From: Chiloscyllium plagiosum
Lineage: Eukaryota
DNA: 64,000 nt
Reading direction: 5' to 3'
Assembly: GCF_004010195.1 (NCBI RefSeq)
Contig: NC_057725.1
Coordinates: forward strand, 20,362,553-20,426,552
Below, in pieces: positions 1 through 64,000 of this stretch (the stretch's first letter is position 1; each line of letters opens with the position of its first letter). The notes under the pieces are model-generated. The model did not search any database. It was not told where the DNA came from and saw only the letters and a program-made list of their open reading frames with translations. The position numbers and the translations under genes are program-made.

Positions 1-207
1 GCTACTCCCCTTCCCCCCAATACCCACAGATACAATGTAGAGGCTCCCCCACCCCTCACTGTGGATGATCTTTATGTCTCCCCCACCATCACCACAACCA
101 TTTGTGTATTGAGTGTTGTTTATTAATGAGGAGGATTCAGGCAGTTGTTAGATGCAGCTTGTTGTTATAATCTCAGTGGGTTTCGCAGCATTTTCCAAGG
201 GTCTTAC

Positions 208-310
208 CTGTTTGACCATGTCGCCAAGCAACGCCGAAGGGACGGGGAATGCTGGGACATGTAGTCTTAGTGGGCGTGATCTGTGAACTACAGATCCCAC
301 AAATCCTGTC
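208..310 (-). promoter_or_regulatory. IFTAP: Probable NWC/IFTAP (C11orf74) CpG-rich promoter and first exon
   Basis: Two inverted ZNF143/SBS motifs: 247-265 (minus strand ACTACAtgTCCCAGCATTC) and 287-306 (plus strand ACTACAgaTCCCACAAATCC). X-box GTCGCCAAGCAAC at 220-232. Strong minus-strand donor CAG|GTAAGA with the exon ending at 208. Position and orientation (5' of the RAG2 coding exon, antisense to RAG2) match the NWC promoter known in jawed vertebrates. No IFTAP coding exon is in the window, so the gene identity is inferred. Confidence 0.75.
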
Positions 311-852
311 GGCCGGTCCCACTGGACATTACACCCCCGAGGCAATAGAGCCACTGAATATTGATTCCGGAATCAAGAGGAGGGTGTTAGATTGAGATTT
401 CGCTGAATAGTGAACAGTCAGATGATGCAGCGCTCCCAAATAGTTGATCACACAAATATTACAATATTTGAGCGCACAGTCAGCAAAATAGCTTTGAATA
501 TGAGGTAGTCGTTGGAAACAGGAACAGTCCAATAGAAAGAATGTTTTAAAAAGAAAGACATAGAAGTTAACGTACTAAATCATAGTGGAGCATTGATCGA
601 ACATATACAAAACAATTTAGAGCAGTATGGATCATTTTTAAGTTTTACTAGTTGGGGGGGGCGGTAATTCAACGTTCAGGCCTGTTCCATCCTTCAACAA
701 TGTCATGGCTCACATGGTTGTGGTCTCAGGTCTATTATATATCTGTATTCAATACCTTTTGAGTCCCTTCTCTATGAAAAGTCTATCCAAATCAATCTTG
801 AACAAAGACCCAGCTTCTGCTATATATGATTTAAGAGCAGGAGCAAACCTTT

Positions 853-3090
853 AAAGTTATAGAGATGTACAGCACGGAAACAGACCCTTCGGTCCAACCC
901 GTCCATGCTGACCAGATATCCTAACCCAATCTCGTCCTACCTGCCAGCACCTGGCCCATATCCCTCCAAACACTTATTATTCATATACCCATCCAGATGC
1001 CTTTTAGATGTCGCAATTGTATTAGTCTCCACCACTTCCTCTGGCTGCTCATTCCATACATGTACCACCCTCTGTGTGAAAATGTTGCCCCTTAGATCTT
1101 GTTTATATCTTTCCCCTCTCACCCTAAACCTATGCCCTCTAGTTCTGGACTCCCCCACATCTGGGTAAAGACTTTGTCTAGTTATCCTATCCATGCCCCT
1201 CATGATTTTATAAACCTCTATAAGGTCACCCCTCAGCCTCCGACACTCCAGGAAAAACAGCCCCAGCCTATTTCACCACTCCCTATAGCTCAATTCCTCC
1301 AACTCTGGCAACATCCTTGTAAATCTTTTCTGAACCCTTTCAAGTTTCAAACCATCGTCCGATAAGAAGGAGACCAGAATTGCACGCCATATTCCAACAG
1401 TGGCTCAACCAATGTCCTGTACAGCTGCAACATGACCTCCCAACTCCTGTACTCAATACTCTGACCAATAAAGGAAAGCATACCAAACGCCTTCTTCACT
1501 ATCCTATCTAACTGTGACTCCACTTTCAAGGAGCTATGAACCTGCACTCCAAGGTCTCTTTGTTCAGCAACACTCCCTAGGACCTTACCATTAAGTGTAT
1601 AAGTCCTGCTAAGATTTGCTTTCCAAAAGTGCAGCACCTCGCATTTATCTGAATTAAACTCCATCTGCCACTTCTCAGCCCATTGGCCCATCTGATCAAG
1701 ATCCTGTTGTAATCTTAGGCAACCTTCTTTGCTGTCCACTACACCTCAATTTCAGTGCCACCTGCAAACTTATTAACTATACCTTTTATGCTCACATCCA
1801 AATCATTTATATAAATGATGAAAAGCAGAGGACCCAGCACTGATCCTTGTGGCACTCCACTGGTCACAGGCCTCCAGTCTGAAAAACAACCCTCCACCAC
1901 CACCCTCTATCTTCTACCTTTTGAGCCAGTTCTATATCCAAATAGCTAGTTCTCCCTGTATTCCATGAGATCTAACCTTGCTAACCAGTCTCCCATGCAA
2001 ACCTTGTCAAATGCCTTACTGAAGTCCATATAGATCACATCTACTGCTCTGCCCTCATCAATCCTCTTTGTTACTTCTTCAAAAACTCAGTCAAGTTTGT
2101 GAGACATGACTTCCCATGCACAAAGCCATGTTGATTATCCCTAATTAGTCTTTGCCTTTCCACGTACATGTACATCCTGTCCCTCAGGATTCTCTCCAAC
2201 AAATTGCCCACTGCTGATGTCAGGCTCACTGGTCTATAGTTCCCTGGCTTGTCTTTACCACCCTTCTTAAACAGTGGAACCACTTTAGCCAACCTTCAGT
2301 CTTCCGGCATCTCACCTGTGACTATTGATGATACAAATATCTCAGCAAGAGGCCCAGCAATCACTTCACTAGCTTTCCACTGAGTCTTTGGGTATACCTG
2401 TTCAGGTCCTGAGTATTTATCCACTTTTATGTGTTTCAAGACATCCAGCACTTTCTCCTCTGTAATATGAACATTTTTCAAGATGTCACCATCTATTTCC
2501 CTACATTCTATATGTTCTATGTCCTTTTCCACAGTAAATACTGATGCAAAATATTCATTTAGTATCTCCCCTAATGCCGAGGCTCCACAAAAAGCCTGCC
2601 TTGCTGACCTTTGAGGGCCCTATTCTCTCCCTAGTTACTCTTTTGTCCTTAATATATTTGTAAAAAAAAAACCTTTGGATTCTCCTTAACTCTATTTACC
2701 AAAGCTATCTCATGTCCCCTTTTTGCCCTCCTGATTTCTCTCTTAAGTATACCCCCACTGCCTTTATACGTTTCTAAGGATTCATTCAATCTATCTTGTC
2801 TATACCTGACATATGCTTCCTTCTTTTTCTTAACCAAACCCTCAACTTCTTTCGCCATCCAGCACCTACCAGCCTTTCCTTTCACCCTAACAGGAATACA
2901 CTTTCTCTGGACTCTCGTTATATCATTTCTGAAGGCTTCCAGCCATCCCTTTACCTGCGAACATCTGCCCCCAGTCAGCTTTTGAAAGTTCTTGCCTCAT
3001 ACTGTCAAAATTAGCCTTCCTCCAATTTCGAACTTCAACTTTTAGATCTGGTCTAACATTTTCCATCACTATTTTAAAATTAATAGAATT
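853..3090 (-). mobile_element. CR1 LINE, 5'-truncated and frameshifted ORF2 plus 3' tail
   Basis: ORF fragments such as VVPLFKKGGKDKPGNYRPVSLTS, QHGFVHGKSCLTNL, WQMEFNSDKCEVLHF and FTQRVVHVWNE. Confidence 0.9.
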
Positions 3091-4552
3091 ATGGTTACGG
3101 CCCCCCTCTATTCCCTCTATATTCTACATATTTAATACTAACATACAACTCTTACACATAGACCTAAATACTCGTTGCAAAATACATGCCATTACTGATG
3201 CAAAAATCTCAGAAGGGCCAGAAAGTGTAGATTTATGATGATTCGCAAACTTGGTGATAATATGAGGAATCGTTGTTTATGTAAGGAGGTAATATAGAAC
3301 ATTGAACATAGAACATAGAAAAGTACAGGCTCTTTCGCCCACGATGTCGTGCCAAGGTTTAATCCTAATGTAAAATATAATAACTTAACCCCTGCACCCC
3401 TCAACTCACTACTATCCACGTGCATGTCCAGCAGTCACTTAAATGTCCCCAGTGACTCTGCTTCCACCACCACAGGATGTCAAAGGATTCCATGGATTAA
3501 CAACTCTCTGCGTAAAGAACCTACCTCTGACGTCTCCTTTATACCTTCCTCCTAATATCCTGGAATTTGGAATCCATTGCATGCCAAGGTCATGAAAACA
3601 ATTTGAAAAACAGCATTGAATAAATACTAAATGGGAAAGACCTGATGAGATTTTTGAGAATGATACAAACAAAGTAGTTAAGGAAAACCAGATCTTCTTT
3701 TGATAAATGGCTGTCACCAAAGGATGGAGGACTCCAAGCATCGCAACCCACTTTCCAAAATGAGAGGAAGGATTAACCTGGCAGTCAGTTTAATATGCAA
3801 CAGAGAAGCATTTAAAAACAAAATCCACAAGTAAAAATAACAGCATCTTAGACAAGTGAAGATCAATTAAAGGGGAGTTGGCAGAGAATCATGAAGGAGA
3901 AATCCTTATTGACTAACAGAATTGAGGTCTTGATGAAGACAGACTGAATGAAAAAAAATTTGTTGATATGTATATGGATTTCCAACAGGTGCCTGATGAA
4001 GGACAACAATGCACAAAATTGAAGTCCAGTGGGTATAAACAGGGCAATATCTGCATGGGTACAAAAGCAGAGTGATGCAGTGAAAGGCTGTTTTCATGTT
4101 GCAGTGGAATTCCCCAGGATTCAATACCATGTGGGAAAATGTGGCAAAGGATCTCCAGCATCCCGACCTTATCTACCATGGTGATTCTTTCCTGTAGCCA
4201 TTTTCCTCTGTCCTGTCTCCAGGTCAATTTCTAGGTCCTAGTCTCTAACTGATATCCCATCAATGCATTCAGGTTTCCGAATAACATGGCCCAAACACAA
4301 TTTATGTAACCTTTTCAATTCTAGTGCCTGTTATGATCCTAGCTGATGGTTGTATTAGACAAGTCAAACAGGAAGTGAAACTTAGCTTGATAGACCATAA
4401 GTTTTACCTTTGCAATTTGATTCCTGTGCCAGTCATTCACTGAACATAATCACACAAGATTGCCAATGTAATTTTAACATAATAATATTTGATTGTTGGT
4501 CAAAGATTTAAAAAAGACAATCTGAGAGACCCTATCACAAACAACAATAACA

Positions 4553-4669
4553 AATATTCATTTATTTTCTCCCAATAATATTCCTTACAGATATTCAACA
4601 CCAGTGAAGTATCATTAATATTCATTTATTTTCTCCCAATAATATTCCTTACAGATACTCAATATCAGT
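4553..4669 (+). repeat. Local direct duplication of about 53 bp, period 64
   Basis: AATATTCATTTATTTTCTCCCAATAATATTCCTTACAGATA occurs at 4553 and at 4617. Confidence 0.9.
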
Positions 4670-5080
4670 CCTAACTTCACTCAATGATCTCTCTTTCAAC
4701 TGCCAAAGGCACGTGCATTTCCTTTTCTGCACATTCACCAAATATGATTCTCTTTATTTCCCTTCAAGATACACGATATGGTTAACACACTAACTTTAGT
4801 CTGACTTTGACTACTCTGAGACTGCATTTCTTGTGAACAATCTGCTTCTGGCCCTTCTTTCTGTAGATTCTAAAACCTGAATTCACCAAACGCTTCAGTA
4901 AATATCTCACCCGGAAGCTTATCTAATCATTCAGCATAAGTCTTATGATTTATTAGAAAAGCTATTTGATCCACTGCAAAAAACTATGGGTTTCTAACCC
5001 TTACAAAAAAAAAGCCACCTTCACTGGGCTAAAAATAAAAACCCCATTTTTGTCTACTTTAGAACCCAAGTTCCCATTTG

Positions 5081-5230
5081 GAGTGGCACGGTGGCTCAGT
5101 GGTTAGCACTGCTGCCTCACAGCACCAGGGACCCAGGTTTGATTCCAGCCTCGGGTGACTGTGTGGAGTTTGCACATTCTCCCTGTGTCTGCATGGGTTT
5201 CCTCTGGATGCTCTGGTTTCCTCCCACAAT
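5081..5230 (+). mobile_element. HE1-type tRNA-derived V-SINE, truncated
   Basis: Head GGTGGCTCAGTGGTTAGCACTGCTGCCTCACAGC followed by V-domain GTGTGGAGTTTGCACATTCTCCC. Confidence 0.85.
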
Positions 5231-5964
5231 TACTCCTCCAATTTTGGTGTCATCTGCAACCTGTTCTTGTAGCCACTGTATTTACGACCACAAGAAATAG
5301 GAACAGGAGTAGGCCACTCAGCCTTTCAAGGCTGCTCCACCATTCAGTAGGGCCATGGCTCATCCAGCACTGCATAAGTCCCCATAACCCTTGATTGCTC
5401 TACTGATCAAGAACCTATCTATGTCAGCCTTAAATATACACAAGGACTCTGCCCCCACAGCTCACTATGGCAAGGAGTTCCAAAAACACATGATCCTCAG
5501 AGAGAAGAAATTCCTCCCCATCTTAGTCCTAAATTAGTGACCCTTAATTCTGAGACTATGCTCCCTGGTCCTAGACTCTCCCATGAGAAGAAACATCCCC
5601 TCAGTACTTACCCTGTCAAAGGAGGTTCAAGAAACAAAACCATTACAGGAACCATGCTGTAGTACCCAGCGATGGTTAAAACAAAATCCATCATGAGCGT
5701 TGATGGGACACAAACAAATGAAAGAATAACTGAAGCCTTCCTGAAAGGTGAGCATGATTCAAAGTAATATTGTCTGCCTTCACTAAATGAGGCTCAGAAA
5801 GTAGATCCTGAATTAAATAAATTGGCGCAGTCAGCTTACACTGAAATACAGGCCAAAGGAGTGCTATTATCTGAAGAATGGAGTGTGCTGATAAGGAAGT
5901 AAAAAATAAAGTTGTCATAGTCCCAGAGGACTGCAGGATTATTTTCTCATTAGAAAGAGACTGG

Positions 5965-6285
5965 TGGTGCACAGTGGCTCAGTGGTTAGCACTGTAGCCT
6001 CACAGCACCAAGGACCTGGGTTCAAGTCCAGCCTTGGGCTGTGTGGAGTTTGCACATTCTCCCTGTGTCTGCATGGGTTTCCTCTGGATGCTCTGGTTTC
6101 CTCCCACAATCCAAAAGGTGTGCAGGTTAGGTAAATTGGCCATGCTAAATTGCCCATAGTGTTAGGTGCATTATTCAGGGATAAATGTAGGGCAGGGGAA
6201 TGGGTCTGGGTGGGTTACTCTTTGGAGGGTCAGTGTGGACATATTGGGCTGAAAGGCCTGTTTCCATACTGTAACTCTAATCTAA
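5965..6285 (+). mobile_element. HE1-type V-SINE
   Basis: tRNA-like head, V domain, CR1-derived tail ending in CTAAT repeats. Confidence 0.85.
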
Positions 6286-6778
6286 TATATTGTAAGTCTT
6301 AATCATATACTGTTCCACCTCAGTCCCCCCAGACATATGTTCCAAAGATAGAAGAATAATAAAAGGATTTGAGTATTTGAAGGTTTCATATCCTGACCTG
6401 GAATTGGAAAGAAACTAAGTTTGCTGAATGAAGATTTATTGAAACTGAATTTCAGTAATAAGGTTGGAAGCAATTACACTTTGTGCATGACGAATAAAAA
6501 TCAATGCAGTACAATGTTTTTCTTACTTAATAAAGTAAAAGTATTTCATAACCTAAGGTAATTGAATTTTGAAATATAAAGTGATGGTATTTTTAATTGC
6601 TGATTTATCACACAAATTACAGCAAAAACCAGCATTTTTGCACTTATTAAAAGCTGCAGAGTGGTTAGTTCTGCATCATCAGAATCCATAACAATCAATT
6701 TTGTAATAAATTTTTAATTCTAACATCAGTTTATATTTCTTTTCTTTCCATAGATACTGTCAGCTTTTCACTGTGGCA

Positions 6779-8338
6779 ATGTCTCTGCAAATGGTTTCAG
6801 AGAGTAGCAAAACTGGACTCATCTACCCAGGCTTTTCTTTATTCAATTTAAACGGTGAAGTCTTCTTTTTTGGTCAGAAAGGGTGGCCAAAAAGATCCTG
6901 CAGCACTGGAGTTTTTCTTCTTCATCTCAAAGGTCATAATCTCAAACTGAAAGCTGTTTCATTTTCACCTGACTCTTGCTACCTTCCCCCACTGCGCTGT
7001 CCTGCAATAACCCATTACTCGGATCCCTCAGAATCCAAGAGCCCTTTATATTTCATTCATGGTGGGAGAGATCCAAATAATGACTTGACTAATTCACTTT
7101 ATTTAATGATGGTTTACTGTAGCACTGGCAACAAGACAACATCGCTTCGTTGCATTGAAAAGAATCTTGAAGGAGAGGTTCCCCAAGGAAGATATGGCCA
7201 CAGCATCAATGTGGTTCAAAGCAAGGGTCAAATGTTGTTAGTCTTGTTTGGGGGTAGATGCTTCCGGCCCCCTGGGCAAAGAACCACAGAAAACTGGAAC
7301 AGTGTTGTTGATTGTTTGCCGGAAGTTTTTCTGATTGATATAAACACCGGCCATTGCACATCCCACATACTTCCCGAAATAGAAGATGGGTTTTCATTTC
7401 ATATCTCCATTGCAAAAATTGACAGAGTGTACATATTAGGTGGCCATTCCATTGAAACGAATCTTCGCCCTGAAAGGTTGCTTTGTCTGAAGGTTGATTT
7501 ATCTGGGACTTCTCCAAGTGTCCAGTGTACAATACTGCAAGGTGGCATTTCTGTGTCGAGTGCAATAGTGACCCAAGCAGGAAAAGATGAATTCATAATT
7601 GTTGGTGGTTATGAGTCGGAGAGCAAGAAGCGAATGATTTGTAACACCATCACAGTGGAGAATGACAACATTCAGATTTTGGAAAAGGAGCCCCCAGCGT
7701 GGACCAGCGATATTAAAGCAAGCAAAACCTGGTTTGGTAGCAGCATGGAAAGTAATACAGTGTTACTCGGCATCCCTGGAGAAAGTAAACAAGATGCAGC
7801 CGAGGCATACTTCTTCTATATTGCGAAATTTGGGCAATTAGATGAAGAAAGTCAAGTTTCTTGCAGCCAGGAATCCTTCACTGATCCAGAAGAATGCAGC
7901 ACTTTTGAAGATTCAGAAGAATTTAACTTTGAAGTGGAGGCCGATGGCTCTGATGATGCAGAGAACCGAGATAATGCTGATGAGGAAGGTTATTGGATTA
8001 AATGCAGCTCCACGTGTAATATGAACGTCAATATCTGGGAGCCTTATTACTCCACAGAATTAAATAAACCTGCAATGATTTGCTGCTCTAGCGGAGGTGA
8101 TGATGGACACTGGGTTCATGCCCAGTGCATGAATCTTGCAGAATCACAGCTGATTCAGTTTTCTCAAGAAAACACAAAGTATTTTTGCAATGAGCATTAC
8201 ATTGATAGAGGAATTCAAACACCTCAAAAGAAGAAACAGATAAAGCGAACACCAATTAAATCTCCACGTAAGAAATCGCCAGCCACTCTGAAAAGGACAC
8301 CAATGAAGAAAAGCTTTCTGAAGAGACTATTTGATTGA
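6779..8338 (+). CDS. RAG2: V(D)J recombination-activating protein 2, 519 aa, single coding exon
   Basis: Starts MSLQMV. Kelch core (FGQKGWPKRSC, GRYGHS, RTTENWNSVVDC), acidic hinge, PHD finger (GYWIKC...GHWVHAQCM...YFCNEH), C-terminus KKSFLKRLFD. Acceptor tttctttccatag| lies just before 6754. The ATG at 6779 is preferred over the track's GTG at 6773. Confidence 0.99.
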   Translation: MSLQMVSESSKTGLIYPGFSLFNLNGEVFFFGQKGWPKRSCSTGVFLLHLKGHNLKLKAVSFSPDSCYLPPLRCPAITHYSDPSESKSPLYFIHGGRDPNNDLTNSLYLMMVYCSTGNKTTSLRCIEKNLEGEVPQGRYGHSINVVQSKGQMLLVLFGGRCFRPPGQRTTENWNSVVDCLPEVFLIDINTGHCTSHILPEIEDGFSFHISIAKIDRVYILGGHSIETNLRPERLLCLKVDLSGTSPSVQCTILQGGISVSSAIVTQAGKDEFIIVGGYESESKKRMICNTITVENDNIQILEKEPPAWTSDIKASKTWFGSSMESNTVLLGIPGESKQDAAEAYFFYIAKFGQLDEESQVSCSQESFTDPEECSTFEDSEEFNFEVEADGSDDAENRDNADEEGYWIKCSSTCNMNVNIWEPYYSTELNKPAMICCSSGGDDGHWVHAQCMNLAESQLIQFSQENTKYFCNEHYIDRGIQTPQKKKQIKRTPIKSPRKKSPATLKRTPMKKSFLKRLFD

Positions 8339-8477
8339 AACTGTAAAGTTCTTATGGTGCTACACAATTTGGGATTGATTGACAATGAAATCATTTGCAA
8401 TTTAACATTTGGGGTCATAGCAATATTCGTGCATTCTGATGTCTCGCTTATTCTAAACTTGTTACTATCTAAAGATA

Positions 8478-8833
8478 GGAGAAAGTGAGGTCTGCAGATG
8501 CTGGAGATCAGAGCTGAAAATGTGTTGCTGGAAAAGCGCAGCAGGTCAGGCAGCATCCAGGGAACAGGAGAATCGACGTTTCGGGCATAAGCCCTTCCTA
8601 ACCTGCAAGAAGATTGCAGGTTAGGAAGGCGGTGCTGAATTCGATGGATTTGACTGAGACAAGGTGGGGGGAGGGGAAATGAGGAAACTGGTGAAACCCG
8701 CGTTCCTGCCTTGTGGTTGGAGGGTTCCTAGGCAGAAGATGAGGCGCTCTTCCTCCAACCATCATTATGCCCGAAACATCGATTCTCCTGTTCCCTGGAT
8801 GCTGCCTGACCTGCTGCGCTTTTCCAGCAACAC
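8478..8833. mobile_element. Penelope-derived palindromic insertion (family A) with 14-bp TSD
   Basis: Inverted arms at about 8522-8590 and 8766-8833. TSD ACTATCTAAAGATA at 8464-8477 and 8834-8847. Confidence 0.85.
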
Positions 8834-8918
8834 ACTATCTAAAGATATCCAAGATAAGTGTATGGACTCCAGCATCTGCAGTCCTCACTTTCTCCTATGG
8901 ACTATATATGCAATACAC

Positions 8919-8924
8919 AATAAA
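8919..8924 (+). terminator. Candidate RAG2 polyadenylation signal
   Basis: First AATAAA seen downstream of the RAG2 stop codon. Confidence 0.5.
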
Positions 8925-9299
8925 TAGTGAGCCAAAAGTCAATTTCTGTCAGCATTATCTGGTCTACATGGTGAGGATTCTTTCTTGTTAACTGAAACAA
9001 TGTACATTTTCTTATTTAACAAAATGTCCAGTAGACTTGTCAAAAGATCTAACAATACCATCATGCTCTGCAATAGCAAAATACTGCAGATGCTGGAAAC
9101 CTAAGATAAGAAGTAAGCTGGAAATGCAGAAAACAGGACAGGCAGCATCTGGAGAGAGGGGTCAAAGATGTCTCATTCAGAACAAAAGTTCAGAAAGATA
9201 TAAACAAAATGTTCTGACAATAAGTCATTGGTCCACATTGCATGTCACTGTGTACCCATCCCAAAGATGTTGCCTCAACTGTTAGGTTTTCCCTGTATT

Positions 9300-9622
9300 A
9301 GAATCATAGAATCCTGACAGTGCAGAAAGAAGTCATTTAGCCCATCGAGTCTGCAGCAACCCTCCAAATAGCATCCCACCCAAGCTCTATCCCAACAACC
9401 CCACATTTCCCAGAGTTAATCCACCTGGCTTGCACGTCCCTGGACACCACAGGGCAATTTATCATGGCCAATCCACTGACCTGCATATCTTTGACCTGTG
9501 GGAGGAAACCAGAGCACCCAGCAGAAATGGGAAGAACATGCACACAGACAGTCATCCGAGGCTGGAATCAAACCCGGGTCCCTGAAAGCGAGAGACAGCA
9601 GTACTAACCACTGTGCCACTGT
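9300..9622 (-). mobile_element. HE1-like V-SINE
   Basis: Reverse complement of the SINE head, V domain and CR1-like tail. Confidence 0.8.
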
Positions 9623-10459
9623 ACTGCATATATTCTGGAGTGGATTATATGGGGGGGTGCAGATTCCATTCCCTTACCCCTCTAATACGTCCTGGGAAAT
9701 TTGGTAGGCATGACTTGGTAGACCCCAGTGTGGTGGGGAGGAGAGTTGAATCAGAGAGGCTGGAAAGGCCACCGAGTACCATCCCAAAGAAGGCGCCTCC
9801 TTCCTGCCTGATAGCAACACTGACTGAAAAAGATGCAGGCCTTCAACACTGGCAAGTGGCTGCAAAGTTCACCCTTGAATGTGTTTATTTCTCCTGGGTT
9901 ATAAATTTAGACTCTCAGCACACAATAAGGGCTGGTAGGACACATTTAAAATGCAATAAATGGTCTAAACAAGAGCTAATACTCAAATGGTGATGTGCCA
10001 GAACATGAGATTTGTTGCATAATCCTTTGCTACTTTGTAATTTTATGTCTAATTTTCTTTTTGGCGTTACTGTTCTGGATGTAACATTTGATGCAGTTAT
10101 AATTTTTGTTTGCAAACTTACTTCTGGTGCTGTGCTTAACAATTATTATTAATTTTACTTCTGTGGTGCTAACTCTTTACAGAAATAAAAATAATAATCA
10201 TAGTCTGGATGGTTTTCTTTAATTCAATACAATAATTAGCATTTGATGAAGAATCATCATGTAATAGGAACTTGTAAGAAAATGCAAAGAAATCATGATT
10301 TGCCAAACTAAGCACAAATAACCATCCCAAAATTCCCAAACTACTCTGCTTAGTCCTTGATAGTACCTGAAGATATTATTCTGACTTAAATGGTGGCTTC
10401 TTTCATCATTTCCATCTACAATAGTTGTTCCAGTTTACTGTTCTTTGCACCAGATTTAT

Positions 10460-10880
10460 GTCATAGAATCATACAGCATAGAAACAGACCTTTTTTCCAA
10501 CTCGTCCATGCCGACCAGGTATCCTAAACTGAACTAGTCCCATTTGCCTGTGTTTGACCTAAATCCCTCTAAACCTTTCCTATCCATGTACTTGTCCAAA
10601 TATCTTTTATATGTTATACTCGGCTCATCACTTCCTCTGGCAGCTTATTCCGCACATGCACCACCGTCTATGCGATAACTTACCCTCAGTGGCTTTTAAA
10701 TCTTTCCCCTCTCATCTTAAATCTATAACCTATAGTTCTGGATTCCTGTAGACTTGGAAAAAGATCTTGGTCATTCACCTTATCAACACCCCTTTAAAGT
10801 CACCCCTTAGCCTGTGATGCTTCGTGGGGAAAAAGTCATAGCCTATCCAGTCTCTCCTTATGACTCAAACCCTCTAGTCC
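10460..10880 (-). mobile_element. CR1 3' end fragment
   Basis: Similar to the CR1 tail at 853-1300. Confidence 0.75.
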
Positions 10881-11599
10881 TCTCTTCTCAGCCGATGTAC
10901 AACGTTGTGATTGTAACCTCACACAAGAACAAGGGCAACTGCAATAATTGCAATAACTATTACAACGATCACGGAAAAAGTATTTGTCTGTGTTGCCTTT
11001 GTCAGATTGCAAATTCTGACTGAATGCATCTGTCCTGAATTGAAGTGGGGTTTCAGAACTGGGAGATTTATGATTCCCTGGTTAGCATTGCCAGTCACAG
11101 TTGCTGATGGGATTCACATTCCTTTCCATCTAAAGCCACTCAGGCATTCCAAGAAACTCTGCTCCTCACATTTGAACAGGCACCTAATTCCATTCACCAT
11201 TCACCCCATGGTCCCCAATCTATGTTGACTCCCAATCCAGCCTTACCTCAATTTTAATTTTATCGCCATCATCTTCAAGTATTTCCATTGCTTTTGCCCT
11301 CTCAATTTCTGTCACCTTTCCCAGCCTCTGCTCTATCCCCAAAATCTATGTGCACCTCTAGTTCTGACCTCCTAACATGCCTGATACATCAACTTGTTTC
11401 TGCACCCCAGGTGCGACCTGACCTGCTGAATTTCTCTGCCATTTTTTACTTTAATTTCTGGTTGTAATTACACCAACTCGCCAGCTCTGCTTACTTTTCC
11501 AGAACCTGAGCCCTGAAATTCTCTCCTGAAACTCTTCGGCAAAGTTTTGATCACGGTTTTGACTCTTCCTTACATGGTTTGGTGACAACAGACTGAGAG

Positions 11600-12350
11600 G
11601 CCGTGGATATCTGCTTCCAACTCAGTCAGAATTTCCCAGTGACCTTGGGCACAGGGAAAGCCAAGGGCATGTATGAAAGTTTCAAAGAGACAACAGTTCC
11701 CTCAGCAAAAGAAGCAGCTCCATAAGAAGAAAAATCAGAGGAAGTCATCACCAACTGCAATACTAGTTGGAGAGATGTGCAGAAAATGACCTTGAGTTAT
11801 TTTCCAAGAGAATTCTATCACCAATGAAGCTCTAGACTTCATAAAAAGCCTGCCTGTCATGGCAGACCTGGACATTGAATACCCAGTGGAGGAGCTAGCA
11901 GCTGAAGTTATACTACCTACACTCATCAACAATGGGAAACTTGCATTCCTGCTGCATCTGCCTGAATGTCTCTGCTTCCACTGGAGGGAGGGCACAGTTG
12001 CTTAGCCTTTGTACGATGCTGAGATTGTGACCCTGCACAAGAACAAGGGCGATTGCAGTAATTGCAAGCATCACGGGAAAGCTACTTGTCTGTGTTGCCT
12101 GTGTCAGATTTTAGATGCTGACTGAACACATCTGTTCTCAATTGAAGTGTGACTTCAGAAGCGGAAGCTTTACAATTGGCATGATCTACTCAACCTGGAA
12201 CTGCAACAGAAATGTCATAAAGAAAGGAGACCACATATGCTACATTCATTGACCTCACCAAGACATTGGCTCACTTGAGGAGAGATGGACTTTATCAGCA
12301 GCTGGAGAAAATAGGCCCCCAGCTGAAAGTGCTCAATGTGATCCTCACTT
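11600..12350 (+). mobile_element. RTE-clade LINE remnant
   Basis: Translates to DAEIVTLHKNKGDCSNC, resembling the RTE RT motif DAxIVTLYKNKGDRSDCNNYRGIS. A related piece lies at about 10890-11070. Confidence 0.6.
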
Positions 12351-12369
12351 CTCATTACAGTAAGCTTGT

Positions 12370-14600
12370 TTTTAATTCATATGTGGGATTTGACCAGCAG
12401 TGATAGCCCATCCCTATTTGCCCTTGAGAAGGTGGTGGTGAGCTGCCTTCTTGAATTGCTGAAGTCCACTTGCTATGGGTTGACCCACAATGCTGGTAGG
12501 GAGGGAATTCCAGGATTTTGACCCAGCGACTGTGAAGTAACAGCAGTATATTTCCAAGTAATGGTGGTGAGTGGCTTGGAGAGGAACTTGCAGGTGGTGG
12601 TGTTCCCAAGTATCTGCTGCCATTGTCTTTCTAGATGGAAGTGGTCATGGGTTTAGAAGGTGCTGTCTAAATTCATCTTTGGTGAATTTCTGCAGTGCAT
12701 TTTGTATATAGTACACACTGTTGCTACTGAGTGCCAGTGGTGGAGGGAATGGATGTTTGTAGATGTGGTGCCAGTTACATGGGTTGCTTTGTCCTGGATG
12801 GTGTCAAGTTTCTTGAGTGTTGTTGGAGCTGTACCCATCCAAGCAAGTGGGGAGTATTCCATCACACTTCTGACTAGTGCCTTCTAGGTGGTGGATAGAC
12901 TTTGGGGTGTCAGCAGGTGAGTTACTAACCACAGTATTCCTAGTCTCTGACCTGCTCTTGTAGCCACTCTGTTTATGTGGAGAGTCCATTTGAGTTTCTG
13001 GTCAATGGTAACTCCAAGGATGTTGACAGTGTGGGACTCAGTGATTGTAATACCATTGAATGTCAAGGGGCGATGGTTACAGTGTCTTTTATTGGTGATG
13101 GTCATTGTCTGGCATTTGTGTGGCGTGAATGTTACATGCCATTTGTTGGCCCAAGCCTGGATATTGTCCAGATCTTGTTGCATTTGAGCACGGACTGCTT
13201 CAGTATCTGAGGAGTCGCGAATAGTGCTGAACACTGTGCAATCATTGGCGAACATCATCACTTCTGACCTTATGACAGAAGGAAGGTCGTTGATGAAGCA
13301 GCTGAAGATTGTTGGGCCTCGGACACTACCCTAAGGGACTCCTGCAAAGATAAAACCGTAAGACATAGGAATGGAAGTAAGGCCATTCGGCCCATAGAGT
13401 CCACTCCGCCATTTAATCATGGCGGATGGGTATTTCAACTCCACTTACCTGCACTCTCCCCTGTAGCCCTTAATTTGTTGTGAGATCAAGAATTTATCAA
13501 TCTCTGCCTTGAAGACATTTAACGTCCTGGCCTCCACTGCACTTGGTGACAATGAATTCCACAGGCCCATACTCTCTGGCTGAAGAAATGTCTTAGTTCC
13601 ATTCTAAAATGACCCCCTCTAATTCTAAGGCTGTGCCACAGGTCCTAGTCTCCATGCCTAACAACTCCCCAGCATCTACCCTTTCTAAGCCAGTAAGTTT
13701 CTATTAGACCTCCTCTATTAGATGTCCTGGAGCTGAGATGACTGACCCTCCATAACCACAACCATCTTCCTTCGTGCCAGGTATGACTCCAACCAGCGAA
13801 GTGCTTGCTCCTGATACCCATTAATTCCGGTTTTGCCAGAGCTCTTTGATGCCATCCTCGATCAAATGCAGCCTTGATGTCAAGGGCTGTCACTCTCACC
13901 TCACCTCTGGAATTCAGCTCTTTTGCCCAAGTTTGAACCAAGGCTATACTGAGGTCGGGAGCTGAGTGACCCTGGTGAAACCCAAACTGGGCATTACTGA
14001 GCAAGTTGTTGCTGAACAGGTGCTGCTTGATAACACTGTTGATGATCCCTTCTGTCACTTTACTGATGATGAAGAGTAGAGATTGGTCAGTAATTCATCA
14101 GGTTGGATTTGTCCTGCTTTTTATTTACAGGATTATACCTAGTCAATTTTTCACATTGTCGGGCAGATGTCAGTGTTGTAACTGTAATGGAAGAGCTTGG
14201 CTAGGGGAGCGGCAAGTTCTGGAGCACACAACTTCAGTACTATTGCCGGACTGCTTTCTGGGCCCATTGCCTTTGCAGTATCCAGTACCTCCAGCTATTT
14301 CTTGATATCATGTGGAGTGAATTGAATTGGCTGGAGACTGGTATCTGTGGTGCTGGGAACCACTGAAGGAGCCCAAGGTGGATCACCCACTCAGCACGTC
14401 TGACTAAAAATTGTTGCGAATGCATCAGCCTTATCTTTTGCACTGATGTGCTGGGCTTCTCAACCATTGAAGATGGGGATATTTGTGGAGCATCATCCTC
14501 CAGTGAGTTGTTAAATTGTCCATCACCATTCACGGCTAGATGTGGGAGGACTGCAGAGCTTAGATCAGATCCGTTGGTTTTGAGATCACTTAGCTCTGTC
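12370..14600 (-). mobile_element. L2/CR1-group LINE remnant with a nested CR1 tail (about 13355-13720)
   Basis: RT fragments QFGFHQGHSAPDL, ALDIKAAFD, MQQDLDNIQAWANKW and MEYSPLAW. Confidence 0.8.
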
Positions 14601-14619
14601 TATCCTTTGTTGTTTATGC

Positions 14620-15065
14620 CCCCTCCCATTCCACCAAGGACATGCAGGTCCTAGGCCTCCTCCATCACCAAATCCTAACCACCCGACGCCTGAGGAAGAA
14701 TGCCTCATCTTCTGCCTTGGGAGCCTGCAACCACACAGGATTAATGTTGATTTCATCAGTTTCCTCATTTCCCCTCCCCCAACCTTATCCCAGTCCTAAG
14801 CCTCCAACTCAGCACCGCCCTCTTGACCTGTTCATTGTCTTTCCCATCTATCTGCTCCACCCTCCTCTCCAACTGTCACATCTCCACCACCTTCACCTAC
14901 TTATTGCTTTCCCAGCTACCTTCCCCCCAGCCCCACACCCTTCCCGTTTATCCCAGCCCATAAGCCTCATTCATGATGAAGGGCCTGTGCCCTGAAACTT
15001 TGACTGTCCTGCTCCTCAGATGCTGCCTGACCTGCTGTACCTTTCCAGCACCACACTCTCGAATC
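14620..15065 (+). mobile_element. Penelope-like element 3' end with a degenerate hammerhead
   Basis: GIY-YIG tail-like sequence, C-rich UTR, then TGATGAAGGGCCTGTGCCCTGAAAC and a family A terminus. Confidence 0.7.
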
Positions 15066-15719
15066 CGAAATCATTGACAAGCAACTGGGGATATCTGATC
15101 GTCATTCAAACCTATTTTGTGTTTATTTAAATACAGAGCTCGGATTTCATAATTTCATAGTAATAGGAGCAGGAGTAGGCCATTTGGCCCATCAAGCCTA
15201 CTCCGCCATGCATTAAAATCATGGCTGATCTATCCATCGTCTCAGCTCTTCCTACCTGCATTATCCCAATAACTTGGATGTCCAGAATCTACAGGTTTCA
15301 AGTTTCTGGAAACTCGTAAATAATAACAGGCCTGAAATCTGATTTTTTTTCCTGTCTAGATCAATTCAAAGAGAGGCATATAACCTACAGTTATAAATTA
15401 AGAATTTTCCAGAGGCTGAGGTAATTGTGCACCAAGGTAGAAATTACGAAGTTTCCTGATCTTCGGCAGCTGTATTTACTGCTCGTTAATGTCTATTTTT
15501 AAAAGAAGGTTCATCCTGGATGATTCCAAACTGAATACAGGCCATATTTCAAACTTGTGAAATGAGACTTTACTGGGCATAATCACCAGTATCAGAAAGG
15601 TTCCACTGGCAAGTTATAGCTTTCTGGTCTTATTTCTTGGTTCTTTATTCATGGCCTCCTTTTTCTTCAAAATTTGAACTAAACTTTAATAATCCCACCT
15701 CAAGATACTACTGGACAAG

Positions 15720-16950
15720 TCACCTCTGCTACATCAATGATTGTATTGGCGCTACCTCATGCCCCCACGAGGAGGTTGAACAGTTCATCCACTTTACTAA
15801 CACCTTCCACCCCGATCTCAAATTTACCTGGACCATCTCAGACTCCTCCCTCCCCTTCCTAGACCTCTCCATTTCTATCTCGGGCGAGCGACTCAACACA
15901 GACATTTACTACAAACCGACCAACTCCCACAACTACCTAGATTACACCTCCTCCCACCCTGCCCCCTGTAAAAACGCCATCCCATATTCCCAATTCCTCC
16001 GCCTCCGCCGCATCTGCTCCCAGGAAGACCAATTCCACTACCGAACAACTCAAATGGCCTCCTTTTTCAAAGACCGTAATTTCCCCCCCGACATGGTCGA
16101 CAACGCTCTCCACCGCATCTCCTCCATTTCCCGCAACCCGTCCTTGAACCCCGCCCCTCCAATCGCCACCAGGACAGAACCCCACTGGTCCTCACCTTCC
16201 ACCCCACCAACCTCTGGATACATCGTANNNNNNNNNNNNNNNNNNNNNNNNNNNNNNNNNNNNNNNNNNNNNNNNNNNNNNNNNNNNNNNNNNNNNNNNN
16301 NNNNNNNNNNNNNNNNNNNNNNNNNNNNNNNNNNNNNNNNNNNNNNNNNNNNNNNNNNNNNNNNNNNNNNNNNNNNNNNNNNNNNNNNNNNNNNNNNNNN
16401 NNNNNNNNNNNNNNNNNNNNNNNNNNNNNNNNNNNNNNNNNNNNNNNNNNNNNNNNNNNNNNNNNNNNNNNNNNNNNNNNNNNNNNNNNNNNNNNNNNNN
16501 NNNNNNNNNNNNNNNNNNNNNNNNNNNNNNNNNNNNNNNNNNNNNNNNNNNNNNNNNNNNNNNNNNNNNNNNNNNNNNNNNNNNNNNNNNNNNNNNNNNN
16601 NNNNNNNNNNNNNNNNNNNNNNNNNNNNNNNNNNNNNNNNNNNNNNNNNNNNNNNNNNNNCCCAACCCCCGGATTCAGCACCGCCCTCTTGACCTGCAAT
16701 CTTCTTCCCGACCTCTCCGGCCTATCACCCTCACCCTCAACTCCTTCCACCTATCATATTCCCAGCGCCCCTCCTCCAAATTCCCTCCCGCCTACCTTTT
16801 ATCTCAGCCCGCTTGGCACACCAGCCTCATTCCTGAAGAAGGGCTTATGCCCTTCTTCTGCTCCTCGAATGCTGCCTGGCTTGCTGTGTTTTTCCAGCAC
16901 CACATTTTTCAACTCTTGTACTCCAGCATCTGCAGTCCTCACTTTCTCCA
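15720..16950 (+). mobile_element. Penelope-like retroelement (RT C-terminus, assembly gap, 3' UTR)
   Basis: YINDC...LKFT...LPFLDLSI...YYKPTNSHNYLDYTSSHP...IPYSQFLRLRRICS is typical of Penelope RT. It ends in the family A terminus. Confidence 0.9.
16228..16660. other. Assembly gap
   Basis: Run of N. Confidence 1.
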
Positions 16951-17529
16951 AGTCAGCTCCCAGAATGACATCTGATTTGATAGGTCTTTTCCTATTTAAC
17001 ATGGTGGTACTTCACTAATACATAAACATATGAGGTTGCTGACTTTCCTTAACAATAAAACAGAAGTTTGTTAAACAAAAGAAAGAAAGATAAAATAAGG
17101 CAGACCATGATATCTAAATGTAGATCACAGGGCAGAATTTGAAAGATCTGAAAAAATGCAACCAAACAAAGTCTCATCTTTTTCTGAAAAATATCAATTT
17201 ACAGTGAGTTAATCCAGAAAAAGTATCTTTCTGTACCAAATCTTTAAGTTTGACTTAACTGCTCCCTAATTATGCTGTTTGAAGTCTTTATACATAACTT
17301 CTCACAAATCTGAAAGCTTTGACTTTCTGAGTATTATAACGTACCAGTTTCTAACAAAACGCTCCATGTCTGGAAGTTTCATAAACTAATCTTTTATGTG
17401 AGAGTAATTGTGCTTTCCATCTACTTCTAATACTGCTTCCTGGGCAAGAAACTATCTTTGCTGCTGACTGTAATCAGCTTTTCTTCTAAGTTAAAATCAA
17501 TCCTTAAATATTGTCTTAAATCAAGTTGA

Positions 17530-17855
17530 TGATTAGATTCCCAACAGTGTGGAAACAGGCTCTTCAGCCCAACCAGTCCACACTGACCCTCTGAAGAATA
17601 ACCCACCCAGACCCACTTCCCTCTGACTAATACGCCTATCACGATGGGCAATTTAGATTAGATTAGATTAGATTACTTACAGTGTGGAATGGCCAGTTTA
17701 GCATGGCCAATTCATCTGACCTGCACATCTTTGGACTGTGGGACGAAACCGGAGCACCCGGATGTGCAAGCTCCACACAGGCAGTCACCCAAGGCTGGAA
17801 TCGAACCTGGGACCTTGGCGCTGTGAGGCAGCAGTGCTAACCACTGTGCCGCCCC
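17530..17855 (-). mobile_element. HE1-type V-SINE, rearranged
   Basis: Reverse SINE head at about 17790-17852, TTAGA repeats, duplicated tail. Confidence 0.8.
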
Positions 17856-18253
17856 TGACATAAACCGCACGGTGTAAGCTTTCTGTCTTCCATTATCACA
17901 CCAGGGGTCTTGCTTGTGCTGTGACAAATACTGATTCCAGAAGGAATTTGACTTTGTTTTTTTCTTAACATTTCACAGAATTACCCAACACCTGTGCACC
18001 ACATTGCTACCTTTCTAATTACCATATTTCATTAAACATATGTTTCTACTCTCTTTTTTGAACTGATTATACGCAGGACGGTTTTCTCTCTGTCTGCTTT
18101 GCCCAGAATGCTCATGATTTTGAAAGCCTCGATCAAATATCTTCTCATCTCCGGGACACCCGCACCAATCAACCACACCGCCCTGTGGCCCAACATTTCA
18201 ACTCCCACTCCCACTCTGCCGAGGACATGGAGGTCCTGGGCCTCCTTCACCGC

Positions 18254-18294
18254 NNNNNNNNNNNNNNNNNNNNNNNNNNNNNNNNNNNNNNNNN
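18254..18294. other. Assembly gap
   Basis: Run of N. Confidence 1.
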
Positions 18295-18342
18295 CCACCC
18301 TCCTCTGGCTTATCTCTCCACGCTTCAGGCTCGCTGCCTTTA

Positions 18343-18376
18343 TTCCTGATGAAGGGCTTTTGCCCGAAACGTCGAT
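18343..18376 (+). ncRNA. Minimal type I hammerhead ribozyme motif (Penelope family A)
   Basis: CTGATGA-A-GGGC(TTTT)GCCC-GAAAC-GTC: intact core, helix II, palindromic ACGT helix III and a GUC cleavage triplet. Helix I is weak (2 bp). Confidence 0.75.
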
Positions 18377-20779
18377 TTTGCTGCTCCTCGGATACTGCCT
18401 GAACTGCTGTGCTCTTCCAGCACCACTAATCCAAATATCTTCTTAGCCTTGTCATCTCTAAGAAAAATAATTCCACCTTCACGAATCTGTCTTCACAACT
18501 CACGTTTCTCATCCCAGAAACCATTCTTGTAAACCTCTTCTGCTCTCTCTTCAATGCATGCAAAGCCTTATTAAATTGTGGTACTCAGTGCTCCAGTGAG
18601 GTCTAATTAGTGCCTTATACAAGTTCAGTGTAACATTGTACTCTATATTCTTGCATCACCAATAATAAATCCTAAGATACTATATGTTTTATTGGCTGCT
18701 CTCTCTACCTGTCCTGTCATTTTTAATGAGTTGTGCATATGTACACCCAGGTCTCTCTCTTTCTGCCCACTCTTTGCAACAACACCCTCGGTTTTATACT
18801 GTCTCTCCATGTTCTTTCTACCAAAATGTATTACTCCACACTTCTCTATGTTAACCTTCATCTGCCACCTATCTGTCCGCTCCACAAATTTGTCAACGTT
18901 GTTTTGAAGTTCTTTGTTGACTTTTTCACAGTTTCTAATGCATCTAAATTGTATCATTCACAAACTTTGAAATTGTCTTTTCCATTCCAATATCAAATCA
19001 TTAATTTGTAACAGGAAAAGAAAGAGTCCCAAAATTGACCACTGGGAAAATTATTTTCTCCAGTCTAAAACTTACTTCTTGCTTCCTATCATTCAGCCGA
19101 TTTAGCATCTACATTGCTACTGTCCTTTTTATTCCATGACCCATCACTTTTAAATCTGCTGATCGTCACTGAATTGAATGTGTTTGGAAGTCCACCATGT
19201 ATCCCATATCAACAGCGTAGTCCTCATTAACCCTCACTGCTACTTCAAAAATCTTCAACAAATTAGTCAAACTTGAGTTTCCCTTAAGAAATCCTTGCTG
19301 GTGCTCCCTGATTCACCTATACTTGTCCCTGTGATTATTAATTCTACCCAGCATTATTATTTCTAGGAGTTACCCCACTACTGAATTAAACTAACTGGCA
19401 TGTAATTGCCAGGCATTTCCTTACAACTTTTCTGAGCAAGGGAATAACGTTTGCAATTTTCAAGTCCTTGGCACCACCCCTATATCTAGGGAAAATTGAA
19501 AGATTATGCCTATTGCATCTGCAATTTACATTCCTACTTCTTTCACTATACTTTCATGCATCTCATCCAACTCTCATCCTCACCAACTCTAAGTACACAA
19601 GCTTATCCAAGACCTCCTCTTTATAAATTTTTGACCAATGCAGCAACAGTTTCCTCCTCCAACACCATGGCCTGTGTAATATCTGCTTCATGGGTAAAAG
19701 CAGAAGCAAAATGTTCATTTAATATCTCAGCCATGACCCCTCCCTTCTGATTCCCAAATGACCCTACTCTTCCTTCTGCTACTGCTTTATTATTAATGTG
19801 CCGATAGAAGCCTTCGGGATTCCCCCTTATGTTAAATTGACACCAGTCTCTTCATTCTCCTTTACACTTGAGGCAGCTAAGGTAGTGGTAAATGTAGTAA
19901 TGTATATGATGTAAATATTATGTAAACATTTCCATTATGTAAATATTAATAATGGAAAATAAGCTTTTGTTGGAGATATTTTTAAGGTGTTGGGCTTTGA
20001 AAAGGTTAATGTTGAAAAACATTTGCTGGTGATGTCGTGTGGACTTAATAATGGGAGAACAACTCTGGGTGGGGAAGACCTACCATCCAGGTTTTCCTCA
20101 CGATATTAGTATCAGTGTCCATCATACCAAGGTGACTTGCTATTGTGCAATAAACTATGCCTTGGTCAAGACAAATGTTTCTTCTCTTTAGTTACCAGGT
20201 TGTTTTCCTCAACACTGGAGAGGAGGATGTTGCGAGCAAATCTCCTAATGTATCTTTCACCAAGGTGACTGTGGTGAGGATCTATCATCCACACTTTACA
20301 AGTCCTGGGGTCAGAGTGTGCAGTTCAGTGAGAGCCAATCTTTCCTGTCAACCTCACTGAATTTAAAGAATTGTGGGACTCAGCAACACATCTATAAACA
20401 CAAAAGGAGGCAATAGAAATTAATCCCTGTGATTGATGAACCCGTAAAATAAAGTACTATGGAAGAAGAGGGGTGGTTCCTGCCAGTAATCACATACTTA
20501 GCTGCACGTGTTTAAGAGCAGATGTTGGCAATTGGGAGGATAGAAATGGCACGACAACCATTGTTGTTCACCATTCATCTGGAACACACACCCAATGCTC
20601 ACTCCAATGCCTTCACTAAGACAGCATTCTACTTGAGTAATTATGGTATTGTGCACAAATGTTGCAGAAGCCATTGCAGTATTAATATGGCACTTGTTCC
20701 ACCAAAACTATCAGCCTTAGCAAATCCAATTTTGGGGCCCAATTATTTTACAACATCTTTCATGGCTTTTACGTGCCCC

Positions 20780-21230
20780 AGAAAGCTTCCCAGCCAATGA
20801 AGTGTCTTCGATGTGAAATAAGGCTATTTGCGACATCACTGCCTGGATGGTAATCTGATGGAGCAGGTTACCCACTGGTCCCAAATCCAATCGATCAGCT
20901 TTCTCCGGTCAACGCCTGTACTACGAAAGTTGAAAGTAATCCCTATTATCATTGTTGATGCAAACATCACGGGCAATTTATGGACAGCAAGTATCCACAA
21001 GTAGCAATCAGATGGATTGTGTGAGGAGAACATCATACTCCTTTTTGAATATGAACACAGGATTCATATGTCCATATAGAAAGACAAGCACGGCCTCAGT
21101 TTAACATCACATCTGAAAGACAAAGCCTCCAACATTGCTGCATTCATTTGAGGTGTGAGGCTAAATGACATTCTGAAGTCTCTGGGCATGGAGCTATCAC
21201 TGATAGTGATAAAGTTGTCTGGCTCACAAG
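20780..21230 (-). mobile_element. Degenerate DeuSINE (SacSINE/AmnSINE-like)
   Basis: GGCCTCAGTTTAACATCACATCTGAAAGAC and CCCAGCCAATGAAGT resemble the reverse strand of Deu-domain SINEs, compared from memory. Confidence 0.45.
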
Positions 21231-21489
21231 CAAGTCAAGATGACAGACTTTCCAGTTAAAATGAGCTACGCGGACTGAACATCCTTTATTGTTCAACACT
21301 TTCCTATTTTTAGAGAGAAAATCAATCTCTAGCAATGAATGAAGTTTTCATCTCTGCTGTCAATGTTTTGCATTATGAGGGATGGCAAGCTCAATTTTAT
21401 AGTAGGCAAATAATGAAGAATTCACATTATATTGCACGAGATGGGTCTCTTCCAGCATTTTAGCTGCTCAAACCAAGATCATTCTGAAC

Positions 21490-21880
21490 CATATGTTCAC
21501 TGGCTCTGTGGTTTGGCTGTGTACTCTGGGTACAGGGCAAGCCGTTGCTTCTGATGAGAGATATAAGAAAGGTGTGGCAGAAACTCAATTTAGTTGCCGC
21601 TGCTTGCCATTGTTGCCATTCAGTTCTCAAACAGATATAAACTCCACGCTGTAGACATCAAAAATATATTCCAGACTAGCACACAGCCCCTCCATACACA
21701 ACCTCTGCCCAAATACATTAAGCTTGTGGTTCTCAGCCACACAGAAGTATGACGGTAACGACAAGCAGGCAGCTGTAGCTTAGGTTAAACATTGACTGCA
21801 ACGTGCTAGTTGCGAATTACTTAAACTGCAGATGAACAACAGTTCCCTAAACCACTGAGAGTTCAGTTACATCTGAAAGT
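21490..21880. promoter_or_regulatory. Candidate RAG intergenic cis-element (RUNX and E-box cluster)
   Basis: TGTGGTT at 21507 and 21725. E-boxes CAGCTG 21770, CAGATG 21829 and CATCTG 21870. Lies in a repeat-poor island. Confidence 0.4.
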
Positions 21881-23318
21881 TAATATTTAATGTGTATTTC
21901 CTTTGTGTTATGAAACTGACAGAGTATTCACCTTAACCTCAGTAAATGAGGAGGCTATCCCTTTGCTTCAGAGATTTACATTTGCCCAATGTAAATTGTG
22001 GATCTAATCTGCTTTGGACAAATGGAAAATAATAAATTAATAGTTTTTTCAAGAGTGATAAATCTAATTCTCTGTAACTTGCTGTTCTTTATAAAAGTAG
22101 ACTTATCTCTGTCTTAACAATGTTTTCTTCCTTCACTTAAACCACCTGTACCATCATCTGGAATAGAGCATAGATCACCTTTTCCAAGAATAATTCCAGG
22201 GTCGCGGGTTGGTGGAAATGAAAGTTCTACAGCTACACTTTAGAAGGTGTTCCAGCTTCCCCTTGGTGTCCCACTCTGATGTTCTGTTTGAAATTTAGAA
22301 GGAGCTATGTCAAAAGCTGGTCAGAGTGAAATTCATCTTGCACAGTGACACAAAACAAATAATAATGGATTGGCAAACTAGACTTACAAGCTTTTTGACT
22401 AATGGTTCAATTGAAAAAAGGAAATCAGGTGCAGTGTGGAACAGTCTGTCAAGATGTTGTTTTGCTGTTCTTCTCACCACCAATTATTTACAATGAGATA
22501 TAACAGGGTAAATAAAAGGTTATTACACAAGCCACCCCGAAAGGCTTGGTATACTTTTCCAGGGAGTGTTTCATTGGTCAGGAAGTTAAAATGATGGTAT
22601 TGTAGATTTATACAGCACAGTAAGAGACTATTCCACCTTTCAAATTGGTACCAGCTCTTTTCAAAAGCAATACAGGTAATTGCACACCCCTAATCTTTCT
22701 CTATAACTCTGCAAACTTTTCCCTTTCATGTATTTGAACATTTTCCTTTTGAAACATTCCAAATCACGCATTATGGAAAATAATGTTTTTAAAATTGATC
22801 ATGTTATATTTATAATAGTTGTGATTCCATTGGAAATAATCATTCCCCAATATTCCACAACTTATCTCAAATGTATAACTACCCATTAAACCACCAAGGT
22901 GATATATTTGTCTGACCAACTGCTATTCAGAAAAAAGTAGTTGACACCAGGGTTCACACTTAACAGGAAAATAACAGTAAAACTTGTAAAAAAACGTGTT
23001 CTTTAACAATTGACAAACAGTGCATTACTCATTACTACGAAGCAAATTAAAGTATAACCCTTTAAAACCCTAAACACACAGATTCATTCACAAATAAGAC
23101 AAACAAAACCAGCAGGTATAATATAAATATTATGGTGGAAGAAGAAACAAAGGAAACAAGTGCTGTAGTTGAAGAGCCTAAACCATAGACTGGGATTAAG
23201 TTGTTTCTCACAGTTCTTTTGATTTATTTTAGAGATTGTGACAATAACTGATCAGGTGGCCCAAGCTCTTACCTTGTAAAACGAAAATTCCTCATTCCTG
23301 CATAATTCTCATGTATGT

Positions 23319-23467
23319 GGTAAAAACAATGACTGCAGATGCTGGAAACCAGATTCTGGATTAGAGTGGTGCTGGAAAAGCACAGCAGGTCAGGCAGCAT
23401 TCGAGGAGCAGGGAAATCCTCGGATGCTGCCTGAACTGCTGTGCTTTTCCAGCACCACGCTAATCCC
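23319..23467. mobile_element. Penelope-derived palindromic mini-element with TSD
   Basis: Inverted arms. TSD TAATTCTC(A/G)TGTATGT at 23303-23318 and 23468-23483. Confidence 0.8.
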
Positions 23468-23844
23468 TAATTCTCGTGTATGTTCTCTTAACTATCTCTA
23501 ATGCTCTTTCTTTAGTGTAGCACCCAGAACTGAATGCAAAACTCCATTTAAAGACAAATTAGTGCTTTTTTCTCTTTATATATAGTTTCAAGATAACCTC
23601 CTTGATTTTTTTATTGTCTGAGCTCCCATTGATGAAGCACTGAATTCTGTATGTTTTCTTCATGGTGCTTGCAAGTGTTCTGCTGCCTTCAGTGATTCCT
23701 CTACTCCTGCTTCAGAACTGGAACCTTTCTATTGTCTCTCCATGTTCTTGCTATCAAAATGAAATACTTCACTCTCTCTGACACTAAATTCTATCTGCCA
23801 CTTGTTTGTCTATTCTGCCCTGTTTTTATTTGCTTTTCAAAGTC

Positions 23845-24160
23845 CCTGGAGGGGGGAGTCCAGAACTAAAGGGCATAGCTTTAGGGTGAGGGAGGAAAGA
23901 CATAAAAAAGGACTTTAGGGGCAACGTTTTCATGCAGAGGGTGGTGCACGTATGGAATGAGCTGCCAGAGGATGTGGTGGATTCTGATACAATTACAGCA
24001 TTTAAAAGACATCTGGCTGGTTATATGATTAGGAAGCATTTAGAAGGATATGGGCCAAGTGCTGGCAAATGGGACTAAATTGGGTTAGGATAGCTGGTCG
24101 GCATGGATGAGTTGGACCGAAGGGTCAGTTTCCGTGTAGTACACATCTATGACTCTAAGT
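23845..24160 (+). mobile_element. CR1 3' end
   Basis: GGGGAGTCCAGAACTAAAGGGCATAG...CATCTATGACTCTA tail. Confidence 0.8.
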
Positions 24161-24549
24161 TTATATTAACCTCAGAGTGCAATACTTCCAAATACAGTCT
24201 GCAAAGTATACCAAGTCCAGATCATCCATATAACATTTCTGATGCTCCAGAACTACTGAGACCCAGAGCCAGGGTGTTATTGTACAGCTTAATTACAGCA
24301 TCTGTGAAAAAACATGGAGAGGACAATGTGGAAAGTTGCACAGATATACTGTCCACCGAGAGCAGGATAAATTCAACCTGCGCCAATTACCACCTTACCA
24401 GAGCTGCCTTGCTCCACCAAAGATGTTGACGAATGGTACTGTACTTCTCTGACAGGGACTTCCAGGTGCTGGTGGAGAGGCTGGTCCGCAGAGGGGCATC
24501 GTCTTCCCAGAGACTGGTCGAGGAGGCTTAGCCAACAAATCCTGGCAGT

Positions 24550-25800
24550 TTGGCGAAGGTCAACCCCAGTCTACCCCTGACCTAATTACCTTGCTCTGAA
24601 AATGGACAAAAGAACTGACCTCCAGCGGTGAGGAATGACTGTCCTTGATGTGGAGGCAGCATCTCACTGAATATGTCATCAAGGAGTCCTAACAATACTG
24701 AAGGTCATGAGGCTGTGGAGAAAAACTCTCCTCCATTGGTTAGAGTCACACCTGGTACATGGGCAAATGGTTGTGGTTGTTGGAAATCAGTCATCCCAGT
24801 TCCAGGACATCTCTGCAGGAGTTCCTCAGGGTAGTGTCCTAGGCCCCACCGCCTTCAGCTGCTCCATCAATGGCCTTCCCTCCAACAATGTGGGGACTTT
24901 CCTTCCTGATCATACAATACTCTGCACCATTCCTAACTCCTCAGATATTGAAACAGTTGGTGCCCATTCAATAAAACTGGGTGACATTCAGACTCGGGCA
25001 GATATCTGGTAAGTAACATTCATGCCACACAAGTGCCAGGCAATGGCCAACCCAAAACAGAGCATCAAAACATCTCTCCCTGACATTCAACAGCATTTGA
25101 TCACTGAATCCTCCACTAACAGGACCTGCAGGTCACCATTGACCAGTGGGCGGCACGGTGGCACAGTGGTTAGCACTGCTGCCTCACAGCACCAGAGACC
25201 CGGGTTCAATTCCTGCCTCATGTGGAGTTTGCACGTTCTCCCCGTGTCTGCGTGGGTTTCCTCCGGGTGCTCTGGTTTCCTCCCATAGTCCAAAGATGTG
25301 CAGGTCAGGTGAATTGGCCATGCTAAATTGCACGTAGTGTTAGGTAAGGGGTAAATGTAGGGGTATGGGTGGGTTGCGCTTCGGCGGGTCAGTGTGGACT
25401 TGTTGGGCCAAAGGGCCTGTTTCCACACTGTAATGTAATCTAATCTAAACTGAACTGGACCAATCATACAAATACTGTGACTACAAGAGCAAACCAGAGG
25501 CTGGGCATGATACAGTAAGTAACTCACCTCCTGACTCTCCAAAGCCTGTCTAAAATCCTCAAGACATAAGTTAGGAGTATGCTGGAATATTTTCCACTTG
25601 CCTGAATGGGTGTGATTCCAACAACACCTGCAGAGCTCAACCTCATTCTGCTTGAGAGACACCCCATCCACCACAACATTCAGCAACGTGCCTCCTCTCC
25701 CCAACCATAATACACTGCAATGAATGTTGGCGATTTCTAGGCAATTAGTGATGGGTTACAAATGACAGTCTGGCAGCAACATCCACATCTTGTGAAAGAT
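24550..25800 (+). mobile_element. L2/CR1-group LINE remnant with a nested HE1 SINE (25148-25448)
   Basis: [14 protein letters not shown] motif; the SINE copy is full length. Confidence 0.8.
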
Positions 25801-27519
25801 TAACAAAAGGAAGAGCAGTAGACATAACACTGAGCCCAGGGAAATCCCTTTCATCCAGTCTGAAATAAATATCAGCCATTTCCTCTGTTTCCTGACACTC
25901 AGCCAATTCCGAAGACAAGTGTTGAATCTTGTGTTTTTTTGACTGTGTCATTTCCGTCAAGTTTCACACAGGGTTTCTCTCCCCACATCCTATAAAACTC
26001 TCTTCAATAACTACCCACCCCAAACCTTTGGCAGCCTTCATAATGGACTTAAGCATCATTCTGGGATTTACATATTAAATCTGGGATTTACCATATCCCA
26101 TTCTAAAAGATGAAAGACTTAATCTAAATTTGTTTAAGAACTATTACCTAGTGTTGTGTGATTTTAACTAAAGTTGTTTAATGTATCATTACATCACCAT
26201 GACACTGTAACCCTTTTTGCTATAAATTCTGTGTCACATGGTCATATTCCATAACCATCCAATGAAGAGCCAGCGCCTCAAAAGCTAGTACTTCCAAATA
26301 AGCCTGTTGGACAATAACCTGGTGTTGTGAGATTTTTAACTTTGTCCACTCCAGTCTGACACCGGCACCTCCAAATCGTTCTCCTACCCATCATTCCCAG
26401 AATAACTCACTACCCACCAGAATACCTGCTGAAAATCTGACGTTCCTGCGCCACCTTTAAAAGGCCAATGTGCACTTCGGCAAACACTGGTGTTTGGAAG
26501 TTTGACAGAGGACAGCTATCCCAAAAATGGCGGAGAAGGTAAAGGGAAGGAATGGCTGCAAGAAAGTGAATGACCTTCTCCACTCCACCAGGCTAAGTAC
26601 CACACTCTGCTCTCTCCACTCCCTCACACTCACTCTATCTTTGCCTTTGCACACACCTCTCCTCAAGTCTCTTCCGTACTCACTATTGCATGCAACATCT
26701 TCCCTTTCGTTGTCCCCACCAACCTCTCAGAACATTAATCCCCACATGGTATCTGTGCTACCTATTCACTCACGCGGGATCCCTCACCATTTTTCAATGA
26801 CCTGCACTAGACCTAAAAGCTGTGCCAGCCATGTTCACCTCACCCAATCTCTCCCATTACAGGGAAAACAGTCCATAACAGGGCAGGAAGAGTCAGGACA
26901 GATAGGGAAGTGCTCAACATTAGACCTTCACTCACTGTGGATGAGAAAATACAGTGCTCACAGGAGAAAACTGGCACAACCCATGTGGCTGGAGGGTCCC
27001 AAGGCGGAAGATGATTCCTGATGAAGAGCTTATGCCAGAAACGTCAATTCTCCTGCTCCTCAGATGCTGCCTGACCTGCTGTGCTTTTCCAGCACCACAC
27101 TCTTCGACTTCAGTGGGAGGGTCAGGTTCAGAACATTGGGTAGCACAAGCTGGTGAACACCTCTCTGTAACAACGCTGAAGCTGCCCAAGGAATAAACAG
27201 CCCAGGACACTGGCACTCAGAGCATGCCCAGTTCCTACAGCTGGGGAATGGACCATGCAAAGGCTCCTGAAAGTCTTTTTTCAGGGCACTCCAGAGATGG
27301 CCAGGCCCTACTCCTGCATTCTACCTTCCCTGCTCAGCACCTTGGAAATACAAGCCAAGGACAGTTCACCTGCCTCCTGAAAGGCATTGGTAGACAATCT
27401 AGACACAAAGGTACCCAGGGTCACCTGAGCAAAACTCCATTGCCAAGCAATCTCCCTCCACCCCAACTACAGAGTATGGACTGCACTGACATGGAGTGAG
27501 AGGGAAAGACAGAAGATAA

Positions 27520-29720
27520 CATTTAGAACAGTGCAGCACAGTACAGGCCCTTCTGCCCACGATGTTGTACTGAGCCTTTATTTTAATTAAGATCAACCTA
27601 ACCTACACATCTCTCAATTTATTGCCATCCATGTGCTTGTCCAGCAGTCACTTAAGTGTCCCTAATGTCTCTGACTCTACTACCACCACTAGCAATGCAT
27701 TCCATGCAGCCACCACTCTCTGTGTAAAGAACCGACCTCTGACATCTCGCCTGTACCTCTCTCCAATCACCTTAAAATTATGACCCCTTGTAACAGCCAT
27801 TTCTGACCTGGGGAAAAGTCTCTGGCTATCTACTCTATCTATCACTCTCATTACTTTGTACACCTCTATCAAGCTACCTCTCTTCCTTCTTCTCTCCAGT
27901 GTGTGAAAAGCCCAAGGTCAGTCAATCTCTATAAGACAAGCCTTCCAATCAAAGCAGCATGCTGGTCAATCCCCTCTGCAGTCTCTCTCAAACATCTATA
28001 TCCTTCCTATAATGAGACGACCAGAACTGGACACAATATTCCAAGGTCTAACCAGGGTTTTATCGAGCTGCAGCAAAACCTCTTGGCTCTTAAACTCAAA
28101 TCCCCGTTAATGAAAGCCTGTTTCTCCACACTGCCAAGAATCCTGTTTTTAACCCTGCATTCAGCATTCAAATTTGACCTTCCAAAATGAAGCACTTCGC
28201 ATTTATCCAGGATGAACATCTGCCACTTCTCAGCCCAGCTCTGCATCCTTTCAATGTCTTGTTGTAGCCTGCAACAGCCCTCGACACTATCTACAACACC
28301 AGTGACCTTACTAACCCATCATTGACAAACTTACTAACCCATCCTTCTACCTCTTTATCCAAGTCATTTATAAAAACTACAAAGAGCAGAGGCCCAAGAA
28401 CAGATCCCTGTGGGACACAACCAAACACTGACCTCCAGTGACTGAAAGGTGATTACTTTCCATCCACTACCACTAGATGTCCGCTTTTGGCCGGCCAATT
28501 CTGTATCCAGACAGCCAAATTTCCCTGTATCCCAGAACTTCCTAACTTTCTGAATGACCCTACCATGGGGAATCTTATCAAAGCCTTACTGAAATCCATA
28601 TACACCACATCCATTGTTCGATCTTTGTCAACTTGTCTTGTCACATCCTCAAAGAACTCAATAAGGCTTGTGAGGCACGGCCTGCCCTTCACAAAGCCAT
28701 GCTGACTATCTTTAATCAAACTATGTTTTTACAAAATGTCATAAATCCTATCTCTCAGAATCTTTTCCAATACCTTGCTTACCACAGACGTAAGACTGAC
28801 TGGTCTGTAATTTCCAGGGATTTCCTTATTCCCGTTCTTGAACAGAGGAACAACATTTGCCTCTCTCTAATCATCCAATACTACTCTCGTGGAGAGTGAA
28901 GATGCAAAGACCATCACCAGAGCCGCAGCAATCTCAATCCTCACTTCCCATAGTTACCTTGGGATATATCTGGTCCAGACCTGGGTCTTATCTGTCTTGA
29001 TGTTGCCCAGAATTTTCAGGATATCCACTTTCTTAATATCAATCTATTCAAGCCTTTTAACCTGGTCCATGGTGTTCTCACAATCAACAAGGTCCCTCTC
29101 TCTAGTGAATGCTGAAAAAAAACTAATTTAGGGCCTCCTCCACCTCTTCACTCTCCAGGCACAAGTTCCCTCCACTATCCCTGACGAGCCCTACCCTCTC
29201 TCTGATCATCCTCTTATTCCTCACGTGAATGTAGAATGCCTTTGCGTTTTTGTAAACCTTCCCACCAAGGCTTTTTTGTGTCCCCCCCCCCACTCCCAAG
29301 TTCTCCTCAGTCCATTTTTTATTTCTTTCCTAGCTACCCTGTAATTATCTAAAGCTGTGCCAGATCCTTGCTTCCTCAACCATAAGTAAGCTATCCTTCT
29401 TCCTCTTGATGAGAAGCTCCTGTTCTCTTGTCATCCAAGGCTCCATCACCTTACCATTTGTTGCCTGTCTCAGTGGGACAACGTTATCCAACAGTTGGGA
29501 GTGTGGTGCTGGAAAAGCACGGTATGTCAGGCAGCATCCGAGGACCGGGAGAATCGATGTTTCGAGCATAAGCCCTTCATCAGCCCTTCATTATTCCTAC
29601 TCTTCGGATACTGCCTGACCTGCTGTGCTTTTCCAGCACCACACTCTCGACTCTGATCTCCAGTATCTGCAGTCCTCACTTTCTCCTAGTTATCCAACAC
29701 TCGCAACAAGTGCTCCTTAA
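27520..29720 (-). mobile_element. CR1 LINE with a nested family A palindrome (29494-29688)
   Basis: SQHGFVKGRPCLTSLIEFFE and FFTQRVVAAWNAL. TSD GTTATCCAACA at 29483-29493 and 29689-29699. Confidence 0.85.
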
Positions 29721-29739
29721 ATTTGAAGGCACTTTGGTG

Positions 29740-31480
29740 GCCTAGCTGACATTGCACTGTATACCAATACTCACATTTCCATTTGGGAATATATCTGTTT
29801 GATTGAGGCTCTGTCTAGCACTGATTGGAACTGTGCCACCATCATGTGAGACATTATGTCCATCTCGTACACTGTATGGATCAATGTCAATGCTGCAGCA
29901 TCTGGAAGCAAGGTATAGGGCAATGGATTCTGCTGACATTATTGCCTTTCTTGGTCCTTATGCCTATCTTTCCCTGTCCTCTGTGTTAAAAAGTGTTGGT
30001 GCTGAAAATGAAGTGGTCAGTATTGTCTGGAGCATGTCTGTCTGACAGCAGATAGGGAGCCAATGTATTAGGATTGTCAGGATCTGGGGACAACACAGGT
30101 CTGGTTCTGTACAATGTGTGTGCCTGTGCCTAATGTTCTACCTCTCTACAGAGCCTCAGATCAGTTGGTCTTGCAACCCCCTCCCTGACAGCAGAGACAT
30201 TTACTCCTCACACTCGGAGTGTTGGTCCTGACCGTTTTCGTTCTCACTGTGTAGTTGTAATTCCTCTATGTGTTAGTGAGGATGGTGGATGAAACCTCTC
30301 CCACACAACCAGGCTCTCATCCATGCCGTACTGAATTCCTCCCCTTTATTCCACAGCCTGAAACCACTGATCCCCACAAATAGGTTCCTGAGCCTCCTGC
30401 CACAGCAGTGAACAGCAGCACCTTCCCCCCACCCCCGTTAGCTTCTCTGGACGGATCAATGGATGGACTATGGCCTACCTACGTGAATGATCCAGGCAGA
30501 GAGTGATGGATGAGAAGTGCCCAGAATCTCAACAGATGCCTGTACATCTCCCCAGCTGTGTTAGTCCTACCCTTTCCCCAGACCATCTACACAGGAATCA
30601 CAGGACTGTCTGTGGCCCACTTGCTAGACTACGGCTAATCCCCTGAACTGGTATCGGATTATGCACCACTCCGAGCCAATGGCTGTGACACCTTCCTTTA
30701 GTTATGCCGTGTAGGTGCCAGCGGGATGGCCGTGCAGTGAAGAAGGCTGCTTTGCCGGAGGGGCACCTCCTCCACCTCTGAGGCAGAGAGCTGCAAGGCC
30801 TCAGAGGAGGCCTTGATAAGGCTTCCTCCTGCAAACCCCTCCACCCTCACCAGCCTCAGATACTCACACCCCCAGTGAGAACGTTAGCTCTCAAATTACC
30901 TTTGGGTCTTACTTGGTCAGGACTCCTGATTAACAATGGCCCAATAGGCTTTAGTGAGGGTTACACCCTGAAGACTTTGAGACAAGGCCACTTACTTGCT
31001 GCACATGCTTTGTGTTTATTGTGTAAGCTGCTGGCACATAGTTCAATGTATACCACCTTACACCATACAGCAAGATGCCCCCCCACATCCCACTCCCCCA
31101 ACCCCAGCCCTTGACTGAGGAGTGCTGACTTGCAAGGCAAGCTGCCTGATTGTGAGACTGAACTGATAGGCAAGGCAGGGCTGTTGTGACCATCCAGGCA
31201 GACTCTCAGTGAGTGAGCAGTAAGAGAGCATGTGAGAAGCCCTGAGATACAGCCTGATCCAATCTGTAAACTGGGTGTGTGTTGCTGTATACACAGCATT
31301 GCAATGAGAGTACAGCCTGAGGTACTGCATTGAACTGCAGAAGAATTTCGCAGGTGGATTGGACAGATGTCATGTGAATCCTGAGGTGTTGCAAAAGTCG
31401 ATTGCCAATGTCTGTGGATGAAGGGTGCTATTGTTCTGCCTCATGTTGCTATTGTTTCTTCTATTCCATGAGCTCTAACT
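29740..31480 (-). mobile_element. Possible PIF/Harbinger DNA transposon remnant
   Basis: Degenerate GC-richer block that resembles shark Harbinger repeats. A related Myb/SANT-like fragment (CKKVNDLLHSTR) lies at about 26555-26595 on +. No TIRs identified. Confidence 0.3.
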
Positions 31481-32127
31481 CTGTGCAGAAGCCTGTTATG
31501 CAGCATATTATCCATTGCTTTTGGAAGTCCATGATATGTCCTGAACAGATTGATGCTGGCTTTCCAAGAATATCCCTCATTTGTCAAAGGGAAAATTAAT
31601 CTTGTCCTGAATGATCATTTTTAAAAGTTTCCCCACCGATGGCATTAAATTGACATGTCTGCAGTTTCTGGGCTTCCCCTTTTTGAACAATTTTACAACA
31701 TTTGCAACTCTCAAGTCTGCTGCTAAACCCCAAGTCTTGGGAAGACTTGAAACTTATGGGCAGTACCTGTGCATTTTCCACTCATATTTCCCATACTATG
31801 TTGTTGAGTGCCTCTCATCTGGTCCTGAAGTCTTATCAAATTAACTATGTTGAAAATCACACAACACCAGGTTATTGTCCAACAGGTTTATTCAGAAGCA
31901 CTAGCTTTCAGAGCGCTGCTCCTTCATCAGGAGATTGTGGAGAATAACATCATACGACACAGAATTTATATCAAAAGATTACAGTGTGATGCCACGGAAA
32001 TGATATATTGATAAATCCTGGATCGTTAACTATAACAAGTTAACTATAGGTGGCTTATCAAGGTGTCTGGGCTACCTTCTTTTTCACCATGACTTACAAA
32101 ATTCTCTAAGCCCTTATCTAAAAGTCA

Positions 32128-32653
32128 AAAATCACACAACACCAGGTTATAGTCCAACAGGTTTAATTGGAAGCACACTAGCTTTCGGAGCGACGCTCCT
32201 TCATCAGGTGATTGTGGAAGGCTCGATCGTAACACAGAATTTATAGCAAAAATTTGCAGTGTGATGTAACTGAAATTATACATTGAAGAATTGATTGTCT
32301 GTTAAGCCTTTCCTCTGTTAAAATACAGTGATAGTTTCACTTCTTTCATGTGTAAATCACAAAACCCTTTTTTTTAAAAGTTGCATTCTTGGGTTAGCTG
32401 TTCACAATGGTGATAGCTAGACAATATGTTGAAGGTGTTAGCCCCCTGTGNNNNNNNNNNNNNNNNNNNNNNNNNNNNNNNNNNNNNNNNNNNNNNNNNN
32501 NNNNNNNNNNNNNNNNNNNNNNNNNNNNNNNNNNNNNNNNNNNNNNNNNNCCGAAAGCTAGTGTGCTTCCAATTAAACCTGTTGGACTATAACCTGGTGT
32601 TGTGTGATTTTTAACTTTGTACACCCCAGTCCAACACCGGCATCTCCGAATCA
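32128..32653. mobile_element. Penelope family B inverted element with 13-bp TSD; contains gap 32451-32550
   Basis: Inverted arms AAAAATCACACAACACCAGGTTATAGTCCAACAGG. TSD TATCTAAAAGTCA at 32115-32127 and 32654-32666. Confidence 0.85.
32176..32210 (-). ncRNA. Minimal type I hammerhead ribozyme (Penelope family B)
   Basis: Minus strand reads CAC-CTGATGA-A-GGAGC(GTC)GCTCC-GAAA-GC-TA-GTG: helix I CAC/GTG, 5-bp helix II, palindromic AGCT helix III, CUA cleavage triplet. Confidence 0.85.
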
Positions 32654-33877
32654 TATCTAAAAGTCAGAATGGTTATGGAATGATAGTGGCATGAACAAGA
32701 GTAAAAAGGATTCTCAGAAAACAATAGCATCAACAGTGCATCTGCACAGACAATGAGTTAAACAAATGAGAAATTAACAGAAGAATCACTGTGAAAATAC
32801 GTGGATAAAATTTCATGAATTTATGATAAGCCCCTGAGGGAAAACAGGAAAAGGTGGAAGAAGCCCACTGAAGCACTATACACTCACAATGAAACACATG
32901 GAATGGTTAAGCTGGAGGAGAGGAATGCTGGCACCCATTTAGTTGCACCAGAAATACGAGGGAGTCAGATAAGAACAGTAATAAATGAGATGTTTAAATT
33001 GGCAAAAAAGAGTATGCTGGTGTGAGGACCCCAGTTATAAACTCAGCAGCAAATGAGTGGGTCATGTTAATTTACCTTGTGCTTAAGTCAGTACTACTAC
33101 CAGCACTATGTAATGTCAGTCTGGAGTATCTCAGGCTGTGGGTGGCTGTACATACACTATCATTGAGGCTGCTTGGTCATTATCCCTGAGATTTGTCAAC
33201 TCTTTATGAACCGTAAAACTTTGTTTATTTCCATCTATATATAGTACAAACTACAGCTCTCTAGTGTAATGTCTAAGACCTCTCTCCTCACATGCTCATT
33301 CTAGACTGGTAACTTCTCTCTTAACGATATCAGGATCAGGTGCTCAGTTACAGCATGATTTAAATTAATCTTTTTACACCACACACGTGCCACACATGTG
33401 CTGTACCTGCACCAACTAATTACACCAGGCCCAGTTACACCAAATATTGAAGATTATAATTCATCATAGATCAACAAAGAAACTTTGGAGCATTCAAGAT
33501 CCTTCAGCCCCCTCCCTCACCATTACCTCCTTTCCCAAACACAGAGTGCTGTCACCTCAGTGTATAGGATCCAGCTGGTTTCCATCCCTTGCAGATCCAG
33601 TGATCTGCAGTGGGGTACCTGAGAGGTGGCTTCTCACCAATATATTTAAATGAGGCCCAAACCTGAATTTCATCCGGGCATCCATTTGAACCAATGTGCC
33701 CACAGACTTCACCCCAGTTTTAAGTTGACGTCAACTTTCTCAATCAGAGAAATCAAATGTTGACCATCTCCTGACAATTTAGTCAACGAGTAAATTAGAA
33801 CAAACGTAATTGAACATTACCAGAAAACATTGTAGATTACAAATTGTACACAACAAAACTCTTCAAAGCTGTAAATC

Positions 33878-33883
33878 TTTATT
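33878..33883 (-). terminator. Candidate RAG1 polyadenylation signal
   Basis: First minus-strand AATAAA found after the stop, at the end of about 2.75 kb of repeat-free AT-rich sequence. ATTAAA variants occur earlier. Confidence 0.5.
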
Positions 33884-36627
33884 TTTTGAAAAAGCTGAGC
33901 AACAGTTGACATTTGCAATGAGTGTCATCATTGTAATATATCCTAATAAATTTGGCAGCTTAACATTTAGCACAAATTTTTTAATGTCAAAACTTGCTAC
34001 ATATAAGGAAAATTATTCCAGAAATAAAACAGATTGCAGTAAATTTCAATATTAGAACCCAATAGCATCCAAACCCTGTGAAACATTATAAGCACTACAA
34101 TACAGAATTGGAAAATAAACAATTCTGCAAATATGACTTGAGTTCCATGATTAATAAAAAAAGACAACAACCCATGCATTGAAATAAATTTAATGAATAA
34201 ATCTATTATAAAATGTATACCTTTCCAGTATCTATTAAAATAATTCAGGCATTTGACTCAATCCTGCAGTAATATGTGTAGCTGAGTTAACCAATTAAAA
34301 TTTGCCTTGTTATAAATTTGGTGCATTGTTAATCATACTTTCCTTTGCCAGTCAACAGGCATAGCAACTTTTAACCTGCATCGCCTTATTTTGAAACTGT
34401 CCATGTTGCATCTTAAAGTTGAAAAATAAAGAACAGTCTGCCAAAGATTTAAAGACTGCTTAGTCCTTGAACCAAGTGCTATATGTTGCCAAGCCGATTT
34501 GAATCCCTGCAGAAAACTATTAGTAAAAAGTTAACTCAGCTCTCAATAACTAGAGACTTGTAACTATAGCAAAAGATATCATTTGTCATTTGTTAAAACC
34601 ACAATTTGGTTCCAAGATGGCCACGAACTAATATCTCAATTGAATAGATTTAATAGACATACGATAAAATGATGAAAGTAAATGCATTGTACATCCAATA
34701 TCTTTTCTATCAATCAACAATACCAGCAGATCTCCCGTAAGGTTGCTCACACATTAAAACATGACATCTCAATTATGACAATGGAGTGTCAAACTGTGAT
34801 TACAATGACATGTGATGCTTATCAGAAGTGAATGATGAACGCAATAAAATTAATGTATTATAAACACAGCTCATGTTGGCTCATTTTGGGGTTCAAACTC
34901 AGGTCCTTAAAGCAAGGAAAAGAAATTAGCCGTCAGGCCTTATTGGAATAATGACAATAAATGCTCAATATTAGTCATATCCATATGCAACTGACATGAT
35001 GAGAGGGATCAATTTCTTGACACCTGTATTGGCAGTGACCCTCAAAATCCCAGGAAAACAATTGGATCAAGTTACAGGGAGGTGGATGGTCTCCTATGGA
35101 GTTGGAATGCGTTCTGCTGAATCCACTTGATGTATTTTTAAAAACAAACTTTTAACTGCATATCTTCAGTTGTCTGATAAACTGGCTATGAAAAAGTTTT
35201 GAACTAGGCAGAGATTAACCAATAATTTTGCAATCAGATCCTTTATCGGACTTTAGGTCCGTATCTTACACATTCAAGTAGAAATCCTAAAAGAACGTCC
35301 TGTGCCATACAAAGTTAGCAGTGGGACTGATCTCTGAATAAATGTGTACTTTACATCTGATTTACACTCTAATAACTATGCAATGCAGCAATTTCTCATC
35401 GGTTTTATATGTAGTTCACACTCCCTCAAAGTGTAACGCTTGCTTCAAGTGGAACTTGCCAAATTTGTTGTGAATGCTTCCATTATTGCAGAGTAGAAAG
35501 TCTAACTCACGGTGGATCTGCTAGTGTTTGACATCAAGAAAGTTCTAAAAGGTGTGTTAGTTATCTGTTAGGTGTCATAAAATTCACCGACATAAATTCT
35601 TTTTGGCAATTGTAAAATCTTTGAGGAGAAAATTTATATAAAGAGAAAACAAATTCACAATTCCCAACGTACAGAGAAATTCTGCTGTGAAATAGAAATA
35701 TCCTTTACCTAAAACACAAATGAAGCTGTTCTAATGAATAGTTGATCTGTTTAAAAGACAATTAACTACAAATTGACTAAGGATAGTCCAGAAATTACAC
35801 CTCATCAGTTTAGCAGATATTCATAGTCATCCTATTCCAATGATCATGGTGAGGTAACAGTACATGCCTTACAATGTACAGGATCATCCTGCAGCGCTAA
35901 TAAATGAGCCAATTTCAGGCCCAGTGTAATTAGTACCTATTCAGTAAACCAGATCAAATGAATTGATGGCACAGGAGTGCAGTAACTTATTCAAAACCTC
36001 TACTAAGGAAAAACAAATGCTGTGAAGTAAAGCCGTAATCATCCTACCGGCTAATCTAATTATCAAAACAACTATAGACACAACTAAATTATTTCCACAA
36101 CAAATCAGTAAATAGCTGAATAGGAATATAGAAAAACACAGAAATGATTGAACAGAACCAATGGGAACTGAACATCATCATTTCCTCTCCAATAATAAGC
36201 CTGCCATTTATAATTTTGAGAACTGAACTCTATATTCAGAAAAGATTACCCGCTCTTTCACCTGAAAAAAAATGGCATGTTGTCTAACATCTTGCCCATC
36301 TTTCCTTTCCATCTAAGCACCAAATGTAAGTAACCTTGTTGCTTGCTGTGAATATCTCATAGGTTCCAAATATCATAGAAACATTCACCCACTTGTGAAC
36401 ATTACTTATTATGGCTTCGGTTGTCATATAGATTTATCAGCGAGCCTGTTTAACACTGCTTCCACCATAATCTTTCCAATAGTACCGCCAGAGCTTTTTT
36501 CCACCAATGCCAATAATGCATTCAAAGCTTGGCCATGGTAAGCCCAACTGTCCACCTTGTACAGACTGTTCACAGTCTCCTGTGGGTTAAAGATACAGAG
36601 AATCAACTTCTGCACCAATAAATCAGC

Positions 36628-39600
36628 CTAAAAATCAAATGAATTATCATTAGGTATTGTATCTTCTGCACTGATCAGTTCAGGTTCTACAGTTGCACAC
36701 TTGATGTCCTTTAACGTATTGTGTACTTCCATGAACCGTTGCAAATATTTTGAAGTGTACAGCCAGTGATGCTTCAAAATGTCTTCCAATTCATAGCTTT
36801 TGGACTGCCTTGCATTCATTTTCCTGAAACGCCGGAAGAGTTTGTTGCCTGATTCATTGCCTTCACTCGCCCACGCACCTATAGAGCCATCTCTTTCAAT
36901 GATCTCGGGGACGTGAGCCAGTGTTTTGTGCAGGTAGTTGGTGATCTTCCCTTTGTATCTGTGCTTGAACTCTGTATGAAGCAGTTCTGCAAATCTCTGG
37001 GAATTGTAGCTGTACTGACAAAGAAGGTCAGGACACTCCCTGGCTGGAAACGTGGAACGCCACACTGGTTTCATCTGAAGATAAAGGTGCATGAGCTCCC
37101 TGAGGATTTGCCGCCTTTCTTCAGACGGAATCAGTTCACACACAGCCTCGACCGTCTCTTTAGTCATTAGCTTCCGTGCAAAATTTCCATTCAGCCTCAT
37201 GACAGGCTTCAGGTTCATCTTCTTCCTTAAGTGCTTGTCAAGCATCGCTTGCCACCGCTTCCTCTCCTCCTTGGAGGTGTTCGGATTTTTGTACAGCTCC
37301 CCAATCTCGTCCTGGAAGAGCTTGTAGAACTCGGTGGCGTTTCCAATGTCGCAGTGCAAGGCATCGATGGACGGCTGAGTTTCGATGAATGGCTTTGCTG
37401 AAACCCCCTTCACCCGGTCACGCAACTCCTCCGCGGTTTCGCAGTACGGGTTGGAGCGCCAAATCTCGTAGCGCACCAAGTTCTCTTCGTGGCTCCTTGT
37501 TATGGAATGAAAAACCAGGTTCTGGGAAGCCTCATATCGTGTGGAATCACACAGCGTACAGACGAACATCGAGCCCGAGGCTTCGAGGCCTTCCATTTCC
37601 CGAACAAGCTTCTCATCATACCCTGTGCCCCTAAAGATAAACCGGAAGGATCTGTGCAAGTCCCCAATCTCAAGGATCAAATCACTAGTCTTCATAGCTT
37701 CTCGCTCGGCGATTACTGGGCCCAGGATCGCTGTCAACGTTTCGTGGTCAGATTCGTCCGCCAACATCAGGGAAAGTGGTCGGCAGCACAGCTCAGAATT
37801 AGGCTTCAACTCCTCTAAAATTACCACTTTCTCATCGTTGTTATTCATCACACTTATGCTCATGATTGTAAAGGAAAACCTCACTGCCTTTTCTGGAACA
37901 GGAGGACCGCATCCGTGTTTCTCGCTGACGTCGCCCATTCCATCACAAGACTCCTTGATTACAACAGTAAACGGTCCACTCACAAACTCGTCTACGCTAT
38001 GGCGTTTTAAACCTTCTAGAATATCGTCCTCAAGCTCCTTCACTGTTGTAGCAAGTGCCACATCATACCTAAACCGTCTTGAAATGGTTTCCATTGGATA
38101 ATCATCAATACATTGTGTCCATCCACTCAGACCATCTATAATTCCCACTTCAGTGTTTGTCGAGACGTTTGCCAGAGGGGGCTGCCACTCAAATGAATAA
38201 TAACCTGGCAACAGTATTTTTTCTGCATTTCGAAGAGCATGCAATGGCTGGAAGATCTGCTTCCCAGTTGTTGCTTTGACTGTCCTGTACATTTTATGAT
38301 ACTGACTGCAACTCAGAAATGTGTTCACTCTAATGGCAAGGCAGACTGCTGGCTTCAGTTCGGATCCTTTGCCCTGCATTACCGCTTCCAGCTCATCTGC
38401 TTGCCTGTGCTCATTGCCAGCTCTGAGTGCCAGAAGTAACAGAGTCAGGCAAACGGATTTTACGTCACCATCTTCCTCTTTGTCTGCGAAAGCCTTCACC
38501 TGAAGTTTCAGATCTCTCAGACGATGCTTTTGAGCTCTTCGGGTGAGAGAAAGCAAATGTAGTCTTGGACGACCTCCCTTGTTCACTGGTGAGTAAGCGT
38601 TCTTCATTCTCGTTTCTTTATGGTTTTGAGCATGATTCGAATATTCACCGAGTCTCACCTCCATTTCACAATCAGTTGCTGGACATTTGAGTACAAGTGA
38701 ATTGAGAACATTTATGAATGATTTAACAGGGCTTAAGAGCTCTTTGGGACCACAAGGAAATCTACAAACTGGGCAATACTTGCCTAGGACAGCAATGCAT
38801 TTGAGGATACACGTTCTGCAGAACAGGTGCTTGCAAGGTGATTGCACAGGGTCAGCAAGTAAGTGCTCACAAACCTGACATGACACGGACTGGATAAAAT
38901 TATTGGGATAATCAAGCACAAGGAGTTTTGAAGTTAGATGAAACTTCTTGCAGTTGACAATCTTTCTGGCCAATAACAAACTTGTGCTAGTCAACTGATC
39001 TTTTCTTTTAATGACTCTTGGTCTGACTGGAGCATCAGTTGTGACTTTAGGCTTCTTTGTGACTGGTGGACTTCGTTTCAGACCTTTTCGTTTGCGGGCC
39101 CCACTCAAAAAGTTGCAAATGCTGCAAAGATTGGAATGTGGTTTCCACTCAACGATTGCACTGATCGGAAAGAATGCATCTTCATTCGTTGTATTGTTAA
39201 TTGTCTGAATCACAATACGCCAACAGTTATAGCAGAAGTGAGTGGGATATCTGGCTTCTGTATCTGTCTTGACATCAATCCTAAATGTGTTACGGATGAG
39301 TTCTGGCCAAAAACACTCACCATATCCCATTTTCCTGAGCACCTCTTGGGTGACATCATCAACAGGACCATTCACTGGGTATTTCATATCATGACAGTAG
39401 GTGTTAAAGGCAACTCCACAAATGCGACAGAGATTTTGCAATCGCAATATATGCTCTTCCAAAGATTTTGCTTTTATTTGGCTAAAGTCGCAGGACTGGT
39501 TTTTTGATGGGTCGCATTCTAAAAGCATTTGTTCCAGGGCCTTATCTTCAAAAGTTTTTTTGTCCAAAGGCAGTGTTTCTAATGGCATAGTTCCCACTGG

Positions 39601-39774
39601 TTTGCTCTGTGGTAATGGGGAATGCCGAAGTAGGCCATGAACTGGTGTAACCGTCTCTGTCTCATAAAGCTTTTCCATTGAAACTATGACTTCCTTCTGG
39701 GTATTTTTGATTGGCCTGGTTTCTGCATATAAGAAGTCATCAGGTAACAGTCGTAGAGGCATCTTCATTTCCAT
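36628..39774 (-). CDS. RAG1: V(D)J recombination-activating protein 1, 1048 aa, single coding exon
   Basis: N-terminal CRICG and HFCxxCW zinc motifs, C3HC4 RING, NBD GGRPR, catalytic ESCDGMGD / GTGYDEK / SEGNESGNK. Acceptor ttctgtcag| with the exon starting at 39786. Confidence 0.99.
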
Positions 39775-40819
39775 AATGACTGGTATCTGACAGAAGTAAA
39801 GAAAAATGATTCTTGGTTAAAATAGGATGAGAGTTCAGCACCTTCAGATGCAAAACAGTTTTATGTTCAACACCAATTCACAGCACTCACATTTAAATTA
39901 TGCAATATTCAGAAAACTGCATTTCTGTATAAAAATTGAGTTTCTGATCCAGTTCAATGAAGGACCATCATATCCAATATCAGGGGATTAACGTTAACCT
40001 AAAACCCTAATGGGAATTATAGTATGGGGAAAGCTGCTCATTCCAGTGAAGAGTATGTTTGAGCAGGTGTAAGGAAGGCTATCTGCTTCTATTCCCATTG
40101 GGTCAGTTATGTTAAAGTTGCACCTTTAATGATGAAAAAGATTTCCTTAGCTAAGAAAGAAAAAACTTAGAAAACTATTCCCACATGATTTTTATTTTAT
40201 TCATTTAAGATTCTCACTACAGATTGTACAGGCAGCGTGAAAATGCAACTTGGTAAAAGCACTGTTCAGCCAGACATGATGGTTATCTTCAAGCTTCATC
40301 ACGCCTGAAAAAACAGGACAACAGCTGAACAATTGAGACTTTGGTTTTCACTCTCGTAACTTAAGGACATGTTAAAATAATGTTAAACTGCAGCTTGCCT
40401 GACCACCTCCATGTACAAATACCTTCCTCCAGTGCTTTCTCTTCACAATGTTATCACCTGTCTTTGTATAAACGTAATTGTTAGTGCATTGTTTCATTAT
40501 TTTTATCAGCTTTACTAGGCAATAACTCCACTCACTTGTACTCAAGAAAACCTTGGAATTGACTCTCCTTCAATTTTAATCTAGTTAATTAAATTTATTT
40601 GAAGTGCAATTTAGCCACGTACTAAAAAATCAATAAAAATATTTACAGAAAGGGAGTTTTAAAAGAGGGGAGTGAATCACATAGAAATATATAAGTGACA
40701 ACAAGATAGCATATCTAACCAGCCTTCATTTAATGGCAGATAACTAATTACAGGTAGTTTCAATCAATGTCCTCAGCTTAGAGTGCAAAGCAGACTTGCC
40801 TGAAATTAATCACATCATG

Positions 40820-41165
40820 GTGGCTCAGTGGTGGGTAGCATGGTGGCTCAGTGGTTAGCACTGCTGCCTCACAGTGCCAGGAACGCGGGTTCAATTCCAG
40901 CCACGGAATGCAGGCTGTCTGTGTGGAGTTTGCACATTCTCCCCGTGTCTGCGTGGGTTTTCTCTGGGTGCTCCGGTTTCCTCCCACAATCCAATGATGT
41001 GCAGGTCAGGTGAATTGGCCATGCTAAATTGCCCCATAGTGTTAAGGTATTTGTCAGGGGTAAATGTAGGGAAATGAATCTGGGTGTGTTACTCTTCGGA
41101 GGGTTGCTGTGCACTTGTTGGGCCAAAGGGCCTGTTTCCACACTGTAGGGAATCTAATCTAATCA
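40820..41165 (+). mobile_element. HE1-type V-SINE in RAG1 intron 1
   Basis: Full head, V domain and tail ending in (AATCT)n. Confidence 0.9.
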
Positions 41166-41409
41166 CTGTTACTTTTTAATTGCAGTTGGTGGTCAGTTAA
41201 CTTAGTTGGTTGGATGACTAGTGATACCAAATACCAATACAGAGTGATACCAAAAGTACAGGTTCAATTTCGATACTGGTTGAGGTTGCCATGAAGATTC
41301 CTCCTTCTCAATCTCTCCCCTCACGATGACCCTCAGATTAAACTACCACCACTTGTCCCTCTCTAATGAGACACAGTTCTCTGGGGCTATGGCAACTTTA
41401 CTTCAAGGT

Positions 41410-41575
41410 AGACATGATGTGTTGGACTGCGATGGACAAAGTTAAAAATCACACAACACCACCAGGTTATAGTCCAACAGGTTGACCTATCAAGTGATGA
41501 AGAGCAGCGCTCCGAAAGCTAGTGCTTCCAAATAAACCTGTTGGACTAAACCTGGTGTTGCGTGATTTTTAACTT
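41410..41575. mobile_element. Penelope family B palindromic mini-element with a degenerate hammerhead
   Basis: Inverted arms around GTGATGAAGAGCAGCGCTCCGAAAGCTAGTG. Confidence 0.75.
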
Positions 41576-42858
41576 TACTTTAAAGTCTTTTCTCAGGGGG
41601 CAGTCAATGTCAATGATTCATTACATAAAAGAGGCTCTGTCAACTTAAGTATTTAACAAAAGACAGAAAGCCCAAGGTTTGTGAAAATAGGTTAGGGTGA
41701 CTCAAGTCTTTAAGAACTATCTAAATCTGAAGATTCACCCTTTTTTCCAGATGAATCATACAAAGTATAATTTCGAGCAAGGAGAATTATGTATTATTAG
41801 TTATTTGTACAGTCCTCAGAATGAATATTTTGATATTTAATGCAATGCTGTACACAAACTAGTTTTGTGTTATCTGGAATATATCAATTTTTACTGTGAA
41901 TTTTTACCTCTTAAAAGTAGAGATAAGATTATACCTAAGGAAACACTTCCAAACTTTAATAACAGCCCTTGGTAAATTGTCAGAACCCACACACATCCCA
42001 GTTTAGATTTTAATCAACTTATAGAGTGAGGAAGGCTACAAGATAATACAGTTGCACCACCTAGCCCACGAAACCAGAACAGCACACATTAAGTTTTTAA
42101 AACATTTTTCATGTTATTTTCTACACATAACCAAATATTACATTTTGTAAGATAAGTCAGCAATGATAATGTTTGCAAGCTGCGCAACATGTTTGATATT
42201 TTCCAAACACCTATGCATGCCAGAATCTAAACTGCTAACTGAGAATATTGGTTTTCATTTAATTTTTTTTTAAACTACACATTCACAGCCTATTTCCAAT
42301 CAGGTTTGTACCTTTTAAAAGTTAATACACAAAAATAAATAGATTTTATCAATGTTAACCACTAGAGTTTGAATTAGTTCCCATCATTTCATAGAAACTA
42401 TCATTTAACTCGCTTTTCTAAGGTGTTTCCCACCAACTCTTCATACTTTTCTTAACATTCTTTCTAACATAATGCAACTTCAATATTCTCTGATATCCAG
42501 TGAAATGGGTGAAAAAGCAGCTGTCAATTATGAAACTGAAAAATATTCTCTTTGATGCATATTTGTTTTATCAAATCCTAATTTAAAATACAAATATAAC
42601 ATGTATCTAAGTATAAAATAAATGGAACTGATCAAGTGCTGTCTCTTGCCCCTTTACCTTTTTACCTTTTAGCATATTTTATTCCACATAATAAATACAA
42701 GGTACATATGACATGACAAGAATCTTGTGTAATATTAAGCTGTATATCTTAGAATAAACTTAACAAAAACATGACTCACAATGCTCAGAATGCCTTTCCA
42801 AACTGAATTAAATTTGTCATTGTACAAGTATTGATAGCAGTGACAACTTCTCCATTAC

Positions 42859-43035
42859 CTTTCTCTCACAGAATATGTTTTTCACAGAGGACTCCCATCT
42901 GTTTCATACCATGAAGTAAACTCTGAAATAACAGGAACTCTCTCTATCTCTTCTACCTCTGTGGCAGCTGATGTGGTGACCTGCCTCTTTACCATATCAC
43001 TCCTAAACCAACATTCTCACTTAACCACACTTCAA
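42859..43035 (-). promoter_or_regulatory. RAG1: Probable RAG1 promoter and non-coding exon 1
   Basis: In minus-strand order: GTGTGGTTAA (RUNX, 43023-43029), ACCACA (RUNX, 42972-42977), CAGCTG (42965-42970), a purine-rich run, CAGATG (42896-42901), then donor AAG|GTAATG at 42859/42858. This implies intron 39787-42858. Confidence 0.65.
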
Positions 43036-43689
43036 AACTTTTTATTGTGAGTGGGTCCTTTTCTTTTCATTATTAAATTAATTGATACTTTATGTAGCAT
43101 TCTTGATTGTTATTTTATGTTTTAATCTTATTGAGGTTGTTTTTTTTCTTTCTCGTTTACTTTTTTGTGCCTCATATACATAACATAAATATTAAAATCT
43201 CAACTGTTAATTTATCTTTATTGTTAGAATTTGTTGCTTCTGTTACTTAATGCCAATGGCTATTTTTGAATTAATTTCCATTCTATCACCTTTAAACTTT
43301 AGTCTCATTTACCAGAGTTCTCAATCTCCTTTTGTTGCAGACATGCAGAATACTGCCATCTTATGGATTGGTACAGCTTTGCAATATTCATTGAGCTATT
43401 TACAGTGAATCTCATTTGAACAATAAATATCCACCTCCACCAAGCAAATAAATGTGAATAATTTCAAACGTTTTTGTTCTTTCTGCATTCACCATGTCTC
43501 CTGATATAGTTTTGCATTTGCAATAAACGTGTTTTCAAATTGGTCTTTCTTGTAATTTTCACTGCAAAAGCTGCACAGCACAACATTTGGACACATGTAA
43601 TAACAGGATTTGATCTAGATTGGAAAAAATCTTGAAAATACAGACAGTGCACAATACTTTGAATACTCCATTAATTCTAAAGAATATAG

Positions 43690-45665
43690 GGGAGGAATTA
43701 AGTACCATCACCTTCAGTAGAGAAGTAGTATTAGACAAACTAATGGTTCTGATGGCTTGCATCCTCGGAATGTAAAGGAGGTAGCTACAGAGATAGTGGA
43801 TGCATTGTTTGTAATTTTCAAAAAACTTGCTGGATTTTGGAGAAGTACCAGAGGATTGTAAACCTGCCAATCTATCCAGAAAAACAGGAAGAAATAAAGC
43901 AGGTAAGTGTAGGCCGATTAGGCTAACACCTATTGTTGGGAAGGTACTGGAATCAATTATTAAAGAATTAATAGCAGAACATTTGGACAGTCATAATTTA
44001 ATCAAGGAGAGTCAGCATGGCTTCATGTCTAATTTCAATTATTTGAGGAGGTCTCAACCACAGTGGATAAAGGGAAACCAGTCGATGTGTTGTATTTAGA
44101 ATTCCAGAAGGCATTCAATAAGGTACTTCACAAAAGATTAAGTCATAAGGTAAGAATCTACAGTGTTGGAAGTTATATATTGGCATGGATAGGGAATTGG
44201 TTATTGGCAATAAAGAGCGAGTGAGGAAAAGGGCTTCTTTTTCAGGATGGTGACAACAGGGGTTCAACAGGGATCAGTGCTAGGACCACAACTCTTTACA
44301 ATATACAGAGGAACCTCGATTATCCAAATATCAATTATCCAAATTTTGGATTATCCGAAGAAGATCTCAAGGTCCCAATAGAAATATTCCATCAAAGAGG
44401 TATTTCAACACTGATCATGTCTTTTGTTTCCAAAGATTAAAAAAAGAACTCGGCTTACTGAAATGCTGCCGAGAACAGTCCTGGACATCGATTGGAGTCT
44501 AGACACTGTCACCAAATGACTGACTGCCTGCACCCTCTCTCCTCCCACACTTTCTTTGGAGTTCTACACAGGGGTGTACGCTAAACCCACCCCCCCCCCA
44601 CCCCCCTTCCCCAGACAATCTCTCCAACATTGTCCTGGACAGGGCAAAGGTGAAACCTGTCAAAACATTGCAGTAAAAGGTTGTGTGTGTATGTACGCTA
44701 TTTTGAGACTCACTCCCCCAATTGGGGGGCAGACGGGGCCGGGGGTGGGGGCGGGGGCGAGGGCTCGCATGCCTTATGCTGCTGCCTAGTCTCGCTGTGT
44801 CAATCCCATTGAACTGATTGGGGGAGGGGATGTGGAAGGCTTCAGCAATGCTGCAGGTCCCTTACACACAAGTGTGTTTCTGCTCAGAAACAAACCCTGA
44901 GACAGAGAGAGGGAGCAAGGCAGGCAGAGCGAGGAAAAAGGAAACTTCAGAAAACTCCAAGCCCCAGAGGAGAGGCATTGAATCAATTAACCGAATAATC
45001 AATTATCTGAACAAAATATTGCCAGCCCATCTCATTTGGATAATTGAGGTTCCTATGCATATCAATGAGTTGGAGGAAGGAAGTGAATGTACTGCAGCCA
45101 AACTTGCAGACAATACAAACATTAATGGAAAGGTTGTGAAAGGGATACAAATAGTTTACAGAGAGATATCGAAAGGTCAAACAAGTGGGCAAAATGTTGA
45201 CAAATGGAGAAAGTGGGAAAATGTTAAGTTGTTCATTTTGGAAAGGAGAATTTTTAAAAAAGAATATTATTTATTATTCTGCAGTAAAACTGCAGAAAGT
45301 TGCATTACAAAGTGACTTGGAGGGACTTGTACATGAAATACAGGAAGCTAACACATTGGTGCAGCAGGTAATCAGGAAAGTTAATGAAATGTTGGCCTTC
45401 ATTTCAAGAGAGTTGGAGTATAATAGTAAGGAAGTCTAACTGTAACTGTACAAGGTGCTGGTGAGACCATATCTGTAATACTGTGAGCAGTTTTGGTCCC
45501 CTTATTTAAGGAAAGATATCATTTCATTAAAGCAATTCAGAAAAGGTTCACTTGGATGATCTGTGGTATGGATTGATTATCTTATGAGAAACGATTAAAC
45601 TGTTGAGACTCCACTCACTCGAGTTTAGACCAATAAGAGGTGATCTCATTGACACATATAACATT
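43690..45665 (+). mobile_element. CR1 LINE remnant
   Basis: RPIRLTPIVGKVLESIIK and ESQHGF. Confidence 0.85.
44306..45057. mobile_element. Non-autonomous Tc1/mariner (Tigger/pogo-like) element nested in CR1
   Basis: TIRs CAGAGGAACCTCGATTATCC / GGATAATTGAGGTTCCTATG, inserted at a TA. The CR1 RT sequence (FTIY|INEL) resumes across it. Confidence 0.8.
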
Positions 45666-45667
45666 CT

Positions 45668-47110
45668 TAGTCCCACCTGCCAGCACCTGGCCCATATCCC
45701 TCCAAACAGTTCCTGTTCATATATCCATCCAGGTGCCTTTTAAACATTGCAATTGTGCTAGCCTCCACCACTTCCCCTGGCAATTCATTCCATATACGTG
45801 CCACCCTCTGTGTGAAAAAGTTACCCCTTACATCTCTTTTATAGCTTTCCGCTCTCACCCTAAACCTATGCCCTCTAGTTCTGGACTCCCCCACATCTGG
45901 GTAAAGCCTTTGTCTAGTTATCCTATCCATGCCCATCATGATTTTATAAACCTCTATAAGGTCACCCCTCAGCCTCCGACGCTCCAGGGGCAACCTCCCC
46001 CTATAGCTCAAATCCTCCAACCCTGGCAACATCCTTGTATATCTTTTCTGAACACTTTCAAGTTTCACAAAATCTTTCCGGTAGGAAAGAGACTAGAATT
46101 GCACGCAATGTTCCAAGAGTGACCAAACCAATGCCATATACAGCTGCAATATGACCTCCCAATACCTGTACTCAATACTCTGACCAATAAAAGAAAGCAT
46201 AACAAACGCCTTCTTCGCTATCCTATCCACCTGCGACTCCACTTTCAAGGAGCTATGAACCTGCACTCCAAGGTCTCTTTGTTCAGCAACACTCCCTAGG
46301 ACCTTACCATTAAGTGTATAAGTCCGGCTAAGATTTGCTTTCCCAAAATGCAGCACCTCACATTTATCTGAATTCATCTGCCACTTCTCAATCCATTGGC
46401 CGATCTGGTCAAGATCCTGTTGTAATCTGAGGTAACCTTCTTCGCTGTCCATTACACCTCCAATGTTGGTGTCATCTGCAAACATACTAACTGTGCATCG
46501 TATGCTTACATTCAAATCATTTATATAAATGACAAAAAAGTAGAGGACCCAGCACCAATCCTTGTGGCACTCCACTGGTCACAGGCCTCCAGTCTGAAAA
46601 ACAACCCTCCACCACCACGCCCTGTCTTCTACCTTTGAGCCAGTTCTGTATCCAAATGGCTAGTTCTCCCTATGTTCCGTGACATCTAACCATGCTAACC
46701 AGTCTCCCATGCGAACCTTGTCGAACGGCATACTGAAGTCCATATAGATTACATCTACCGCTCTGCCTTCATCAATCCTCTTTGTTACTTCTTCAATAAA
46801 CTCAATCAAGTTTGTGAGACATGATTTCCCATGCACAAAGCCATTTGTACACACTTAAGAAATTCCTCTCCATCTAAAACCTTAATACTATGGCAGTCCC
46901 AGTCTATGTTTGGAAAGTTAAAATCCCCTACCATAACCACCCTATTTCTGTAATTGCTATGATATCCCAATCCCATGTTCCTAACCATGCTCTGAGTTCA
47001 TCTGCCTTTCCTGTTAGGCCTCTTACATTGAAATAAATGCAGTTTAATTTATCAGTCCTACCTTATTCTCTGCTTTGTTCCTGCCTGCCCTGACTGTTTG
47101 ACCCGCCTTT
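45668..47110 (-). mobile_element. CR1 LINE, same subfamily as 853-3090
   Basis: ORFs 45667-46068, 46093-46575 and 46660-46988. Confidence 0.9.
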
Positions 47111-48038
47111 GTTCAATCAGGCAGGTTTAATACATTTGTTTCAACTTTAATTCAGCCCTTCATTCCTCATTTATACTACAAGTGTACCTTTAAGGCAAAA
47201 CAGTTTGTCTTTACACCAAAGGTAAAACTGTAAAAACTAAAATCTGAATACACTGCACACTTTCAAACTCACTTATGCAAACTAAAACACAGTTTAGAAC
47301 TTGCACTTGACTTTATAGAAAGACAAGTATATATCTATTGGGCAAGTCTAGTAACTATAAGTCTGAAGCAAAATAAATTTGCTGACAAAATAAATAAACA
47401 CAAATCAAATTATTTGAAACCATCATTTCTGCCCAGTTTGCAACAATATTACATTACTGTTAAAAATACAAGAAATATTCTGTAAGCATCACCTTGCTTG
47501 AGTAATGTGGTCCATTCCATTATAAACAGTCAAGAATAACCGTTCTACGTGGTGGTATCATAATTATGACATCAAATGCTTTTCTGTTCTTCTGTATGCT
47601 AACAGGTCAGCTTCCAGCACTTATATTGATGTTTATTTTCATTAGAAAAAGGTTATGACAGGGTGGAGGGAAACATGAGTGATTAAATTACGCAGGCACT
47701 TTACAAAACAGCGAGAGGTACCTCTGAACAAGAACAAGAAGCAGGGAATGTGATGTGATCTGAACAAAGTACAAACTAAATGAGATCTCCATAACAGATT
47801 AATCTACCAAGTGATTGGAGTCACCTTCGAATCATTTACCAGAAAGTAAGGAACATGGATCTGGAAGAAAATGAAGGTGAGACTCAAACTTTCGTTCAGA
47901 CCAAGAAGATGAGATATTCAGTAGCTTTACTCTTTCCTATTTTTAAATAATAAAACCAAGTGTTTAATTATTCATTTACTTAATTTCATTTTTCTATTTT
48001 AACTTATTTCTTTTGCTTCCCTTTCATGTCTTCCCTTC

Positions 48039-49600
48039 ATGTCAGTGGTGGGAAAGATGCTGGAGTCAATTATAAAAGATGAAATTACGACTCATTTGGA
48101 TAGCAGTAACAGGATAGGTCAGAGTCAGCATAGATTTGTGAAGGGGAAAACGTGCTTGACTAATCCTCTAGAATTTTCTGAGAATGTAACTATGAAGATG
48201 GTCAAGGGAAAGCCAGTGGATGTAGGCTTTCAGAAAGCCTTTGATAAAGTCCCACATAGGAGATTAGTGAGCAAAATTAGTGCACTTATTGGTAGCAAAA
48301 TATTGACTTGGATTGAAAATTAGCTGGCTGACGGGAAGCAAATAGTAGTGATAAACGGGTCCCTTTTGGAATGGCAGGCGGTGACCAGTGGGGTACCACA
48401 AAGTTCGGTGCTGGGACCACAGCTGTTTACAGTGTACATTAATGATATAGATGAAGGCATTAAAAGTAATATTAGCAAATGTGCTGATAACACAAAGCTG
48501 GTTGGCAGGGTGAAACGTGAGGAGGATGTTATAAGAATACAGGGTGACTTGGTCAGGCTAGGTGAGTGGACAGATGCATGGTAAATGCAGTTTAATGTGG
48601 ATAAATGCGTGGTTATCCATTTTGGTGGCAAAAACAGGAAGGCAAATTACTATCTAAATGGTGTCAGGTTAGGTAAAGGGGAAGTACGAGATCTAGGTGT
48701 TCTTGTACATCAGTCATAGAGTCATAGAGTCATAGGGATGTACGGCACGGAAACAGATCCTTCGGTCCAACCCGTCCATGCCGACCAGATATCCCAACCC
48801 AATCTAGTCCCACCTGCCAGCACCCAGCCCATATCCCTCGAAACCCTTCCTATTCATACACCCATCCAAATGCCTCTTAAATGTTGCAATTGTACCAGTC
48901 TCCACTACTTCGTCTGGCAGCTCATCCATACATGTACCAGCCTCTGCGTGAAAAAGTCACTGAAAGCAAGCATCCAGGTACAGTAGGCAGTGAAGAAAGC
49001 TAATGACATGCTGGCCTTCATAACAAGAGGAATTGAGTATAGGAGCAAAGAGGTCCTTCTGCAGCCGTACAGGGCCCTGGTGAGACCGCACCTGTAGTAT
49101 TGTGTGCAGTTTTGGTCTCCACATTTGAGGAAGGACATTCTGGCTATTGAGGGAGTACAGCGTAGGTTCATGAGGTCAATTCCCAGAATGGCTAGACTAT
49201 CATATGTTGAAAGATTGGAGCGATTGGGCTTGTACACACTTGAGTTTAGAAGGATGAGAGGGGATCTGGTTGAGACATATAAGATTATTAAAGCTTTGGA
49301 CACTCTGGAGGCAAGAAGCATATTTCCGCTGATGGGTGAGTACAGAACCAGAGGACCCAGTTTAAAAATAAGGTGTAGGCCATTTAGAACAGAGTTGAGG
49401 AGAAATATCTTCACCCAGAAGTCTCTGGATACCTTCAAGAAAGAGATGGATAGAGTTCTTAAGGATAATGGAATCAAGGATTATCGGGATAAGGCAGGAA
49501 CAGGATGCTGATTGTGGATGATCAGCCATGAATGGTGGTGCTAGCTCAAAGGGCCAAATGGCCTACTCCTTGCACCTATTGTCTATTGTCTATTGTCTTT
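48039..49600 (+). mobile_element. CR1 LINE with a nested antisense CR1 tail (about 48715-48955)
   Basis: TSGVPQSSVLGPQLFTVYINDID and QFWSPHLRKDI; tail of (CTATTGT)n. Confidence 0.9.
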
Positions 49601-49819
49601 GAGCAGGAAACACTGGGAATCACTTTAAGAAAAGGGTGAAACAGGGTTTTGTGCCAGTGCTGGTGACACCTATTTAAGAGTCTGGTTTTTGGTACACTAA
49701 ATTGTGGTAATCAGACTTCAAACTTACCTGGAGATGTAAAAATAGACAATTGCAATATGATAGAATTATTCATAAAGATGGAGAGTGACTTAGTTGATTC
49801 TGAGACTAGGCCCTGAATC

Positions 49820-52800
49820 CAAATAAAGAAAACTATGATGGTATAAGGCACATTGCTATAAGAAATTGGGAAATGTTACTCAAACGAATGACAGAGGATA
49901 GGTAATGGCAAACAATTAAAGTGCACATTGCAACTTTTGCTCGTTCCTGCTTGGCACAAAAATGAAATGGGAAAGTTGGCACAACCATGCCTAACAAGGG
50001 AAATTATAGCTAACATTAGATCCAAGAAATGAGCATACAAATTAGTCTAAAAAGCAGCAGATCTGAACACTGGGAGCCATTTAGATTTCAGCAAAGGGAG
50101 CAAAGAGATTGATTAAGATGTGGAAAATAGAATCCAAGTGAACATACAAATTGATTGTAAAAGCTTCTATAGGTATGTAAAGAGAAAAAGATTCGTGAAA
50201 ACAAATGTAGGTCCTTTACAGTCAGAAACAGAGGAACTTGTAATGGAAAACAAAAAGATTGTAGGCCAATCTATATTTTAGTTCTGGTTCACAAAGGAAG
50301 ACACAAATATCCCAAAAATGTTAGTGAACACAGTATCTAATGAGAGGGAGGAACTGAAGGACTCAACATTATGAGGGAAATGGTATTGGGAAAATTGATG
50401 GAATTAAAGACCAATAAATCCCCAGGGCCTGATAATCTACATCCCAGAGTTAGTAAGGAAATGGCCCTAAAAATAATGAATACACTGGTGGTCATCTTTC
50501 AAAAGTCTAGAACAGTTTCTATGGATTGGAAAGTAGCAAAGTAACCCCACTATTTCGAAAAGGAGGTAGAGAAGAAACAGTAAATTATAGAAAGTTTGCC
50601 TACATTGGTAATAAGGAAAATGCAAAAGTTTATTATATTAACTTGGAAAACAGTGACAAGATCAGAGAGTCAGCATGGATTTGCAAAAGGGAAATTATGC
50701 TTGATAAATCTACTGGAGGTTTTTGAGGATGCAACTAGTAGAATTGATAAGGGGAGCCTTCGTTTACTTGGGACTTTCAAATGGCTTTCGATAAGACACA
50801 CGAAAGAGATCAACATGTAAAATTAAAGCACATTGGATTGAGAACTGGTTAGCTGACAGGAAACAAAGTGTCAGCATAAATGCATCTTTTTCTGAATGGC
50901 AGGTAGTGATTAGGGGGTCTGGCAGGGATCGGTGCTTGACGACAGCGATTCACTACCGTATATCTTAACAATTTAGTTGATGAAAGTAAACGTAATATCT
51001 CCAAGTTTGTAAATACTACAGAGGAGGGTGCAGAGGTGCCTCATTTTGATGTGTTCAGGTAGAATGAGTGGACAAATGCATGGCAACTGAAGTATAATAT
51101 GAATAAATGTGAAGTTATCCACTTTATTAGCTACAACAAGAAGGGGAATTATGATCTGAAGGGCGATAGATTGGAAAAGGGGGAGATGCAACGAGACCTA
51201 GGTGTCCTCATACACCAGTTGCTGAAAGTAAGCAAGGAGATGCAGCAAGGTGAGGTGAAGAAGACAAACTGTATGTTGGCCTCATAGCAAGAGGAGTTGT
51301 GCACAGGAGCAGGGATACCTTGTCACAATTGCACAGGGCCTTGATGAGATCACACTTGGGGTATTCTGTGCAATTTTGGTCTCCCTAACAGACGAAGCAG
51401 TTCTAGCTATAGAGGGAGTGCAGTGAAGATTTCCCAAATTGATTCCAAGGATGACAGGATTGATATAAGAAGAGAGGCTGAATTATAGAGTCATGGAGTC
51501 ATAGAGATGGACAGCACGGAAACAGACACTTCAGTCCAACTGTCCATGCCAACTGATATCTCAACCTAACCTAGTTCCACCTGCCAGCACCCGGCCCATA
51601 TCCCTCCAAACCCTTCCTATTCATATACCCATCCAGATACCTTTTAAACGTTGTAATTATACCAGCCTCCACCACTTCCTCTAGCAGTGCATTCCATACA
51701 CGCACCACCTTCTGCGTGAAAAAGTTATTCCTTCGGTCCCTTTTAAATCTTTCCCCTCTCACCCTAAACCTATGCCCTCGCGTTCGGGACTCCCCCACCC
51801 CAGGAAAAAGATCTTGTCTATTTACCCTATCCATACCCATCATGACTTTATAAACCTCTGTAAGGTCATCCCTCAGCCTCCGATGCTCCAGGGAAAACAG
51901 CCCCAGCCTATTCAACCTCTCCCTTTAGCTCAAATCCTCTAACCTTGGCAACATCCTTGTAGATCTTTTCTGAACCCTTTCAAGTTTCACAACATCCTTC
52001 TGATAGGAGGAAGACCAGAAATGCACGCAATATTACAAAGTGGCAGCTGCAACATAATCTCCCAACTCCTATACTCAATGCTCCGACTGGATGCCTTCTT
52101 CACTATTCTACCTACCTGAAACTCCAATTTCAAGGAACTCTGAACCTGCACTCCAAGGTCTCTTTATTCAGCAACACTCCCTGGGATCTTACCATTAAGT
52201 TGTCAGCCCTGCCGTGATTTGTCTTTCCAGAACACAGCACCTCACATTTATCTAAATTAAACTCCATCTGCCACTCCTCAGCCCATTGGCCCGTCTGATC
52301 AAACTCCTGTTGTATTCAAAGGTAACCTTTTTTGCTACACCCCTAATTTTAGTGTCAGCTGAAATTACTAACTATAACTTCTTTGTTCACATCCAAATCA
52401 TTTCTATAAATGACAAAATCAGTAGACCCAGCACCGATCCTTGTGGCACATTGCTGGACACAGGCCTCCAGTCTGCAAAGCAACACTCCACCACCACCCT
52501 CTGTCTTCTCCCTTCGAGCCAGTTCTGTATCCAAATGGCTAGTTCTCCCTCTATTCCATGTGACCTAACCTTGCCAACTAGTCTACAATGAGGAACGTTG
52601 TCAAATGCCTTACTAAAGTCCATATAGATCTCTCCACTGCCTGCCTCCACATCTCTCCACTGTCTTTGTTAGTTCTTCAAAAAACTCAATCAAGTTAGTG
52701 AGATATGATTTCCCATGAACAAAGACATGTTGACTATCCCTAATCAGTCCTTGTCTATCCAAATACATGTAAATCCTGTCCCTCTGTATTCCCTTCAATA

Positions 52801-53160
52801 ACTTGCCTCCCATCAATATCAAGCTCACCAGTCTATAGTTCCCTGGCTTTTCCTTACCACTTTTCTTAAATAGTCGCACCATGTTAGACAATCTCCAATC
52901 TTCCAGGACCTCACCTGTGACTATCGATGATATAAATATCTCAGCAAGGGGCTCGGCAAACACTTCCCTAGCTTTGGTTAGGACTTTAAAAAATTGAGGG
53001 TGGATATCATAGAAAACTTATAAAATTCTAACAGACCTAAACAGGGTAAACGCAGAAAGGATATTGCCCATGACTGGTGAGTCCTGAATCAGGGGTCACA
53101 GGCTGAGGATACAGGGTAGACCATTTAGTGCTGGGGTGAAGAGAAATTTCATCAGGAAGT
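49820..53160. mobile_element. Older + strand CR1 interrupted by a - strand CR1 (about 51487-52972)
   Basis: Multiple CR1 ORF2 fragments on both strands. Confidence 0.85.
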
Positions 53161-54689
53161 GGTGACCAAAACATTGAACGTCAACTAATTGTGCCAAATG
53201 ACCTATATCTATACGCACAATCATAGAGAAACAGTGAATTGCCATAGATGGATGTAATTTAGGAATTGTAAACTCTTGTGTATATACTCCACAGAACATT
53301 CATAATGCAATTTATGTCATTATTAAATTCCTTTTCAATTATCAGTTTGTTGATTAAGTTAACCACCTAATGCTGATACTTTCCTATGATAAAAGAAAAG
53401 ATTGAGTTTTGAATAATCATCACAATAATCTCATTGAGCTGTGTACTGAACAATGTGGCATGTTATCTGATGGTGCTGCTCACTCATGCTAGCACAACTC
53501 CTAATCTTTAATCACTTAGGGAAATGGTTAACTAGGAAATAGATATTTTTACTTCAAACTTTATAAGTTATTCCACAAGATTGTCAGATTCAAAATGCAT
53601 GTAATGCCTTTCATAAGTATTAGCATCTAAAAATCGTCATTATTAATAATAATTAAACATCTATTTAATGTTACACTTACAATAATAGGAACTATTAGAG
53701 AAATTGACACATTACAGTTCTCCAGTTGGAGCTGATCGCTTGACCATGTCTATTTGAATTCCAAAGATTTAAAATAAATCTCCATTATAATAACATTCTA
53801 CCACGCTAAATATTGAGAATCCACATGTTTCAAAGTGTCATAGAGTCCCTATATTGTGGAAACAAGACATTAGGCCCAAGAAGTCCACACCGACCCTCCA
53901 AACAGTGTTCCACCCAGAGCCATTCTCCTACCCTATTCCTTTACATTACTCCTGACTAATGCACCTAATCTACACATCCCTAAACAGAGGAGACAGAGAG
54001 GATCAGCCTGGACATGCTTCTTTGGGTCCAGCTGCTTTTTCCCAACTATTGCTAAAAACAAAACAAAACAAAAGAAAAGCTGAACTGGAAGAACTGTCCA
54101 CTCTCCTTTCATTGTACAAGTGTTGGTTTTTAAAAACTCGAAAGCCTTCTACCTGAGACAGTATCTGTTGGCTATTATCAAATTGGCCTTAAAATGTTTC
54201 GACCCCAGACTTTTTGGAGTCGTTTATGACCTCTCCGAAAAAAAAGACAAGGATTGATAACCTTGTTAAAGGAGCAACTTCGTCATAATTAACTGCAGGT
54301 TTAATCAACTTGGTACAGTCCTTGAGTAATTCAGATAATTTGATAATTGGGATCAACATACATAGAAATATGTAAATGTAACAGAAAATGTCTGAATTTT
54401 AGAAATTATTATTAGAAGTGAAGATATGATATGACATAGCAAAGACCAGGTTAAAGTCGACAGATCCCTGATAAGTTGCTAGATCTCACCTGTCTCTCAA
54501 AACCCGTTTCCTTCCGCAATTAAGCTCTTTGAATCTCAAACTTCCTCCTGAACAAGGTCAGGAATTGTGGATGCCCAGTTACACATGGAAGTATCTGTGG
54601 TTTATGAGCCTGCTTGGAACAGAGGAATTAATTGTAGCATTTAATCTTAATCTGTCATAACTTGAGTATTGGGAAAAAGAAAAATGCTT

Positions 54690-55570
54690 TGTCAAAACTT
54701 TTCGATTTGCATTCATGAGGACATTTTATGAGAATATAAATTCAAGGAGAAACCCCAGCACTGACTCTGCATTTCAGGAAAGTGCTGACTGGTTGGCAAG
54801 TAAACTCTGATTGGTAGAAGCATTGCTGTGGAGAATTCACCCATTAATGTTGATCGACAGTTCATTGCCACGTTTTGTTAAGTTTTAAATCAGGTTGACT
54901 GTGATCAGTCAGGGCATTGCCCTGGGAAATGAACCAGCAAATAGCTGTCACCTATTTTGTTGAGTTGAACAGGTGCTGTTTGTGTTCATGTTCTTTACTG
55001 TCTGCACAGGCCAGGACCCTATGTAGTGAAGCAGAAAATTTGAGTGGTCCATATTGCAAGCAATTGACCAACTTAATTTGGTTATCAGCATGATTTCTCG
55101 CCCATTCAGGATTATCCACCAAATGATACCCAATTACAGAATCACATCTAATGTTAAACACTGTGTCTCAAGTTTTACAACGGGCAGGTTACATATGGTC
55201 AGCACCTTGCTTGGTGCAAGCAACCAAATAGACATGCTGTTTGATGTAATTTCTCACTTAAAATATCTGGCATTGAAATTCATATCACACATCACTCACT
55301 ATGTGATAGGCAGAACATCTTTTTGCCCTAATGGCATTTAGGCATGTAAGGAAATTCTTACATCTAGCTACAGATTTAAATAGAGCAAATGTAACATCTG
55401 CATATTGGAACAATTGAGAGTTTAAGAAGTTGTGTCATTCCATTGAAAAGACTTTTCTCATAAAACCCAACAGAGATAAATGTGAGCACTGGACCTAATG
55501 AGGATCCTGTGGCAATGCCAGTTATTTGAGCATTCATGGTGTTGTTGGAACTAAACTCTGAAAGTTGCTA
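54690..55570 (-). mobile_element. Old Penelope-like remnant (RT and GIY-YIG pieces)
   Basis: FNNTMNAQITGIATGSSLGP (RT) and CDSVIGYHLVDNPEWARN (GIY-YIG tail). Confidence 0.6.
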
Positions 55571-56067
55571 ATTTTATAAATTCAACAAATCCTGATGCAC
55601 ACAATGGTGATGGGTCACCATGAGATAGTACAAATGTCTATGGCATCTTTGTATGGTATACTGGTGAATTAGCTAACAATGTTCAATTAAGCACAAAGGA
55701 TCACTGCACTGCTATCAATATACATGTCCTGTATGGTCATCATAAACTGAAGGAATGCAGTCATTGATAAGATGGGCAAAGTTAAAAATCACACAACACC
55801 AGGTTATAGTCCAATAGGTTTAGTTGGAAGTATAAGCTTTCAGAACGTTGCTCCTTCATCAGGTAGCTAGTGGAGCAGGATCATAGGACAGAGAATTTAT
55901 AGTAAAAGATCATTGTGTCGTAAAACTGATGCAATATATTGAACAAACCTAGATTGCTGTTAAGTCTTTAATCACTTAGAATGGATTGCAAATTTCAATT
56001 CATTTATATATAAATTCCCTAACTTCTTTCAAGTCACATTCCCGAGATAACTTAAGGTCTTTCCAAG

Positions 56068-56405
56068 TGGGCGGCATGGTGGCACAGTGGCTAGCACTGC
56101 TGCCTCACAGCGCCAGAGACCTGGGTTCAATTCCCGCTTCAGGCGACTGACTGTCTGGAGTTTGCACATTCTCCCCGTGTCTGCGTGGGTTTCCTCCGGG
56201 TGCTCCGGTTTCCTCCCACAGTCCAAAAATGTGCAAGTCAGGTGAATTGGCCGAGCTAAATTGCCCGTAGTGTTAGGTGTAAGGGGTAAATGTAGGAGAA
56301 TGGGGTCTGGGTGGGTTGTGCTTCGGCGGGTCAGTGTGGACTTGTTGGGCCGAAGGGCCTGTTTCCACACTGTAAGTAATCTAATCTGTAAGTAATCTAA
56401 TCTAA
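56068..56405 (+). mobile_element. HE1-type V-SINE, full length
   Basis: Head, V domain and tail with AATCT repeats. Confidence 0.9.
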
Positions 56406-56860
56406 AACAAAAGTGACATCTCAGCTCAGACAATGCATTAAAGGTGGGAGGTTAGAGTCTGTTTGTATCCCAACCTTGAGTCAGAACAATTCTATTTCCA
56501 AAGTAGGAATTTATAAAATGTCACTCGGGCTGACTGCCTACAGGTTGTGTGTTTTTGAACAAAATAGAATATATCTGCAAATACAAATCTGCTATGCAAA
56601 TTCACCCCATAGACTTATGTGTGTGTGCGCATGAGTGTGAGGGAGAGAGAGTGTGTGCGCGAGTGTGACTGAGTAGTGCCTGTGAGAGTGTGTGTGCATG
56701 AGTGAGTGTGGGTGCCTGACAGACAGCATGTGTATGAGAGACGGTCTGCGTGAGTATGATCATGTGTAAGTGTGTGTGTGTACGTGCCCATGTGTGTAGT
56801 GTATTGGGTCACCTGTAGTGTGACATGAACCTAAGATGCTGGTTGAGGCCATCCTCATGG

Positions 56861-57068
56861 AGAAAGTGAGGACTGCAGATGCTGGAGATCAGAGCTGAAA
56901 ATGTGTTGCTGGAAAAGCACAGCAGGTCAGGCAGCATCCAAAGAGCAGGAGAATCGACGTTTCGGGCATGAGCCCATTTCCTGAAGAAGGGCTCATGCCC
57001 GAAACGTCGATTCTCCTGCTCCTTGGATGCTGCCTGACCTGCTGCGCTTTTCCAGCAACATATTTTCA
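56861..57068. mobile_element. Family A palindromic mini-element with a hammerhead (56981-57008, +)
   Basis: CTGAAGA-A-GGGC(TCAT)GCCC-GAAAC-GTC at the centre. TSD GCCATCCTCATGG at 56848-56860 and 57069-57081. Confidence 0.85.
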
Positions 57069-59959
57069 GCCATCCTCATGGCTACTAAACTTGGCTATCA
57101 GCCTCTGCTCAGTCACTCTGCATTGTTACATATCTCAAAGTACGCCTTGAGGACGGTCACCTGAAGATCCAAGGCCAAATGTCTTTGACTGCTGAAATGC
57201 TCCCTGACTGGGAGGGGGCATCCCTGTCTGGCGATTGTAGCACAGTGTCCATTCATCTGTTGTTGTAGCGTCTGCTTGATCTCATCAATGTACCATGCTT
57301 CGGGGCATTCATGCCTGCAGCATATGAGATAGACAATGTTCGCCAAGTCATATGAGTACCTGTACTGCACATGGTGGATGGTGTCTTTATGTGTAATGGT
57401 AATATCCATGTCAACACTTTGACACGTCTTGCAGTGGTTGCCATGACAAGGTTGTATGGTGCTGTAGTCGATGTTGTCCTGAAGGCTGGGGAGAAAGTGA
57501 GGTCTGCAGATGCTGGAGATCAGAGCTGAAAATGTGTTGCTGGAGAAGCGCAGCAGGTCAGGCAGCATCCAGGGAACAGGAGAATCAACGTTTCGGGCAT
57601 AAGCCCTTCTTCTTGCGGCAAACAATGATCTGCTTAAGATTTGGTGGTTGTTTAAAGGTAAGTGGAGGCAAAGGAAAGATCTCGGTGAGATGCTCATCCT
57701 CGTCGCTACTGTGTTGCAGGCTGTGAAGAACATGGCATCGTTTCTCAGATCCCAGGAAATACTGGACAATGAAGGGTACCCTATTGTTTGCATCCTATGT
57801 CTGTCTCCTGAGGAGGTCATTACGATTTGTCACTGTGGCACCTCAGAACTGGTGATCGATGAGTTGGGCATCATATCCTGTTCTTATGAGGATGTCTGTC
57901 AGCACCTTAAGGTGTCCGTCACGTTCCTCCTCATCTGAACAGATCCTCCTCATCTGAACAGCGTAGGGATTGTCCGAAGGGGATGGCTGTTTAATATGTT
58001 TAGAGTGGAAGCTTGAGAAATGCAGAATCATGAGGTTGTTCTTGAGCTTGCGGTAGTGTGAGGTACTGAGATGCCCATCCTTGATGGAGATGTATGTGTC
58101 CAAGAATGAGACTGATTCTAAAGTCCAAGGTAAGTCATACGCAGACCATCTCTCATACACACGCTTCTCAGAAACACACACACCACCACGCTCACACCCT
58201 CTCAGGCATATACTCCATCACACTCACTCACACGCATGCACACACACATATAAGTCTATAAGTTTATGGGGTGAATTCGCATTTGTATTTGTAGATACAT
58301 TCTATTTTGTTCAAAAAACACAATCTCTAAGCAGTCACTCCATGTAATATTTTATAAATTCCTACTTTGGAAGTAGAACAAGTCTGACTCAAGATTGAGA
58401 TACTGACAGACTCTAACCTCCCACCTTTAATGCATTGTCTAAGCTGAGATGTCACCATTTTTTATAAAACCTTGTTATCTTGAGAATGTGACTTGAAAGA
58501 AATTCTAGAATTTACATATTAATGAATCAAAACCTGCAACTCCATTCTAAGTGATTAAAGATTCAACAGCAATCGAGGTTTGTTCAATACAATGCATCAG
58601 TTGCATGACACTTTGATCTTTTACTATGAATTCTGTGTCCTATGATCCTGCCCCACCAGCTACCTGACAAAAGCTTGTACTTCCAAATAAACCTGTGGTG
58701 TTGTGTGATTTTTAACTTTGTCCACCACAGTCCAACACTGGCAGCTCCACATCATTGATAAGATGAAGGGACATTACATTCGTGTGTCTTGGGAAACCTG
58801 GGCAAACACATTAGTAAGCCACGAGGATGAACCCGATTGTAAATATCACCAAACAGCTTAGCATTCTTTGCTGAGACCAGTAAATGCAGTTTTATCTTGT
58901 TTTCAAGTAATGTGTACTGAGCAGCACATCCAATGGATATAAATACAAATCTGTCATTAAAAACGGTGTGCATTTTGTTGACATAAGTCACATTTATTCA
59001 GAATGACTGTTCCAGTCCCTTTGTGAGGTTTACTGATTCCCCTGTCCAGGTTGACTTTGAGATGGAGGGGGGAAAAGGGGTTCCGGATAGCCGAACCCTG
59101 GGCTGCCCTCAACCTGCCATCTACAGAACCACTTTCCAGCCGGCTTACTGCTTGTCAATCCAAATTAGGAAGCTGGAAAAAATTAGTTTCCTGACATGCC
59201 AGAGATCTTTAAAATGTAACTCCACCGCCATCACCGTGGCTTGATGCCAGCTAATACAGGTCAACCTGAAGCTATGATTCTGGTCTGTATAGTACATGGT
59301 CACATCATTTGCACAATGAATTATTGAAAGAACTTAGAATAACTGTTTCTCATCTCCTGATTAGCAGTGTTATTTTTTTCAGAACGTGGGGATGGAAAGG
59401 AAGTTTGGGGAGATCAGGAAGCGGCAAGGGGAGAGATCAGTACCTGGTGGAATGGCATCAGTCCCAGAGACCTGCAGGAGGCTTGGGAGGGGGAAAAAGA
59501 GAGCCAAGGGGAGTGTGAAAGATGGGAGATCGAGAAGCAAAGGGACTCGCAGCTCCCGGGCCCTACTTTTCTCCCTCCTCAAAACTCCTCTGCAGAAATA
59601 GTTGGAAGCACTCAGCATTCCACAAAGAAATGTGATTTAGAATATCTTCAATTAAATCATTGAGATAAGCAATCTCAAACATTGGAAAAAAAATTTGAGA
59701 TTGTAAAATGTTTGAAACTTTAATTAACTGAACCCTGTTTCTCCCTAATTTCTACCTGACCTATTTTAGTTTCTGTTTACACAGACCCACACAGCAATGT
59801 GGTTGACTCTGAACAACTGGGGATAGATAACAGATGCTGGCCTAGAAAGAAAATCTATACTCTTATATAAACAAACTCATGAAGTAAGACCTATCCTTTG
59901 CAAACCCTGACTCATCACCTTTGGGCAATACTTATGATCTAAGTTTGAAATTCTTAAAA

Positions 59960-60680
59960 TTATGCGACACAGAAGCAAAAGTAGACTATTGAGCTTAATG
60001 AGTCGGTTCAATGTTCATTCTCAATTTATCTGATAATCCTCAATTCCAATTTCCTGTCTTTTCCCTATGATTTCCAATTCGCAGACAGATTTTTACTCAG
60101 TATATCTCCACCTTGAATATACTTACTGCCCCAGCCTCAACAGCACTCCATGGTGAAGAATACCACAGATTCACTCCATGTTGAGAGAAGAACTTCCTCA
60201 ACATCTGTTACATATGGTCCTTTTACTCTGGGGATTGTAACCTTTTTAGATTCGTCAAGGAAAACAACTTTTCTGCATCTACCCTGTGAAGTCACCTACG
60301 AATTGTATGTTTCTATAGATTGCTTTTCATTCTTCTAAATGCCAAGTAATACAGCCCAACTTGCTCAACTTCCAAGCCAATTCCTTCCTACTCACATTCA
60401 ACTTAGTGAACCCTCAGGACTGCCTCCAAAGACTTAGACAAGGGGACAAAAACTGCTCTCAGTATTCCCAACTCTGATAAACCAGTGCATTATATAGTTT
60501 CAGCAAGACTTTACTATTTTTATGTTCAATTTCCTTTGAAATAAAAACCAACATTTCATTTGCCTTCCTTATTATCTGAACTTCTATGTGAACTTGTTAT
60601 GGTTTCTGTATCCCTCTGTGCTGTAGCTTTCTTCGATATTTCTCCATTTAAATAATAGTCAGCTCCTCTATTCTTTCCAT
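59960..60680 (-). mobile_element. Degenerate CR1 3' portion
   Basis: Similar to other CR1 3' ends in the window. Confidence 0.6.
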
Positions 60681-61137
60681 CTAAACAAAATGACCAAGAG
60701 CCAGACTAGGTACAGAATGACAGATATAGAGGATGCAGTAGGATCCACTCCACAATCAGCAGGATAAGGGAAGGCCTGGGTGGACATGAGCAATGCCTAA
60801 TCTATGTTTTTCAAGAAATAAGTGACTGTGGTTACCACATGGTTGGAATTTGATCAGATTAAAAATTAGAAATTGTATACACAACCTAAGGTATATAAGA
60901 GATAACATTTTACCAAAGTTCAATCTTAAGACAATAATCATGACTGATTCAGCTTGTGTACATGAATGTGTACATGCATAAGTAATCGTAACCTGTACTG
61001 GAGTCTCTTAACTTCTCAAGTTGAAAGGCGGTACCATCTCGCTGTCATTCAAATGTCCAAGTTAAATCTGTTCTTTCTTTGCACAGAGGCAGCTATTACA
61101 ATTAAGATTACGCCAAATTATAACCTTATACAAGTAG

Positions 61138-61143
61138 TTTATT
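61138..61143 (-). terminator. Candidate NDUFS3 polyadenylation signal
   Basis: AATAAA on the minus strand about 110 nt after the stop codon. Confidence 0.6.
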
Positions 61144-61250
61144 TACATATGTTTCACACAAATTATTAGGTTGTACAGAAAACAGTCACTTTAGGCCCAC
61201 ATTAAAATTGACATTAGACAGGTTTTCCCCAAATATTCAGCAGTTCCTAT

Positions 61251-61418
61251 TCATTTTGTCTCAGGACTTTTCTCTCCAGCTTCAAGTTTGGGTAGTTCAG
61301 CTGGTTCGCGGTGGGCTGGGAAAGCTTCCCATGGACTGTTGAGGTCAAATTTGCGGAATTCCTGGGTAAGTTCAATAGGCTCAGCTACAACACGTTTTAC
61401 CTCATCATCATAACGTAC
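61251..61418 (-). CDS. NDUFS3: NADH:ubiquinone oxidoreductase core subunit S3, last coding exon
   Basis: Hand translation after acceptor ttctttctag|: [55 protein letters not shown]. 168 nt. Confidence 0.97.
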
Positions 61419-62247
61419 CTAGAAAGAAGGGGAACAGTTAGCCAAAGACAAAGAACACAAGAACTGCCAAAGCAGTATATGATATTGGTTAAATATTATG
61501 TAGAAGTATTATGTAGATTCCTGATAACAACACGATATGGAGGAGGTGCAAAGGAGATTCATCAAAACGCTGCCCAGGTTGAAGCATTTCAGAGCTATGA
61601 ATAGAGACTAGATAGAATAGGGATGGTATCCCTGGAGAAGAGAAGACCAAAAGGGGACCCGATGAAGGTTTACAGGAGTATGAGTGGCATAGTTAGAACA
61701 AATCTTTCTCCTTACAGGGTCAATTACCAGTGAGCAAACATTTAAGCTAAGGAGCAGAAGCTTTAGCAGAGACTTAAGGAGAGTTCTTTTCACCCAGAAG
61801 GTGATGGTATCTGGAACTCACTGTCAGTAGAGGCTGGAAGCATCACAACATTTTCGTAGTATGCAGATGAACACCCAAAATGCTACAGCATAGAAGATCA
61901 AAGACCAAGTGCTGGAAAATGGGATTTGATTGGATAGATGCTTGATGACTGGCCAGACATGGTGGGCTGAAAGGTCTCTTTCCATGCTATATGACCAAAT
62001 GACAATGACATGGTCATGGGTATAATATTTAAAGTGGGCAGAATATTGAAACCCGGGCCTTTTTTTTGCAATTATTTTAAATGTGTCAATTTAGTTAAAA
62101 GAGATTTTCATTCCAACATACAAAGTTGACTCAAGTGGCTTTTAGGAGGGGTAGGGTGCTGCCAAGGTGTTTTCTGAGTAGGAGCACAGAACGAGGAGGA
62201 AAAAGAAAAAGCTTCATAGATGTACAGCTTTAAAAGATATTATTTTA

Positions 62248-62421
<174 letters not shown>

Positions 62422-62717
62422 TTAAAATTTGATATTTCTAAGATTTACGTATAGTGCAAAATGTTACCTGTATTTTGTCTAAGACATTATAAAAGTGTGT
62501 TAAATTTGAAACAAATTCTTAAAAATACAATTGAGCCAAGACAGAAATGTTAGACAACTTATAACATACTCAGTTACATTTTAACACCCTACTTTTCGTG
62601 TGATTAGAGGCCATAAGCACAGCATAATAGTTTTAAATCACATTAGTTGCTCACCACATAATTAACTTTGGGAATTATAATACTGTAAACAATGATCAGT
62701 TCGAGATAAGCCCTTTA

Positions 62718-62751
62718 TTCCTGATGAAGGGCTTATGCCCGAAACATCGAC
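62718..62751 (+). ncRNA. Hammerhead motif (family A) in an NDUFS3 intron, antisense to the gene
   Basis: CTGATGA-A-GGGC(TTAT)GCCC-GAAAC-ATC. Confidence 0.6.
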
Positions 62752-63472
62752 TCTCCTGCTCCTCAGATGCTGCCTGACCTACACTTTTCCACAACAATCG
62801 GTGTTTGGCTATTCCATGAAAGTCCCATGTTCTTGATTTCAGCAAAGAAAAGATCATAAAGCATGAATGGAGAAAAGGTGATCTGGCTGATCAAACCTAC
62901 TCCTTCCCCAAACAATATACATCGACTCAATCTTGAACTTCACCACAGTTATTCACAAACCAATCTAAATAACAAAACATTTAGTCATCTACACAATTCA
63001 ACAGTGGCCTGATAGAATCTATCGACTATTATTTGCCCACCCCCACAACAGTCATCCTAGTTGCTACATCCTATTTCTGATGCTCAACGAACTGTAAGTC
63101 AACATTCTGATTAGAACTCTACCAGAATTCCACGTGTAACATAGCACATAACTTCGTCTTTCAAATGTTTCCTGTCTCAACAGTTCTTTGCAGCTTTTAC
63201 TTCTACCTCAAATTCTGCTCACAACCAGACAATGCCTACTCTTAAAAATGTGTTAATTTACAGAAGATAAATGTCTTCTGCTAAGAATTTGTAAGTTGGT
63301 GTAATTTCTCACCCCATCTATTTTACTACCTGCACACTTGGCCTACAATGTTAAATAGTCTCTTGCCCGTGATTCAATTATTTTTGGTTCTCTGACTCAA
63401 TCTTGTTTTGCTTAGAAATTGGCTGGTAATAAACGTCTTCTCATAACATTTCATCCAATTTATTCAACTCAC

Positions 63473-63598
63473 CTCTCTCTCATACCAGTTTGCAACCTGG
63501 AACACAGGTACCAGGGAATCCAGTGGTGTCAACTCATCAGTGTAAGTCTTCACACGGATACGAGAGTTAAATTGCAGCGAAAGCAGGTTATATACAAT
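63473..63598 (-). CDS. NDUFS3: NDUFS3 internal coding exon
   Basis: [42 protein letters not shown], bounded by ccaacag| and |gtgagt. 126 nt. Upstream exons lie beyond the window. Confidence 0.97.
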
Positions 63599-63744
63599 CT
63601 GTTGGAAAGTGAGAACAGAAGAGATCTTAAAATTAAATCTCAACATCTGCATGGGGTAATCCAAACCCCAATCAAATTGAAGTTCTTCCACAATTTATCC
63701 AATTCCCAATACTATGTTTTAAGTCAATACCTACTTTATAGCAA

Positions 63745-63938
63745 GGAGAAAGTGAGGGTTGCAGATGCTGGAGATCAGAGCTGAAAATGTGTTGCTGGAA
63801 AAGCGCAGCAGGTCAGGCAGCATCCAAGGAACAGGAGAATCGACGTTTCGGGCATAAGGGCTTATGCCCGAAACGTCGATTCTCCTGTTCCTTGGATGCT
63901 GCCTGACCTGCTGCGCTTTTCCAGCAACACATTTTCAG
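63745..63938. mobile_element. Young family A palindromic mini-element with 14-bp TSD
   Basis: Near-perfect inverted arms. TSD CTACTTTATAGCAA at 63731-63744 and 63939-63952. Confidence 0.9.
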
Positions 63939-64000
63939 CTACTTTATAGCAAACCCATCGTAACAAAGGGGATCTGACAAGCATTTTGGCATTTCTGCTA

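Follow-up and report, generated by a model that had tools for sequence, protein, structure and literature searches.

The IFTAP/NWC promoter back to back with RAG2 in the cartilaginous fish Chiloscyllium plagiosum

Introduction

In mouse and human, the NWC gene (also IFTAP or C11orf74) begins with a non-coding exon 1 that stands back to back with the coding exon of RAG2, and its promoter is described, in the available parts of the reports, as CpG-rich, TATA-less and equipped with two inverted consensus sites for ZNF143 (ZFP143) (PMC3439442, PMC4157847). The mouse gene has seven exons according to the accessible text of one study (PMC3035778). A distance of 313 nt separates its start from the RAG2 exon; the transcript made toward RAG2 is reported to be intronless (PMC3439442, available part). 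The Ikaros switch of the mouse promoter needs the hexamer TGGGAA overlapping both ZNF143 sites, as stated in the accessible part of PMC4157847. The promoter, the site pair and a proposal on RAG domestication have been published for mouse, human, dog, Xenopus and Latimeria, as far as the available text of PMC3439442 goes. According to that proposal, insertion next to the ZNF143-driven NWC promoter allowed the RAG transposon to survive, which requires that this promoter was present in the first jawed vertebrates.

The individual sites belong to a broader class. ZNF143/THAP11 housekeeping promoters of the SBS2 type combine the motif ACTACAnnTCCCA with an SBS tail and use divergent pairing (PMC3627581, PMC3082894, both as seen in part). 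On the same motif, ZNF143 and THAP11/HCF-1 have been described as alternating (PMC3627581, available part), and ZNF143 sites are reported to start divergent transcription without productive elongation (PMC3082894, available part).

Xenopus and Latimeria are bony vertebrates, and Chiloscyllium plagiosum is a cartilaginous fish. The NWC promoters of human, Xenopus and zebrafish were reportedly treated by Sniezewski et al. in 2018. No shark account of the IFTAP promoter was found in the literature; Sniezewski et al. 2018 (PMID 29175053) and Fig. S1 of PMC4157847, which covers the locus across vertebrates, may bear on this. The present analysis concerns a 64,000-nucleotide stretch of the C. plagiosum genome (contig NC_057725.1, positions 20,362,553 to 20,426,552), hereafter the window, in which positions are counted from the first letter. 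The region 200-310 of this window is the shark IFTAP/NWC promoter together with its non-coding exon 1.

A pair of ZNF143-type sites in a weak CpG island

A first-pass annotation of the window, made from its letters alone, had pointed to two opposed motifs about 20 bp apart, local CpG richness and a splice donor on the minus strand, and all three proved to be present. The motifs are exact matches to ACTACAnnTCCCA at 253-265 (minus strand) and 287-299 (plus strand), with 21 bp between the cores and the TCCCA ends facing outward, so that the pair is divergent. No further exact match occurs in the window, where five matches with at most one mismatch were observed against 1.35 expected from shuffling. 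Both motifs continue into an SBS2-type tail, in which the consensus of the mouse paper is missed at three and two positions, all of them in the final GCG. By the motif definition in the available part of PMC3627581, the predicted ZNF143/THAP11-type sites span 242..267 on the minus strand (proximal, core 253-265) and 285..310 on the plus strand (distal, core 287-299). By analogy with the mouse promoter, both are likely to be bound by ZNF143. A sequence variant in contig run X2 (described below) falls at 258, a degenerate N position of the proximal motif. The spacer also holds a GC-box-like GGGCGTG (270..278, plus strand), a candidate site of the SP/KLF type.

The CpG enrichment is real, though modest. 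The 200-310 region contains five CpG at an observed/expected ratio of 0.64, against 0.29 for the whole window; across the promoter region the ratio ranges from 0.64 to 0.76, and the 300-bp window starting at 201 reaches 0.72, a value attained by 1.2% of the 300-bp windows in 264 kb. The resulting CpG island (200..500) is called weak because the GC content is only about 0.5 (0.515 in 201-400). No TATA box was found in 230-350.

The IFTAP gene and its first splice junction

The first-pass annotation had expected IFTAP exons to the left of the window and minus-strand splicing into them from 208, and both were found. A genome-wide profile search with the Pfam IFTAP family (PF17722) returned two matches. 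Both lie to the left of the window and are minus-strand, one at about -22.5 kb (C16:20339909-20340040) and the other at about -53 kb (C16:20309188-20309316). A peptide search with exon 2 retrieved four shark IFTAP proteins among 33 candidates, and with their aid we could place six coding exons, at distances of 22-53 kb to the left of the window. The model is intact on the minus strand and encodes an open protein of 249 aa, identical to Hemiscyllium IFTAP at 228 of 249 positions. The non-coding exon 1 brings the gene to seven exons. In the best gene model, intron 3 begins with a GC donor, AAG/GCAAGT, exon 3 ending at about C16:20334033.

The donor of exon 1, CAG/GTAAGA, occupies 202..210 on the minus strand and is cut between 208 and 207. 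On a crude scoring matrix it scores 7.3; of 3251 plus-strand GT sites, 0.12% do as well or better, and four further GT donors of IFTAP score 4.3-7.1 on the same matrix. Sequencing data on positions 1-850 came from two public contig runs, X1 and X2 (two of the four that contain the stretch, all of one study; library type unrecorded), and from two raw single-cell RNA runs of one sample, X5 and X6, the latter with 0 reads on this stretch. In X1, a 180-letter contig of depth 4.8 covers 208-237 and carries a loose end left of 208; the 30 printed letters of this end match the start of IFTAP exon 2 at 30 of 30 positions, and the loose part as a whole is 150 letters long, which is the length of the entire exon 2. 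The contig apparently covers exon 2 from end to end with no branch into intron 1, which suggests that it derives from RNA and not from genomic DNA. In X5, one RNA read lies on approximately 208-257 (its position being taken from bin depths) and is non-genomic beyond 208; the read is below the listing threshold, and its mate has the orientation expected for minus-strand RNA. Contig run X2 contains no spliced form at 208. The junction between exon 1 and exon 2 of shark IFTAP was thus observed directly, on thin counts (one contig in one of the two contig runs and one consistent read), and joins position 208 to exon 2 at C16:20340072 across an intron 1 of about 22.7 kb. A retrocopy as the source of the X1 junction is disfavoured by the two genome-wide PF17722 matches, both at this locus, and by the full exon 2 length of the loose part.

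Exon 1 is placed at 208..257 on the minus strand from the X1 contig and the X5 read, with an exact 3' end and a 5' end that is a lower bound set by the one read. This read extends to about 257, inside the proximal core, and no pile-up of starts was seen; the mouse start, in contrast, is described in the available text as lying about 10 nt downstream of that site. There is no in-frame ATG in exon 1. The joined exon 1 and exon 2 sequence contains a putative upstream ORF of nine codons (MVKQ/MKYLH, start at 208..219, minus strand), which has a good start context and stops 2 nt before the IFTAP ATG in exon 2. In mouse, the RNA is widespread and the protein was seen only in testis (PMC6283527, available part). 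Together with the putative upstream ORF, this mismatch between RNA and protein may offer a lead toward translational control of IFTAP.

A separate observation concerns a contig of X2 that joins position 177 to a LINE copy about 7.2 kb to the left (C16 ~20355566); the two sides share 6 nt of microhomology, and canonical splice ends are lacking. A plus-strand splice into the AG at 175-176 was considered for this loose end and rejected: the partner is the LINE copy, and no register gives GT-AG on either strand. The join reflects either an allele with a deletion in IFTAP intron 1 that begins 31 nt past the donor, or a template switch; its length is uncertain, part of the intron 1 span reading N in the genome.

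Possible transcription toward RAG2

The RAG2 coding exon (6754..8338, plus strand) has its ATG at 6779, encodes 519 aa and is preceded by a strong acceptor, with the AG at 6752-6753. Its protein clusters at 90% with proteins of the carpet sharks Rhincodon, Hemiscyllium, Chiloscyllium punctatum and Stegostoma, which agrees with the first-pass assignment of the DNA to a cartilaginous fish, and at least four accessions exist for the one Stegostoma RAG2 protein, which hints at several 5' exons. Convergent with RAG2 lies an ORF of 1048 aa (36628..39774, minus strand), presumably RAG1 by its sequence features. The two stop codons are 28.3 kb apart (8338-36628); elsewhere in vertebrates the distance is roughly 10 kb. 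A ZNF143-type motif with one mismatch occurs at 40011-40023 (minus strand), some 210 nt ahead of the acceptor of the RAG1 exon; it was not retained as a meaningful site, one-mismatch matches there being at chance level.

Between the promoter and the RAG2 exon lie about 6.5 kb, at least 55% of which is repeat. A decayed LINE fragment on the minus strand (850..3100, end approximate) has up to 27 overlapping local matches and broken ORFs, and its two RVT_1 matches (E 1.5e-6 and 0.0055) are both under the Pfam cut-off. The best of the 33 plus-strand GT sites in 270-850 scores 1.5, and two weak GC sites accompany them. Weak donors can nevertheless be functional, as the GC donor of IFTAP intron 3 illustrates. 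Nine AATAAA hexamers occur in 300-6750, with poly(A) signals from 1467 on. From the promoter to RAG2, the plus strand has just one strong donor, AAG/GTGAGC at 5745..5753 (donor 5748, score 6.8). It sits in a single-copy stretch, 5620-5968; this stretch is a candidate upstream exon of RAG2 ending at that donor. Strong single-copy plus-strand donors flank the promoter on both sides, with five to the left and one, 5748, to the right. Donor 5748 and the donors in IFTAP intron 1 are candidates for the end of the lymphoid first exon of RAG2, on whose place it would depend whether the promoter is nested in a RAG2 intron.

Immediately to the RAG2 side of the promoter, the single-copy stretch 262..847 is covered by unspliced contigs that carry no strand information: one of X1 at 262-847 (depth 9) and one of X2 at 177-659 (depth 12.4), which crosses the promoter unbroken. 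Their depths (9 and 12.4) are no lower than that of the spliced X1 contig (4.8). Over 1-850, which does not include the RAG2 exon, neither X1 nor X2 shows a loose end or a spliced contig on the plus side.

These observations bear on the suggestion of the first-pass annotation that the promoter drives RAG2 transcripts spliced to 6754, which found no support, given a best donor score of 1.5, a 6.5-kb gap made up of repeat for at least 55%, and the lack of a plus-side loose end in X1 and X2. Judged from the sequence, the promoter is unlikely to make RAG2 messages. We consider it probable that it is productive toward IFTAP, that the RNA made toward RAG2 is unspliced and ends early, and that RAG2 mRNA comes from a separate first exon. 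By extension from the mouse work, ZNF143 would occupy both sites, taking turns with THAP11/HCF-1 there, and keep the small CpG island open. Pol II would start toward IFTAP in a broad zone around 240-265, and the strong donor, some 45 nt beyond the proximal core, would then commit the RNA to the 22.7-kb first intron. Pol II probably also starts toward RAG2, a behaviour intrinsic to ZNF143 sites; the next 5.4 kb offer no good donor, poly(A) signals occur from 1467 on, and this RNA would be expected to stay unspliced and to end early. An asymmetry of donors and poly(A) signals is usual for promoters that are productive in one direction. The RAG2 mRNA itself would then start from a lymphoid first exon elsewhere.

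The strongest competing explanation, which we regard as unlikely, is a productively bidirectional promoter that gives RAG2 mRNA in non-lymphoid tissue such as testis, be it by use of a weak donor such as 664 or 505, by a long exon that ends at 5747, or without splicing. It would fit the unspliced contigs on the RAG2 side (262-847 in X1, up to 659 in X2), the strength of the RAG2 acceptor, the several Stegostoma isoform accessions and the mouse promoter, for which RAG2-ward output has been shown and is strongest in testis (PMC3439442, available part). However, the mouse promoter makes its intronless transcript over a gap of 313 nt and not 6.5 kb, according to the same text, and in the shark a best donor of 1.5, nine AATAAA hexamers and a LINE lie between promoter and RAG2; moreover, X1 and X2 are without a plus-side loose end, although a loose end is visible at 208.

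It would also be conceivable, with a considerably smaller probability, that the donor at 208 is real and the main start lies further to the right, be it through a longer exon 1, LINE read-through or a pre-mRNA of the RAG1/NWC type, in which case the motifs would be internal to a transcript and 262-847 would represent minus-strand RNA. The unbroken passage of the X2 contig across the motifs, the reach of the X5 read into the proximal core and the RAG1-driven hybrid transcripts of mouse lymphocytes (PMC3035778, available part) are compatible with such a start, but the CpG peak and the motif pair sit directly upstream of the donor in use, which is also their place in the published promoters, and 300-850 offers no better promoter candidate.

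Divergent site pairs in the shark genome

How ordinary such a pair is can be judged from the genome as a whole. Including the IFTAP pair, at least 14 divergent pairs were counted with spacers of 10-40 bp and at least 22 with spacers of 41-70 bp (at least 36 in total), while the reversed pattern gave none and the convergent orientation at least one at 10-40 bp, a ratio of 14 to 1 between divergent and convergent short-spaced pairs in which the counts are lower bounds. A central CpG ratio of at least 0.6 is found in 12 of the 14 short-spaced pairs, and the central 300 bp of the IFTAP pair, with 11 CpG, ranks below 11 of 13 comparable shark pairs. By inspection, the spacers of all 36 pairs differ; their lengths cluster at 19-24, 34-43 and 46-61 bp, with none at 25-33, a post hoc pattern from which helical phasing is not claimed. 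The segment 150-450 has one match in the genome (in a search that skips very common words), and self-BLAST found no copy of 1-849 in 264 kb. The pair counts against their controls, taken with the single-copy status, indicate that this genome uses the layout as an ordinary housekeeping-promoter design that is under selection, and that it is not a repeat. The notion that the IFTAP pair arose by chance or was carried in by a transposon is largely refuted and would be very improbable indeed, given the single genomic match without local copies, the differing spacers of the 36 pairs, the position of the pair at the 5' end of a spliced gene and an expectation of about 2e-7 exact inverted pairs no more than 60 bp apart per window (from base composition).

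Comparison with known NWC promoters

With mouse and human, the shark locus shares the inverted pair of ZNF143 consensus sites, the CpG-rich, TATA-less promoter, the seven-exon gene and a non-coding exon 1 that points away from the coding exon of RAG2, as far as the available descriptions go. The Xenopus and Latimeria promoters are likewise described with an inverted ZNF143 pair at the 5' end of NWC, linked to RAG2. The spacer, in contrast, is 21 bp in the shark, against about 40 in mouse and human and 40-50 in Xenopus and Latimeria in the same accessible text, and the distance to the RAG2 exon is about 6.5 kb against 313 nt in mouse. Set against SBS2 housekeeping promoters in general, the shark pair shows no mechanistic difference, and only its RAG2 neighbourhood is special.

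A further difference lies in the Ikaros hexamer. Compared with the available mouse description, the shark promoter has a weaker CpG island and TGGGAA at neither site, with TGGGAC and TGGGAT in its place; the only Ikaros core GGGAA in 200-350 is found at 245..249 (plus strand). This absence is not unusual in itself, because TGGGAA is also missing in 7 of the 14 short-spaced divergent pairs of the shark genome. With TGGGAC and TGGGAT at the sites, direct competition by Ikaros at both cores is predicted to be weak.

The earlier statement that the architecture is the same as in mammals stands for the motif pair, exon 1 and the position of IFTAP opposite RAG2, and is overstated with regard to the 21-bp spacer, the missing TGGGAA and any nesting inside a RAG2 intron. 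The shark promoter is of the vertebrate IFTAP/NWC kind, and is set apart from the mouse-type form, which drives RAG2 and is switched by Ikaros, by its distance from RAG2 and its lack of TGGGAA. The mouse-type form is further defined by a place within a RAG2 intron that lymphoid RAG2 transcription crosses, and by methylation and silence in lymphocytes.

Evolutionary implications

Sharks are an outgroup to the species seen analysed, and the presence of the site pair, exon 1 and the linkage in C. plagiosum supports the age of the layout; the back-to-back arrangement of the IFTAP promoter and RAG2 likely dates to the first jawed vertebrates. As such, the finding is a modest phylogenetic extension of published work and introduces no new mechanism.

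A more speculative and rather improbable scenario is that the IFTAP promoter, beside RAG2 since the jawed-vertebrate ancestor, fires toward RAG2 in shark germ cells without the Ikaros switch and supplies germ-line RAG2, which would help to explain the pre-joined immunoglobulin genes. Pre-joined immunoglobulin clusters are described for cartilaginous fish in the available part of PMC8355894, and the connection is drawn because the mouse promoter is most active in testis. If true, this scenario would also need germ-line RAG1, for which no support was found.

For the domestication proposal, the shark locus separates parts that occur together in the mouse-type form: it retains the promoter but has neither the short distance to RAG2 nor the Ikaros hexamers. 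It may thus help to test, as a natural experiment, whether firing toward RAG2 and the Ikaros switch were present from the start or were added later.
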